The notes under the pieces were generated by a model that worked only from the letters and a program-made list of their open reading frames with translations, was not told where the DNA came from and did no database searches. DNA of 64,000 bases from Candidatus Marinacidobacterales bacterium (GTDB lineage: Bacteria; Acidobacteriota; Vicinamibacteria; Marinacidobacterales; SMYC01), in assembly GCA_965237955.1 (NCBI GenBank), contig OZ250169.1, positions 6,880,001 through 6,944,000 of the forward strand, in the 5' to 3' direction. Within the stretch, counting starts at the first letter, position 1. Each line of letters opens with the position of its first letter. Position numbers and translations under genes: made by a program. This document shows positions 1 to 64,000 of the stretch, one piece after another.

Positions 1-1303
1 TCACCACGCCGATAACAGCGAACCAACCGAGACCAGCGCGGATGACAGCAGCGAAGATGTACCACTTGGCGAGAAAGCCCGCGAACGGCGGGATGCCCAT
101 GAGCGAGAACAAGAAGATACCCATGACGAGCGTCAACATCGGTGCGCGCCGCCAGATGCCCGCGTAGTCTTTGATGTCGAAGCTGCCGACGTCGTTATGC
201 ACGACGATCACGACGAGGAACGCGCCGAGGTTCATGAACAGATAAACGAGCATGTAGGCGATCATCGCCTGGATGCCTTCGCCCGAGAGCACCACGGCAC
301 CCATCATGATGTAGCCGGCGTGCGCGATACTCGAATACGCCAAAAGACGTTTTAGATTCGTTTGTAGGAGTGCCGCGACGTTACCGAGGGTCATGGTGAT
401 GACGGAGATGCCCATGAGGATCGTCTGCCAATCGACGCTACCGACCATCACCCACGTGGCCCCTTCCCCGTCCGGGGACGCCAGGCCGCCGTAGAAGAAA
501 CGGATCAGCACGGCGAAGCCCGCGAGCTTCGGGCCTATTGACAAAAACGCGGTGACTGGAGTGGGCGCGCCGGTGTAGACGTCGGGACACCAGAAGTGAA
601 ACGGCACCGTGGCCATCTTGAAACCGATGCCCGCCAGGACGAGGACGATGATGACCATGAGCGCCGGACCAGAGCTCGCCACCACTTCCTGGCTCGAGAG
701 GGCGGTGCGGATGGCGTACAGGTCGAGGCTTCCGGTCAGCCCGTAGAGAAGCGACAACCCGAAGAGCATCGTTCCCGTCGACACCGCGCCGAATAAGATG
801 TATTTGAGCGACGCTTCGTTCGAGAGTCGGTCCGTCTTCAAATACCCGACCATCACGTAGGATGCGACCGACACCGTCTCGAGCGCGAGGTAGATCATCA
901 ACAAGTTGATCGAGTTGGCCATCCAAATGAGCGCCACCGTAACCGTGAGCAGGAGTACGAGAAGCTCGCCGTGATGGACCGGCCTGAGCTCGTTCGAGTG
1001 GAGCGTGAACAGCAGTATGAAGATCGAGGTGACGATGAAAAGAACGCGCAATACCTGCCCGAACCCATCGAACGCGACCATGTTGGAGAACAGTCCCGCC
1101 GATGGCGCATCCAGCGTCTGGAACGAGCAGAAGAGCGCGGCCACGAGGCCTACCAGCGATGGGAAGACGATGAGGACGCGACGTTCCCCGGGCGCCCGAT
1201 TCTTCGAGATCAAATCGAACACGAGCACGGCCATCAGCGTGAACACGAGCACGATTTCGGGCACGAAGTACTGCAAGCTGGAGATGGTATCGAGGCTCTC
1301 CAC
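1..1303 (-). CDS. nuoN: NADH-quinone oxidoreductase subunit N (3' end outside window)
   Basis: Manual translation from GTG at 1303 (RBS AAAGGA): MESLDTISSLQYFVPEIVL...YLALETVSVASY...EASLKYILFG...GFKMATVPFHFWCPDVYTGAPTPVTAFLS, typical NuoN motifs. Confidence 0.93.
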   Translation of the reverse strand, partial: MESLDTISSLQYFVPEIVLVFTLMAVLVFDLISKNRAPGERRVLIVFPSLVGLVAALFCSFQTLDAPSAGLFSNMVAFDGFGQVLRVLFIVTSIFILLFTLHSNELRPVHHGELLVLLLTVTVALIWMANSINLLMIYLALETVSVASYVMVGYLKTDRLSNEASLKYILFGAVSTGTMLFGLSLLYGLTGSLDLYAIRTALSSQEVVASSGPALMVIIVLVLAGIGFKMATVPFHFWCPDVYTGAPTPVTAFLSIGPKLAGFAVLIRFFYGGLASPDGEGATWVMVGSVDWQTILMGISVITMTLGNVAALLQTNLKRLLAYSSIAHAGYIMMGAVVLSGEGIQAMIAYMLVYLFMNLGAFLVVIVVHNDVGSFDIKDYAGIWRRAPMLTLVMGIFLFSLMGIPPFAGFLAKWYIFAAVIRAGLGWFAVIGVV

Positions 1304-1322
1304 GTTTTATCCTTTCAACCTG

Positions 1323-1628
1323 TCAACCTTTCAGGGCCGTAGCCTCATCGAGACTCACGTCCTTCAAGATCCGATAGAGGGACATGACGATCGCGAGCGC
1401 GACGGCCGCCTCACAGGCGGCGATCGCGATGACAAAGAGAGCAAAGACCTGCCCCTCGGTATCTCCGGTGACGAACCTCGAAAAGGCCACCAGGTTGATG
1501 TTGGCCGAGTTGAAGATGAGCTCGATCGCCATCAACACGTTGATGGCGTTTTTTCTCGTGAGCATGCCATACAGGCCGAGCGAGAATAGAGCCGCAGCCA
1601 CGATCAAATAGTGCTCGAGGGGTATCAC
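1323..1628 (-). CDS. nuoK: NADH-quinone oxidoreductase subunit K
   Basis: C-terminal 101 aa of ORF 1323..2159 (LMAIELIFNSANINLVAF, AACEAAVALAI); GTG overlaps nuoJ stop. Confidence 0.95.
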   Translation of the reverse strand: MIPLEHYLIVAAALFSLGLYGMLTRKNAINVLMAIELIFNSANINLVAFSRFVTGDTEGQVFALFVIAIAACEAAVALAIVMSLYRILKDVSLDEATALKG

Positions 1629-2134
1629 AGGTCCGTCCTCCGTCGCACGAGCATCGCGGCGCCGAGGAGTGCTACCAAAAGCAGCACCGAGGCGACCTCG
1701 AACGGCAGCACATACTCCGTCATCAGCGAGCGACCGATCGTCGCCGTCGTCGGCCCGTCCCCGCGGGGGATCGCCGTCTGACTCCACGGTGTGCGCGTAA
1801 TGACGGTGGTCAACAACACGAACACCGTGAGCGAGACCAACGCGCCAGGGACGACCTGAAACGTCGACGTGCTCAAATTCAGATTGTAGATGCGGTTCGT
1901 CAGCATCACGCCGAACAGAATCAGCGTCAAGATCCCGCCGACGTAGATGAGAACTTGCGCACCCGCGAGAAAATCGGCGCCGAGCATGGCGTAGAAAACC
2001 GCGACGCTGAAAAACGTCGCCAGAAGCGCGAACGCCGAGCGCACCAGGTTCTTGCCGTGAACCACGAAGACGGCGGAACCGAGCATCAGCACCGCGAAGA
2101 CCCAGAAGATGATTTGGGGGGCGAGGGTTTCCAT
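1625..2134 (-). CDS. nuoJ: NADH-quinone oxidoreductase subunit J
   Basis: AQVLIYVGGILTLILFGVML, YVLPFEVASVLLLVALLGA. Confidence 0.95.
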   Translation of the reverse strand: METLAPQIIFWVFAVLMLGSAVFVVHGKNLVRSAFALLATFFSVAVFYAMLGADFLAGAQVLIYVGGILTLILFGVMLTNRIYNLNLSTSTFQVVPGALVSLTVFVLLTTVITRTPWSQTAIPRGDGPTTATIGRSLMTEYVLPFEVASVLLLVALLGAAMLVRRRTDL

Positions 2135-2139
2135 CGGTT

Positions 2140-2688
2140 CTAGCTTCCTCCCACCGCAACGGGTTCGGCCTTTTCCTCTTGCGGCGGCTCAGGCGGCGAT
2201 GGTTTCTCCTTGGCGAAGCGGTAGAGGAAATCGCTCTTGACGGTCTCGGCGAACTCGTACTCCGGCGTCATCACGATGCAGTCGGTGGGGCACGGGTAGA
2301 CGCAAAGATTGCAATAGCAGCAAAGCGACATGTCGATGTCGAACTGCACCACCTTCAGTTTGATGGCAGTTCCGTCGGCAGCGAAGATCGGCGCCTCGGT
2401 CTTCACCCGTTTCTCGTTCGTGATGTCGATGCAATCCACCGGGCAAACTTTCTCGCACTGCTTGCAGCCGATGCAGTCCTCGATCTTCACGTGCAGCCGC
2501 ATCCGCGAACGATCGCTCAAAAGACCTTTGGGCACGATATCGCCGGCGGATTCCCAGCGCTCTTCGGGGAGCTCATCGGACGTATATTGCTGGGTGATGT
2601 TAGGCATAAACAGGTGCGCGAACGTGACCCACATCCCCTTGGTGATCGTCTCGATGGCTGCCCAGAGATCTCCGAAATACTCTTTCAT
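2140..2688 (-). CDS. nuoI: NADH-quinone oxidoreductase subunit I (2x[4Fe-4S])
   Basis: CIGCKQCEKVCP and CCYCNLCVYPCP motifs; operon position. Confidence 0.93.
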   Translation of the reverse strand: MKEYFGDLWAAIETITKGMWVTFAHLFMPNITQQYTSDELPEERWESAGDIVPKGLLSDRSRMRLHVKIEDCIGCKQCEKVCPVDCIDITNEKRVKTEAPIFAADGTAIKLKVVQFDIDMSLCCYCNLCVYPCPTDCIVMTPEYEFAETVKSDFLYRFAKEKPSPPEPPQEEKAEPVAVGGS

Positions 2689-2699
2689 CAGCTAGCCTT

Positions 2700-3839
2700 T
2701 CAGCTCCGAGCAACACCAATGAACGCGACCGCGACCAGGACGACGAACGCGATCGGGATCAGGTACTTCCAGCAAACCGCCATCATCTGATCGACCCGAA
2801 GCCTGGGAAGTGTCCACCGAAGCCACATTTGCACGAACACCAAAATCAACGTCTTGATGAAGAACGTAAGCGGCCCATCGAAAAACGGACCGACCCAGCC
2901 ACCGAGGAAGAGCACGACGGCGAGACCGGCAACGAGGAACATCGCCGCGTACTCCGCGAGGAAGAACATCGCGAAGCGTATCCCGCTGTACTCGGTGTGG
3001 AAGCCGGCGACGAGCTCGGATTCCGCCTCGGGGATGTCGAAGGGGTTGCGGTTCGTCTCCGCCAGACCACAGATAAAGAACATCACGAACGCGATCAGGT
3101 TCAGCGGGAACATCCGCGTCAGAAACCAGCGGTGCTCGCCCCAGACACCGTCCCTCTGTTCTGTGATGACCTCCTGCAAGTCCAAGCTTCCAACCTGGGT
3201 AACGACCGCGAGGATGATGATCGCGGTCGGGATTTCGTAGCTGACCATCTGGGCGGCCGAGCGCATCCCGCCGAAGAGCGCGTACTTGTTGTTAGACGCC
3301 CAACCCGCCATGAGGATGCCGATCGCCCCGAACGACGTGATCGCAATGATATAGAGAAGCCCGATGTTGAGATCCGAGACCACGAGACCGTCGCCCCAGG
3401 GTAAAACGGCGAAGCCCGCGAACGCCCCCATCACCACGATGAACGGCGCGAGCTTGAACAGGAAGCGATCGGCGCCGGTGACGATGATGTCTTCTTTGAA
3501 GACCAGCTTGAGGCCATCGGCGAAGCTCTGGAGTACGCCGTGCCAGCCCACCCGCATGGGACCGAGACGGTCCTGGATGTGCGCCGCCACCTTGCGCTCG
3601 AACCAGATCAAGAAGATTGGAAGCTGGGTGATGAGAAAAACGATCGCCCCCACGCCGAGGGCGGCAGCGACGACGGCCGCCATCGTGGCCGACAGGTTCG
3701 CTTGGAGCTGTTCGTTGATGAACGCCGCGATCTGCGGGACGAAGAAGATGACGACGAGCGCGACGAGCGCGCCGGCGATGACGATCGCCGACAGGAAGTT
3801 GGAGATGGTTGCTTCGAGTGCCGGTCGTTGCAAACCCAT
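2700..3839 (-). CDS. nuoH: NADH-quinone oxidoreductase subunit H
   Basis: ERKVAAHIQDRLGPMRVG, AETNRNPFDIPEAESELVAGFHTEYSG. Confidence 0.96.
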   Translation of the reverse strand: MGLQRPALEATISNFLSAIVIAGALVALVVIFFVPQIAAFINEQLQANLSATMAAVVAAALGVGAIVFLITQLPIFLIWFERKVAAHIQDRLGPMRVGWHGVLQSFADGLKLVFKEDIIVTGADRFLFKLAPFIVVMGAFAGFAVLPWGDGLVVSDLNIGLLYIIAITSFGAIGILMAGWASNNKYALFGGMRSAAQMVSYEIPTAIIILAVVTQVGSLDLQEVITEQRDGVWGEHRWFLTRMFPLNLIAFVMFFICGLAETNRNPFDIPEAESELVAGFHTEYSGIRFAMFFLAEYAAMFLVAGLAVVLFLGGWVGPFFDGPLTFFIKTLILVFVQMWLRWTLPRLRVDQMMAVCWKYLIPIAFVVLVAVAFIGVARS

Positions 3840-5017
3840 CAGCGATCAATCTCCCCGAGAACGATGTCGAGGCTCCCGATGATGGCAACCATGTCCGCGA
3901 TCATCTCTCCCTTCGCGAGCTCGTGGAAAAGACTCATCGCAACGAAGCACGGCGAGCGTCCTTTGACTCGATACGGTATGAGGCTTCCGTCGCTCACGAC
4001 GTAGAAACCGAGCTCCCCGCGAGGCGCTTCCGTGCGCCCGTACGCCTCGCCCGGCTTCGGCTTCACGCGCTTGGGAACGGCTTCGCGCACATCGTCTTCG
4101 GCGGGCATTTTCTCGATCGCCTGGCGGGTGATGCGGACCGACTGGCGCATCTCTTCCACCCGGACGTAGTACCGGTCCCAACACGAGCCGATGGGTCCAT
4201 AACGACCCTGACCTATTGGAGTATCGAACTCGTACTTCTCGTACCCGCAGTAGGGTTCTTCCTTGCGAACGTCCCACTTGATGCCCGAGCCTCTGAGGTT
4301 CGGTCCGGTGAGCGCGTAACTGACTGCAAGCTCGGGTGGGATGATCCCGACGTCCGCGGTGCGTTTGGTGAAGATTTTGTTGTAGCTCAGAAGCTCGTCG
4401 AGCTCGTCGATGACGGGCTCGAACTGATCGAGGAACACCAGCGCCCGGTCGGTCCAAGTGTCGGGAAGATCGTGCGACAGCCCACCGATCCAGTTGTAGT
4501 TGTAGAGAAGCCTGGCGCCGCAGAGCCACTCGAACAGATCGAGAACTTTCTCCCGCTCGCGAAAGCAATGGAGAAACGGCGTGAACGCACCGATGTCCAA
4601 GCCGTAGGTGCCGATGGCGAGTAGGTGCGATGCGATCCTCTGAAGCTCGGCTGTGATGACGCGGATCGCCTGGACGCGCTCGTTAAGCTCGATGCCCATG
4701 AGCTTTTCGACGGCCACGGCGTAGGTGAGGCTGTTGTTCATCGAGCCCACGTAATCCATGCGGTCGGCGAACGGGATGACGCCCTGGTAGTCGATGTTCT
4801 CCGCGTGCTTTTCGAAGTTCCGATGCAGGTAGCCGATGTGCGGTCGAGCGTCTTTGACGATCTCTCCGTCGGTCTTGAGCTCGATGCGCAGCACGCCGTG
4901 GGTCGACGGATGCTGCGGCCCCATGTTGAGGATCATCTCGCCTTCTTCGAGATCCTCGGGCTTGAAAAAGTACGCCTCGTCCGGCTCCAAGTCCTTGTAT
5001 TGGGTTTGGGTGCTCAT
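3839..5017 (-). CDS. nuoD: NADH-quinone oxidoreductase subunit D
   Basis: NMGPQHPSTHGVLR, GYLHRNFEK, C-terminal DIVLGEIDR. Confidence 0.97.
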   Translation of the reverse strand: MSTQTQYKDLEPDEAYFFKPEDLEEGEMILNMGPQHPSTHGVLRIELKTDGEIVKDARPHIGYLHRNFEKHAENIDYQGVIPFADRMDYVGSMNNSLTYAVAVEKLMGIELNERVQAIRVITAELQRIASHLLAIGTYGLDIGAFTPFLHCFREREKVLDLFEWLCGARLLYNYNWIGGLSHDLPDTWTDRALVFLDQFEPVIDELDELLSYNKIFTKRTADVGIIPPELAVSYALTGPNLRGSGIKWDVRKEEPYCGYEKYEFDTPIGQGRYGPIGSCWDRYYVRVEEMRQSVRITRQAIEKMPAEDDVREAVPKRVKPKPGEAYGRTEAPRGELGFYVVSDGSLIPYRVKGRSPCFVAMSLFHELAKGEMIADMVAIIGSLDIVLGEIDR

Positions 5018-5033
5018 TGTCCGGCCTCAGCTC

Positions 5034-5594
5034 TCAGTCGAACGGTCCTACACCGATGTTCTCGCCCTGCTGCGCGCGTTCCGAAAACTTCTCGTCGGGC
5101 TTGACTGGGATGCCGTGCCACTCGTCGGGCCACTCCCAATCTTTGCGAAGAGGATGTCCGGCCCAGTCTTCCGGAAGGAAGATGCGACGCAAATCGCTGT
5201 GGCCGACGAACTCGATGCCGAACAGGTCGTACGCCTCGCGTTCGTGCCAGTTCGCGGTCGGCCACACGCCTTCGAGCGTCGGCATCTTCGGTTTGTCGCG
5301 CGGCAAGATGACTTTCAACACGATCCAGTGACGGTGCTTGAGCGACGTCAGGTGAAGGACGACCTCGATCCGCGAGCTCTCCGGCTCCTTCTCGCTGAGG
5401 TAGTCCACTGCGGCGTGGCAGTGCAACATGTCGAACGCGAGCTCGGGCTCGTCGCGAAGATAGGTCGCGACGTCGACGATGGCGCCGGCATCGATGACGA
5501 GGAACGGATCCGGAACCTCGAGCTCGGCCCTGGTGATTTTCGCGGGAAACTTTTGCTCGATTTTTTTCTGAACGGCGGCAGCGTCGAGGCTCAA
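5034..5594 (-). CDS. nuoC: NADH-quinone oxidoreductase subunit C
   Basis: [39 protein letters not shown]. Confidence 0.96.
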
Positions 5595-6118
5595 ACAGGC
5601 ACCTCCTCCGTTACCGGCTTCTTCCGGCCTTCACGAGGATCGTCCATGAGTGAGCGTTCACGGATGACGTCCTGGAGCGCCATCACGCCGTAGAGAAGGG
5701 CTTCGGGCCGAGGCGGGCAACCGGGAACGTAGACGTCGACGGGAATGATCAGATCCACGCCCTTGACGACGTGGTAGCCGTACTGCCAGTAAGGACCACC
5801 GTTATTGGCGCAGCTCCCCATAGAAATGACGTACTTGGGTTCGGCCATCTGCTCGTAGAGGCGCTTGATACGGATCGCCATCTTGTGAGTCACCGTGCCC
5901 GCTACGATCATCAAGTCGGACTGGCGCGGGGTGGCGCGGGGGATGAGACCGAATCGATCCCAGTCGAAGCGGCTCGCACCCGCCGCCATCATCTCGATGG
6001 CGCAACAGGCCAAGCCGAACACCATCGGCCAAATGGCCGATTGGCGCGCCCAGTTCACGACGCTGTCCACCCGGGTGAGAACGAACTGTTGGTTGTCGAG
6101 GGATTTGATGAGATCCAT
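5591..6118 (-). CDS. nuoB: NADH-quinone oxidoreductase subunit B
   Basis: [24 protein letters not shown]. Confidence 0.97.
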
Positions 6119-6136
6119 GTCGCTCCTTCGCGCTTT

Positions 6137-6547
6137 CTAGGCGGCTTTCACGTTTCCGGAGGTTGCTTTGAGGGCGGTGCGCTCTTCTTCGCGCACCCAC
6201 TCGAGATCGCCTTTGCGCCACACGTCGGCGAGTCCGAGCATGAGCATGCCAATAAAGATGAACCCGGCGATGAGCGCGGGCATGCCGAGCTCCTTGACTA
6301 CGACCGCCCACGGTATGAGCATGACCGCTTCTACATCGAAGATGAGAAACACGAGCGCGAAAACGTAAAAGCGAATGTTGAACTGAACCCCCCAGGGTGT
6401 ACCGACAGGGTTCTCGCCGCACTCATAGGGAAGGACTTTCTCGCGGGTCGGATTGTGCGGTCGCACGAGGCTGGACCCGATCACGGCGCCTCCCACGACC
6501 AGCGCGCCCACCGCGAGGAACATCAAGATCCCAATGTATTCGATCAT
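6137..6547 (-). CDS. nuoA: NADH-quinone oxidoreductase subunit A
   Basis: PYECG, RFYVFALVFLIFDVEA, WRKGDLEW. Confidence 0.96.
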   Translation of the reverse strand: MIEYIGILMFLAVGALVVGGAVIGSSLVRPHNPTREKVLPYECGENPVGTPWGVQFNIRFYVFALVFLIFDVEAVMLIPWAVVVKELGMPALIAGFIFIGMLMLGLADVWRKGDLEWVREEERTALKATSGNVKAA

Positions 6548-6694
6548 CTCTTTAGACCCTCACCGAACGAATCCAAACAACCATTATTTCAGTGGGCCGG
6601 GTAGGCTGCAACAGGCAGCGGCTGAAACGAAAAAGTCTTTTGATTACAACGAATTCAAAGCGCCAATGCGCTTTTGTGGCCATACAAGTCGGGT

Positions 6695-6723
6695 ATTATA
6701 GCGATGGGCCCGAGAGGCGGCAA
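6695..6723 (-). promoter_or_regulatory. sigma70-type promoter of nuo operon
   Basis: Minus strand TTGCCG-N17-TATAAT about 150 bp upstream of nuoA. Confidence 0.6.
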
Positions 6724-7041
6724 GCCAAAAAAATCAGTCGTTTGGCGCGATGGTCTTGGCTCGAAACTTCTTCTCGCGGGTGAGCTCGACCGTTTGGAGC
6801 CTTTCGTACAAAGCTAGGCGCACCTCTTTTCACGGCGTGCGCGGCCGCCCGGCCCGTCATCGCCCACCTGTAGGCGCACCCGTGTGCGCGGACTTAAAGT
6901 GTTACTTGAATTGACTCGGTCCAGACGGGGAGTCCACCGCCTCCTTTCCCGGTGCTGAATTGGAAAGAAAAGCTCACCGGTAGAGAATGCGGAGGGAGAG
7001 GACAGTTGAGGGGGAAAGTGTGAGTAGACTTACCTTCCCGG

Positions 7042-8043
7042 CTAGCTCAGTTCCGCAATGACTGCGTCGGCGTACTCTTGCGTCGATGCTTGACCGCCGA
7101 GGTCCGGCGTGCGCACCTTTCCCGCCTCGAGGACGCGGAACGTCGCTTGGAGGATACGGTCCGCCGCTTCGTCTTCACCCAGGTGCCGCAACATGAGAAC
7201 ACCCGAGAACGTGAGCGCGGTGGGATTCGCGATTCCCTTTCCGGCGATATCGGGTGCGGAGCCATAGACCGCCTCGAACACCGCGTAGTCTTCTCCGATG
7301 TTCGCCGCGGGCACCATGCCGAGGCCGCCGACCAGGCCTGCGCACAGGTCGGAGACGATGTCACCGTAGAGATTCGACAACAGCAACACGTCGAACTGGT
7401 TCGGGTTCAACACGAGCTGCATCGCGAGGTTGTCGACGATCTTGTCGTCGAACTCGATACCGGGGTAGTCTTCGGAAACTTGGCGCGCTCTCTCGAGAAA
7501 GAGCCCGTCGGTGATCTTCATGATGTTGGCTTTGTGAACGGCGGTGACTTTCTTGCGCCCGCGCTTTTTCGCGTAGTCGAAGGCGAAGCGCGCGATGCGA
7601 TTCGACGCGTGCGCGGTGATGACTTTCAAGCCCTGACTGACGCCGGGCATGATCATGTGCTCGATGCCCGAGTACAGGTCCTCGGTGTTCTCGCGGACGA
7701 TGACGAGGTTGATTCCCTCGAAGCGGGACTCGACACCAGAAACGGTCTTCACCGGCCTCAAGTTCGAGTAGAGGTCGAGCTCTTTTCGGAGTGCCACGTT
7801 GGCACTCGGGAAACCTTCGCCGACGAGTGTGGTGAGCGGGCCTTTGAACGCGACTTTGTTCTCTCGAATAGAATCGAGAAGCGACGGCGGCAACGGGTTG
7901 CCGGTCTTCTCGTAGGTGCGAATTCCCGCCTCGTGCTCGATCCATTCGCAGTCTACGCCGCTCGCATCGATGATGCGCGTTGCCGCTTTCGAGATCTCGG
8001 GACCGATCCCATCGCCAGGGATCAACGTGATCTTGTACGTCAT
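7042..8043 (-). CDS. icd: Isocitrate/isopropylmalate dehydrogenase family, likely NAD-dependent isocitrate dehydrogenase
   Basis: IPGDGIGPEI, VRENTEDLYSG, VHKANIMKITDGLF, NLYGDIVSDL, GSAPDIAGKGIANP. Confidence 0.85.
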   Translation of the reverse strand: MTYKITLIPGDGIGPEISKAATRIIDASGVDCEWIEHEAGIRTYEKTGNPLPPSLLDSIRENKVAFKGPLTTLVGEGFPSANVALRKELDLYSNLRPVKTVSGVESRFEGINLVIVRENTEDLYSGIEHMIMPGVSQGLKVITAHASNRIARFAFDYAKKRGRKKVTAVHKANIMKITDGLFLERARQVSEDYPGIEFDDKIVDNLAMQLVLNPNQFDVLLLSNLYGDIVSDLCAGLVGGLGMVPAANIGEDYAVFEAVYGSAPDIAGKGIANPTALTFSGVLMLRHLGEDEAADRILQATFRVLEAGKVRTPDLGGQASTQEYADAVIAELS

Positions 8044-8081
8044 CGCCGTAAAAGTCTAACACGTTGTAAAATGCTAACCGG

Positions 8082-8798
8082 ATGAAGCTCACCGTCATCG
8101 TGCCCACGTTGAACGAAGCGGCGCATCTCGCGGCGTCGCTTTCTTCGCTTCCGCGAGAGGCGGAAGTCGTCGTTGCCGACGGCGGTAGTGTCGACGAAAC
8201 GATCTCGATGGCGACGCGCTCCGGTACCCGCGTCGTCACTGGCAGCAGGGGTCGCGCTTTACAGATGAACCGGGGCGCCGACGCCGCGCGCGGCGACACG
8301 CTACTCTTTCTGCACGCGGACTGCACGCTGGGCCCGGACGCTTACGACCAAATCCAAACTGAGCTCGACAACGACGACGTGGTAGGAGGCTCGTTCCGTA
8401 TGTCCATCCGCGACGCGAGCTGGGGCCTCAAATGGATCGCGGCAACCTCGAACGCCCGGGCGCGTTACCTACAGACGCCCTACGGCGATCAGGCGCTCTT
8501 CGTCCGACGAAGCGCGTTCGAGAAGCTCGGAGGCTTTCCCGACATTCCTTTCATGGAAGATGTCGCTCTCGTGCGAAAGCTCAAGCGTCTCGGGAAGCTC
8601 GTCTGTGTGGACGAAACCGTCACCACCGGCGCGCGCCACTGGAAACAACTGGGCCCTATGCGCACAACATTATTGAATTGGTCGATGGTAACGCTCTACC
8701 TGCTAGGGGTCCCCGCACAAAGATTGGAACCGTACTATCGCCGATTGCGTACGACCGCCTCGGCCGCGAAACCTGAAAAGGTGTTGTCGTCCTCGTGA
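8082..8798 (+). CDS. GT2 glycosyltransferase (TIGR04283-like)
   Basis: VIVPTLNEA, VVADGGS, GRALQMNRGA, FLHAD, PYGDQALF, FMEDV. Confidence 0.88.
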   Translation: MKLTVIVPTLNEAAHLAASLSSLPREAEVVVADGGSVDETISMATRSGTRVVTGSRGRALQMNRGADAARGDTLLFLHADCTLGPDAYDQIQTELDNDDVVGGSFRMSIRDASWGLKWIAATSNARARYLQTPYGDQALFVRRSAFEKLGGFPDIPFMEDVALVRKLKRLGKLVCVDETVTTGARHWKQLGPMRTTLLNWSMVTLYLLGVPAQRLEPYYRRLRTTASAAKPEKVLSSS

Positions 8799-8801
8799 TC
8801 T

Positions 8802-8833
8802 AGCTTCCAGCTTCCAGTCACCAGCTGGAAGCT
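8802..8833. terminator. Heptamer-derived hairpin between convergent genes
   Basis: AGCTTCCAGC...GCTGGAAGCT inverted repeat. Confidence 0.4.
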
Positions 8834-8836
8834 GCC

Positions 8837-11089
8837 TCATTCAGAATTCTGAGCATCCACTGCTGCGATCGCGGCCATGTCGATGATCTCGTCGACTTCG
8901 GCGCCTCGTTGTAGCACGTGGACGGGCTTGTTCAGCCCGACGAGGATCGGGCCCACGGCCTCGGCGTCGGCTAGCCGCTGGATGAGCTTGTAGGCGATGT
9001 TGCCCGCTTCGAGGCAAGGAAACACGAGAACGTTTGCGGCTCGCTGCAAACGGCTGAAAGGGTACGTTTCAGCGAGGATCTCGTCGACCACCGCCGTATC
9101 CGCTTGCATTTCGCCGTCCACTTCGAGCTCGGGCGCTCGCTCGCGGACCATCTCGGTCGCACGGCGCACTCTCTCCGACAGCGGGTGCTTGGTGCTCCCG
9201 AAATTCGAGAACGACAGCATCGCGATGCGCGGTTCGACGTTGAATCGCTTCGCCACCTCGGCCGTCTGGATTGCGATATCCGCGAGCTCTTCGGCGGTAG
9301 GTTCGATGATGACGGTCGTATCCGCGAAGAACTTGACGTCGTTCTTGAACACCATCATGTAGACACCCGCGACCCGGGCTCCCGTCTTGACTCGAATGAC
9401 TTGCAGCGCCGGCCGGATCGTGTCCGGGTAGTGTTGGGTCAGCCCCGCGACCATCGCATCCGCGTCACCGCGGTGCACCATCATCGAGCCGAACATGTTC
9501 GGGTTGTGAAGAAGCGCCGGGGTTTCACTTCGGGTCACACCACGACGGTTGCGAACCTCGTAGAGCTCCTCGGCGTAGTCATCGAGCTTGTCGGAGTCGG
9601 TGGGATTGATGAACTCCATGCCGGCGGGATCGATCGCGAGCTCGTCGATTTTTTTCTCGATGACATCGCGCCTGCCGAGCAGAATCGGCGAGGCGATGCC
9701 TTCGTCCACGAGATGTTGCGCCGCACGCAGGATCTTGACCTCCTCGCCTTCGGGAAAGACGATGCGCTTGGTTTCCTGCTTCGCACGACCGATGACGGCG
9801 CGCATGACCGCCCGGTCTCGACCGAGGCGTGATTCGAGTTTTTCCGGGTACGCGTCGATATCGATCTCGGTGCGAGCCACGCCCGTCTCCATGGCCGCTT
9901 TCGCTACCGCCGGAGCCTCCCACGTCAGAACCCGCGGATCGAACGGCGTGGGGATGATGTAGCTCGGCCCGAACTGCATCGCGGCATTCTCAGCGCCGTA
10001 GGCCTTGATGACGACCTCGGGAACGTCCTCCTTCGCCAGATCGGCGAGCGCGTGGGTGGCGGCGAGTTTCATTTCCATGTTGATCGCCCGGGCACGGACA
10101 TCGAGCGCGCCCCGGAAGATGAACGGAAAGCCGAGCACGTTGTTGACCTGGTTAGGGAAATCCGAACGGCCGGTCGCCATGATCACGTCGTCCCGTACCG
10201 ACATGGCGTCTTCCCAGCTGATCTCTGGATCGGGATTGGCGAGCGCCATCACCAACGGCTTTTCCGCCATCGAGGCCACCATGTCCTTGCTGACGGCGTC
10301 TTTCACCGATAGCCCCATGAACGCGTCAGCGTTTTCGAGCGCTTCACCGAGCGATCGGAACTTCGTGTTCACTGCATAACGCTCCTTGTACGGATTCATA
10401 CCCTCCATACGCCCTTTGTAAATGACGCCCTTGGAGTCGCACATAATAATGTTGTCGTGCTGGATTCCGAGATTCTCGGCGAGCTCTGCCGAGGCCACGC
10501 CGCCCGCCCCGGCGCCGTTGATGACGAGCTTCACTTTCGCAGGATCCTTCCCCGCGATCTCGAACCAATTCAGAAGCGCCGCCCCGCAGATGATAGAGGT
10601 TCCGTGCTGGTCGTCGTGGAACACCGGGATGTCCATCTCTTTCTTGAGGGTCTCTTCGATATAGAAGCAGTCCGGCGCTTTGATGTCTTCGAGGTTGATG
10701 CCACCGAACGTCGGCTCGAGTGCTTTGACGACGCGAATGAGATCGTCGGGATCGCGCGCGTCGAGCTCGATGTCGAACACGTCGATATCGGCGAACGTCT
10801 TGAAGAGAACACCCTTGCCTTCCATGACGGGTTTCGCCGCCATAGGGCCGATGTTGCCGAGTCCGAGCACGGCGGTCCCGTTGGTCACGACTGCCACAAG
10901 ATTGCTTTTGGTCGTGTACGTAAACACGTCTTCCGGGTTCGACTTGATCTCAAGGCAGGGCTCGGCGACGCCGGGGCTGTACGCCAACCCCAGATCGCGC
11001 TGGGTACGCGTGGGTTTCGTCGCTCGGATTTCGATTTTCCCCGGACGGCCGCCGGAGTGGTAGTCGAGTGCGTCTTGTTTTCGGATCAT
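8837..11089 (-). CDS. maeB: NADP-dependent malic enzyme with phosphotransacetylase-like domain
   Basis: [44 protein letters not shown]-terminal PTA domain (DGEMQAD); 750 aa. Confidence 0.96.
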
Positions 11090-11197
11090 TTGGAGATTGT
11101 AACGCTATTGGCAAGGCGGCGGGGTTCTCGAGTGTCATTGCCGCCACCGCATCCACCACCGAACCGAACATAGGATAGACGCGAAAGGAGCAGGCCG

Positions 11198-11686
11198 ATG
11201 CGAGGATTGATATGGGGTTCAGTGTCGACGACGCTAGTGGTGGCCGTCGTCTCGGTGGCGAGCACCGCGTGCAACGTGCCTCAGGAGGGAGCGATGGATA
11301 ACGCAAAACTCCAGACCCTGATCGAAAGTCTTTCCCAAGACATCGAAGGCGAACCGGGCTACTGGTCGTTCACACTCGCCTCCCGCCAAGTCGTGGTCAT
11401 CACCGACGAGGCGGCGGATCGGATGCGGATCATGACGCCCGTCGTCGAGGATAGCCAGCTCCCGGCCGAGCAGGCGCGAACGCTACTCGCGGCGAATTTC
11501 GATCGCGCACTCGACGCACGCTACGCGGTATCGCGCGGATACGTGTGGTCCGCGTTCATCCATCCTTTGAGCGCGTTGAGCGAGGAGGAGTTCGTCGATG
11601 GAGTGCGGCAGGTCGTGACCCTCGCCGAGAACTACGGAACGAGCTACACGAGCACGGACCTCGTGTTCCAGGGCGGGCAGAATTAG
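11198..11686 (+). CDS. YbjN/CesT-like chaperone-fold protein, possible lipoprotein
   Basis: DRMRIMTPV...LLAANFDRALDARYA...WSAFIHPLS; hydrophobic N-terminus ending STAC. Confidence 0.55.
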   Translation: MRGLIWGSVSTTLVVAVVSVASTACNVPQEGAMDNAKLQTLIESLSQDIEGEPGYWSFTLASRQVVVITDEAADRMRIMTPVVEDSQLPAEQARTLLAANFDRALDARYAVSRGYVWSAFIHPLSALSEEEFVDGVRQVVTLAENYGTSYTSTDLVFQGGQN

Positions 11687-12603
11687 TCCTGATTCTCGGG
11701 CCTCGTTTGAGGCTCCGCCAACACCATACGCTCGAAGTGGTCAATCGGGGCTGGGCCGCCGGGAGGCTCGCAGAAGATCCCTTCGGATGCGAGCTCGCCT
11801 CCGGCGTCGCTCGATGCCACGACCGACCCCCCCGCGTGTACGTCCGCGGTTCCTTCCACGACGCGTCCGCGATCGAAGATCACCCAAGTGAGCTCGAGCT
11901 CGTGAGCGCTCTCCTGGTCGAGGCATGCCCAGCGTCCGTCCGCCTGTCCGCCAACGTATTGGCCTCGTGCAACGATCTGGCCGGAACGGAACCAAGCCCA
12001 CTCGCCGTCACGCAGGTCATCACGGAAGCTTCCCCGAACCGCATCCGTCTCGAACGGACCGTGACGGAGTCCGGCTTCGAAAGTAAACGACGCCAGTCGC
12101 CGTTCGTTGGGCCTGCCAAAAACCCACTCGCCTTCTCGGCGCCCGCCGCGACACTCGCCAAGCGCGGGAATTCTCGAGCCAAGGGCTGGCCAGGGTTGAA
12201 CGCAGGCGCCGTCATCGCCACAACTCGAGCAATCTCCAGGATCGAAATCCTCGACGGAAGGAATCTCGTCGATCGTGTTCCACCCCATCAGAATCGGCGA
12301 GAGCGCCATCGTCGTCGTGAGGAGACCACCGAGCACGTAGAACGGTCCATGCAAATTGACGCGAACGAGTCCGTAGACGACGAGGACGGCGCCGATGAAC
12401 CCGAGAGCGATGGCGGCGAGCCCGGCAATCGTGAGGCCTCCTAGAAATGGGCCAACCCCAATGAGGCTCGTCGGATCCGTAGACTCGAGCTTGCGCAGTA
12501 TCCAAAGACAGGCGCCGGGCGGCACCGCGGCCGCTACCGCGAACATCGCGAGGACGACCCATGCACCTTCTCGTTCCTCTTTGTCGGTATCGAACTCCAT
12601 CAC
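11683..12603 (-). CDS. Membrane protein with C-terminal MORN/YwqK-like repeats
   Basis: 3 TM segments, then repeats GRREGEW, GLRHG, GSFRDDLRDGEW, GQYVGGQADGRW. Confidence 0.6.
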   Translation of the reverse strand: MMEFDTDKEEREGAWVVLAMFAVAAAVPPGACLWILRKLESTDPTSLIGVGPFLGGLTIAGLAAIALGFIGAVLVVYGLVRVNLHGPFYVLGGLLTTTMALSPILMGWNTIDEIPSVEDFDPGDCSSCGDDGACVQPWPALGSRIPALGECRGGRREGEWVFGRPNERRLASFTFEAGLRHGPFETDAVRGSFRDDLRDGEWAWFRSGQIVARGQYVGGQADGRWACLDQESAHELELTWVIFDRGRVVEGTADVHAGGSVVASSDAGGELASEGIFCEPPGGPAPIDHFERMVLAEPQTRPENQD

Positions 12604-12615
12604 GGCCCTCGATCA

Positions 12616-13665
12616 ATGATGCCCCCAACGGCACGGTATTCCAACCGACTGTCGTATCATGCAGCGCGTATTACGATGGACCACCTCACGTTCGAACAGC
12701 TCTCGTCGGAAGCGGCCCGCTATGACGAGGCTGTTCTCCGCACGCCCGCCATCGATCACTTCTGCTCGAGCTCGTTTTGGATCCTCCCCGCGGCCGAACA
12801 TCTCATGACGCCGGGTGGTCCGTGGGTGCGACGCTCCGACGGCGCCTATGTCGCCCTCGCGCGCAGCGACCACGGGCCGAGCTCGGCATCCTCATCCTCA
12901 GTGCTGCATCCGCTCGAAGCGATGTGGGCCCTTCCCTCGCCGCTCGTCGGGGCCGAGCCCGAAGCGCTGTCCCAATTCTTGCTCGAGGCGCTCGGGAGCG
13001 ATCCCGGCTGGGGCGCCGCCTTCCTGACCGGGCTCCATGAACGATCCGCGCTTTGGAAGAAACTCGTGCCCTCGCTCAGCTGTCGGTACGAGCTCTCGCG
13101 CGGCCCGGTTACGCGCCGTTACGCGGTCGACCTCACGGATGGTGTCGACGGGTTTCTACGCAATCGCTCGTCCGGCTTCCGCAAAAATCTCCGCAAGGCG
13201 GAGCGGCGCGCCCGCCAGGTCGAGCTCCGATTCGAGATCGCTGACGAGTGCGCTCCTGAAGACGCTGACGCATCCTTCGATCGACTCCTCGCGATCGAAC
13301 GCCGTAGCTGGAAGGGCCGCCGAGGCGTCGGGATCGATACCGATCCGATGTGCGCGTTCTACCGTGACATGAACCGGCGGTTGGTGGAGCGAGGCGCGAG
13401 GCGTCTGGTGTTCGCCACGCTCGATGGCAACGACGCCGCGTACATCTTTGGAGGCGTTCTCGGAAAAACCTACCGCGGTCTTCAGTTCAGCTTCGACGAC
13501 ACCTACGCGGAGCATTCGCTCGGGAATTTGTGCCAGCTCGAGGAAATTCGGCGGCTCAGCGATGATGGAGTCGAGATCTACGATCTCGGAACCGAAGTGC
13601 CGTACAAGAAACGGTGGGGCGACCGTGTTTTCAGCACGTCCTGTCTCGTCGTTCAGCCTTCATAG
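12616..13665 (+). CDS. GNAT family acetyltransferase (CelD/BcsL-like)
   Basis: RSSGFRKNLRKAERRA, RSWKG, SFDDTYAEHSLGNL, YDLG..YKKRWG; start may be the downstream Met. Confidence 0.8.
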   Translation: MMPPTARYSNRLSYHAARITMDHLTFEQLSSEAARYDEAVLRTPAIDHFCSSSFWILPAAEHLMTPGGPWVRRSDGAYVALARSDHGPSSASSSSVLHPLEAMWALPSPLVGAEPEALSQFLLEALGSDPGWGAAFLTGLHERSALWKKLVPSLSCRYELSRGPVTRRYAVDLTDGVDGFLRNRSSGFRKNLRKAERRARQVELRFEIADECAPEDADASFDRLLAIERRSWKGRRGVGIDTDPMCAFYRDMNRRLVERGARRLVFATLDGNDAAYIFGGVLGKTYRGLQFSFDDTYAEHSLGNLCQLEEIRRLSDDGVEIYDLGTEVPYKKRWGDRVFSTSCLVVQPS

Positions 13666-14828
13666 ATGAGATAGCGCTCGCGGATCTTCTTGAACCGCGC
13701 GAGGTCGACTTGCCACGCGGCTTCGATCTCGCCGAGGGTTGCATCGGCCTCGAGTTGAGCGCGGATCGATCCGTTACCGGCGAGGATGTCGATGGCAGGC
13801 CGTTCGAGCTCGTACTCGTACGGCGGAGGGCGCCAATCAAACTCGTCGGGCCATAACCGTCGCGCGGCGCGGATCAACGCATAGCCGGTCCGGAGGGGTC
13901 GATAGGTTTCACGGTCGATCACGTGCTGCTGTACGCCGCCGCAGAGCTGCCCTCCAAATTTCTGAAACGTGGGCTCGAAGCAAAGCGGCCGAAAGACCAC
14001 GCCGGGCAGATCCTCTTCGACGAGCGCTCGCGCGAGCTTGGCACCGTCGATCCACGGGGCGCCCATGATCTCGAACGGGCGGGTCGTGCCTCGCCCTTCC
14101 GAGAGGTTCGTGCCCTCGATGAGACACGCACCGGGATAGACCGTCGCGGTATCGAGGGTGGGCAGGTTGGGCGATGGCAAAACCCAGGGAAGACCGGTGT
14201 CGTCGAACCATTGCGAGCGCTTCCACCCGTCCATCTCGACCACGCTCAGCCGGCAGCCCACGCCAAACTCGTCGTTCACGAGGCGCGCGATCTCACCGGA
14301 TGTCATCCCATGACGGTTCGGGATGGGGTAGAGGCCGACGAACGAGAGATGGCTTCCTTCGATGAGGTTTCCTTCGACATGGACGCCGTTGATCGGGTTC
14401 GGGCGATCGAGAACGATGAGCTCGATATCGTCACGGGCACACGCCTCCATGGCGTGGGTCATCGTCCAGATGTAGGTGTAGTAGCGCGAGCCGATGTCTT
14501 GAATGTCGAACACGACCGCGTCCAACCCGTCGAGCATCTCCTCCGTCGGCACGCGCGTCGGTCCGTAGAGGCTCCGTACCGGAAGCCCGGTGATCGGATC
14601 GGCCCCGTCACCGACTTCAATCAAATCCTGTGCGCTCGCGCGCAACCCGTGCTCGGGGCCGAAGAGAACCGCGAGCTCGACTTCCTTCCGCGCATTGAGA
14701 TTGAGGAGGTCGATCCCATGACGGAGCTCACGATCGACCGTCGTCGGGTTCGCGATGAGGCCGATGGTCTTGCCGGCGACAAGGTCGATGGCGCTTCCCA
14801 GAAGCTTCTCGAGCCCGGTCACCACCAT
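13653..14828 (-). CDS. namZ: Exo-beta-N-acetylmuramidase (DUF1343/YbbC)
   Basis: LFGPEHG, FDIQDIGSRYYTY, LDRPNP, RHGMT, EGTNLSEGRGTTRPFE. Confidence 0.9.
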   Translation of the reverse strand: MVVTGLEKLLGSAIDLVAGKTIGLIANPTTVDRELRHGIDLLNLNARKEVELAVLFGPEHGLRASAQDLIEVGDGADPITGLPVRSLYGPTRVPTEEMLDGLDAVVFDIQDIGSRYYTYIWTMTHAMEACARDDIELIVLDRPNPINGVHVEGNLIEGSHLSFVGLYPIPNRHGMTSGEIARLVNDEFGVGCRLSVVEMDGWKRSQWFDDTGLPWVLPSPNLPTLDTATVYPGACLIEGTNLSEGRGTTRPFEIMGAPWIDGAKLARALVEEDLPGVVFRPLCFEPTFQKFGGQLCGGVQQHVIDRETYRPLRTGYALIRAARRLWPDEFDWRPPPYEYELERPAIDILAGNGSIRAQLEADATLGEIEAAWQVDLARFKKIRERYLIYEG

Positions 14829-14877
14829 ATCGTTTATTATCCCACCGAGGAGGCGTTCCCATGAAGTGGTTGATGCA

Positions 14878-17006
<2,129 letters not shown>

Positions 17007-17010
<4 letters not shown>

Positions 17011-17246
17011 TCTCGCCAGGGCTCGAGAGAAAGCAGGAATACAGGAATCTCAGGAACGTTGTTTCCTGCAACGCTCGGAAAATTCAGACGCAATCCACGC
17101 GGCCGCGCGCTTGCTTGACCCCAGTAGAACAGCGCGCTGATCGAGAAGTAGACGCTGAGCACGATCCCGAGGACCGCGAGCGCGAAAAGCACGACGAGGC
17201 GGTTGCTGCTCTTGCGAGCCTCGTCCTGGTGCTGAAAGAAGTCCAT
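17007..17246 (-). pseudogene. N-terminal fragment of M48 (HtpX-like) metallopeptidase
   Basis: MDFFQHQDEARKSSNRLVVLFALAV resembles the start of lemA-associated M48 peptidases; homology lost after about 45 aa. Confidence 0.65.
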
Positions 17247-17255
17247 CGTTCGCGG

Positions 17256-17390
17256 TTAGAACTTGACTTTGGGCGCTTCCCGTTCCGTGGCGACTTCGAT
17301 CTCGAACAGCTCCGCTGCTTGAAAGCCCATCGGGCGTCGCAATCATAACGTTCGGGAATTTCTCCCGCGCGGTGTTGTAGCTCGTCAATC
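17256..17390 (-). pseudogene. lemA: LemA C-terminal remnant (frameshifted)
   Basis: TSYNTAREKFPNVMIA / MGFQAAELFEIEVATEREAPKVKF*. Confidence 0.75.
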
Positions 17391-17430
17391 GCGAGTTGAC
17401 GCACGCGACGCCTTCGGCGTAGGTTCTGGC

Positions 17431-17622
17431 ATGCGTTCATTACAAGCTCGACATCCAGTTCGAGCTCTCGGGCAAACTTATGCAGGACGCCAACACCGAG
17501 CTCATGCAACACAGCCGCCGGTGTATATGAAGCCCGGCGATATCGCGGAGTGCTCCGTCGAAGGCATCGGGACACTGCGAAACCCGATCCGCATGTGGCC
17601 GGACGAGATGAAGCCGAGATGA
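17431..17622 (+). pseudogene. Fumarylacetoacetate hydrolase family C-terminal remnant
   Basis: LSGKLMQDANT in one frame joined to PPVYMKPGDIAECSVEGIGTLRNP in another. Confidence 0.7.
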
Positions 17623-17962
17623 AGCTGTGACGGGGTTTCCTACCGTCGACTAGTCGCGCTCCGATCCGGCCGAGGTGGATCGCGTGTGCCGTGGCACCGG
17701 ATTTCTCGCGATCTTCGGGCACGAGTTTCCCGAGACACTCATCGACCGCTGGGTGTCGACGGTGCACCGTGTGACCTGTGAGTCCTCCCGGCGGCAATCG
17801 ATTGCGTTTTTACACCTTCCCAACTGGGACGCCGAGACAATATGACATTTCTACCGAGACGAGCTCGGGTCTCATTTGGTAGAATGAAGAGTCTTTCCCA
17901 GAAAACCAAATACGTCGACGTCCGTCCCGGGCCGCCGGGGCGGGACGAGGTAGAGAGTCACA

Positions 17963-18475
17963 ATGAGCTTGAACGTCATGATCGCGGGTTGCCGCAAGGA
18001 TGAACGGGAGCGCATCGACGCGGCGGTGCGCGCTGCTTTCACCGGCCGCCCCGACGAGGAGCCTTGGAACGTGTCTTTGGTGAACGTGGCCAACCAGTGG
18101 TCGATCGACATCGACGGACCCGAGCCGCAGTTCAAAGGTATGAGCCTGGTTGCACCCACTAGCGATCTGACGGCGAGCCTCCAGCAGGCGCTAACAGGCG
18201 CCGCTCCGTCTGGAAACGGCGCGGCATCGGAAACGGGGACACCAGCGCCGCAAAGTGGAAACGGAGGAGCTCCGTCGGCGCCCGCGGGGGCCCGCAAAGA
18301 CCGTCACGAGTGTGAGGAGTGCGCCGCCGCGTTCGAAGTCATCTTCGACCAGCGAGCGGGTGAGCCCGAGGAGCTCTGCCCGGTAGCGTGTCCCGCGTGC
18401 TGGCACGTCAACAAAGTGCCGATCGCGGAGGCAGCCGGCGCCACCGGCGACTACCGCGCCCACGTGGTCAGCTAG
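17963..18475 (+). CDS. Hypothetical protein with C-terminal zinc ribbon
   Basis: CEEC...CPAC; low-complexity linker. Confidence 0.65.
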   Translation: MSLNVMIAGCRKDERERIDAAVRAAFTGRPDEEPWNVSLVNVANQWSIDIDGPEPQFKGMSLVAPTSDLTASLQQALTGAAPSGNGAASETGTPAPQSGNGGAPSAPAGARKDRHECEECAAAFEVIFDQRAGEPEELCPVACPACWHVNKVPIAEAAGATGDYRAHVVS

Positions 18476-18593
18476 CCGAACAACCTCTCCGCCACTCGCC
18501 TTGCTCGCCCGCCCGATTGTCGCCTCGCCTCACATGGCTTAGAATCTTACTAATCAGACAATTTCAGTTTTCTTCTGGAGGTGCTGGGGCGCC

Positions 18594-19550
18594 ATGCCGC
18601 CACTACTAGACATCCCCCCGTCGGGAAGCTTCAACGCGTGGTCTCAAGGATTCGAGTTTCCCGACTTGCTTCTGGCGATCTGCAAACGCGAGCAAAGCGG
18701 TGAGCTCAAGTTCATGAGCTCAGAGGCAGAGAAGACCATCCTTGTTCACGATGGGGAGATCGTTTTCGCGAAGTCATCGTCGACCGACGACCGTCTCGGC
18801 CCCTACTTGCTGCGCGAGAATTTGATTCGGTTCGAGCACGTGACCGAGCTCAGCCGGTTCGTATCACCAGAGAAGCGATTCGGCACCGTTCTCGTCGAAA
18901 ACGGCGTCCTCGATCCGCACGAGCTCGTGCAGGGCGTCGTCGGTCAAGTGCGCTCGATCGTCTTGAGCCTATTTCAATGGACGGAAGCCGCGTACATTTT
19001 CGAGCAGCGGGAGCCCGACAAAGAGGACATCACGCTCCGGATCCCTCTCACCAAGCTCATCGTCGACGGCGTGCGGCAAGTGACGAGCTGGCGCCGGGTG
19101 ATGGGCGGGATAGGCTCCCTCGATGCCGTATACCAGACGATCGCCGGCGTCGAAGATACCGTGCGTGCCGCGAAGCTAACACCCGAGCAGCTCGATCTCG
19201 TCGCCGATATGCGAGGACCGAAAACGATCGCCGAAGCATGTGCCGCGACCGAGATCAGCGACTTCGAGGTGTGCCAGCTGCTTTGGGGGTACTGCGCGCT
19301 TGGTTGGGTCGGTCCCGTCACCGAGATCGCTTCGAAAGCGACGTCCGAGCCGGAGATCGTCGCCGAGGAAGCCCCTGCCGCGCCCGCGGAGCCGATTCCC
19401 GTCGTCGACGCCACTCCCGCGCCGGAGCCGATGCCCGTCATCGAAGCGGCCACCGAGGTCAAAAGTCAAGACGAAGAAGCGGCCGAGGACGACGAGGAAG
19501 AGGACCTCGAAGGCCTCGGGATGGTCTTGAAGGACGATCCGTTGGCGTAG
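18594..19550 (+). CDS. DUF4388-domain protein with acidic tail
   Basis: FPDLL..SGEL..EKTILVHDGEIVFAKSS..DRLG..L, KRFGTVLVENG, LFQWTEA. Confidence 0.75.
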   Translation: MPPLLDIPPSGSFNAWSQGFEFPDLLLAICKREQSGELKFMSSEAEKTILVHDGEIVFAKSSSTDDRLGPYLLRENLIRFEHVTELSRFVSPEKRFGTVLVENGVLDPHELVQGVVGQVRSIVLSLFQWTEAAYIFEQREPDKEDITLRIPLTKLIVDGVRQVTSWRRVMGGIGSLDAVYQTIAGVEDTVRAAKLTPEQLDLVADMRGPKTIAEACAATEISDFEVCQLLWGYCALGWVGPVTEIASKATSEPEIVAEEAPAAPAEPIPVVDATPAPEPMPVIEAATEVKSQDEEAAEDDEEEDLEGLGMVLKDDPLA

Positions 19551-19551
19551 C

Positions 19552-20173
19552 GTGGCAGAGCCGCAACCAAGAATGTTGCCGGCGTCGCCCATCGTCACGG
19601 TATCCCCCTTCACCTCGACGGCGCGCGCCTGTGGCACGCATCCGTTGCGACCGGCATACGAGAAGGCCGATTATGCGCGGGTGTGCGACACGGTGAACGC
19701 GTGCTTCTCCAAGGGACTCGGGGCTCCGGTCGGCTCGGCTCTTGCTGGACGGTCCGCTTTCATCGAGCGAGCTAGGCGCTTCAAGCAAATGTACGGAGGC
19801 GGGTTCCGGCAAGCCGGGGTTATTGCCGCGGGAGCGCTCTACGCGCTCGAGCACCACCGAGCGGATCTCCCGGACGACCACAAGCGGGCGGCGACGCTCG
19901 CCGCGGGGTTATCGTGCCCGTGAGCCGAAAACGGATGATGTTCGTCCGGACGAGCGTCGTATCGAGCTCGACGCCTGCGAGCTGATGTCGTCTTTCGAGC
20001 TCGCCGAGCAATGCCACGCGAGGGGGCTTCACATGTTACCCGTGGGAAAGCAGGCGATGCGGGCCGTCATACACCGCGACGTCGACGACGAGTCCACCGA
20101 AACCGCACTTTCTGTGCTGAGAGACGTCCTCACCAACGAAAACAAGGGAATCACCAGCATAGAACCTCAATAA
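19552..20173 (+). pseudogene. ltaE: Low-specificity threonine aldolase remnant (5'-deleted, frameshifted)
   Basis: LHLDGARLWHA, CFSKGLGAPVGS, GGGFRQAGVIAA across shifting frames. Confidence 0.8.
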
Positions 20174-20226
20174 AATTGGTATCCGGCTCCTCAAAATCTT
20201 ATATCTAACAGCTCAAATTAACCTGC

Positions 20227-20256
20227 TTGACAAAAACTAACAATTTGCGGTATTAT
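20227..20256 (+). promoter_or_regulatory. sigma70 promoter of heat-shock operon
   Basis: TTGACA-N18-TATTAT. Confidence 0.7.
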
Positions 20257-20265
20257 CCCGGCTTG

Positions 20266-20292
20266 TTAGCAGTCGAACGGTCCGAGTGCTAA
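20266..20292. promoter_or_regulatory. CIRCE element (HrcA operator)
   Basis: TTAGCAGTC-N9-GAGTGCTAA; one mismatch to consensus TTAGCACTC-N9-GAGTGCTAA; upstream of hsp20-groESL. Confidence 0.93.
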
Positions 20293-20319
20293 CTCTAGGA
20301 AATTGCCGTAAAATCCACG

Positions 20320-20766
20320 ATGCCGTTTGCTCATTGGGATCCCGTGCGTGAGCTCCTCGCGCTACAAGAGCGTATGAACCGGCTCATCGATTCGACGTTG
20401 TCGCGAACGCGATCGGACACAGAGCTCTCCTCGTCGGGAGCTTGGTCTCCGGCCGTCGACCTCTTCGAATCGGATCAGCATTTCATCCTCAAAGCCGAGC
20501 TTCCCGAGGTCGAACATGACGACATTGAGCTTCGCATCGATGACGACCGTGTCACCCTCCGCGGTGAACGTCACCTCAGGGAGGCGGTCGACGAAAAGCA
20601 ATTCCTGCGCATGGAGCGCTCTTACGGCCCGTTCCATCGTACGCTCGACCTCCCCACCACGGTCGATGAGGACGCAATCGAGGCCGAGTTCAAGAAAGGC
20701 ATTCTGACGGTCGTCATGCCGAAGCGCATGAGCGAAAAGAGCCGTCAGATCCCAATCAGCGGGTAG
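20320..20766 (+). CDS. Hsp20/alpha-crystallin small heat shock protein
   Basis: [33 protein letters not shown]. Confidence 0.93.
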
Positions 20767-20834
20767 CCGGACCGCGCGTCACCTATTCGAGCCGGCTTTA
20801 TTGGTTACTGACACTAAGGAGGAATGTAGAGAAG

Positions 20835-21125
20835 ATGAAGATCAAACCGATCAAGGACAACATCGTCGTCAAACGACTCGACGAAACCGAGGAAAAGAAA
20901 GTCGGCTCCATCATCATCCCAGACGCTGCCAAGGAAAAACCTATGACGGCTGAAGTCATCGCCGTTGGCTCCGGTCGAACCTTGAAGGACGGGAAAAAAG
21001 TTCCGCTCGAGGTCAAAGTCGGCGACAAAGTGCTCGTCGGCAAGTACTCGGGCTCGGAAGTCAAGCTCGATGGCAACGAGTACCTCATCCTCAAAGAGGA
21101 CGAAGTTCTCGGCATCGTCGAATAA
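20835..21125 (+). CDS. groES: Co-chaperonin GroES
   Basis: [30 protein letters not shown]. Confidence 0.97.
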
Positions 21126-21165
21126 TTTTTGGGAATTAACTTTTTGGGAATTAACTTTTTGGAAT
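21126..21165 (+). repeat. 15-bp tandem repeat (2 full + 1 partial)
   Basis: TTTTTGGGAATTAAC x2 + TTTTTGGAAT between groES and groEL. Confidence 0.8.
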
Positions 21166-21191
21166 CGATTTCATCGATTCAACGGAGGTAA

Positions 21192-22853
<1,662 letters not shown>

Positions 22854-22867
22854 GCCGCTCAAACAAC

Positions 22868-22900
22868 AAGGCCCGGACCTTTCGGTCCGGGCCTTTTTTG
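22868..22900 (+). terminator. Intrinsic terminator after groEL
   Basis: AAGGCCCGGACC-TTTC-GGTCCGGGCCTT followed by T-run. Confidence 0.92.
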
Positions 22901-22948
22901 TTTGAGCAGCGTTGCGGCGCCATCAGCCATCAGCCGTCGGCCATCAGC

Positions 22949-23725
22949 GTGCAGTTAAGAGACAGAGTTGCCCTCGTTACCGGAGCGGGCTCCGGGATCG
23001 GTCGTGCTATTGCGCGTCGGTTTCATGATGCCGGTGCCTTTGTTTACGTTAATGATATCGAGGCTTCGTCAGCTCGGGAGACACTCGGTGAGGAACGGGT
23101 GCTCTTGGCCGATGTGTCGGATAGTGGCCAAGTCGCTGAGATGTTTGCTTCGCTTGACCGTCTGGACATTCTCGTTAATAACGCGGGGATTGCGGAGTCT
23201 CGGGAGCGGTGGGGGGAGATCAATCGGATCGCAGAGGCTCGGCTCGGAGAAGTTCCTATCACCACGCATTGGGACGTTACCGTTTCGATGGACGACTCCA
23301 CATGGCGGCGGATGATGGCAGTGCATTTGGATGGCACGTTTTTCTGCACGCGCGAAGCACTAAAGCTCATGAATCGGCAAGGCGCCGGGGTCATCATCAA
23401 TGTCTCCAGCACCGCCGCGCTTGGTGGGCTCGCGGACGCGCCACACTACGCTGCCGCGAAGGCCGGCATTCTCGGCTACACCAAATCCCTCGCCAAGGAA
23501 GTCGCCTCGCGTGGCATCCGCGTGAACGCGATCGCACCCGGCTTCACCGAGACGCCGATGACGAAGCTCATCTCTGACAAAGTGCGCGCTGCATCGCTCG
23601 CCACTATCCCGATGGCGCGATGGGGCAAGCCTTCCGATATTGCGGCGGCGGCTCTGTTCCTCGCTTCGGATGACGCATCCTACATTACCGGACAGTGTCT
23701 CTCTCCAAACGGGGGCGTGATTTGA
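22949..23725 (+). CDS. SDR family oxidoreductase (FabG-like)
   Basis: TGAGSGIG, NNAG, YAAAK, NAIAPG; GTG start inferred. Confidence 0.9.
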   Translation: MQLRDRVALVTGAGSGIGRAIARRFHDAGAFVYVNDIEASSARETLGEERVLLADVSDSGQVAEMFASLDRLDILVNNAGIAESRERWGEINRIAEARLGEVPITTHWDVTVSMDDSTWRRMMAVHLDGTFFCTREALKLMNRQGAGVIINVSSTAALGGLADAPHYAAAKAGILGYTKSLAKEVASRGIRVNAIAPGFTETPMTKLISDKVRAASLATIPMARWGKPSDIAAAALFLASDDASYITGQCLSPNGGVI

Positions 23726-23737
23726 TACGCTTACGCG

Positions 23738-25009
23738 GTGAGCGAAAGCGGAACCGGCGCCTCTAAACTCAGCGGGCCGGGCAGCCACCTCACAATCTAC
23801 ATTCTTGTCGCGATCGCCCTCGCGATCGCTCTCGCGCTCGTCGCGCCGCACGCTGCCACGCAGTTCGAAGTCGGCGGCGAGATCTTCCTGCGCCTTCTGA
23901 TGATGATGGTGGTGCCGCTCGTCATGGCGAGCGTCATGAGCGGCATCATCGGCCTTGGCGACGTGCGCAAGCTCGGTCGCCCCGGACTCGCTGCGGTGAC
24001 GTACTACGCGACCACGACCATGTTTGCGGTCTTGGTCGGCATCGTCGTCGTGAACTTGATCGAGCCTGGCGTTGGCATCGTGAACGTCGAACAAATCGAG
24101 ACGCTCTCCGGGGAGGAGGTACAGCAGCTCGAAGAGGCGGGCCCCGACTCGATAGGCGAAATCTTCGAGAATCTCGTTCTGATGCTCTTCACCCGGAACC
24201 TCATCCTGTCCGCGGCAGAGACAAACCTGCTACCGCTCATCTTTTTTTCCATCGTCTTCGCCGGCATGTTGACGACGATGGGCACTCGCGTGAAAGCCAT
24301 CACCGAGATGATCGTTCAAGTGAATGACGCGCTTTTGAACTTCATCCTGTTGCTCATGAAGCTCGCGCCGATCGGCATTTTTTGTCTCGTCACCGCACGT
24401 TTCGGTGCGGCACGTGCCGAAGGACAGTTTCTCGAGACGCTCGGACAAACGGGTTGGTACTTCCTCACGGTCATCCTCGGCCTCGCATTCCACGCGAACG
24501 TGACGCTTTGCTTGATCTACTGGCTGTTCACGCGCAAGAACCCGTTTCAGTTCATGGCCCATATGTCCCAGGCGATCTTGACGGCGTTCTCGACCGCGAG
24601 CTCGTCGGCGACGCTTCCGATCACGATGGATTCTGCCGTCCGCACCGCGGGCGTATCGAAGAAGTCCGTCGAGCTCGTCCTCCCGGTCGGCGCGACCATC
24701 AACATGGACGGTACCGCGCTCTACGAAGCGGTCGCCGCCATCTTCATCGCGCAGGCAGTCGGGCTCGAGCTCAGCCTCGCGCAACAAGGCGTGATCGCGG
24801 TGACCGCGACCCTCGCTGCCATCGGCGCCGCCGGGATCCCCGAAGCCGGCCTGGTGACGATGGTCATTGTGCTGAACGCGGTCGGGCTCCCGGCAGAGTA
24901 CATCGGGCTCATCTTATCGGTCGACTGGCTCCTCGACCGCTTCCGCACCGCCGTGAATACGTTCGGCGACTCGGTGGGAGCGGCAGTTGTTGAGAAAGCG
25001 TTCCCTTAG
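23738..25009 (+). CDS. Dicarboxylate/amino acid:cation symporter (DAACS)
   Basis: AFSTASSSATLP, GATINMDGTALY, DRFRTAVN. Confidence 0.95.
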   Translation: MSESGTGASKLSGPGSHLTIYILVAIALAIALALVAPHAATQFEVGGEIFLRLLMMMVVPLVMASVMSGIIGLGDVRKLGRPGLAAVTYYATTTMFAVLVGIVVVNLIEPGVGIVNVEQIETLSGEEVQQLEEAGPDSIGEIFENLVLMLFTRNLILSAAETNLLPLIFFSIVFAGMLTTMGTRVKAITEMIVQVNDALLNFILLLMKLAPIGIFCLVTARFGAARAEGQFLETLGQTGWYFLTVILGLAFHANVTLCLIYWLFTRKNPFQFMAHMSQAILTAFSTASSSATLPITMDSAVRTAGVSKKSVELVLPVGATINMDGTALYEAVAAIFIAQAVGLELSLAQQGVIAVTATLAAIGAAGIPEAGLVTMVIVLNAVGLPAEYIGLILSVDWLLDRFRTAVNTFGDSVGAAVVEKAFP

Positions 25010-25010
25010 C

Positions 25011-25152
25011 TCAATCCGCCGTCAGCCATCAGCCATCGGCCGTCGGCCGGAAAGAGGCGTTGCCTTCGAGTGGCACAATTCGTGAACCACCGGGTCATCG
25101 CCTCAGGCAGCGTTAGCTGATGGCTGATGGCCGGTGGCTGACGGCGGATTGA
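25011..25152. repeat. 142-bp element with 18-bp perfect terminal inverted repeats built from GCCATCA heptamers
   Basis: TCAATCCGCCGTCAGCCA ... TGGCTGACGGCGGATTGA. Confidence 0.75.
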
Positions 25153-25230
25153 ACCCAGGTCTATGGCTGATGGCCGGATTGTCGGCAGAGTTCCTTTCTG
25201 GCACAATGGCATCGGGGGTCACGGCAGCGC

Positions 25231-26022
25231 ATGGCAAATTCTACTCCGAGACGTGTCGACCTCACCCAGAAGGTTCCCGTCCGGATACGCTCCATCTTCA
25301 ACGCGGGTAAGGGCGCGCTCTTGAACGTGTCGTCCGCAGGGGCCTACGTTGCGACGCCGATGTACCTCCTCCCGCAGGCCAGGGTAAAGCTTCAGATCGT
25401 GCTCCGCAAAGAAAGACGTTGGGTGGAGGCCGAGGCCGTTGTGGTGTGGGAGAATCGCGGCACCGTCGGGCGCCGGGACAACTTGCCGCCGGGCTACGGG
25501 CTACGTTTCGTCGTGTTGCCGAAAGATACCGAGGCGGTTCTCGAAGAGCTTCTCTCGGGAGATGGTCACCTCGCGTCGCCGGAGCCCGCGCCGGTACACG
25601 AGCCGCATGGAGAACCTTCTTCCGGCGACACTCTCGCACCAAAAACATCGGTGCCGCCGCCGCTAGCGGCGAGCTTCGACGCGGAGCCGGAGGGGCCTCC
25701 GTATCGTCTTCGGGGAGAGCACGTCGAAAGACACAATCCGGAAGCGCGGGCGGGCATCTTCGTGCTTTCGTACGATCGCACGCAGGAAGCACGCGTCGGA
25801 CGAGCCGACACCGATCTGCGGTCGGCCATAGCCGGGTTCGAAGGTGAGTACGCGTATTTCTACTGCGAGGCGATCGAGAACCTCGAGGAGCGCTACGCGC
25901 GCGAATGCGAGCTGTTCCACCGGCTCGGCGGCGACCGCGGCCAGCTCGACAACACCGATCATCCCGCCACTCCGGGCACCGAGCTCGACTGCCCCGTCTG
26001 CGTCCACGAAAAAGTCCCCTGA
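25231..26022 (+). CDS. PilZ domain fused to GIY-YIG-like C-terminal domain
   Basis: LNVSSAG, AVVVW, GYGLRF (PilZ); GIFVL..RVGRADTDL..RECELFH..LDNTDHP..CPVC. Confidence 0.7.
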   Translation: MANSTPRRVDLTQKVPVRIRSIFNAGKGALLNVSSAGAYVATPMYLLPQARVKLQIVLRKERRWVEAEAVVVWENRGTVGRRDNLPPGYGLRFVVLPKDTEAVLEELLSGDGHLASPEPAPVHEPHGEPSSGDTLAPKTSVPPPLAASFDAEPEGPPYRLRGEHVERHNPEARAGIFVLSYDRTQEARVGRADTDLRSAIAGFEGEYAYFYCEAIENLEERYARECELFHRLGGDRGQLDNTDHPATPGTELDCPVCVHEKVP

Positions 26023-26876
26023 CTAGAGCTCGCGGGCGCGGTCTCTCAGCACGTAATTCTGCACTTTGCCCGTGGACGTTTTGGGAAGCTCGCAGAAGAC
26101 GACCGTCTTCGGCGCTTTGAAGTGGGTGAGCCGGTCGCGGCAGAACTCGATGATCTCGTCAGGTTGAACGTCGCCCGCGCCGGGCTTCAACGCGACGAAC
26201 GCGCACGGCGTTTCGCCCCACTTTTCGTCCGGCCGCGCGACGACGGCGGCGTCTTGCACCGATGGGTGTTTGTAGAGAACGCCTTCGACTTCGATGGAAG
26301 AGATATTCTCTCCACCGGAGATGATGATGTCTTTCGAGCGGTCACGGAGCTCGATGTAGCCGTCTGGGTGCACGACGCCTAGATCCCCCGAGTGGAACCA
26401 CCCACCCGCGAACGCTTCTTCCGTCGCTTTCCGGTTTTTCAGATACCCTTTCATCACGACGTTCCCGCGGAACATTACTTCACCCATGGTCTCGCTCTTA
26501 GCGCCTTTCCCACCAGCGGGCTGAACTCACGATCGGTGATCAGGACTTTGGTCTAGGCGTGCTCGAGGATGAACGCGACCGTGTCCGCGTCGAGGCGCGT
26601 GTTGAGTGTGTTCAGGACCGCGCCCGCCATCGGCACGCCGTAGTGCGACTCGAGAATCGCTGGAATGTTGGGGGCGAGGATGCTCACGGTATCGCCTCGC
26701 CCGATGCCCCGTCCGCGAAGGGCGCGCGCAAGACGGCGGCACCGCCGGTAGAGCTCAGCGTAGTCGTAGCGCACGTCGCCATGGACGACGGCGAGGTGAT
26801 CGGGATAGACCGTAGCAGCGCGTTCCAAAAAGTGGATCGGCGTCAGCGTCTGAAAATTCGCTTGTGTTTTTTCCAC
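26023..26876 (-). pseudogene. Acyl-CoA synthetase with large internal deletion
   Basis: N-fragment 26553..26876 (LTPIHFLERAA..GAVLNTLNTRLD) and C-fragment 26023..26487 ([29 protein letters not shown]); P-loop region absent. Confidence 0.88.
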
Positions 26877-27148
26877 TACCCCACCCTAACGCTTTCAATC
26901 CTCGTTGGTTCGCGCATCATACCGCTGCTCGTGTAGGAATCGCACCACGTTCTAGATCACATTCTGACGCTTGGTTTCGTGGCAGACTCCGGGTGTTCCA
27001 CGACAATTGAATCCTCGCGCCAGCGTCTGGTTGGACCAGGCGCCTTCTCCCCAACCGAGTGGTGCCAACTGTGGGCGTTTGTGACGAAGCTTTCGCGGGC
27101 TTCTTCTGGCTCGAGGACGAAAATGAAGCCCGCTAGAAAGACGAAACG

Positions 27149-27847
27149 ATGAATCCACAAATCGTTGCCGCTCTGCGCCGCTTGCAAAAAGAGCGCCGCA
27201 CCGGAGTGTTCAGAACGACGGCTGCACAGGTACGCCGTGAAGTGCGCCTCGAGGCCGGCGCCATCGTCGGCGCGCAATCGTCGTCTCTCGATGACCGACT
27301 CGGCGAAGTCATGGTACGGCGTGGCCGTATCACCCAACAACAACTCGACGACGCGTCCAAGCTCGTGCGCTCGGGCCGCCGTCTGGGCGATGCCCTCGTC
27401 GAGCTCGAGATCGTCGCCCGCGAGGAAGTCGAATTGTTCTTCCGTGCCCAGCTAACCGAGATCACCAGCAAGATCCTGAACGAACCACCGAGAAAGCTCG
27501 AGTTTCGGGACGAGGCCGCACCGGGCAAGTTAACCAATACTCCCGTTCCGATCACGGATGCGATCATCGAAGCCGCTCGCACACCATCGTCGAGCGGCGA
27601 CGACGTGAAACGGCTTCTCGACCAGACCATGGTGCCGGTGCTCACGCCGGAGGCGTACGCGGTGCTCGAATCGTTGAGCCTCCAGTCCCAAGAGGCGTTC
27701 GTGCTGTCGCGTTGCGACGGGCAGAGCGACGTCCGAGGGATCTTCGCCCAAAGCCCGCTGTCCGAAGAAGACACGGCGCGGATCCTGCTCGGCCTCGAGC
27801 ATGCCGGCATCATCGAGATGAAAAACCTCAGCACTGCGGGGCACTAG
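27149..27847 (+). CDS. DUF4388-like protein
   Basis: RRTG..GAIVGAQSS..DRLGEVMVRRG..RRLGDALVELE; QEAFVLSRCDG. Confidence 0.7.
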   Translation: MNPQIVAALRRLQKERRTGVFRTTAAQVRREVRLEAGAIVGAQSSSLDDRLGEVMVRRGRITQQQLDDASKLVRSGRRLGDALVELEIVAREEVELFFRAQLTEITSKILNEPPRKLEFRDEAAPGKLTNTPVPITDAIIEAARTPSSSGDDVKRLLDQTMVPVLTPEAYAVLESLSLQSQEAFVLSRCDGQSDVRGIFAQSPLSEEDTARILLGLEHAGIIEMKNLSTAGH

Positions 27848-27862
27848 CGCTACAATGAGCGC

Positions 27863-29080
27863 ATGCGCACCCTGACCGCATTTGTTGTCATCACCGCGGC
27901 ATCCGTGTCGACGTCGCTCGCTGCCGAGGATTGGCCGCAGTGGCGCGGCTCGAATCGAGACGGTATCTCGCGCGAGACCGGTCTTCTGCAGCAGTGGCCC
28001 CCCGGCGGACCTCGCGCCGTGTGGAAGGCGACCGGGCTCGGCTCGGGCTACTCGACGGTCACGATTGCCGACGGTCGCATCTTCACTCTCGGTGCGGAGC
28101 GGGACGCGGAATACGTCATCGCTCGCGACGTCGCATCAGGAAAAGAGCTGTGGCGGGCACGGAGCGGCCGTCGCTATCGCAACGGTCGGGGCGACGGCCC
28201 GCGAGGTGCTCCGACCGTTGACGGAAATCGGGTCTACGCCCTCGGCGGCAATGGCGATCTCACCGTGCTCGACGTCGTTAGCGGCAAGCATGTTTGGTCG
28301 ATCAACGTGCTCGAAGCGTTCGACGGCCGCAATACTAGCTGGGGCATCAGCGAGTCACCTCTGGTGTTGAAAGATCGCGTGATCGTCAACGCCGGTGGTC
28401 GGCGCGCTTCCATTGTCGCGCTCGACAAGAACGACGGCTCGGCTCTGTGGAAAAGCGAAGGGGACGAAGCTTCTTACTCCTCCGCCGTCGTGGCGACGAT
28501 GCGCGGCGTTCGGCAAGCCGTTTACTTCACTGGTGAGCGGGCGCTCGGCATAAGCGTCGACGACGGCTCCCTGCTGTGGCACTACCGCCGGGTGTCGAAT
28601 CGAACCGCCAACGTGGCGACGCCTATCGTTCGGGGCAACTACGTGTTTCTGTCGTCGGACTATGGCGCGGGCTGCGCGCTTCTCGAGATTCAGGGTGGTC
28701 GCTCCGGAATGTCCGCCCGGGAGATCTACTTCAACCGCGACATGAAGAACCATCACGCGAGCTCCGTGCTCGTCGGCGATACGCTGTACGGGTTCAGCGG
28801 CAGCATTCTGACCGCGCTCGACTTCCGCTCCGGTGAGGTGCTGTGGAAAGACCGAAGCGTGGGTAAAGGATCGCTCATCTACGCGGATACCCACCTCTAC
28901 GTGTTCAGTGAGAACAGTGTTGTCGGCCTCGTCGAAGCCACCCGCGCCGGCTATCGCGAGAAAGGAAGGTTCGAATTGCCGCACTCGGACGAGCACAGCT
29001 GGTCGCACCCCGTCATCGCGGACGGCAAACTCTACCTTCGCGATCAAGACACTCTGTATAGCTTCGATATCCGTCGCTAG
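27863..29080 (+). CDS. PQQ-like beta-propeller protein (secreted)
   Basis: Signal peptide, DWPQWRG.NRDG, repeated G..LW, WSHPVIADGKLYLRD. Confidence 0.9.
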   Translation: MRTLTAFVVITAASVSTSLAAEDWPQWRGSNRDGISRETGLLQQWPPGGPRAVWKATGLGSGYSTVTIADGRIFTLGAERDAEYVIARDVASGKELWRARSGRRYRNGRGDGPRGAPTVDGNRVYALGGNGDLTVLDVVSGKHVWSINVLEAFDGRNTSWGISESPLVLKDRVIVNAGGRRASIVALDKNDGSALWKSEGDEASYSSAVVATMRGVRQAVYFTGERALGISVDDGSLLWHYRRVSNRTANVATPIVRGNYVFLSSDYGAGCALLEIQGGRSGMSAREIYFNRDMKNHHASSVLVGDTLYGFSGSILTALDFRSGEVLWKDRSVGKGSLIYADTHLYVFSENSVVGLVEATRAGYREKGRFELPHSDEHSWSHPVIADGKLYLRDQDTLYSFDIRR

Positions 29081-29186
29081 TGAGCGGACCCGCTGATCCT
29101 GTCGCTCAGATCCGTCTGCCGACCAGCCCCGTGCCCGACTCCCCTTGCTGATCTTTGCTCTAGATCGTGTTATTTTGTCTACGCCT

Positions 29187-29636
29187 ATGCCGAAACGGTT
29201 GAGCCTCGTTCTACCCGACGCCGACGTCACGGCCATTGCCGTGCTCCTCGAATCGGACGCCCCGAAGACGTGCCAGAGCATCTGGGAGGCTCTGCCGTTC
29301 GAGGGTGTGCTAAACCACGGCATTTGGTCAGGCCCGGAAACGTACTTGATGATCGACCCCTCGATTCGTATCGCGCCCGAGAACCAGACCGTGCAGACGC
29401 AAGCGGGCGAGATCGGTTACTACACCGTCGAAGGCGGCCGGATCGTGGATTGGCCCGACGACATGTCGGAGCTCGCTTTTTTCTACGGCCGCGGCGCCCG
29501 CCCCCGAATGCCGACGGGACCGGTCGCCGTCAATCTCTTCGCTCGCGTCATCGAAAACCTGGAAGGGTTCACGCGTGCATGTGACGAGATTCGCCGCTCG
29601 GGCGTCACGACATTGCGGGTGGAGCGGAGTACGTAA
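29187..29636 (+). CDS. DUF3830 family (cyclophilin-like fold) protein
   Basis: APKTC..WEALP..H..WSG..PEN..GEI..FYG. Confidence 0.7.
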   Translation: MPKRLSLVLPDADVTAIAVLLESDAPKTCQSIWEALPFEGVLNHGIWSGPETYLMIDPSIRIAPENQTVQTQAGEIGYYTVEGGRIVDWPDDMSELAFFYGRGARPRMPTGPVAVNLFARVIENLEGFTRACDEIRRSGVTTLRVERST

Positions 29637-29638
29637 CC

Positions 29639-30589
29639 GTGCGTCTCGTCACCGAGCAGAAGCTCCGCGAGCTTGTTCATGAAGACGAGTCGCTCCGGGC
29701 CGTGGAGGACGCGTTCCGAGCCCTCGCCGAAGACCGGGTGGAACAGCCACCTCCGATGGCGTTCGACTTCCCGGAAGCGTCGGGCGAGGTGCATGTGAAA
29801 GGCGCCGCGATTCGAGGCTCGCCGATCTTCGCCGTGAAGATTGCGTCGGGCTTCTATCGTAACCCCGAGCAAAACCTGCCGGCGAGCTCGGGGCTCGTCC
29901 TCGTGCTCGACCAGACGACCGGCTTCCCTCTCGCGCTTCTTCAAGACAACGCGTACCTCACCGAGATGCGTACCGCGGCAGCGGGGGCACTCGCCGCGCG
30001 GTTATTGGCGCACGAGACCATCGAAAAGATGGCGGTCCTCGGAGCTGGCGCGCAGGCACGTTATCAACTACGCGCGATCCGGCGCGTCCGTGACGTCGAA
30101 AACGTCGTCGCCTGGAGCCCGACGCCCGCACGCAGAGAGCTCTATTGCCGCGAGATGGAAAGCGAGCTCGGCCTCCGGTGCACGCCCGCGGACACCGCTC
30201 GGGACGCCGTCGACGATGCCGGCCTCGTGCTGTCGGTAACAACGGCGCGCTCTCCGATCGTCCATGCGGATGCGGTCTCGAAAAGCTCCACCATCATCGC
30301 AGTCGGCTCCGACGGACCCGACAAGCAGGAGCTCGATGCGAAGATTCTCAACCAGGCCGGCAAAGTCGTCGTCGACCGCTTGTCGCAATGCGTGCGGCTC
30401 GGCGAAGTGCACCACGCGATCGAGGCGGGACTGATGGGCGAAGAGGACGTCTACGCCGAACTCGGCGACGTCCTTACCGGAAAGAAGCCGGGTCGAGAAG
30501 GCGACGAGCTCATCGTCTGCGATCTCACCGGTGTCGGTGTGCAGGACGCCGCTATTGCCGAGCTCGCATGGAACGCGCTAGAGCGCTAG
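29639..30589 (+). CDS. Ornithine cyclodeaminase/mu-crystallin family protein
   Basis: LTEMRTAAAG, GAGAQA, AVGSD, DLTGVGVQD. Confidence 0.92.
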   Translation: MRLVTEQKLRELVHEDESLRAVEDAFRALAEDRVEQPPPMAFDFPEASGEVHVKGAAIRGSPIFAVKIASGFYRNPEQNLPASSGLVLVLDQTTGFPLALLQDNAYLTEMRTAAAGALAARLLAHETIEKMAVLGAGAQARYQLRAIRRVRDVENVVAWSPTPARRELYCREMESELGLRCTPADTARDAVDDAGLVLSVTTARSPIVHADAVSKSSTIIAVGSDGPDKQELDAKILNQAGKVVVDRLSQCVRLGEVHHAIEAGLMGEEDVYAELGDVLTGKKPGREGDELIVCDLTGVGVQDAAIAELAWNALER

Positions 30590-31977
30590 CGATCGTTCCG
30601 GCCCAGCAGCCCTTTGCGCCTAAAATAGAGCACCTGGATCAACACGATGAGCGCCATCACGCCGATGACCCCGGCATAGCCGAGCGGCGTGTAGAGCTCG
30701 GGCATGTTGTAGGGGTGCACCATCTCTCCTGCAGGCGCATACGCCTGGAAGTTCATTCCGTAGAAGCCGGTGATGAGCGCGAGCGGCAGTACGATGACAG
30801 AGACGATAGTGAGTACGTTCATGAACTGGCTGATGCGATAGGTTTCCTTCTCGCCCAGCGTCTGCGCCAGCTCCTTCACCGACTGAATCTCTTTTTCCAG
30901 CCCGTCGACGATGAGGTTCGCATCGTTGACTCGATTGCGGATCTTCGCGACTTCGTCCCCGAGCCTCAGAGCGTTCATCAGGTCCTCTTCTTCGGGCAAG
31001 CTCTCGTTGCGCATCGCCGGGAGGATCTCGTCGCCTTTAGCCGCGGCTCTTTTGACGTACGCAAGGATGGTGTCGAACATCGAGATATCACCGGAGAGCT
31101 CGCTGATGGTGTCTTGAATCTCCATGATGCTCCCGATGCCCTCGGACCGGATCACCTCCTTCACCTTCGACAACCGATCCCACGTCATCCACATTCGGGA
31201 GAAAGTATTCGTGAGAAACGACTGGATGCCCTCGGCGAAACAGTAGAGCTCGAGAACGCGCCGGTACCGCTCGGCGTCTTTCGAGATGAACACCGCTCCG
31301 TTGGTACCGGCGATGAGCTTGCTGCCGTCTTTCAACGTGAGTGCATCGTTTCCGAACGGCCTCCCTACAATCTGGCTGAGCTCGGCGCGATACGCCGGAT
31401 CGTCGAGATAGACCTCGACGTCGTGCTCGGGGATGAGCTCATCTGCCAGAATCAGGACGTATTTGTCCCGCTGACTCGCTTGGTCGCAGTAAACGAGATC
31501 CAAAAGCCGCCGCTGGAAGTTGTTCAAGAGCGTGTTCATCAGCGAAGACGTATCCTCGACCAGGTCCGCAAGAACCAAGGCGAGATCGTCCAGGCTGTGC
31601 CGCTCGGTGTTTCCGTTGGTTTCGAGAAGCTCCAGATCGCACGTCACCACGCCACCTTCGCCCACTCGCGTCGTGAACCGTTCGACTTGGTGATTTCCGC
31701 CCGTCGCCTTGTAATGCACTTCGGCTTGGAACGCGACCCATTCACCGTCTTTCCCATCGACCGGCGTGACTTTCGTCTCGGGCTCGTCGAACTCGACGGT
31801 CGCCGTTTCCGGATCGTCGTCGATGAACGCGGTGAGCAAGCACTCGCCCCACTTGTCGTGGGCCTCTAGCTTCTCTTCGAGGAGAATGAGATTGTTGGTG
31901 CCGAACGGGATCCACTCGGCGAGCGTGACCTTCGGGTTCGATCCGAGGAACAAGAGATTTTTGTGCTCGTGGCTCAC
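30586..31977 (-). CDS. CorA-family (GMN) channel-like protein with atypical long N-terminal domain
   Basis: MNVLTIVSVIVLPLALITGFYGMNF, MPEL loop, second TM ending YFRRKGLL; 463 aa. Confidence 0.75.
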   Translation of the reverse strand: MSHEHKNLLFLGSNPKVTLAEWIPFGTNNLILLEEKLEAHDKWGECLLTAFIDDDPETATVEFDEPETKVTPVDGKDGEWVAFQAEVHYKATGGNHQVERFTTRVGEGGVVTCDLELLETNGNTERHSLDDLALVLADLVEDTSSLMNTLLNNFQRRLLDLVYCDQASQRDKYVLILADELIPEHDVEVYLDDPAYRAELSQIVGRPFGNDALTLKDGSKLIAGTNGAVFISKDAERYRRVLELYCFAEGIQSFLTNTFSRMWMTWDRLSKVKEVIRSEGIGSIMEIQDTISELSGDISMFDTILAYVKRAAAKGDEILPAMRNESLPEEEDLMNALRLGDEVAKIRNRVNDANLIVDGLEKEIQSVKELAQTLGEKETYRISQFMNVLTIVSVIVLPLALITGFYGMNFQAYAPAGEMVHPYNMPELYTPLGYAGVIGVMALIVLIQVLYFRRKGLLGRNDR

Positions 31978-32600
31978 CCAACTCCTCCCGGTGACGTTGG
32001 CCTCGTGCGATAAACGATCTCGGCGATGTCGAAGAAAGCGATATTGACGCGCGCCGTCCCCTTGGTCGCGGCAATGACGCGTCCGTCGGCGCCGCGCTCC
32101 ACGCTACAGCACTCGGGGCAGTAGCTGACGGCGGAGTTCCGCACTTGGCCCCAGTGGCCGCTAGCGCGCTCGACATAAGCGAGAATTTCCTGGAGCGAGT
32201 CGCAGCGCGAGCACTCCAAGAGGGCGTTCAACGCAACCAGGCACTCGACCGGCAGAGACTCGAGAGCCCCGTCGGCTTTCGGCGTCGCGCGGTAGGCCCG
32301 GATCGAGTCGTAGAGGCACGTCGACAGGTGCAATTTCTCGACGAAGCGGTCCGCCTGAAGCTTCTTCAGATCAGCGTGCGCTTCTTGGCTCACCTTCCCG
32401 TACATCTTCACACCGTGAAACTCGACGAGGCTCGGCGCCCAGTCGTAGTCGCTGAAGATCCCGGTGTGGATCCCGTGGTAAACGACAATCGACAGCGGCA
32501 AATCCTTCATCCAGCGGCATTTTCCGTTGGCACCGTTCGCGTGGGTGAAGCGGTTGACGATGTACAGAAGCCGGAGCTGGTCGAGAGACGGTGAGTCCAT
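31974..32600 (-). CDS. Hypothetical protein (possible winged helix + CxxC/CxxC Zn ribbon), coupled to CorA-like gene
   Basis: CSRC and CPEC pairs; GTGA stop/start overlap with downstream gene. Confidence 0.7.
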   Translation of the reverse strand: MDSPSLDQLRLLYIVNRFTHANGANGKCRWMKDLPLSIVVYHGIHTGIFSDYDWAPSLVEFHGVKMYGKVSQEAHADLKKLQADRFVEKLHLSTCLYDSIRAYRATPKADGALESLPVECLVALNALLECSRCDSLQEILAYVERASGHWGQVRNSAVSYCPECCSVERGADGRVIAATKGTARVNIAFFDIAEIVYRTRPTSPGGVG

Positions 32601-32689
32601 GGGTGCCTTTCGACGGGAACGATTTTCGATTGTTTGGGACTAGTGGAAATAGCATAGCAAAGGACGGAGCCGCGCGCGACGCAGTCGTT

Positions 32690-32815
32690 CGCATTCCCAA
32701 CAGGTACGATCGCGAGGCCCTCTGCTGTGGCCGGATTGGTAACCTCGATACTCTCGTCACTCTCGTTCGAGGAGGAGGCACAAAACGCCCCGTCGACGTA
32801 GTTCCGTACGATCAT
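32690..32815 (-). pseudogene. Aldehyde dehydrogenase N-terminal remnant
   Basis: RNYVDGAF...IEVTNPATAE..AIVP, then homology lost. Confidence 0.6.
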
Positions 32816-33035
32816 GTCGCACCTCTAGATTTGTCGTGTGCCTCCAGTATCCCACTGACAGCGGACGGCAGCCAGTGAGGGCTTATCCCCGCACTCCGGC
32901 GAGATTCCTCCCTAGGTGAGAGCTCGAAGGCCCCGTCAATACTGAGGTTTCTCGAGGCGGGGACTCCGGCACGCATCTTGCCTAAATTTTCCCCTGGAGT
33001 GCCCTCTCCTATCTTCACTTACTGAGGACCGGACA

Positions 33036-35105
33036 GTGAGTTCGACAACGAAAAGCGAGAAAAAGACCGAGGCCGTGGCCGCGCAGGGATTCGAAGACAT
33101 CCCGGGCGAACGGTACGAGGTTGTCTCTCAACTCGGAACCGGCGCCTTCGGCTCTGTCTACAAAGCGCAGGATACATTTCTCAACCGCGCGGTCGCGGTC
33201 AAGAGTATTCGGCTCGACACATCACTGGATCCCGAGCAACGTAAAGCACTGAACAAACGCTTTATCCGCGAAGCCCAGGTGGCGGCGCAGCTCCAACACA
33301 CGAACATCGTCACCATCCACGACATTATGTTCACGCCCGACACCGGCTTCATCGTGATGGAGTTCATCGAGGGCTCCACCTTGCAGTCGCTCATGGAGAA
33401 GAACCAGCTACCGCTCGCCCGCGCCGTCGACATCACCACCCAGATCGCACGCGCGCTCGAGTACGCGCACGCGCACAAAGTCATCCATCGCGACATCAAG
33501 CCGGCGAACATCATGATCACGCCGTCGTTCGAAGCGAGGATCACCGACTTCGGTATCGCGAAATCGGACGGCGCCACCCACCTGACGATGTCCGGAAGCC
33601 TCGTCGGTACCCCCGACTACATGTCACCCGAGCAGGCCAAAGGCGAAGAAGTCGATTTCCGCTCCGACCTGTTCTCGCTCGGCTGCGTTTTCTATGAGTG
33701 CCTCGCCGGTGAGAAGCCGTTCAAAGGCGGGAGCCTCACCGCTGTCCTTCTCAGCATCGTCAACACCGACCCGCTCGAGTCACAGGCGTGGAGGAAAATC
33801 GACGTTCCTCCCGAGGTACCGGCTGTCTTTCAGAAGGCGCTCGCGAAAACTCCGGAGGGACGGTTTGCGACCGCGACCGAGTTCGTCTCCGCACTCGCGA
33901 CCGTTCCCACGGAAGGTGCGATCGCCGACGCACCCACCCCAGTCGAAGCCAAAAAGAACTCCGTCGATGCCACCACCGTCGAGATGCGCCCCGGCGAGGA
34001 AATCCCGCCTCCGGCCCCCGACATCGATCGAGTCGCGATCGAGGCGCTCATGGAAGAAGAGCGTCCGCTTCGTTTTTCCTCCAAGCTTTCGGACGAGCTC
34101 CAGAACATCAATCTCACGCCCGCTCAGGGCTACATCCTGTCGCGCATCGACGGATCGTCGTGCGCCCGCGACATCGTTTCACTGAGCCCCGTACCCGAAG
34201 CCGAGGCCGCCGAGACTCTCCTCGACTTGATCTCCAAGGGCCTGGTGACATGGGACAACGAGTCCGGCAAGGCGGCACCCGACAAGAAGATTCTGTCGGC
34301 TTGCGAGGATGACGGTGAAAGCGCACTCGAGTCTGCGCTCCTGACCGCAATCGATCGCATCCTACGGCTCGCACGCGAACGCCGCTACTCCGATCTTCTC
34401 GGCATCGATATCAGCACGCCAACGGCGGACGTCAAGAACTCTTACCTCGAGCTCATCCAGCGTTTTCATCCGGATGCGCAGTCCGGCGACATCACACCCG
34501 CCGATCGACAAAAGCTGACCAGGGTGTGTGCGGCGGCGACGGAAGCTCTTGCGGCAGTTTCTCCCAAGAAAGTCTCCGCCCCGCCGCTGCCTCAAGAAGA
34601 GCCGGAAGCCGCGAGTGCGACCGCGAAGCTGCGCCAGAAGGAGTACGCGGCAGAACTTTTCGAGCGCGCACGCGAGGCGTACGAGATCACCGACTTCTGG
34701 GAAGCGATCCAGTTGTCACGGCAGTCGATCGAGCTCGACGCTACCAACGCCGCTTACCACCATCTCCTCGGACTCGGCCTGATGAGAAACCAGAACTGGA
34801 TGAAAGAGGCCGAAGAAAGCTTGCGCAAAGCGACGGAGCTCGACGACACTCAAGCCGAATACTTCGTAGAGCTCGCGTCCTCCTATCTTCGGCAAGGGAT
34901 GGAGGAACGCGCGGCGGCGATGAATGAAAAAGCGGCCGCCCTCGTACCGCCGGCGCCGGCGCCAGAGCCCGAAGCTGAACCTGTCGAGGAAGTCGAGCCC
35001 GAAGCAGAGCCCGAAAGCCGACCCGAGACGAAAGCTGAAGACGACCCAGAGGAGCTCGAAGTCGAGCTCGAAGCGGAAGCGGAAGGGGAAGCGCCCGCGT
35101 CCTAG
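33036..35105 (+). CDS. Hanks-type Ser/Thr kinase fused to wHTH-like, J (HPD) and TPR domains
   Basis: [31 protein letters not shown]; [22 protein letters not shown]; TPR helices; acidic tail. Confidence 0.88.
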
Positions 35106-36199
35106 CGCGTTCGAGAACCGAGATACTCCCTTCCCCGCTCCATCAGAGCCGCAAAGCCCTGTTCGTCCCCGGCGCGGACGACCGAGCGCAGACGCTCGAC
35201 TGCATAGAGAAGCGCCGACAGCGACTCGGTGCCGTAGTCGTTCAACGATTGGATCTCGAAATAGAGCCTCGGGTTGTCGTCGGAGACTTTGCGGGCAACC
35301 GCAAGTTGCTCGTCGAACGTCGTACTCGAGAGCTTCGCCAACGCCGGCGCCGCTTCACCGCTTTCCGCGAGCGCCGTGAAAAACGCGATGTTAAGCGCGT
35401 GCGACAACCCGAGCACGTACGCGATGATCCGGTCGTGGCTTTCGAGATCCATCTCGACGTGAACCGCCATCGTCGACGCAAACAGCTCTCGAGCGTCTCG
35501 CGTGGCATCGGCATGGCCGACGTCCACGAAGATGACGTGGCGTCCCGAAAGAAGCTCGGTGTCGGGTCCGAACATGGGATGGATGGAAGTCACCCGGGCG
35601 CCAGCACCCGCGAGCGCGCCGAGGCCGCTCCGGAGTGGGCTCTTGAGCGAGCCGATGTCGAACAGGAGTCCCTTGGGAGGATTTCGCGCCATCTCGATGA
35701 AAATGGCGTTGGTCACCACCAGAGGTGCGGCGGCGACGATGACATCGTGGTCGAGATCGCGCTCGGTCCACGAGTGGTACTGAGTGATCGCGCCGCCGAA
35801 AGGCTCGGGGTCGGCTATCTCGACTTCGAAGCCTTGTGAGCTCAAGAAGCGTACGAACCACCGTCCCATCTTGCCGGCGCCACCGATCACCAGCGCCCGC
35901 TTCCCCGACCCGCTCGAAGCGGTGACCAGACTTTGTTGCTCCTGCACCGCCAGCGCCGAGCGGATCAGGAGCAACATCAGCTCTTCCGCGAGACGGGTTG
36001 AAAGGTCGAGTTTCTCGGCGGTCGCGCGGGCTCTTTCAATGACGTTGCGCTCCTGCCGGAAGTCCCGAGTAGCGCGTCCTTGGTCCCGCTTGGTCTTGCC
36101 GATAGCCGACGCGAGTCGCCCTCGTTCGGCCACGAGCTCGAGAAGCTTTCCATCGACGTCCGCGAGCTGCGCGCGCAGACGTTCCAGTTCGGTATCCAT
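35102..36199 (-). CDS. tyrA: Bifunctional chorismate mutase/prephenate dehydrogenase
   Basis: N-terminal CM ([13 protein letters not shown]), [26 protein letters not shown]. Confidence 0.9.
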
Positions 36200-36261
36200 G
36201 GTCGTAATTGTAGAATAGGGCTGCTTCTTTTTCGAACGAAGCGACGAGGTTCCAAAAAAGC

Positions 36262-37035
36262 ATGCTCAAACACATCACTCTGTTCCTCGTGCTCGCGCAC
36301 GTCACTCCAGCTGCGGCGGAGACCGGCTTTCTCGCGCGCACCGTCGACGTGAACGGCAACTCGTACCGCTACCAGGTTTTCATTCCCGCCCAGTGGACTC
36401 CGGACGAGGAGTGGCCCGTGATCTTTTTCCTACACGGCGCGGGCGAGCGAGGCGACGATGGGGTGCGGCAAATGGACGAAGGGCTTCCCGAGATTCTGCG
36501 CGAGAAACCAGACTTTCCCGCGGTCGTCGTCATGCCGCAATGCCGGCGACGAACCTGGTGGGGCGATCCCGCCATGGAGGCACAAGCGTTCGCCACGCTC
36601 GAAGCTACGATCGAGGAGTTCAGGGGCGACCGGTCGCGGCTCTACCTCACCGGGCTTTCCTTGGGCGGATACGGCACTTGGGCGTTCGGCTACAAGTATC
36701 CGAAGAAGTTCGCGGCTCTCGTTCCTGTGAGCGGCGGCGTGACCTCACGTCGCTTCCCCGTGCCGGACTGGCACCCGGCCGAGCGCGCGCCAGCCGATCC
36801 GTACGCGGAAACGGCCCGTGGCATCGGAAACGTTCCCGTGTGGGCGTTTCACGGCGACCAGGACCGGAGTGTGCCGGTCGAAGAGTCGCGCAAATTGACC
36901 GAAGCCCTCGAACGGGCGGGAGGCAACGTGCGCTACACGGAGTATCCCGGCGTCCCTCACAACTCTTGGGATCGCGCATACGCCGAGGACGAGTTGATCC
37001 CCTGGCTCCTCTCCCAAATCAACGGAGAGGAGTAG
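36262..37035 (+). CDS. Secreted alpha/beta hydrolase (esterase/peptidase)
   Basis: [15 protein letters not shown] nucleophile, FHGDQD, HNSW. Confidence 0.88.
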
Positions 37036-37277
37036 CGCTTGCGGTCCAGCATTCAGCATCCAGTTATCTACCACCTCGCCGGTCAGCGATGTTGTTTAGC
37101 TTAGCTCAACGGCAGCACGGCGCTCGATATGCGACGACGCCAGTTACCGGCAGGGCGTGGAGTGAACTATTGAATTTAGATGCATGCAATCGTGCTCAGC
37201 AGAAACAATCGTCCCGGTGCGCAGCAACGGTTGACAAAGCCTCCCGCTAATAGGGAGACTGTCGCGAGGAGGCAGCC

Positions 37278-37805
37278 GTGGCCATCGATCGAGCTCTCAC
37301 CATCACGCTAGCGTTTCTTGCGCTCGCAGCGACCGCCGAGACCCAACTGACGAAGCTACCTGATGTCAGTGACGTCCGGCCCGAACGAGACCTCTCCAAC
37401 TACCGGACGTACACGTGGAACAAAAGCCAGGCCGTGCCCACCAAGAATATGGCCAACCATGTGCGGATCATCAACGCGATCCAGAAGCAAATGAAGCGCC
37501 ACGGCTACCGCATCGACACGGTGCACCCGGAAGTCCGGATACAGTACCGGCTCGAGGTGCGTGAGCGCGTTCAAGGAACTTCGACCCAACAGCGCTCGGT
37601 GTGGGACGACGCGAGCTCCACAGTGAAAATCGACTTCAACCGTGTGAAAGAGGCGCACTTCAGCGTTCAGTTCGTAGAGGCCGAATACAATTTCTTCCTG
37701 TGGGAAGCACAAGGAATCTATCCCGCGGGGACGCCCGACCGGGCTGAGCTCTTGATCAACAGAGCGGTAGAGGACATGTTCAAGCAGTACCCGTCGAAGG
37801 AGTAG
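37278..37805 (+). CDS. DUF4136-like exported protein
   Basis: Signal peptide, DLSNYRTYTW, AIQKQM..GY, LW..G, INRAVEDMFKQYP. Confidence 0.65.
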   Translation: MAIDRALTITLAFLALAATAETQLTKLPDVSDVRPERDLSNYRTYTWNKSQAVPTKNMANHVRIINAIQKQMKRHGYRIDTVHPEVRIQYRLEVRERVQGTSTQQRSVWDDASSTVKIDFNRVKEAHFSVQFVEAEYNFFLWEAQGIYPAGTPDRAELLINRAVEDMFKQYPSKE

Positions 37806-37844
37806 GTGCCGCAGACCGTCACCAACTTCACGTCCCACGTCACA

Positions 37845-38100
37845 CTGGTGAGCATCGTTTGCTGCTCGATGTCTCCTCCAGCATTCGGCCGAGCCTCGAC
37901 GGTATCAAGGCCGGTGCCTACCGCTTTCTCGGCGGCCTACGCGAAGGCGACACCGTGCTGATTGGATTCTTCAACCACGACCTGTGGTTCACGAAAGACT
38001 TCACTAACGATCCGGTGATCCTCGCCCGCGAGATCCGGGTGATGCGCGCGAGCGGCATGACGGCGCTGTACGACGCGATCCTCGCGTCTCTCGAAGAGCT
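37845..38100 (+). pseudogene. VWA-domain fragment
   Basis: LLLDVSSS (MIDAS) and G.TALYDAI; lacks N- and C-termini. Confidence 0.7.
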
Positions 38101-38161
38101 ATCGATCTGCTCGAAGCTCAGCGAGCTCTGCGCCTCTGCGGTGAGTCTTTCTTTTCCAGAG

Positions 38162-38896
38162 CTAGGGCAATATGGCGAAAGCGTTCAGCGGTGACGCGGT
38201 CGCGCCTTTCAGCCTGAGCGGATTCAACACCAGAACGAACTCGTACGTTCCGCGTTCCGCGAGGGCCGCCGCGAGCTCCGTCAAGTTCATGTTCTCGACG
38301 ATGTGGATGCCGTTCTCCGCGAGGAGAATCCGGTGTCCGGGAAACGGAAAACCCGCATCGAACGTGAGCTGGTCCGCACCTGCGAGAAAGACGTTCTTCT
38401 CCGCGAGCCAGTGCGCGGACTCCTCACCGATGCCCGCCAACGGCCGCATGTACTTCTCCCGATCGGCCTCGAAGTACTTCCCTTGGCCGGTGTGGATGAG
38501 GACGGAGTCCCCCGCGCGGACCTCGACGCCTTGTGCTTCGGCCGTTTCCTCGAGATCCGCCGCCGCAATCACGCCCGGCTCGAGGACGTCGACGCCTCGG
38601 TAGCGCGCGACATCCAGGAGAACACCGCAGTTGACGAATTTCTCTTTCGGATAAGTCTCGATCCCAAGAGCGGTTAGCCCCGCCGTCCCCTCGCTCGCGG
38701 CGGCATCGATACCACCGTAGAGTTTGCCGCCGGTCGATATATGACCGAGCGCGTCGATCGTGGGCGCGCCATGCTGCCCACTGAAAACGATGATGTCCGC
38801 GGCAAACGATATTCCCGGAACCATGCCCTCGCTCTCCCGATGGCTGGTGTGGAGCGATAGCCGATACGGGGGATTGAGAGGCAGCAGCGGCGAGTC
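38162..38896 (-). pseudogene. Cyclase (kynurenine formamidase-like) family gene, 5'-truncated by IS
   Basis: GQHGAPTIDALGH, GVLLDVA, GDSVLIHTG, HIVENMNL, GATASP; upstream end is the IS inverted repeat. Confidence 0.8.
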
Positions 38897-39987
38897 GTTG
38901 CCTTGGTGCACAACTCGCGATCTCGGTCCACAATTGTCCTTTACTCACGGATTCGAGGTTCCCCATGAGCATTTTCAAACGCACTCAGCGGAAGTATGTG
39001 AAGAAGGCCTATCGCGTGAGGAATTGGCGTGAATATGAGGCGGGTCTACGCAACCGTGGGAGCCTGACCGTCTGGATCTCGCTCACCGCCGGCAAGCTTG
39101 TGAACTGGGACGCGCCCCGGCCGAGGAGGAGGAAACCGGGCCGTCAACGCAAGTACTCGAACCACGCCATCGAGACGGCTGTCACCCTGGGCATGGTGTT
39201 TCATCTGTCATCTAGGCAGAGCGAGGGATTGCTGCGATCGTTGTTCGCTCTGATGAAGCTAGACAATGATGTGCCCGATCACACCACAATTCGAGGCGCA
39301 AGGCGAAGCTGGGTAAGGTCCCCTTCTACCAAGGCAAGCAGAAGACGCCGTTGCACATCTTGATCGACAGCAGCGGTCTCGCTGCCCACGCCGGCCAGCT
39401 GCGCAGAGCACCAAAGAGCAGGGACTATCGCAAGCTCCATCTGTGTGTCGACGAGCAGAGTGGCGAAGTCGTCGCCGGCGAGCTTGACGAGCAAAAGAGC
39501 CCGCGATTCATCGCGGGTTGCATCGCTTGTCGGACAGATCGACAGTCCCATCTCATCGGCCAGAGCTGACACCGCATACGACGCCGGCGGCGTCTATGAG
39601 GCGATCGAGAATCACAGCGCTCATTGCTCGCCGAGGGTGCTGATACCGCCGCGCAAGGGCGCCCAGCTCGCATCGGGGCCGGCGAGCAGCCGACAGCGCA
39701 ATCGCAACATTGCAGCACAAGCTCGGCTCGGCAAACGAAAGTGGCACACAGAATCGGGCTACAGCAAACGGAGCAAAGTCGAGACAACGTTCCATCGCTA
39801 CAAGGCTATCGTGGGCTCAGCGATGCGAGCGAGAGGGTTGGCGGCACAGAGAGTCGAGGCAAGGATCGGGTGCAAGATTCTCAACACCATGACGGCGCTC
39901 GGGATGCCTGATAGCGAGATGATCGGATGATGGGAGTCGGGGCCAAGCGAGCTCTCGGCCTCTATCGGAGTTGTGCACCAAGGCAAC
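38897..39987 (+). mobile_element. IS5-family (IS903-like) insertion sequence with frameshifted transposase
   Basis: 20-bp perfect IR GTTGCCTTGGTGCACAACTC at 38897-38916 and 39968-39987; YRVRNW.EYEAGLRNRGSLTVW, IDSSGL, ADTAYD, SGYSKRSKVET split over 3 frames. Confidence 0.92.
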
Positions 39988-40015
39988 AACTCGCAGCATC
40001 CGCGAACCGTCATGA

Positions 40016-40762
40016 TCAGCGAATAGCTGCTGCCGCGCTCGCTCGAGCCCGAAACCCATCGATGCCCGTTCGATGGCCCTGGTACTCGTCTCGATCGGTG
40101 AGTATCTCGGTATCGTAGGCGGAAAGAAACTGTAGTTTGGCCTCCGCCGCACCAGCGTCATCGAACTTCGCCTCGGCGATAGCATGCTCCAACATGATCC
40201 CGAGGAGATGGTCCGGCACCGACCGGCGGATCGCGTCGAGCTCAGCCTGCGCGCTCTCGGTGTCGACGACAGTGACATGAATCAGCCCGACGTGATAGTG
40301 CGCGTCGTTGTCGAGTGTCCCCAACTGCCCGTATGCCTCGAGCACCATCGGAGCAAACCGTCGGGCTTCCGCGGTATCGCCCCGCTCGCTCGCGGCCATG
40401 ACGTGATTGAACAGCTGTTCGGCCGCCTGCACCGGAGTGATGTTGCCAACCGTGGTCGCATTCGCCGTCGACGTTGCCGGCGTCGTGGACGGGGCCGCGC
40501 TGTCCTGACTATCGAGGATCATGAACGCGCCGACAACGGCAAGGACCACACCGACGGCACCGACCGCAATCCACGGCACGGTGTCCTTCGCGCGCGCCGC
40601 ACCCGTAAGCGACGCGCCACACTGCTGGCAGAACCGAGCCCCAGGTGAGGCCTCCGTCCCGCACGACGGGCAGGTCAGTCGAATCTTTTCACCGCACTGA
40701 CCGCAGAATTTTCCGATAGTTTCGGCCCCGCACTTGGAGCATGTCACGGACTTCGAGCTCAT
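40016..40762 (-). CDS. Double zinc-ribbon membrane protein with helical C-terminal domain
   Basis: CSKCG..FCGQCG..CPSCG..FCQQCG, TM helix, helical C-terminus. Confidence 0.75.
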   Translation of the reverse strand: MSSKSVTCSKCGAETIGKFCGQCGEKIRLTCPSCGTEASPGARFCQQCGASLTGAARAKDTVPWIAVGAVGVVLAVVGAFMILDSQDSAAPSTTPATSTANATTVGNITPVQAAEQLFNHVMAASERGDTAEARRFAPMVLEAYGQLGTLDNDAHYHVGLIHVTVVDTESAQAELDAIRRSVPDHLLGIMLEHAIAEAKFDDAGAAEAKLQFLSAYDTEILTDRDEYQGHRTGIDGFRARASAAAAIR

Positions 40763-41003
40763 CCCGTCAACTTACCACGGCAGCAGTAAGCCCCCTCACC
40801 CGGCTCGCTTACGCGAGCCTCTCCCCCAAGGCAATTTGAAAGGCCGAGTTGCTCCCGATCGCCCGTGGTTGATGGCGCGGTGATATCCATCCAGCGAGGA
40901 GATCGTCTATACGTGATGCGAGGCAAGCGTTGTTTCTGACGGTAGCGATTCTCGCGCTCGGCTCGAGCGCGTTGGCGCAGCGCGTCCCGCCTGGACGCCG
41001 TCG

Positions 41004-41362
41004 CTAGTCCGACGAAGTCGGCGTTACGAGAGCGCGGAACACTTCGCTTCCGAAGCGGCGGACGATCTCGTTGCGGCGCGGAAGATCGTAGACCTGCGAC
41101 ATAAAGACGGCGACGATCTCGTTCTCCGTGTCGATCCAGAACTCGCTCCCGTAGAAGCCGCCCCACCCGACGACACCTTCCGGTATCCCGTCTCGCGCTG
41201 AGTGCGTGATCGACCATCTGGTCTTCGACGAGACTCTCGAGACTCATCTGCAGCGCCCCGACATCGACGGGAAGGAGGGGCCGCCTCCTGCGTCGCCGGC
41301 GCGCACGAAACGGACGCGACGACGGTCGCGATCCCGACAGCTAGTCTCCATCGTTGAGACAT
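41004..41362 (-). pseudogene. Serine hydrolase (beta-lactamase family) reduced to signal peptide + C-terminus
   Basis: Lipoprotein-like signal MSQRWRLAVGIATVVASVSC; manual translation GWGGFYGSEFWIDTENEIVAVFMSQ...* ending 41004. Confidence 0.7.
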
Positions 41363-41373
41363 TTCGATTCCTT

Positions 41374-41955
41374 TCAAGGCTTCACGGTGACGAAAAAGTC
41401 GGCCTCGATCACGACCGAGCTAGCACCGAGCTCAATCGACTGGATATCCATCGACTCGAGACGCACGGTGCCGGCGCCGCGTGAGGTGAGCTGAGCAACG
41501 TAGCTTTCGACGGGCGGGCTGGCTCGAATTCGCAAGAGCGGAGCGAGCTGCCTTTCGATGAGCGTCGAGAACACTGCGAACAGTTTGTGATCGGCTTCGA
41601 ACCGCGCCTCGTCCAGGAAGATGTCGCCATCGGCGTATCGAGGCACGCCGCTCACGATAATGTCGAAGTTATCTCCCGCACCGACGCACCTGCCCGCCAC
41701 CTGCTTCCCGGCGCGCCCCGCGAAAAGAAACCGCAGTTGCAAGCGCGCGCCGATCGCGCTCACGCGGTGATCTTGAATGAACGCGTAAGCACAGGTCTCT
41801 TCCGGGCCACCCTGGAGGTAGCGGCGCCCGCCTTCGGTGAGAAATGTAGTGACGATTATTCGTTCCATCGACGCATAGGCTACGTCGAGCTTGCCAGCTG
41901 TCGCCGTTTCCCCGCTCAGGAGAACAAGTACCAGCCCCGCCGCGAACGCCCTCAT
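41374..41955 (-). CDS. Hypothetical exported protein
   Basis: Signal peptide MRAFAAGLVLVLL; beta-rich body with a Cys pair. Confidence 0.6.
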   Translation of the reverse strand: MRAFAAGLVLVLLSGETATAGKLDVAYASMERIIVTTFLTEGGRRYLQGGPEETCAYAFIQDHRVSAIGARLQLRFLFAGRAGKQVAGRCVGAGDNFDIIVSGVPRYADGDIFLDEARFEADHKLFAVFSTLIERQLAPLLRIRASPPVESYVAQLTSRGAGTVRLESMDIQSIELGASSVVIEADFFVTVKP

Positions 41956-42010
41956 GACCGCCTCCGTTCTAAAGTGTTCAGACGCGCATCCTACCACTGC
42001 GGACAGCGGC

Positions 42011-42559
42011 TCAGGCGAGTCGATGGTGGACGGTGTAGCGCGCGATCTCTTCCTGTTGATCCGCTGACGCGACCTCGACCGAAAACACGATGTCAGGAGG
42101 GAACAGTTCGGCGAAGTGGCTCTGACAGGCGACAAGAATTTCTCCCCGGTCGGCATCGAAAGGAACGTCTTCGAGGTGCCATACCGCTTCTCCGCCCTCA
42201 GCGGACACCTCGAGATCGATGCGGCGTGCGCGGGAGAGGTCGATCCCACCGAGGCGGTGTACGAGTAGTCGGCCGGATTCAGGAAAGAGAACCTCGGCCG
42301 TCTGTCCTGGAGTCATCTCGTTGATTCGTTCGATTCGTCCCTCTCGTTCGAGGCTGGCGAATCGGGAAGGAGAAAGGATGGTTGGCGCGGCGTCGGCGAT
42401 CGACGTCAACAGGCCGGCGAGCCGTTCGGCTTCCGAGGAGCAGATCGCGCAACGAAACAGATGCGACTCGAGCTCCTGGTCATCGGATTCGGGTAGCTCC
42501 CCTTTCAGATAGTCGAGAAGCCCACCGAGTGGAATGGGCTTTCCGCAAGCTTGTTTCAC
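42011..42559 (-). CDS. Zinc-binding anti-sigma factor-like protein
   Basis: LLDY..GEL..ELESHLFRCAIC (HxxxCxxC); GTG overlaps sigma stop. Confidence 0.75.
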   Translation of the reverse strand: MKQACGKPIPLGGLLDYLKGELPESDDQELESHLFRCAICSSEAERLAGLLTSIADAAPTILSPSRFASLEREGRIERINEMTPGQTAEVLFPESGRLLVHRLGGIDLSRARRIDLEVSAEGGEAVWHLEDVPFDADRGEILVACQSHFAELFPPDIVFSVEVASADQQEEIARYTVHHRLA

Positions 42560-43122
42560 GCTTCCGCCCTCTCCGACGGTCGTTCGACGCATTCTCTCAG
42601 GCGCGCGATGGCCCGGTGACGGATCACCCGCACGTTCCCCGGTGTCGTTCCCAGAGCTTCCGCCGCCTCGGCCGCCGTGGCATCCTCTTGATAGAGGAGA
42701 AAGAGTAGACGCGACTCTCGAGGCGGTAGCTCGGCGAGACACTCTTCCACCCGGCGCGTCACCACCAGCTCCCAAGGAGGGGTGACGGCTTGAGCGGACT
42801 CCGCTGACAACCGCCTTTCGGTCTCCGCGACCCGTTTTTCGCGGCGGCGCACGGAGTGGGCCACGTTTCGGCAGGTGCCGAGCATGAACCGGTCGATCCT
42901 CTCCAGATCCTCCACCCGACCGGCGCGAAGGGCCTCAAGCACAATCACCATGACTTGTTGTGCCAGATCTTCGGCCGCCGTTACATCGAATCGTAAATGT
43001 TTTAGCCCGTATAGCCTGGCTCGGTTCAGAAAGCGCCGGCAGAGCTCGGTCTCACTCGCCGCGGCGTCGTCGCCTCCGGCGGCGACGGTCCGGGCGACGT
43101 CGGCGTCGGTCGGGGATCCCAC
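42556..43122 (-). CDS. ECF sigma factor
   Basis: AEDLAQQV (region 2), EAAEALGTTPGNVRVIRHRA (region 4). Confidence 0.88.
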   Translation of the reverse strand: MGSPTDADVARTVAAGGDDAAASETELCRRFLNRARLYGLKHLRFDVTAAEDLAQQVMVIVLEALRAGRVEDLERIDRFMLGTCRNVAHSVRRREKRVAETERRLSAESAQAVTPPWELVVTRRVEECLAELPPRESRLLFLLYQEDATAAEAAEALGTTPGNVRVIRHRAIARLRECVERPSERAEA

Positions 43123-43207
43123 GAGGGAGATGTTATCAAGGAAATCAACATTCGATGCGTAACGCTACCGACGGTTCTGACACGTGTGGGTGAAGGAGAC
43201 GAGAACC

Positions 43208-43957
43208 ATGACACTTCCCAAGACGGTTACCAACACCGAATCCGGCACGAGCATCGAAGAGATCGCCGAGGACCTGTTTCGCATCAGCACTCCGATTGAT
43301 CCCGAGGTCATGCCGGGTGGCTTCACCTTCAACCAGTTTCTGATTGTCGACGACGAGCCCCTTCTCTTTCACACTGGGCCCCGCCGTCTTTTCCCCGTCA
43401 CTCGGGACGCCGTCCAGCACGTTCTTCCGCTCGAGCGCCTCCGTTTCATCGCTTTTTCTCACGTGGAAGCCGACGAGTGCGGTTCTCTGAACGATTGGCT
43501 GCGAGCGGCACCGAGCTCCCAGCCGCTCTGTAGCGGCATTGCCGCCATGGTGTCCATCACCGACCTCGCCGACCGGCCGCCCCGCAGTCTCGCGGACGGC
43601 GAGCAAGTGTCACTCGGCCGGCACCGGCTCACCTGGATGGCCACACCCCACCTCCCCCACGGATGGGAATGCGGCTATTTCTACGACGAGCGCTCCCGAA
43701 CGCTCCTGTGCGGCGACCTGTTCAGTCAGCCGGGGCACGAGGTCCCCGCGGTCAGCACCTCCGAGGCTGCCATCTGGGAGCCGAGCGAGGCGTTTCGCGG
43801 ATCGTTTTCCTACTACGCGAGCCTTCGCGACCCCAAGGCCCTCACCGAGAAGCTCGCCGCGAACGAGCCCGAGCTACTCGCCTGCATGCACGGGTCCTCT
43901 TACCGGGGAGACGGCGCGAGGTTGCTGCGACGGCTCGGCGAGGCGCTCGCCGCCTGA
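43208..43957 (+). CDS. MBL-fold metallo-hydrolase (FprA/ODP-like)
   Basis: FNQFLI.DDEPLLFHTG, SHVEADECG, PHLPHGWE, LLCGDLF, ACMHG. Confidence 0.85.
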   Translation: MTLPKTVTNTESGTSIEEIAEDLFRISTPIDPEVMPGGFTFNQFLIVDDEPLLFHTGPRRLFPVTRDAVQHVLPLERLRFIAFSHVEADECGSLNDWLRAAPSSQPLCSGIAAMVSITDLADRPPRSLADGEQVSLGRHRLTWMATPHLPHGWECGYFYDERSRTLLCGDLFSQPGHEVPAVSTSEAAIWEPSEAFRGSFSYYASLRDPKALTEKLAANEPELLACMHGSSYRGDGARLLRRLGEALAA

Positions 43958-44045
43958 ATCAACGACGAGCGCTTCCTTGCCCTCGATGCCACTGCGACAG
44001 CCCGACCGCAAGTAGCCCCGCTCAGGAGCTCACGCCGGGGCACGC

Positions 44046-44182
44046 CCTTCGACAGCGCCCGCGACGGCCGGCTCGTCGTGTCGAACATCCTGATCGGCGG
44101 GCGGAACAGCTCGGACCGTCCGAAGCTGGTGGTGGTGCTGAACTGGTTCGAAGTCGTCGAGCGGCTGGCGCCGAAGCGTTAG
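44046..44182 (+). pseudogene. C-terminal remnant of kinase/TolB-propeller protein
   Basis: FDSARDGRLVV...LVVVLNWFEVVERLAP*. Confidence 0.65.
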
Positions 44183-44189
44183 ACGTTCC

Positions 44190-45323
44190 TCAGACGGACT
44201 CTTTGAAGATCTCGACCAGTGTCCCAGCGTCCGTACGATTCAAAGTGGCGTTGACGGCAACGAGGAAACCGCCGAGCTCGGGTCTGGGCCTCGACAACAG
44301 AACGCCTTTCGTCCTCAGATTGTCGCGTAACGTTTCCAAGTCTGTTCCCCGGACGATCAATTTGAAGATGTTACTGCCGTTGGGAATCTTCTCGATATCG
44401 AAGGAGCTCTCTTGCTTCAGTAACGAGAAAAACTCGGTCGCGGTTTGGATCGCTCTGGCGTAATCCGCCTCGAAACGCTCGAAATAGTGTAGAGCCACGG
44501 CGGCGAATGGCCACGCGCCGGGAAGTCCACCACCGAACATCCGCCGGGTGTGATACATCCCGTCGATCACTTCGTTCGACCCGGCCAGGATCGCGCCCGA
44601 CACCCCGTTGAAGTACTTGAAAGTCGATACGTAGACCGTATCGAAATGGGATGCATACTCCCTCGGTGCAATTCCCGTGTATCCCGATGCCATATAGAGC
44701 CGGGCGCCATCCAGGTGGGTTTTGATGCCGTTGTCTCTGGCGAAAGCACAGACCTTTTTCATTTCCCCGTAGTCGAACATCTCGCCGAGCTTCCGCCGAA
44801 CAGGCGACTCGATCATGATGGCGCCGACGCCGGTCGTCACCCTACCGGAGCTCGTACGGTCGACGACTTGCCTGACTTGCTCGAGCGTGAACGTCGCCGT
44901 ATCGGAAACCAAGGGCACGAGGTTGAGCCGGCTCAACTGCTGCGCGCAGTCGCCGGAATCGTTATAGAGATGGCTGTCATGGGGAACGATGACTCGAGTT
45001 CTCTCCCCTGCCAGTTCCCTTACGGCAATGTGATTGGCGAGCGTGCCGGTGGGAAAATAAATCGCCCGCTCTTTTCCCAGGGCCTCGGCCATCTTGGTCT
45101 CCAGCTCCTCGACGACGCCTCCTCGTGAATAAGAGTCCGCTTCGATGCCCTTGTCGTCGATGATCTTCTGGAGCAGGTCGACATATTCCGCGGGAGTAAG
45201 CGAGAGACCAGAACCAAAGAGCTTGACGCGGTCTTCGGCTACCGCTGCGCTCGAAAACGTAGCGCCCAGAAACGGCGTCGCGGTCATCACTTTCATAAAA
45301 CTTCTGCGCCCGGCAGGATTCAT
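44190..45323 (-). CDS. Threonine aldolase family PLP enzyme with Tat signal
   Basis: GRRSFMK Tat motif; PTGTLAN, HLDGARL, DTVYVSTFK. Confidence 0.85.
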   Translation of the reverse strand: MNPAGRRSFMKVMTATPFLGATFSSAAVAEDRVKLFGSGLSLTPAEYVDLLQKIIDDKGIEADSYSRGGVVEELETKMAEALGKERAIYFPTGTLANHIAVRELAGERTRVIVPHDSHLYNDSGDCAQQLSRLNLVPLVSDTATFTLEQVRQVVDRTSSGRVTTGVGAIMIESPVRRKLGEMFDYGEMKKVCAFARDNGIKTHLDGARLYMASGYTGIAPREYASHFDTVYVSTFKYFNGVSGAILAGSNEVIDGMYHTRRMFGGGLPGAWPFAAVALHYFERFEADYARAIQTATEFFSLLKQESSFDIEKIPNGSNIFKLIVRGTDLETLRDNLRTKGVLLSRPRPELGGFLVAVNATLNRTDAGTLVEIFKESV

Positions 45324-45489
45324 CTGTGCTCCTTCTCCAAAAAATGGAATCTATCATCAACCGTTCTTGCGAGGTCATCGAACGACGGCCTTGACGCATC
45401 GAAACAAATTCAAGACAACCGGGAGGTTTCTGCCGCGGATTTCGTCTTATATAATCACCACAGCCAGCACGGTCGTTCGAGAGGCCGAT

Positions 45490-45712
45490 CGAGGCGTCCG
45501 CGTCGACGCCCCTCACGATGTGCCCTTGCGAATCCGCTCCATTTCGCTTCCGCGGTAGTCCTCGATCGAATCGTTCATCTCCTCGACCGTGACAGGCCGC
45601 TGATCGCGTCGCTTCAGGAACCCAAACAAATCACGCACCGAGCCTTTGATGGTTCGCACTCGGACCGTGCCGTCGTCTTCGATGATGAACTCCGACTCGT
45701 CGCCGTCGACAT
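45490..45712 (-). pseudogene. AbrB-type antitoxin remnant plus first codons of a PIN toxin (VapBC scar)
   Basis: GDESEFIIEDDGTVRV..SVRDLFG.L..PVTVEEMNDSI* with GTGA overlap into MRGVD. Confidence 0.6.
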
Positions 45713-45785
45713 TCCTTGCCTCATGTCATTGCCTTACGTTAAGTAAGAGTAGCTCATTTAACTTCTCGTCTTTGGCCGGACAGGG

Positions 45786-47297
45786 CTAGCGGACGGTGAT
45801 GATGGCTGCCATCGTGACGATGCTGTCGAAGAAGTGCCCTAGTCGCACGTTCTCGTTGGGACTGTGCTGATTGTTGTCGAAGTTGACCGTGGGCACTGCG
45901 ACGGCGGGGAAGCCGAGGGCGGCGATGAACGGCGAGATCGGCACCGTGCCGCCCGTGGTGCGAATGCGGAGTGGCGTGGCGTTCCACATCTCGGTAAGAG
46001 CGTCCACGACGCGGCGGGCCTGAGGGTCGTCGAGGTCGGTGCGGAAGGCATTCGTTCCCGCACCACGGCGGTCGATCCGAATTAGCCGCCCGTACGCCGC
46101 TCGGGTCGCATCATCCGGCCCGTCATCTTCAGTGACGATGTGATATCCCTGATTGCGAATGTGCCGGAGCACTTTCTCGTACATCACGTCCGCCGGCGTT
46201 TCTTTCACCAGTCGTACGTCGATCGCGGCGATGGCGGTATCGGGCACGATCGTCCGAGCTTCCGCGCCCACCCATGCGCTCGAAAGCCCTTTTACGTTCA
46301 GCGAAGGGTACTGAATGGCTTCCTGCAGCGTGCTCCCAACCTGGTCCGTCTCGGAAAAACCAAAGAGGCGCTTCAACGCGTCGAGATCGTCGGGCACCGA
46401 GTCGAGCACTTCCTTGGTCGCAACGTCGAGCTCGATGCCGTCGTAGAACCCTTCGATGACGACGCGGCCATCGTTGTCTTTCATCGACGCGAGGAGCTGG
46501 GCCAATCGCATCGCGGGATTGGGAGCCCAGTTACCATAGTGGCCGCTATGCAGAGGGAACTTCGGGCCGTAGACCGTGAGCTCCATCGTCAGATTGCCTC
46601 GTGCGCCGTATTTCACCGTGGGCTTGCCGCTGGGATGAAGCGGACCGTCGAGAATGAGCATCAGGTCAGCCCCGAGCTGGTCACGGTAGCGTTCGATGGC
46701 AGGGACGAGACTCGGTGAGCCCGCCTCTTCCTCACCATCGAGGATCACTCGGATGTTCGAGCTCGGCTCGACGCCGGCGGCAGCGAGAGCATCGGTCGCC
46801 GCGAGGATGGCGATGATCGGCGCCGTGTCGTCGGACGCCGAGCGTGCGTAGATTCTCCAGTCGTCGTCGAAGCGGGATTGAGCGTCGAAATCGAGAACAC
46901 GATCGTTGTCGCCGAGCTTTGCATCTCTCAGCACCGGTCGAAACGGATCGTCTTGTTCCCAGCGCGAGGGGTCGACCGGCTGCCCGTCGTAGTGAGCGTA
47001 AAGAAGGAGGGTTCGTTCCGCACCCGGCGTTTTTCTTTCGGCCCAGACGAGCGGATTGCCCTCCGTTTCCAGGAGCTCGGCATCGAACCCTCGCTCTCGA
47101 AACCGCTCGAGTAGAAAGCTCGCCTTCCTGCGCGCGTTTTCCCTGTGGGCGGCCACTGCCGGAATGGAAAGCGCCTGCCACAGCTCGGTGAGGATCGGCT
47201 TTTCGTGCTCGTCCACGTAGGTCTCGATCTGTTGCCGCAGCTCCTGCGCGGCGGTGGGTGTCGCAAGGGCGAGAAGGACGGCAAGAGTTCTCTTCAT
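45786..47297 (-). CDS. M20/M25/M40 metallopeptidase (secreted)
   Basis: LYAHYDGQP, YARSASDD, DGEEE, LHSGHYG, NNQHSPNEN. Confidence 0.92.
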   Translation of the reverse strand: MKRTLAVLLALATPTAAQELRQQIETYVDEHEKPILTELWQALSIPAVAAHRENARRKASFLLERFRERGFDAELLETEGNPLVWAERKTPGAERTLLLYAHYDGQPVDPSRWEQDDPFRPVLRDAKLGDNDRVLDFDAQSRFDDDWRIYARSASDDTAPIIAILAATDALAAAGVEPSSNIRVILDGEEEAGSPSLVPAIERYRDQLGADLMLILDGPLHPSGKPTVKYGARGNLTMELTVYGPKFPLHSGHYGNWAPNPAMRLAQLLASMKDNDGRVVIEGFYDGIELDVATKEVLDSVPDDLDALKRLFGFSETDQVGSTLQEAIQYPSLNVKGLSSAWVGAEARTIVPDTAIAAIDVRLVKETPADVMYEKVLRHIRNQGYHIVTEDDGPDDATRAAYGRLIRIDRRGAGTNAFRTDLDDPQARRVVDALTEMWNATPLRIRTTGGTVPISPFIAALGFPAVAVPTVNFDNNQHSPNENVRLGHFFDSIVTMAAIITVR

Positions 47298-47299
47298 GA

Positions 47300-47339
47300 T
47301 TAAGGCGCGGGTACGAGGCGCTTCAACTCTTCGAACCAG
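47300..47339 (-). pseudogene. Last codons of a kinase/TolB-propeller gene abutting IS110
   Basis: WFEELKRLVPAP*. Confidence 0.55.
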
Positions 47340-48630
47340 GATCGAAAAACATCTATCGTCATGCTGGATCTCCCCGTAGAGAAGGCTCGATGTGATATCC
47401 GAGTTTGCGCAGGTCGCGGATCATATTTGGCAATGCGTCGTTTGGAGCGCGCGCGGCTAACGTTGGGGCCACGTTCCTCATAGTCAACGCCCTGGTGGAG
47501 AATCTTCCAGATTAAACGACACAACCGATGGGCAACGGCCCAGATGGCTTGCGCGTGCCCCAGGCGTGGAACCAAGCGCCGGTACACGAGCTGGAAGAAA
47601 CTCCCTTTGGTCTTGACGGCCGCGTTGGCGGCTTGATTGAGGAGGCGGCGCATCGGCCGACTGCCTTTGGGCGAGCGATGGCTGTAGCTTTTGCCGGCGC
47701 TTTCGTGCTCTCCGGGGCACACGCCCACCCAGGACGCGAGGTGCTTGGCCGACGGAAACGTCTCGGCGCTCGCCCCGACTTCCGCGATGATCTGCTGCGC
47801 CGAATCCACGCCGAGCCCAGGCACTTCAGCGAGTCGTTGCACAGCTGCTTGATGCTCGCCGAGCAGATGCGCCATCTCTTCATCGAGTTGCGCGCTCTGC
47901 TCTTCGAGCAATCGTAATTCCTCGAGCGTCATTTGCACGAGCTTCCGATAGGCGGGGTTGAGATCGGCACACGCGCCGAGCGCATCGCACAACTGCTCGG
48001 GCGTGGCACGCAATCGACGGTCGGCCAACTCCGCCAAGCGGGCCGGCTCCGTTTCCCCGTCCGCCAAGGCTTGCAACATCCGCCGCGCACTCAGCCCCAG
48101 AAGATCCGACACCAGGCTCGACAACTTCAGATGCGCTTCCTCCAGCAACGACTCTAGGCGGTTTTGGAGCTGAACCCGGTTACGCGTGAACTGGTACTTG
48201 CGGCGCATCACCGTTCGCCACAGGCGCTGCTCCGGCTCGGGAACGAAGCTTAGAGTCAGCTCCTGCGCCACCAAACGCTTCACCAATCGTTCGGCATCCG
48301 GAAAATCCCGCTTCCGACCCCGCGCGCCGCGATTCGACTTTGCTTGCGCCAGATGCAAGTTGCCCGACTGCGCACCCGCGCCCGGCCGAGCTCGGCACTG
48401 CGGAGCCCAGGACCGCTCCAACGCCTCCCACACCGGGCGCCAATATTGCGCGGTCGATTCCATCACTACTTCATCGACCCCCTCGGCCACCAGCCACTCC
48501 GCCAGAGCCCGAAGCTCACTCGGTCTCGTGCCCACACGCCGGCGCGAAAACTTATACTCGCCCTCTACTGCGATGTCGGCGACCACCACCGCCAGCATCT
48601 TCTTGTGAACGTCTATCCCAGCAATCCGGT
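47340..48630 (-). mobile_element. IS110-family transposase, 5'-truncated, frameshift near 3' end
   Basis: AGIDVHK, VMEST..YW, KRD..DA, VPGLG, HESAGK; native tail MIRDLRKLGY is out of frame near 47424. Confidence 0.9.
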
Positions 48631-48857
48631 TTGGTGTGCCGCGGCTTTTCAACCTGCGCCGCGACCCGTTCGAGAGAGCCGATTACGAATCTGACTTCTA
48701 CACGCAGTTCTTCATCGACCACATGTTCGTGATGGTTCCCGCTCAGACGTACGTTGCGCAGTTCCTGCAAACGTTTCAGAAGTTCCCGCCGCGCCAGACG
48801 CCGGCGAGCTTCACCATCGACCAGGTGCTGCAGAAGATGGCACCTCCGTCGAACTAG
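48630..48857 (+). pseudogene. Arylsulfatase C-terminal remnant
   Basis: PRLFNLRRDPFERAD...FLQTFQKFPPRQTPASFTIDQ. Confidence 0.75.
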
Positions 48858-48897
48858 CCAGTTCGGGTGGCCCCTCGAGGAAGGGGCCACCCGCCCG

Positions 48898-49090
48898 TTA
48901 CCGCCGCTTGATGACGACGACGCTGATATCGTCCGTTGGTGTGGCGAACGTCCGCATGTCTCTCGTGATCGCCTGAACGATATCGCTCGCGCTCTCGCAC
49001 TTGGTGTCCCGCACGACCTGCTCGAGACAAGCGGGGACAAAGCTGATGTCACCGTCGCCGTGCTCGAGCAGTCCATCCGTCGAGTGCAGG
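48898..49090 (-). pseudogene. PP2C/SpoIIE phosphatase C-terminal remnant
   Basis: STDGLLE...DDISVVVIK. Confidence 0.7.
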
Positions 49091-49295
49091 GGGATCTGGG
49101 CCATCTTGGATCCAACGGCGATGGAGACGTATGCGTCCTCTGGACACGCAAGCTACTTGAAGCAGACGTTCGCCGAAGCGTGGGGGCCCAAGTTGGGGAT
49201 GATCCTGATTGGCATCGGGGCGCTGGCTCTGGTCGGTTTGCACCAGACGGAATGAGCGCTGTGGTGATGACAGGTTGACTGGGGTATACATTAAT

Positions 49296-50679
49296 GGGTC
49301 TACGCGGGTTCGTGTGGGTTGAAAACGGCATTTCTGGGTAATGGCGGAAGGAATGCCGCCACGATCTTCAGCTTGAGATATCCCTCGTCACGATAGCCGT
49401 AGGCGCGTCGTTGCAGAACACGGATTTTGTTGTTGACCCCTTCAACCAGTCCGAGACTGACTTTGTTCTCAGGATGACAGTAGGAGGCGATACCATCCCA
49501 ATGGGACTCAATCATTCCGGCGAACTTCTGGTAGGGATGCAGGCGCTGCCATTTGAGGCTGTCTTTCCAACGTGTGAAAAAGGCGCGAGCCCCGCGTTCG
49601 GTGCGGTAATCCCAGAGTTGCCCGAAGGCCTCCTTCAAAACATAGGCGGTGTTCAGGCGCCGGTTGGCCTGGAGCAACTTCTTGAGTGCGCGGCGACCGT
49701 CCAGGCTCAGGTTCTCCCGCCGGGAAAGCAACGTGTAACGCTGCCCCTTGATATACGACCGGTCCTCGCCGCTGAGGCGTTTGTACTCACGGCGCCGGAC
49801 CTCATCGAGAGCCTTTGACAGGTGACGCATGATATGAAACTTGTCGAAGATGATCCGCGCATTGGGTGCGTTGTTAATCACCGAGTTCCGGAAGGGCTTC
49901 CACATATCCATGGCGGCCAGCTTGATACGGGCGCTTTTCTTCCCGCCCAGCGCCTTGAAGAACAAATCGATGTCGGTTTCTTTGCGACCCTCACCGCCCA
50001 CCCAGATGGGACGCGCCCGCTCCAGGTCGCTGACAATGACACGATAGTTATGTCCCTTGCGGATGGAGATCTCATCGATACCGATGGCCCGAGGCGCCGG
50101 CAGCCCCGCCCGCTCGACTTGCTCTTGCATGTAGAGCTTATCCAGGTCCTTCACCGTAGTGTGGTGCAGACGTTCCATCTCGGCCACCGCCTTGTTCGGC
50201 ATATCCCGGCACAGCTTGCCCACATGCGTCGCAAAGCGCTGGGTGTAGCGCGGGTTGTTCGCCAGCCAGTCCAAGTGTTCTACATGCACACCACCGCACC
50301 CACGACAGTTGACGCGCCAACGCTCGTATTCCAGATAGATCCGCCAGCCTGCCAACGACAGGTCGCGGACCCGGCACACTTGCTTGTCATAGCGCCCCCG
50401 GCACCGATGCCCACAGTACGAGCACACGGCTGTTTTTTTCGCCTCTTGAGCTGGATGACGCGGGCGTATCGGTCACCGAATACACCGTTCAATCGGGCGC
50501 CAGCCACGAAACCTGGTAGCGCAAAAAGCGAGCGGATCGACTGGGGATTTTTCACTCGGTTAGCCTATCCGAAAAACGGATCACTTCTCAGCACCTGATG
50601 AAGTGCTGAATACCTTTTCCACACAATGAGTTACACTATTTCTCCGTCAGCATTCGCCCACAGATTTCCGCGTAGACCC
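49296..50679 (-). mobile_element. ISL3-family insertion sequence (1384 bp), 8-bp TSD ACATTAAT
   Basis: IRs GGGTCTACGCGG..TGTGGG; TSD at 49288-49295 and 50680-50687; GIDE, MDMW, FDKFH, EGVNNKI..RRAYGY. Confidence 0.97.
49300..50555 (-). CDS. ISL3 transposase, joined by -1 frameshift at A7 run (~50433-50439)
   Basis: orfA ...LKRRKK joins TAVCSYCG zinc finger in the -1 frame at GAAAAAAAC. Confidence 0.8.
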
Positions 50680-50688
50680 ACATTAATA

Positions 50689-51921
50689 ATGACGAGCCCT
50701 AGAACGATAACGCGGATCGCCGTCTCTGCTTGTTTTTTCACTCTCGCTCACGGTGTTTTCGCGCAGGATTGGCCGCAGTGGCGCGGACCGAACCGCGACG
50801 GGGCGGTGACGACTTTCAACGCGCCAGCGTCGTGGCCAAATCAGCTGACGGAGCGGTGGAAGGTCGATATCGGCTACGGCTATGCGACGCCGATTCTCAT
50901 CGGTGACCGGATCTATATGTTCACCCGCCAGGGCGAAGACGAGGTGATGTCGGCGCTCGACGCCGCATCCGGCGACGGAATCTGGCGCACGAGCTACCCG
51001 GCCCCGTTCGATATGAACCCGGCGACGCAGCGCCACGGCCCCGGCCCGAAGTCGACACCCGCGTTTGCCGACGGCCGGTTGTTCACGCTGGGGATGACTG
51101 GCACCGTGACCGCGTTCGATGCCGAGACCGGGCGACAGCTCTGGCAGAAGTCTGGCCAGCCGGTGGAGCCGCTCTACCACACGGCAACTTCCCCCATCGT
51201 CGACGACGATCTCGTGATCCTTCACGTCGGCGGGCACAACGATGGAGCACTCACCGCTTTCGACGTCACCACCGGCGATGTCCGATGGAGCTGGGGCGGC
51301 GACGGTCCAGCCTACGGGTCACCGATGATATTCGAGCTTTCGGGAACGCGGCAGGTCGTGACGTTCACACAAGAGAATTTCGTCGGGGTCTCGCTCGCAA
51401 CGGGTGAGCTCTTGTGGCGTCGCCCCTATACGACGCCGAGCACGACGACGTCGCAAACGCCCATCCTTTACAAGGAGACCGTGATCGAAGCCGGGCGCGG
51501 CAACGGCATCACGGCGATTCGTGTCGCTCGCCAGGGCGACGCGTGGACGACCGAAAACGTTTGGTACACCGATGAAGTCTCGTTGAACATGACCAACGGC
51601 GTTGCCATCGACGGCGTGCTGTTCGGGCTATCGCACTTGAACAGTGGCCAATACTTCGCCCTCGACCTCGAAAGCGGTGAGGTCCTGTGGAAGAGCGGGC
51701 CACGCCAAGCAGAAAACGCCGGGATCGTTCGTGCGGGCAATACGATCTTTTCTCTCCAGGATGACGGAGAGCTTGTCGTGGTCCGTCACAGCCGCACCGG
51801 ATTCGATGTGCTCGAGCGCTACGAAGTCGCGAACAGCCCGACGTGGACGCTGCCGACCGTCTCCGGTAACCGCATCTTCGTGAAAGACGTTTCGACGCTG
51901 ACGCTATTCGCTCTCGAGTGA
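50689..51921 (+). CDS. PQQ-like beta-propeller protein (secreted)
   Basis: Signal peptide, QDWPQWRGPNRDG, repeated G..LW. Confidence 0.9.
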   Translation: MTSPRTITRIAVSACFFTLAHGVFAQDWPQWRGPNRDGAVTTFNAPASWPNQLTERWKVDIGYGYATPILIGDRIYMFTRQGEDEVMSALDAASGDGIWRTSYPAPFDMNPATQRHGPGPKSTPAFADGRLFTLGMTGTVTAFDAETGRQLWQKSGQPVEPLYHTATSPIVDDDLVILHVGGHNDGALTAFDVTTGDVRWSWGGDGPAYGSPMIFELSGTRQVVTFTQENFVGVSLATGELLWRRPYTTPSTTTSQTPILYKETVIEAGRGNGITAIRVARQGDAWTTENVWYTDEVSLNMTNGVAIDGVLFGLSHLNSGQYFALDLESGEVLWKSGPRQAENAGIVRAGNTIFSLQDDGELVVVRHSRTGFDVLERYEVANSPTWTLPTVSGNRIFVKDVSTLTLFALE

Positions 51922-51929
51922 ATCGCGAT

Positions 51930-52345
51930 CCTCAACGCTTCGTCGTGACGCACCCAGATACATCAGCGTCGCGATGAATTCGATGACCTCGTTCAGGGCG
52001 CCAAAGCCCATCCCACCAGCGACCGCCAACACAAGCATGCCGAAGGTCGGGCGCACGTTCTTCGCGCTGGCCGACATCAGCATGGCCTCGAGTGCTTGTA
52101 AGCGTGGACGATCTGGTCGTATTTCAACTTGTCGGGAATCAGCCAAAGGCTGTAGAACACCTGGTGCTCCCCGTCGTAGGGCCATCCGTCGGGAAGTGGC
52201 AAAAGGCCTCCCATCATATGGGCCAAACCCCAAACGCTGAGAGCCCACAACGCGCCCGACGTCAGACTCACCCGGAAATGCACCCACCATACGGCTTCGA
52301 TCAAGATGATCATCACCAAAATGTAGAAGCCGCGGTTCTTCTCGT
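51930..52345 (-). pseudogene. DUF2238-like membrane protein remnant
   Basis: WGLAHMMGG, KYDQIVHAY, then GFGALNEVIEF in another frame; ends missing. Confidence 0.6.
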
Positions 52346-52549
52346 CGCAAGAAAGTACGCCGCAGCAATCGATCAATGTCTCGAGGCACTCGAACGTTTT
52401 CCGGATTTTCCGATCACGTACTTTTACTTGGTGGAAATGTCGACTATCCCCCCCGACATGCCCGTTGCGCGCCTGACGAAAACAGGTATACTGCCTCTTC
52501 CCAGAAAGGGTCAATTTTTTTCCGTCTTCAACAACTAAAGGAGCAAGCC

Positions 52550-53109
52550 ATGGCCACCGCAAAAAGCCCAGTCGACAACGGCGTGAACGTCGAAGCGCTG
52601 CTCGGCGCACGCGAAGCGCTGACGAAAGAGCCGGGGGGCGCCAAGTTCCAATGGCGAGCGACGTGCAAGTGGGTGTACGGCACCCAAAGCCGGTCCACCA
52701 TCAAAGGATACTTCGGGCTCGGCGAGGAGCATCAGCACAAGACCGAGTTCAACTTCGACGCCGACCATCCCGAGGTCTTCGCATCCGAAGACAAGGGCGC
52801 CGCGCCGGTCGAGATGGTGCTGGCCGGCCTGGCCAGCTGCCTGACCGCTGGCGTCGCAGCCGTCGCCCAGCGTCGTGAGATCCAGTTGCGGTCGGTTTCA
52901 GCGACGATCGAAGCGGGGATGGACATCCAGGCATCCTCGGCATCGACAGCGACGTGCGCAACGGCTTCGACGGCATCAAGGTGACCTACACGATAGATGC
53001 CGACGCGACACCCGACGAGATCAAGGCCATCGTGGCCCAGTCACAAAAGCGCTCAGCCGTCTATGACATCATCGCGAACCCGACGAACATCACGGTCGAC
53101 GTCAGCTGA
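52550..53109 (+). pseudogene. OsmC-family protein with single frameshift (~52930)
   Basis: DNGVNV, DADHPE, PVE..LA.LASCL; GILGID..VRNGF..SQKRSAVYD in a shifted frame. Confidence 0.8.
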
Positions 53110-53142
53110 CCCACCGCATCGGGATTCGAAAAACTGGGTCCC

Positions 53143-54391
53143 GTGCGCACCACGACTCTCGTTATAGGAGCCGGCCACGCCGGGTTAGCGATGAGCCGGT
53201 GCCTCACCGACCGCTCGATCGATCACGTAGTCCTCGAGCGGGGGGTGGTGGCCAACTCGTGGAAGACCGAGCGATGGGACTCGCTGCGTCTGCTCACGCC
53301 CCAACTGGCAGAGCCGGTTGCCCGGCTACGGTTACGAGGGTAACGATCCCGACGGCTACCGCACGATGCCCGAGACCATCGCCTTCATCGAGCGCTATGC
53401 CGAAGTGATTTCGGCCCCTGTCCAGACCAACACCAGGGTGACGTCAGTGCGCCCGAGCGGCGATGGCTACGAGGTCGCGACCAACCAGGGCGACTGGCAA
53501 TGCCAGGCCGTCGTGCTCGCGACCGGAGCGTGCAACATCGCGCAGGTCCCAGCTCTCGCCCAGGCAGTGCCGTCGGCGATCACCACGCTCACCGCCATGC
53601 AGTACCGTAACCCCGACCAGATCGAGAAGGGTGGTGTGCTCGTCGTCGGCGCCTCGGCTACCGGCACACAGATCGCCGACGAGATTCACCGCTCGGGCCG
53701 GCCGACAACCCTTGCGGTGGGCGAGCACGTCCGGGCGCCCCGTGTCTATCGGGGTCGGGATATCGAGTGGTGGATGGACGCCGCCGGGGTGCTGAACGAT
53801 CGCTACGACGAGATCGACGACATCGTCCGTGCTCGGAACGTTCCATCGCTGCAACTCGCGGGCTCGCCCGAGCGTCGGACGGTCGATCTCAACTCGCTCA
53901 CCCGCATCGGCGTGAAGCTCATCGGGCGTCTTGTCAGTGTCAGTATCAGTGACGGCAAAGCGCAATTCTCGGGATCGCTGCGAAACCAATGCGCGCTCGC
54001 CGACCTCAAGATGACGAGGATCCTCGACAGGATCGACGAGTGGGCGGCGGACAACGGACTCGACGACCAAGTTGATCCACCGCACCGCTTCGAGCCCACC
54101 GAGGTCGAAGCATCACCGCCACTCGGCATCGACCTCAAAAACGGTGAGATCCGAACCATCGTCTGGGCGACCGGATTCCGTCCCGACTACTCGTGGCTCG
54201 ACGTGCCAGTGCTCGACCGCAAGGGCCGTATCCGCCACGACGGAGGCGTCGTCGAGTCCCCCGGGATGTACTTGATGGGCATACCGTTCCTCCGGCGCCG
54301 CAAGTCGAGTCTCATCGACGGCGCCGGCGACGATGCTCGCGACCTGAGCGCCCACCTCGCGTCCTATCTCGTCCGTGCTGGACAAAGTTAA
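53143..54391 (+). pseudogene. Flavin-dependent oxidoreductase (FMO-like) with single frameshift (~53300)
   Basis: VIGAGHAG, RWDSLRLLTP|NWQS.LPG, VVGASATG, WATGFRPD. Confidence 0.8.
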
Positions 54392-54427
54392 ATGGAGCCG
54401 ACGGGTCCCGATCTGCTGATTACGAAT
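54392..54427 (-). repeat. Degenerate copy of tRNA-Thr 3' half (att site)
   Basis: ATGGAGCCGACGGG (14/14) + CCGATCTGCTGATTACGAAT (19/20) match 61389-61435; 13 nt of T-arm replaced by TC. Confidence 0.85.
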
Positions 54428-54483
54428 AGACAGGGCGTTGACGGGGTGGCGGACCCGGGCAACGCCGCGCGCGCATAGACACC

Positions 54484-56043
54484 ATGCACCTCGTCTTCCT
54501 ACACGGCTACCTGCTCACGGGCACGGGCTCAAATATCTACGTCGCGAACGTTGCGCGCGCGTGGGCAACCCAGGGCCACGCGGTGACCGTCGTCTGCCAG
54601 GAGCCCGAGGCCTCCTCCCTCTCCTTCGTCAATGAGGCCTTCTTCCCTGGCGACGATCTGCCGAACGAGCCGCCTGCAGACGGGAGGCTGCGCGTGGTCG
54701 TGCCGGACATCGGTGGCCTGCTTCCGGTCTACGTGCTCGATCGCTATGAGGGCTATGAGGTCAAGTGCATCCCGGACATGACGCCCGAGGAGCTCGAGCG
54801 GCATATCGCGCTGACCGCCAGGGTGCTCCGGCAGGCCGCACGGAAGGCGCATCGGGTGCTAGCCAATCACGTGCTCCTGGGTCCCGTCATCGCGCGGCGC
54901 GCGCTTACGGGGATCGGCGTGCCCTACGACGTGAAGCTCCACGGCAGCGCAATCGAATACACGCTCGTCCCGACTCCGCGGCTAATGCCGTATGCGCTCG
55001 AGGGCCTGGGAAGCGCTGAGCGGATCTACGCCGGGACGCGCTATGTCCGCGACCGGGTGCTCGAGGTCTTCGACGCCGAGCGCGTGGATCTAGGCCTTGA
55101 CGAAAAGGTCCACGTCGTCTCGCCGGGAATGGACCCGACCGTCTTCACGCTCAGCGAGGATCCTGCCGCCAGCGAGCGTCGCGCGCTCGAGACCATCGCG
55201 ACCAAAATCCGCGAGAATGGCGGCGGCCGGCGGGCGGGCGCTTCCGTTCCGCCGGGCAAACACACAGACAGGGAGCTGCACGAGCTTCTGGTCTCGGCCG
55301 GGGAGACCTACGACCAGCGCACGCCGGACGCCGACTTGCTCGAGCGCTGGCCCGGGCTCCGGCTCGACGAGCCCGTGATCGGCTACCTCGGAAAGCTGCT
55401 CGACACCAAGGGCGTCGGGGAGCTGCTCGTCACCTTCCCCAAGGTTTTCGAGCGGATCCGAGAGAGCCGTCTGCTGATCATAGGATTCGGCGCTTATCGC
55501 GAGCATCTCGAAGGGATGGCGCAGTCGCTTCAGCACGGGGACCTGGACGCTTTCACACGTTACGCCCGCGCGGGCGGGTTTGTAGAAGAGCTGGACTTCC
55601 GGCCCTGGTTCCGTCCGCTCGGCAAACGAGGGCGGGACCGGATCACGCTCACGGGTATGCTCGACCATGACTGCCTGCGGGACACGCTGCCGCTATGTAG
55701 CCTGCTGATCGTACCGAGCAAGTGGCCGGAGGCCTTCGGCATGGTGGCCGTGGAGGCGATGGCCGCCGGAGTTCTGCCGCTTTGCAACTACCACGCGGGG
55801 CTCAAAGACGTCGTGGACGAGGTCGCCACCGTCGCGCCGGAGCTCGCCGAATTGATGAAGCTCGACCGTTCCCGTTTCGTACACGAGCTTCCGGACCGAA
55901 TCTGCGGCGCGCTCGAGTTCCTGTACCCAAAGAGCTTCGCGGAGCACGAGCATCGCCGCAATGTCGCCAAGACGCTGCGCAAGATCGCCGTCGAAAGGTT
56001 CAGCTGGGATGGGATTGCCGTGCGGCTTCTGAATCCCACCTGA
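54484..56043 (+). CDS. GT4 (GT-B) glycosyltransferase
   Basis: HGYLLTGTGSNIYV, YLGKL..KG, PSKWPEAFGMVAVEAMAAG. Confidence 0.88.
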   Translation: MHLVFLHGYLLTGTGSNIYVANVARAWATQGHAVTVVCQEPEASSLSFVNEAFFPGDDLPNEPPADGRLRVVVPDIGGLLPVYVLDRYEGYEVKCIPDMTPEELERHIALTARVLRQAARKAHRVLANHVLLGPVIARRALTGIGVPYDVKLHGSAIEYTLVPTPRLMPYALEGLGSAERIYAGTRYVRDRVLEVFDAERVDLGLDEKVHVVSPGMDPTVFTLSEDPAASERRALETIATKIRENGGGRRAGASVPPGKHTDRELHELLVSAGETYDQRTPDADLLERWPGLRLDEPVIGYLGKLLDTKGVGELLVTFPKVFERIRESRLLIIGFGAYREHLEGMAQSLQHGDLDAFTRYARAGGFVEELDFRPWFRPLGKRGRDRITLTGMLDHDCLRDTLPLCSLLIVPSKWPEAFGMVAVEAMAAGVLPLCNYHAGLKDVVDEVATVAPELAELMKLDRSRFVHELPDRICGALEFLYPKSFAEHEHRRNVAKTLRKIAVERFSWDGIAVRLLNPT

Positions 56044-56069
56044 ACCGCGCGCTCGAACCTTCGCGAAAG

Positions 56070-56490
56070 GAGACGGCGCACGAGTGGCCGCAGTTTCTAC
56101 CGGACGGCCGGCACTTTCTCTATTTTGCCGACAGCCTCGATGCCGAGCATCGCGGTATTTACGTCGCCTCCCTCGATTCCGACGAGCCGAGACTCATCCT
56201 CAACACCGAGGTACAGGCCACCTACGCGAAACCGGGTTATCTCCTCTTCCTGCGCGGAGCGACCCTTATGGCCCAACCGTTTGATGCGGACAGCATGAAG
56301 CTCGCTGGTGAGCCGTCCCGCATCGCCGAAGATGTCACCCACAATCCACAAACGAACCGGACGAGCTTCTCCGTATCCGAGACGGGCGTTTTGGCTTTTC
56401 GGACCGGTGGCCTTGGAGGTACTCCCATGGGCCAGCTCGTCTGGTTCGATCGCGAAGGCCAACAACTGGGAACAGTCGGTCAACCGGGCC
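56070..56490 (+). pseudogene. Internal PD40/TolB-like propeller fragment
   Basis: HEWPQFLPDGRHFLY, GYLLFLRGATLMAQPFD, LVWFDREG. Confidence 0.75.
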
Positions 56491-56712
56491 CCAAGTGTGC
56501 TGCGCTCGAGTACGGCGCCCAGGGATGTCTCTTCTTCTCTCCTCTCTGGGTCCGTAGCTCCCTCCGCCGCGACACCGAGCCTTTGAAAGGGAACAAGAAT
56601 CACTTCGTCAGCGATTTCGACGTGCCTTTCGGCTACAGCAGCAGCATCGTTCGCAAGTGAAACGGCATCCGGTATAATAGGCCTCCCCTTCGTTCCCGGC
56701 TAGGAGGTCACC

Positions 56713-56916
56713 GTGAAACATCTACTGGAAAGCGGAGGAAATGCCGCCGCGTTGCTCGGAGTGCTGCTCTGCCTCGTGGCAGGTGGCGCGCGGATTGCCG
56801 GCGCCTCCTATTTGATGGGCTTCGAGCTCATGACGTTGTTTACCGGTGGTATGGGGCTCATGCTGACGGCTTGTCTCGCCAAGCTCCACCTTCTCGCAAT
56901 GGCGACGCAGAAATAG
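56713..56916 (+). CDS. Small 2-TM membrane protein
   Basis: TATAAT and AGGAGG upstream; two hydrophobic helices. Confidence 0.6.
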   Translation: MKHLLESGGNAAALLGVLLCLVAGGARIAGASYLMGFELMTLFTGGMGLMLTACLAKLHLLAMATQK

Positions 56917-57060
56917 CGCCTCTCTTGCCTTCGGCAAGCTCCGCCCGCGAGCGCGGATAGACCTCCCCCACTCCTCCATCGGTATGAAAACTGCGATGTC
57001 GATGGGTAGAACGCTAGCGTGTCGGCGAATCTAGTCGGGCCGATTCGAACCCGGAACGTG

Positions 57061-57145
57061 TTACTCGATCACGCCGAGCTGCTTCATGAACGAGAGCATG
57101 TCGAAGTAGTGGCGGCTCCGTTTGTGCTTCGGCCCATCGAATTCC
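57061..57145 (-). pseudogene. Ester cyclase/SnoaL-like C-terminal remnant
   Basis: RSRHYFDMLSFMKQLG*. Confidence 0.45.
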
Positions 57146-57443
57146 ATCACCCAACTCGACCGCGTGGTCTGGCTAGCCGAAGAGGCGTGTAACTTTAGGT
57201 TCATGACGGAGAACAGCTCGTCCACAGAAGGGCTGATAGAACATGTCAAGAACCAAAGCGTCTCGGCAGAAACCCGATCGTCCCGTCGTCGGTATTCGAA
57301 TATCCGTCCGTGATCGGGAACGCCTCCGTAAGGTAGCAGAATCCCACGGCCACACTCTCTCGAGCTACGCGAGGTTCGTCCTCCGACAGCACGTAGATCG
57401 AGCGACAGCGCGTACTTAGTTTCCCGGTTCGGAGTCTTACACC

Positions 57444-57788
57444 ATGACCCGGGAATCTATACCCGTGCGCTATCTGCGCGAGAAAGACGTTCTACCTCGC
57501 GTAGGGGTGCACCGATCGACCTTGAGACGGTTGGAGTCGAATGGGGACTTCCCCCGCCGCCGCAAGCTCGGCCCCCGGATTACGGGTTGGATCGAGAGTG
57601 AAGTGAACGAGTGGCTTGCGAGCCGTCCTGTCGAACCGTGCCCGCCGCCTGTTGAAGCGATCGCCGGACGGAAGAAAAAGGCCGCACAACGTCGAGAAGT
57701 CGAGATGACTTTGAAATCGGGTTCATCGAGTGGACGGACCGCGCCGACGGTGGACGCAACGTCACCAAAGCAGAGCTGTTTGAGCTGA
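57444..57788 (+). CDS. AlpA-family phage regulator/excisionase
   Basis: YLREKDV..RVGVHRSTL.R...GDFP..RKLG....GW.ESEV.EWL. Confidence 0.85.
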   Translation: MTRESIPVRYLREKDVLPRVGVHRSTLRRLESNGDFPRRRKLGPRITGWIESEVNEWLASRPVEPCPPPVEAIAGRKKKAAQRREVEMTLKSGSSSGRTAPTVDATSPKQSCLS

Positions 57789-57830
57789 GTCTCGTCGCGG
57801 TCCCGTGCAATAGCTCTGCTCTACGTGTGG
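57701..57830 (+). pseudogene. HK97-type prohead protease remnant
   Basis: Manual translation EIGFIEWTDRADGGRNVTKAELFELSLVAVPCNSSA. Confidence 0.7.
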
Positions 57831-58292
57831 CTAGCGTCATGACCGCGAAGTCGAAGACCGAGCTACAGGTGCTCGTGAGCAGTGCTGTCCGCGACGGCAT
57901 GCGCGCATCGAAGCCTAAGCTCGTGTCCGTGCCCGAAGTGACCGCCATGATCGAAAACAGTTTCACGATGGGTTCGAGTCCGCCGCCATCGAATCAATTA
58001 TCAACGAGAGCGGTGCTTTGGATCGCGACGGTATTAAGGCAAACATACGTCGCGACCCGCTGGTGTTCGGTGCAATCGTCACCAACATCATGGCCGTTCA
58101 TCGGGAGAAAGCGGACGAGCTGGCGGCGCAGATCAACGATACTATTCGCGCGAAGGCGGCGCGCCTATCACTACGGAGACACGGAGCGTAGCAAAGCCGC
58201 AACCAAGTGGCCGCACCGGTTTCTCCGGGAGTAGTAGATGTAAGATAGTAAAAGGAGGAGAACGATGAGAGCAAAGACGGAGTATCGAAACG

Positions 58293-58922
58293 ATGCAATC
58301 TAGTCCGGCTGTGTTCAGGGTCGGTTTGGGCCTCGTCCTTGCTGCGGCGCTAGTGGTGCAAACCGGCCTGGCCAGGGCGCAGGAAGAGCAGGAAGAGAAG
58401 ATCCGGGAAACCTACCGGGCGCGCGCCACGTATTCGACCGGGTTCGGCACCAGAAAGCGGTTGACGATCAGCATCGACCGCTGGACGACCGACGAGGAGC
58501 ACAACCAGCTCATCACAACGCTCGTGGAGAAGGGGTCTGAGGATCTTCTCAAGGCGCTTCAGAAACAGGAAGTCGCGGGCTTCGTCGTATTCGCTACGCC
58601 CAGCCATCCGCCAGCCATCCGCTTGCGCTATGCCCGCGAGATCCGAGTGGAGGGCAAACGCATCATCCGACTGGCCACCGGTGAGCCCATCACTGCTTAT
58701 ACGCCATTTACTTCGGACCTTCCGGACCCTGATATTGCCGGTGATTTTGCGGTGAGCTTCCTGTTCAGCCTGATCCAGCTCCGCCTAGACGAAAACAACG
58801 AAGGGGACGGCACGTTGTGCTTGGCCGTCCAGGTGAAGTACGACAAGGAGAACGCCAAGCTTCTTGTGGAGAACTACTCGCCCGACCGCGTGCATCTCAC
58901 CCGGGTGACCAAGACCAATTGA
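58293..58922 (+). CDS. Hypothetical exported protein
   Basis: Signal peptide; ISIDRWTTDEE, LRYARE, FSLIQL.LDENNEG.G. Confidence 0.7.
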   Translation: MQSSPAVFRVGLGLVLAAALVVQTGLARAQEEQEEKIRETYRARATYSTGFGTRKRLTISIDRWTTDEEHNQLITTLVEKGSEDLLKALQKQEVAGFVVFATPSHPPAIRLRYAREIRVEGKRIIRLATGEPITAYTPFTSDLPDPDIAGDFAVSFLFSLIQLRLDENNEGDGTLCLAVQVKYDKENAKLLVENYSPDRVHLTRVTKTN

Positions 58923-59019
58923 CGTAATGGCCCCGCCTTTTTCCAGGCTAACCGTATGCACCGTACCGTCGACAAGTGCGAAGGACTCCCTGCACTCCCT
59001 CCTACTTCGTGCGGCGGAC

Positions 59020-59104
59020 GCTAAGGCGTCGAGTGCCTGGTGAGCGTTTCTTCCAGGACGGAATCCGTAAGACATTCCTCGAAATCCGCTTCGAAGATCG
59101 GCTC
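59020..59104 (-). pseudogene. ltrA: Group II intron reverse transcriptase remnant
   Basis: EPIFEADFEEC / SYGFRPGRNAHQALDAL (RT domain 2/2a motif), frameshifted. Confidence 0.75.
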
Positions 59105-59361
59105 CGGACGCGGTGTTGCATTGATGATGAGTGGTGACGGAGTGCGAGACCCTATAGCCGGGTCTCGATTCGTCAACCCCCCCTACCCCCCTTCCGGACG
59201 AGTCCACCTCTGACACGAAACGCAAGGCTAGTGCCGCGACGCGCCGCAGTAGTGCCACGGCTCGTAAGGTAAGCAATGGCGGTACCGCCAAAGCTAGTAA
59301 CGCGAAGGGTATAAGCAGTGGCGGAACCGCCAAAGCTAATAACGGGGCGTCTGCCGAACGC

Positions 59362-59832
59362 ATGGCTGTAGTCCGAGCCGCGCGTACAAGTCTCGGTGGT
59401 CGTCCGCGCGACTTCAAGAAGCCCAAGCCAGGATGGAACACCCGCAACGTCTCCCGCCTAGCGCGTGACGGTATCGAAGCCGCCGACATCATCACGACAC
59501 TCGAGATAGGTCCTGTGTTGCAGGCTAGTCCCGAGAAGCGCGCGCAGTTCGACGTCCTGGTTGCGAGCGGTCACGCCGAGTTTCGGATACGGCTTCAACG
59601 CTGGCTGCTGAAGTCCGCGAGCAAAGGCGGGTCCAACGCTATAAAAAGTCTGGCTGGGGTTTGGCTTGAGAAGTTTTCGGACATCGAGCGCAACATGTGG
59701 GACCAGAAAATCGCGGGTGCGACTGAGCGGATAATGGGGCTCATCGAGAAGCACAAGAAAGCGTACGCGCGTGACAGTACGGCGAGGGCGGCAAAACGGT
59801 CACGCGTGACCGATATAGGGACGCGGGTATGA
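59362..59832 (+). CDS. Hypothetical phage-like protein (possible terminase small subunit)
   Basis: Basic, GGRP motif, helical; inside att-bounded element. Confidence 0.4.
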   Translation: MAVVRAARTSLGGRPRDFKKPKPGWNTRNVSRLARDGIEAADIITTLEIGPVLQASPEKRAQFDVLVASGHAEFRIRLQRWLLKSASKGGSNAIKSLAGVWLEKFSDIERNMWDQKIAGATERIMGLIEKHKKAYARDSTARAAKRSRVTDIGTRV

Positions 59833-60047
59833 AGCGTAGCGTCCACACCCTAGAGCCCGACGAAGGCGGTACCTACCACCGCGCCCACTGCCGGCTATGT
59901 AGTCGTCCGTTCGTGCGTGTCCTACGAGCTGGTGCGCACATTCGGCATTTTTTGTTTTGCGACCGTTGCCGCGAACGAGCTGGGACGACTATCGAGGGCG
60001 GTACTGAGGCGACGAAGCCGTCCGAGCTTGAGTACATGACGGGCTAG
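59829..60047 (+). CDS. Small CxxC-CxxC zinc-finger protein
   Basis: CRLC...CDRC; ATGA overlap with upstream ORF. Confidence 0.55.
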   Translation: MKRSVHTLEPDEGGTYHRAHCRLCSRPFVRVLRAGAHIRHFLFCDRCRERAGTTIEGGTEATKPSELEYMTG

Positions 60048-60245
60048 CCGAATCGCTGTAAGTGACGCGTCTGCGGTGGTGGGTAACCCCTCAGTCGCCG
60101 TCGGAGTGCCCTTCTTGGGCATCCTCGTGCGTCGTTTTTCAAGAGCGCTAAGAAATCTAGTAACTTCTGAAACGATTGGCTCATTCTTTCACGGAGGATA
60201 AGTGCCGTCGGCTCGAATTCAGTTCGCCAGCCCTGACATCACGGG

Positions 60246-60665
60246 CTAACTACCGTCAAGTGAATCAAGAAGTAGGCTAACGGGCATGTGCGTCAACACA
60301 AGGATGACGATCGAAGCAAACGCTACTGCTAACCCAATGCCAAGAAACATCGCCGAGCCTAGTGTCTCCGTGCGCACCCGCTCCGTCCGAACCCACCTCC
60401 ACGTGACAAACGCCGCGAAGCCTCCTCCCACTGACCACACTAAGATCAGTAGCGGAAAGAGGCGGACAAACCAATTCGACGCTGCGATCGCGACCCTCGT
60501 CGGCAATGGGAGCTGCACGCCGAGTCCTGCCAATAGTGCGGCTTGCGCGGGTACGTACCACCGCAATAGCCAAATCAGAAATAAGACTGCCCAAAGACAG
60601 AAGAGCGCCGTCATTCCCAGCACTATGCGGTCCGCCCACGCGACTTCATTACCTGTTTCATTCAT
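60246..60665 (-). CDS. Hypothetical membrane protein
   Basis: Three hydrophobic segments; LG.QLPLPTR. Confidence 0.5.
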   Translation of the reverse strand: MNETGNEVAWADRIVLGMTALFCLWAVLFLIWLLRWYVPAQAALLAGLGVQLPLPTRVAIAASNWFVRLFPLLILVWSVGGGFAAFVTWRWVRTERVRTETLGSAMFLGIGLAVAFASIVILVLTHMPVSLLLDSLDGS

Positions 60666-60788
60666 GACGGGATTCCCTAGGTTTCCTCTCAGCTCTACCG
60701 CTGGCGACCGCATCCGCTACCAACCGCTTGGTATGCGCCCGTGGTGACCCACATGCACGAGTTCCCGAGGCGTGGTCTATTCTAGACT

Positions 60789-61315
60789 ATGGATTTGAAA
60801 AGTTTTTGGGACCTCACCGACTCCCTCGCTCTTTATGCGAGCGTCATCGCCACTGTGTCTCTCTTTTGGAACATTTACCTCGCGTATCGAGACCGGAGCG
60901 CCATCAAAGTGAAAGTTCGTGCGGTGTACGCCCGACCTGCCTCGAGCCCGGCCCCGACTCCGAAAAAAGCGTATTGAGCGTATGAGGTTACGATGTGGAC
61001 GATTTCAAGCTTCACGTGAGCGCCACTGCAATCAACATGGGCAGGAGACCCGTCACGCTTGTAGGCGTGGGCATGACATTTAACGATGGGCAGACTTTCG
61101 CAATCGATGCAGACCAGAAAGCAGTGCGGCTCGAAGAAAAAGACCGCAAAGTCTACCTCTTTCCAGTTGACCTAATCCAAAAACACGCAGAAGAGCAGGG
61201 CTGGAGTCTTCCGAAGGATATTCAGAGCGTGTGGGTGCGGGACGCCACTGACCGATTTTACAACGCCTCCTGGTGGCAACTCCGCAACATACGAAAGCCA
61301 ACCAAGTCTTCATGA
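60789..61315 (+). pseudogene. Membrane-anchored hypothetical gene split by frameshift/stop
   Basis: TM + RDRSAIKV fragment followed by out-of-frame NMGRRPVTL beta-domain. Confidence 0.5.
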
Positions 61316-61389
61316 AAACGAACTTCCGAGAACGCCACCCAGTTGCCCCCCAGCACCGCCACCCAATCCACGTAACGTATCGATTCATA

Positions 61390-61464
61390 TGGAGCCGACG
61401 GGCGGATTTGAACCGCCGACCTGCTGATTACGAATCAGCTGCTCTACCACTGAGCTACGTCGGC
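61390..61464 (-). tRNA. tRNA-Thr(CGT)
   Basis: GCCGACGTAGCTCAGTGGTAGAGCAGCTGATT-CGT-AATCAGCAGGTCGGCGGTTCAAATCCGCCCGTCGGCTCCA; full cloverleaf with CCA. Confidence 0.98.
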
Positions 61465-61503
61465 TTCGAACGAGGTGGGGCTCTTTGCGATGCGAGGTTT
61501 TCA

Positions 61504-61532
61504 AGCTTAGACTAGCGTTTCGTAAGTGTCAA
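61504..61532 (-). promoter_or_regulatory. sigma70 promoter of tRNA-Thr
   Basis: TTGACA-N17-TAAGCT. Confidence 0.7.
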
Positions 61533-61582
61533 CCTGCCTTTAGTTACGAGTCTCGCGGAACCCGCAAAACACCTTGAAGCCC

Positions 61583-61611
61583 TTGACAAGTGCTTTTCTA
61601 CGGTTTACCTT
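61583..61611 (+). promoter_or_regulatory. sigma70 promoter of basic protein gene
   Basis: TTGACA-N17-TACCTT. Confidence 0.6.
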
Positions 61612-61720
61612 GGGCCTACATCCTGTATGACAACTAAAAACGTGCGCCATATTTTGTGGAAGTGAGCCGCTTCGACGGTTCCCTTCTGATTACCAACCAA
61701 CATGAAGGGAGGTGAGTAGC

Positions 61721-61972
61721 ATGGCAAAAAGGAGACGTAGAAAATCATCTGCTGGCAGCGCGGCCGCGAAACAACTTCGTGCGGTCAAAAAGCGCATCAC
61801 GCGTCTAGAACGCAAGGCCAGGAAAGATGCTCAGGGCGCCATGAAAAAGGCGGAGAAGGAGATCCAGAAGATCAACAAGGGTCTACGGGCAGCCAAGAAG
61901 AAAATCGTGGCGGATCTGGCCAAGAGAAAGAAGAAAGCATCCAGAAAGAAAGCATCACGGCGGAAGAAGTAG
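61721..61972 (+). CDS. Small Lys/Arg-rich histone-like protein
   Basis: 37 of 83 residues K/R; strong RBS GGAGGTGA; own promoter and terminator. Confidence 0.75.
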   Translation: MAKRRRRKSSAGSAAAKQLRAVKKRITRLERKARKDAQGAMKKAEKEIQKINKGLRAAKKKIVADLAKRKKKASRKKASRRKK

Positions 61973-61994
61973 GACTTCCTCAAGGGTAACAAGA

Positions 61995-62027
61995 GGGGGT
62001 GAGGCATTCCTCACTCCCTTTTTTTTT
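61995..62027 (+). terminator. Intrinsic terminator
   Basis: GGGGGTGAGG-loop-CCTCACTCCC followed by long T-run. Confidence 0.85.
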
Positions 62028-62139
62028 GCTCGCACATCGAGTGTGAGCTCAGCCTCGTCGCGCCATGAAATAGCGCCCAACTGATTCAACAACATTCGCC
62101 GGTGTTCTTGCGCTACGATGCGTCGGTTCCGAACACGTC

Positions 62140-62419
62140 ATACAAGCCCCTGGAGTGCGTGTTCGCCCGGGTCACGAAAACGGTCTCGGCGGATCTAAAA
62201 ACCATTGTCGAGCCTTGTCAGCTCGGCGGCAACCCGGAGTGCTCGCAGTGCGGGTGTCTCGGGTCGATGGGACTCCACGCGGTCGCAGAACACCAGCTAC
62301 CACTCGGCATGAGGATCCGCCCCATCTTCAACGCGTCGGACGCGATCGGCAAAGCGGTGCGATGGGTTCGCGAGGCGGGGAGCGACCTCAGCTCGCGACC
62401 CACTCCGCCGCCGCCGTAA
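62140..62419 (+). pseudogene. Radical SAM protein C-terminal remnant
   Basis: CVFA..T..SADLKT..PCQLGGNPECSQCGC; no CxxxCxxC core upstream. Confidence 0.55.
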
Positions 62420-62470
62420 TCTCCGAAACGTCTGAGTACTTGATGCCGGCGGAGGTGAACGGCCAAACTC

Positions 62471-63145
62471 CTAGAACCATCTGAACGACGCACCGACGGA
62501 GAACTCGAAAGCTTTCGGCGACGACGTGCCCCCTGGAAACGTCAGGCCTTCGTTCGCCGTATGATAGCGGACGTCGGCACGCAGACCGATCCATTGCGGC
62601 GACGAGAACCAATACTTCAAGCCGCCACCCACGTTGAAATCGAGAGCCGACACGCGATCGATCCCCGCGATCGCCGCCACCGGCGTCGTTCGCGCGAGCC
62701 ACACACCCCCGGTGACATAGGGCGCGAAGTCTCCGATGGGGAATTGGTACACCACGTTCCCGCCGAAGTAGAGCTGATCGGAGCGAAACTGCTCGCCGAG
62801 AGCCACATTGCCGACCTCGAGGTCGTCGATGTCTAACGTGTACGCATTGCTCGAGCCCGACAGGTTGAACTCGGCGGCGAGGTTCGGCGTGAATCCCCAG
62901 CTCGCGCGAAAACCGTAGAGCTTGCCGAAACTGACGTCCGTGGCCGCGCCGGTGACGCTCTGATAGAGATTGGTCGCGGTTCCGAGCGACTGGTCCACGG
63001 TCATGCCGCCGACGAAGCCCGACACCTGGAGCCGCCCCGGCATGCCCCGCTGTCCAGGAGCGCTCGGGTTGACTTCGAATTGGGCGTGAGCGCCTGTCGC
63101 GATTGTCGCGAGCGCGGTCACAAACAAGAACACCGCACCCCTCAC
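62471..63145 (-). CDS. Outer-membrane beta-barrel protein
   Basis: Signal peptide, PYVTGG, FNVGGGLKYW, LRADVRY, terminal aromatic (FRWF). Confidence 0.85.
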   Translation of the reverse strand: MRGAVFLFVTALATIATGAHAQFEVNPSAPGQRGMPGRLQVSGFVGGMTVDQSLGTATNLYQSVTGAATDVSFGKLYGFRASWGFTPNLAAEFNLSGSSNAYTLDIDDLEVGNVALGEQFRSDQLYFGGNVVYQFPIGDFAPYVTGGVWLARTTPVAAIAGIDRVSALDFNVGGGLKYWFSSPQWIGLRADVRYHTANEGLTFPGGTSSPKAFEFSVGASFRWF

Positions 63146-64000
63146 CGTTCCACCTCCACGTCGATGCCGCGTGTCACCGTGGAGGGTGTCACCTCGACGG
63201 TCCCCATCTGGTAGATCGTATCGCTATAGTCGAGATCGGTTCCGAACTCGGGAAAGCCGAAATCCGGCGGAGACGCGGGATCGCTGATCGGGTTCACACG
63301 CACCGTGTGGGGGCCGGCCGACAGCCCTTCGATCTCGTAGTCGCCGTTGTCGTCCGCGAACGCTGCGATGGTCTCGCCCGTGAACGGGTTGAACGCGACA
63401 ATATGGGCGAAGGCCACGCCCTGTCCTCCTTTCGTCACCCGTCCCGCGAGAGAGCCGGTCAATTGAAGGAAGCCCCCGGCGGCGTAGAGGAGAGAAACAC
63501 CGGTCTCATCGTCGACGGTGAGCGTGCGCCCCTCGACGCTCCCGGGCCCGAAAGAAAGCGGGAACATGATGGCGGCGCCGGAGACGAGCCGGCGCTCGAA
63601 ACCCATGGACTCCATGAAGCCAATGTCGGAATGATCCTGGCCGAGAAAATGTCCGACCTCGTGCACCGCGACCGAGACAAAATCGAACGTGTTCGGTTCC
63701 CCGTTGGGGTCGACCGACCACACGAAGAGGTTACTGAAGAAAATGTCGGCTTCGAGAATCTCGCCGGTGAAGATATCGATCACCTGAAGCGTTGCTGCCA
63801 ACACACCCGGCTCTGCGAGGTCGGGGTCGGAAGTGAAACCGAGCGTGCTCTTGTCGTCGAAGAACTCGAACGGCTCGGCGTCGGTGAGACCCGCGAGCTC
63901 GAACGTGATCGTCGCCGTTTCCACCTCCCCCCAGGTCCGGAAAGACCGGTTGACCGCCTCGACCGCTTCGGGCAGAGAGAAGTCGAGCGGCTGCCGATCG
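63142..64000 (-). CDS. Matrixin (M10) metalloprotease with carboxypeptidase-regulatory-like domain (5' end outside window)
   Basis: EADIFF, HEVGHFLGQDHS zinc motif, Met-turn AIMFP, C-terminal Ig-like domain. Confidence 0.85.
   Translation of the reverse strand, partial: DRQPLDFSLPEAVEAVNRSFRTWGEVETATITFELAGLTDAEPFEFFDDKSTLGFTSDPDLAEPGVLAATLQVIDIFTGEILEADIFFSNLFVWSVDPNGEPNTFDFVSVAVHEVGHFLGQDHSDIGFMESMGFERRLVSGAAIMFPLSFGPGSVEGRTLTVDDETGVSLLYAAGGFLQLTGSLAGRVTKGGQGVAFAHIVAFNPFTGETIAAFADDNGDYEIEGLSAGPHTVRVNPISDPASPPDFGFPEFGTDLDYSDTIYQMGTVEVTPSTVTRGIDVEVER

What the first reader, a model, noticed from the sequence alone, without database searches (positions are those of the whole stretch)
30586..32600. 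Two-gene module: Zn-ribbon/wHTH-like protein coupled to a CorA-type GMN channel with a non-CorA sensor domain
Seen: the 208-aa and 463-aa genes overlap by GTGA, implying translational coupling. The larger ends in a canonical CorA pore (TM1-GMNF, MPEL loop, TM2, basic tail) but is over 100 aa longer than typical CorA. Its N-terminal ~230 aa (EWIPFG, TAFIDDDP, QVERF, SLDDLA..L.D, RDK..LILADE) do not resemble a CorA cytoplasmic domain. The partner has DYDWAP, KVSQE and two CxxC pairs. Unverified recollection: both motif sets resemble two parts of one uncharacterised protein found fused in protists (e.g. oomycetes), with relatives in some archaea. Inference: an undescribed regulated divalent-cation channel or sensor-effector system with cross-domain distribution.
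Basis: partly seen in the sequence, partly recalled or inferred. Interest (0 to 1): 0.8.

Follow-up and report, generated by a model that had tools for sequence, protein, structure and literature searches.

The report
Two-part CorA channel with fused relatives
Two overlapping genes of a marine acidobacterium encode a small zinc-ribbon protein and a membrane protein with an intact CorA magnesium-channel pore; the small protein likely binds and regulates the channel, because protists and some bacteria make the two as one fused protein.

Summary
Both genes, the GTGA overlap, the cysteine pairs and the YGMNF/MPEL pore are at the stated coordinates.

- **Families:** close relatives carry two catalogued but unstudied Pfam 38.1 families: PF27231 (MJ1567) for the partner and PF27230 for the channel's N-terminal region.
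- **Linkage:** the gene order partner-then-channel is kept in every related locus that covers both genes, including one pair only about 31% identical.
- **Fusions:** a profile search of 1.84 billion proteins listed 150 partner relatives. Of the 148 new ones, 35 carry the partner domain followed by the channel's cytoplasmic domain in one chain. Named examples are an oomycete, an ichthyosporean and a Wallbacteria protein.
- **Correction:** the channel's cytoplasmic part is unlike CorA in sequence, but its model matches CorA, ZntB and MRS2 structures. It looks like a diverged CorA domain, not a foreign sensor.
- **Context:** housekeeping genes in conserved order, with no defence or mobile genes.

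This scan has met the module before, in Asgard archaea, where it lacks GMN. New here is a bacterial split pair with an intact CorA filter.

Binding, ion transport and the gating signal are all untested. The complex prediction and the partner fold search could not be run.

The parts
31974..32600 (-). Partner gene, 208 aa (P0002). PF27231/MJ1567-family protein: helical N-terminal half with beta-hairpins, then a four-cysteine beta-rich zinc-ribbon-like half and a C-terminal FFD..VYRTRP motif.
   Evidence: ORF. Relatives carry PF27231.1. ESM Atlas top cluster is 'MJ1567 family', score 0.94. C130/C133/C161/C164 are invariant in 30 relatives. AF2 model has pLDDT 91.5 and pTM 0.86.
31974..31977 (-). 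GTGA overlap: stop of the partner gene and start of the channel gene.
   Evidence: The same overlap is seen in L010, L011 and L012.
31984..31988 (-). GGAGG Shine-Dalgarno-like site inside the end of the partner gene, 6 nt before the channel's GTG.
   Evidence: Read directly from the sequence.
30586..31977 (-). Channel gene, 463 aa (P0001): PF27230 N-terminal region plus CorA pore.
   Evidence: AF2 model has pLDDT 79.5 and pTM 0.70.
31285..31977 (-). Residues 1-231: acidic alpha/beta cytoplasmic domain (pI 4.4), the core of the PF27230 region.
   Evidence: Secondary structure, invariant residues, pI. No sequence match to CorA. CorA-family matches that reach into it start at model residues 13-25, 78 or 107-111.
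30844..31284 (-). Residues 232-378: two long antiparallel helices and the stalk helix that runs into TM1.
   Evidence: Helices 235-278, 280-325 and 339-408. Matches to the cytoplasmic helices of CorA, ZntB and MRS2.
30586..30843 (-). Residues 379-463 plus stop: TM1, periplasmic loop, TM2 and basic tail.
   Evidence: Hydrophobic segments 381-410 and 428-454. hhalign to ordinary CorA gives probability 99.8 and 41% identity over 101 columns. T. maritima CorA chains match at E 5e-10.
30751..30759 (-). GMN signature (G407-M408-N409) at the end of TM1.
30694..30705 (-). MPEL loop motif (residues 425-428).
32643..32662 (-). Conserved upstream element, consensus TTTGCTATCCTATTTTCAC, about 45-60 nt before the partner's ATG. 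Possibly a promoter or operator; function not tested.
   Evidence: Largely invariant in 7 of 7 aligned upstream regions. No Rfam family in 30300-33200. The sigma-70 consensus scan found nothing.

Best explanation
The module encodes a CorA-superfamily membrane protein with an intact GMN pore and a small MJ1567-family zinc-ribbon protein that is predicted to bind the channel's cytoplasmic domain as a dedicated subunit and would gate or stabilise a divalent-cation (likely Mg2+/Co2+) channel.

**Shown**
- The two genes overlap by GTGA and keep this order in all relatives that could be checked.
- The pore region is a genuine CorA sequence.
- In 35 other proteins the partner domain and the channel's cytoplasmic domain form one colinear chain.

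**Inferred**
- Physical 1:1 binding, from the fusions and the translational coupling.
- Pentameric assembly and cation conduction, from CorA homology.
- A regulatory role for the partner.
- The signal that is sensed is unknown.
For: **Coupling and linkage**
- GTGA overlap with an internal GGAGG, also present in L010, L011 and L012.
- The partner lies directly upstream of the channel in 5 of 5 genome loci and in all 4 metagenome loci that extend upstream of the channel start (L017, L020, L022, L023). L023 is a pair only 31-32% identical to this one.
- Two more divergent pairs share source and contig length: P0134 with P0021, and P0146 with P0112. Adjacency was not seen for these.

**Fusions**
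- The partner profile found 323 representatives at E<=1e-3 among 1.84 billion proteins.
- Of the 148 new listed ones, 35 carry partner positions about 4-140 followed 47-134 aa later by the channel's N-domain. Local hmmsearch E-values ran from 3e-33 to 6e-69. A further 15 are partial.
- The domain order matches the gene order.

**Pore and fold**
- PF01544 scores 75.8 bits against a cut-off of 27.
- YGMNF and MPEL are present.
- 41% identity to the ordinary CorA consensus over TM1-loop-TM2.
- Model matches: C. jejuni CorA Z 13.7, ZntB soluble domain Z 12.7, M. jannaschii CorA Z 12.6, human MRS2 Z 11.6 with 205 residues aligned over model 23-461, T. maritima CorA 2hn2 with 237 residues aligned over 13-456.

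**Selection and ancestry**
- Both genes are under purifying selection and have host-like codon use.
- They sit between the same housekeeping genes in four genera.
Against: - No direct test of binding was possible, because the complex prediction could not be run.
- Most of the wider family lacks GMN: all 35 fused forms, P0021 and P0025, and the archaeal pairs described in earlier scan notes. Ion conduction may therefore not be the family's core function.
- The module is dispensable. The partner was found in 8 of 41 related genomes including this one. In three of those eight a gene of the pair is degraded: G017 has stops, G005 a frameshift, and G018 a broken channel gene.
- Helical matches with Z under about 13 can reflect common helix packing only (caveat printed).
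- The channel model has low confidence at residues 50-64 and 92-97.
- The helical half of the partner could bind DNA rather than the channel.
Confidence: 0.55

Rival explanations
1. The family is a CorA-derived membrane scaffold or signalling protein, not an ion channel. On this view the partner-plus-MJ1566_N unit carries the real, unknown function, and the GMN pore in the acidobacterial form is an ancestral relic that may no longer matter.
For: - All 35 fused forms, P0021 and P0025 lack GMN but keep the cytoplasmic domain and 1-2 hydrophobic segments.
- Fused forms add a further C-terminal region of about 100 aa after the membrane segments.
- Earlier scan notes report GMN-less archaeal pairs (unchecked here).
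Against: - The GMN/MPEL region is strongly conserved. Across the relatives aligned, the two GMN-bearing clades (27-32% identical in the N-domain) both keep YGMNF and NMPEL, which argues for selection on the pore.
- Channel dN/dS is 0.06-0.14.
Confidence: 0.17
2. It is an ordinary housekeeping Mg2+/Co2+ CorA channel, and the small protein is a DNA-binding transcription factor for the operon rather than a channel subunit.
For: - The channel is the only PF01544 match in this 8.13-Mb genome, and likewise in G009 and G013.
- The partner's N-terminal half is helix-rich with beta-hairpins, compatible with a winged-helix reading.
- A conserved element lies upstream of the operon.
Against: - A free transcription factor would not be expected to be fused, colinearly and repeatedly, to the N-terminus of its target's product (35 fusions). 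A membrane-tethered regulator is not excluded.
- The genome has MgtE.
- G006 and G012 carry the module as well as ordinary CorA genes.
- The TIGR00383 equivalog score is 89.5 against a cut-off of 200.75.
- The partner is neutral, pI 7.0.
Confidence: 0.18
3. It is a phage-defence or abortive-infection effector, like the CorA-family membrane effectors of type III CRISPR systems, with the partner acting as the sensor.
For: - Weak matches to PADLOC 'CorA-like' models, E 7.5e-07 and 3.2e-06, covering residues 357-451 only.
- Patchy presence and decay within one bacterial family.
Against: - Neighbours are housekeeping genes (GroEL-type chaperonin, dicarboxylate symporter, ornithine cyclodeaminase, Ser/Thr kinase, chorismate mutase/prephenate dehydrogenase). 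The 17 flanking genes scanned include no cas, nuclease or mobile genes.
- The flanks are syntenic across genera.
- No relatives in viral contigs or plasmids.
- The PADLOC match covers only the shared pore.
- The family extends to eukaryotes.
Confidence: 0.07

Closest known systems
CorA / ZntB / Mrs2 divalent-cation channels (Pfam PF01544; structures such as 4i0u, 4ev6, 8zak, 3nvo, 8ts1)
   Same: - Two C-terminal membrane helices, YGMNF at the end of TM1, an MPEL loop and a basic tail.
- A long stalk helix continuous with TM1, and an alpha/beta plus helical cytoplasmic part.
- Pfam score above the cut-off, and structural matches at Z 10-13.7.
   Different: - The cytoplasmic 360 residues have no detectable sequence similarity to ordinary CorA and form their own Pfam family, PF27230.
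- The protein is roughly 70-120 aa longer.
- It scores below the CorA equivalog cut-off.
- It comes with an obligatorily linked partner gene. From my own knowledge, ordinary CorA has no such partner.
Pfam 38.1 PF27230 and PF27231 (MJ1567). Earlier scan notes name PF27230 'MJ1566_N', after two adjacent uncharacterised Methanocaldococcus jannaschii genes.
   Same: - Relatives at 94% identity (channel) and 88% identity (partner) carry these families.
- The Atlas names PF27231 as MJ1567.
- Same two-gene arrangement.
   Different: - According to earlier scan notes (not checked here), the archaeal membrane partners lack GMN. This acidobacterial clade and the P0022/P0023/P0112/P0113 clade keep a full CorA filter.
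- The name of PF27230 comes from those notes only.
- No function is known for either family. I found no paper that mentions them.
Fused partner-plus-channel-domain proteins of protists and bacteria (KAF1331198.1 Globisporangium splendens; Chromosphaera perkinsii EP01135 P006580; PKK90968.1 Candidatus Wallbacteria)
   Same: Same two domains in the same order. The channel N-domain profile matches at E down to 6e-69, and the full-length channel profile matches as far as the stalk.
   Different: - A single chain of 598-1507 aa (the 35 complete fusions).
- No GMN.
- CxxC pairs are mostly absent. Only 9 of the 35 have any CxxC before the N-domain.
- An extra C-terminal region follows the membrane segments.
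- In the tree they form their own clade (30 of 31 rows, support 100/100), separate from the split forms.
Type III CRISPR-associated CorA effectors (activated by SAM-AMP; PMC12255297, abstract seen in the listing)
   Same: A CorA-superfamily membrane protein with a non-standard cytoplasmic part, used with a separate sensing component.
   Different: - No cas genes or signal-making enzymes nearby.
- Only the pore region matches the PADLOC CorA models, and only weakly.
- The cytoplasmic domain belongs to a different family.

Membership tests
CorA/MIT superfamily (PF01544) | Pfam model match above the gathering score | tested here: met
   75.8 bits against a cut-off of 27, but only the C-terminal half of the model (positions 142-292 of 292) on residues 287-454.
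CorA/MIT superfamily (PF01544) | Two C-terminal membrane helices with G-M-N at the end of the first and an MPEL loop | tested here: met
   Hydrophobic segments at 381-410 and 428-454. G407-M408-N409 and M425-P426-E427-L428. 41% identity to the ordinary CorA consensus over 101 columns.
CorA/MIT superfamily (PF01544) | CorA-type cytoplasmic fold: alpha/beta domain, long helices and a stalk continuous with TM1 | tested here: inconclusive
   CorA, ZntB, MRS2 and CmaX are the best natural matches (Z 10-13.7). Several reach into the alpha/beta domain, with model ranges starting at 13-25, 78 or 107-111. The model exceeds 400 residues, the N-domain was not searched alone, and helical Z values below about 13 are ambiguous.
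CorA/MIT superfamily (PF01544) | Homopentamer that conducts Mg2+/Co2+/Ni2+ | not testable with these tools
   Needs biochemistry or structure determination. No oligomer prediction was run.
Canonical CorA equivalog (NCBIfam TIGR00383) | Full-length score above the curated cut-off | tested here: not met
   89.5 bits against a cut-off of 200.75, residues 276-457 only. hhalign aligns only 361-463.
PF27230 (named MJ1566_N in earlier scan notes) | Match to the family model | tested here: met
   Indirect. The local Pfam copy lacks the model, as shown for its sister PF27231. Relatives from 94% down to 25% identity carry precomputed PF27230.1.
PF27231 (MJ1567) | Match to the family model | tested here: met
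   Indirect. All 32 relatives carry PF27231.1. The ESM Atlas top cluster is 'MJ1567 family' (97% of its members carry PF27231), score 0.94 with 200 of 256 features shared. The local library lacks the model.
Zinc ribbon (partner, C-terminal half) | Two CxxC knuckles on beta-hairpins | tested here: met
   C130-x2-C133 and C161-x2-C164 are invariant in 30 relatives. Strands at 138-145, 153-160, 165-170 and 173-179 in a model with pLDDT 91.5. Zinc binding itself was not tested. The distant L023 partner has different cysteine spacing.
Winged helix-turn-helix (partner, N-terminal half) | Three-helix core with a beta-hairpin wing, shown by fold comparison | not tested
The partner model was never accepted for a fold search. 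Its secondary structure runs H6-19, H33-45, E55-61, E64-70, H72-83, E87-93, E99-105. That order is compatible with a winged helix but does not prove it.
Type III CRISPR CorA effector / PADLOC 'CorA-like' | Full-length match to the defence model and a cas10 or signal-enzyme neighbourhood | tested here: not met
   The PADLOC match covers residues 357-451 only, E 7.5e-07. None of the 17 flanking genes scanned is a cas or defence gene.

The most novel reading that the evidence does not exclude
The MJ1566/MJ1567 module is an ancient two-subunit descendant of CorA found in bacteria, archaea and eukaryotes. The acidobacterial pair, with its intact GMN/MPEL filter, preserves the ancestral state: a Mg2+ channel gated by a dedicated zinc-ribbon subunit. 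From this state the GMN-less archaeal pairs and the fused protist proteins later evolved a different membrane function. If so, this pair is the experimentally tractable entry point to an unstudied, cross-domain membrane protein family.
Probability: 0.3. Interest if true: 0.75.

Novelty: new variant of a known kind. Interest (0 to 1): 0.6.

Why it matters
CorA is the textbook prokaryotic Mg2+ channel and, from my own knowledge, is regarded as a self-sufficient homopentamer gated by its own cytoplasmic domain. A CorA-type pore that is inherited together with a dedicated partner would be a new regulatory arrangement for this superfamily. The case for that is strong here, because bacteria and protists repeatedly make the two as one chain.

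The wider family (PF27230/PF27231) reaches from Acidobacteriota and Wallbacteria to archaea and protists, and has no known function. Because this version keeps the CorA filter, ordinary Mg2+/Co2+ transport assays with and without the partner can be applied to it. The GMN-less archaeal and eukaryotic versions do not offer that handle.

Tried and rejected
- **Complex prediction:** partner with channel residues 1-370. Binding therefore rests on the fusions and the coupling only.
- **Partner fold search:** never accepted, so the winged-helix label is untested.
- **Channel fold search:** only a second look at Foldseek's own candidates was run. The wide search and a search of the N-domain alone were not.
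- **Solved structures by sequence:** the PDB profile search gave only the CorA pore for the channel and nothing credible for the partner (best E 0.022, DNA ligase).
- **Libraries for the partner:** the local Pfam, NCBIfam and PADLOC copies gave nothing. PHROGs gave nothing credible for either protein.
- **ESM Atlas on the channel N-domain:** only weak leads at 0.78-0.81, to CorA and MRS2-like clusters.
- **Mobile or viral origin:** no relatives in viral contigs or plasmids.
- **Riboswitch upstream:** no Rfam match.
- **Replacement of ordinary CorA:** not clean. G000, G009 and G013 have only this channel, while G006 and G012 have both kinds. The tallies include G027, an unpublished genome, but no claim here depends on it.
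- **Empty-site check:** in three genomes without the module (G001, G002, G011) the ornithine cyclodeaminase flank is present and no remnant of the pair was found at E<=1e-5. The direction of change, gain or loss, was not resolved.
- **Literature:** searches for PF27230/PF27231, MJ1566/MJ1567/MJ1568 and Marinacidobacterales found no paper. A broader CorA/zinc-ribbon search gave nothing relevant.
Full report
**Observation**

Window 31974-32600(-) encodes a 208-aa protein (P0002) and 30586-31977(-) a 463-aa protein (P0001). The stop of the first gene and the GTG start of the second overlap as GTGA, and a GGAGG lies 6 nt upstream of the GTG. Both genes have GC3 of 0.79-0.81, like their neighbours. 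Both are under purifying selection against three relatives: dN/dS is 0.06-0.14 for the channel and 0.17-0.27 for the partner, with dS near saturation.

**The channel**

- **Pfam and NCBIfam:** Pfam CorA (PF01544) matches residues 287-454, but only the second half of the model (E 4.7e-21). The NCBIfam CorA equivalog scores 89.5 bits against a cut-off of 200.75.
- **Profile comparison:** a profile-profile comparison with 28 ordinary CorAs aligns only residues 361-463 (probability 99.8, 41% identity). That stretch covers the end of the stalk, TM1 with YGMNF, the NMPEL loop, TM2 and the basic tail.
- **Own family:** residues 1-360 are therefore not CorA-like in sequence. Relatives from 94% down to 25% identity carry a separate precomputed Pfam family, PF27230.1. 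The local Pfam copy does not hold these new models, as one search showed for PF27231.
- **Predicted structure:** the AlphaFold2 model (pLDDT 79.5, pTM 0.70) shows an alpha/beta domain (1-231). Two long helices follow (235-278, 280-325), then a roughly 70-residue helix (339-408) that runs into the membrane, and a second membrane helix (433-455).
- **Structural matches:** 992 Foldseek candidates were re-aligned. After three designed helical bundles, the best matches are CorA-family structures. They are C. jejuni CorA (Z 13.7), ZntB soluble domain (12.7), M. jannaschii CorA (12.6) and T. maritima CorA (up to 12.4, and 237 residues aligned over model 13-456 for 2hn2). Human MRS2 (11.6, model 23-461), CmaX and the E. 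coli CorA cytosolic domain (Z 10.6, rmsd 1.8 over 136 residues) follow.
- **Reading:** I read the cytoplasmic part as a strongly diverged and enlarged CorA-type domain. The caveat is that helical matches at these Z values are not decisive, and the N-domain was not searched on its own.

**The partner**

- **Library searches:** no match in the local Pfam, NCBIfam or PADLOC copies and none credible among solved structures.
- **Family:** all 32 relatives from the word-based search carry PF27231.1. The nearest ESM Atlas cluster (score 0.94, 200 of 256 features shared) is 'Uncharacterized protein MJ1567 family', 86% archaeal.
- **Predicted structure:** the AlphaFold2 model is confident (pLDDT 91.5, pTM 0.86). 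It has a helical N-terminal half with two beta-hairpins and a beta-rich C-terminal half that holds the four invariant cysteines (C130, C133, C161, C164).
- **Untested label:** the fold search for this model could not be run, so 'winged helix' remains a label, not a result.
- **Charge:** the partner is neutral (pI 7.0), while the channel's alpha/beta domain is acidic (pI 4.4).

**Linkage**

- **Genome loci:** the partner directly precedes the channel in 5 of 5 genome loci retrieved, all Acidobacteria or 'Candidatus Marinacidobacterales' MAGs.
- **Metagenome loci:** the same order holds in all 4 metagenome loci that extend upstream of the channel start (L017, L020, L022, L023).
- **A distant pair:** L023 carries a pair only 31-32% identical to this one, with the same order and abutting genes.
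- **Possible further pairs:** two other divergent pairs share source and contig length (P0134 with P0021, P0146 with P0112). This suggests, but does not show, adjacency.

**Fusions**

- **Search result:** an exhaustive profile search with the partner against 1.84 billion representatives gave 323 hits at E<=1e-3, of which 150 were listed.
- **Sorting the hits:** I scanned the 148 new ones with local profiles.

| Class | Count |
|---|---|
| Partner domain (positions about 4-140) followed 47-134 aa later by the channel's N-domain (E 3e-33 to 6e-69) | 35 |
| Partial or fragmentary fusions | 15 |
| Short stand-alone proteins (<=300 aa) | 89 |
| Longer proteins without the N-domain | 9 |

- **Extent of the match:** the full-length channel profile matches the fused proteins up to about position 390 (the stalk). 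It does not match the GMN membrane region, and the ordinary CorA profile matches none of them.
- **Membrane part:** the fused forms have 0-3 hydrophobic segments, usually 1-2 after the stalk. They lack GMN at that position and usually add about 100 further residues.
- **Named members:** KAF1331198.1 of the oomycete Globisporangium splendens, whose gene model also carries WDR35 domains; a Chromosphaera perkinsii protein; and PKK90968.1 of Candidatus Wallbacteria.
- **Weight of the evidence:** this is Rosetta-stone evidence that partner and channel domain act together.

**Family tree**

A maximum-likelihood tree of the N-domain plus stalk had 43 rows. It used 12 split forms and 31 of the 35 fused forms; P0205, P0241, P0252 and P0266 were left out. 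It puts 30 of the 31 fused forms in one clade (100/100) and the split forms on the other side (100/100). GMN-bearing forms fall in two clades, with the GMN-less P0021 and P0025 between them on weakly supported branches. No archaeal channel sequences were in this tree.

**Distribution and context**

- **Related genomes:** the partner was found in 8 of 41 related genomes including this one, all in one family (7 of 18 there; 0 of 8 and 0 of 14 in two sister families).
- **Decay:** in three of those eight a gene of the pair is degraded.
- **Rest of the phylum:** the N-domain profile found no match in 400 other genomes of the phylum.
- **Mobile elements:** no relatives in viral contigs or plasmids.
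- **Neighbours:** the flanks are housekeeping genes and are syntenic across four genera.
- **Other Mg2+ transporters:** the channel is the only PF01544 match in this 8.13-Mb genome, which also has MgtE. Relatives with the module may or may not also have ordinary CorA (that call's tallies include the unpublished genome G027).
- **Upstream element:** a conserved 19-nt element lies 45-60 nt upstream of the partner's start in 7 of 7 loci. No Rfam family matches there.

**Earlier notes of this scan**

Five earlier reports describe the same two-family module in Asgard archaea, there without GMN. They name PF27230 'MJ1566_N' and note fusions in bacteria and protists. I confirmed the fusions and the MJ1567 name independently. 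The PF27230 name and the archaeal GMN-less state were not checked here. What this window adds is a bacterial split pair whose membrane part is still a full CorA pore.

**Verdict**

The most likely reading (0.55) is a two-subunit CorA-type divalent-cation channel whose diverged cytoplasmic domain docks a dedicated MJ1567-type subunit.

- **Shown:** coupling, conserved linkage, the fusions and the CorA pore sequence.
- **Inferred:** binding, pentamer formation, ion conduction and regulation.
- **Rivals:** a non-channel membrane function for the whole family (0.17), an ordinary CorA with a transcription-factor neighbour (0.18), and a defence effector (0.07).

Noticed in passing
window 26023-26487(-) and 26553-26876(-): Two short ORFs carry only the C-terminal domain (PF13193) and only the first ~92 positions of the AMP-binding domain (PF00501) of an acyl-CoA-synthetase-type enzyme. 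It looks like a gene with its middle deleted or broken.
   Followed up: no
window 32643-32662(-): A conserved element, consensus TTTGCTATCCTATTTTCAC, lies 45-60 nt upstream of the partner's start in all 7 aligned loci. The rest of the intergenic region is not conserved. It could be a promoter or an operator.
   Followed up: partly
P0154, P0233, P0269 (metagenome proteins); P0255 (KAF1331198.1): JGI names several fused family members 'WD repeat-containing protein 35', although the two of them I scanned (P0154, P0233) have no WDR35 domain. The oomycete gene model P0255 joins real WDR35 domains to the module. The name may have spread from such a merged gene model.
   Followed up: partly
P0183 residues 19-148; P0226 residues 3-44: Two fused family members carry a SprT-like zinc-protease domain (PF10263) ahead of the partner domain. 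The match is above the Pfam cut-off only in P0183 (30.7 bits against 25.6).
   Followed up: no
L009 = G018:C1:5254091-5257180 (match at G018:C1:5255591-5255680): G018 has a second 32-residue fragment of the partner's N-terminus, with a TGA inside, about 4 kb from its main copy. Its channel gene is itself broken: two reading frames, ending near residue 321.
   Followed up: no
Genomes G020-G040, family f3: None of the 14 genomes searched in sister family f3 has any PF01544 (CorA) match, although most are over 90% complete. They presumably rely on other Mg2+ transporters.
   Followed up: no
window 32660-32815(-): A short ORF upstream of the partner begins with a stretch that reminded me of aldehyde dehydrogenase N-termini (recollection only). 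It has no Pfam match, no paralogue in the genome and is not conserved in relatives. It is probably not a gene.
   Followed up: partly
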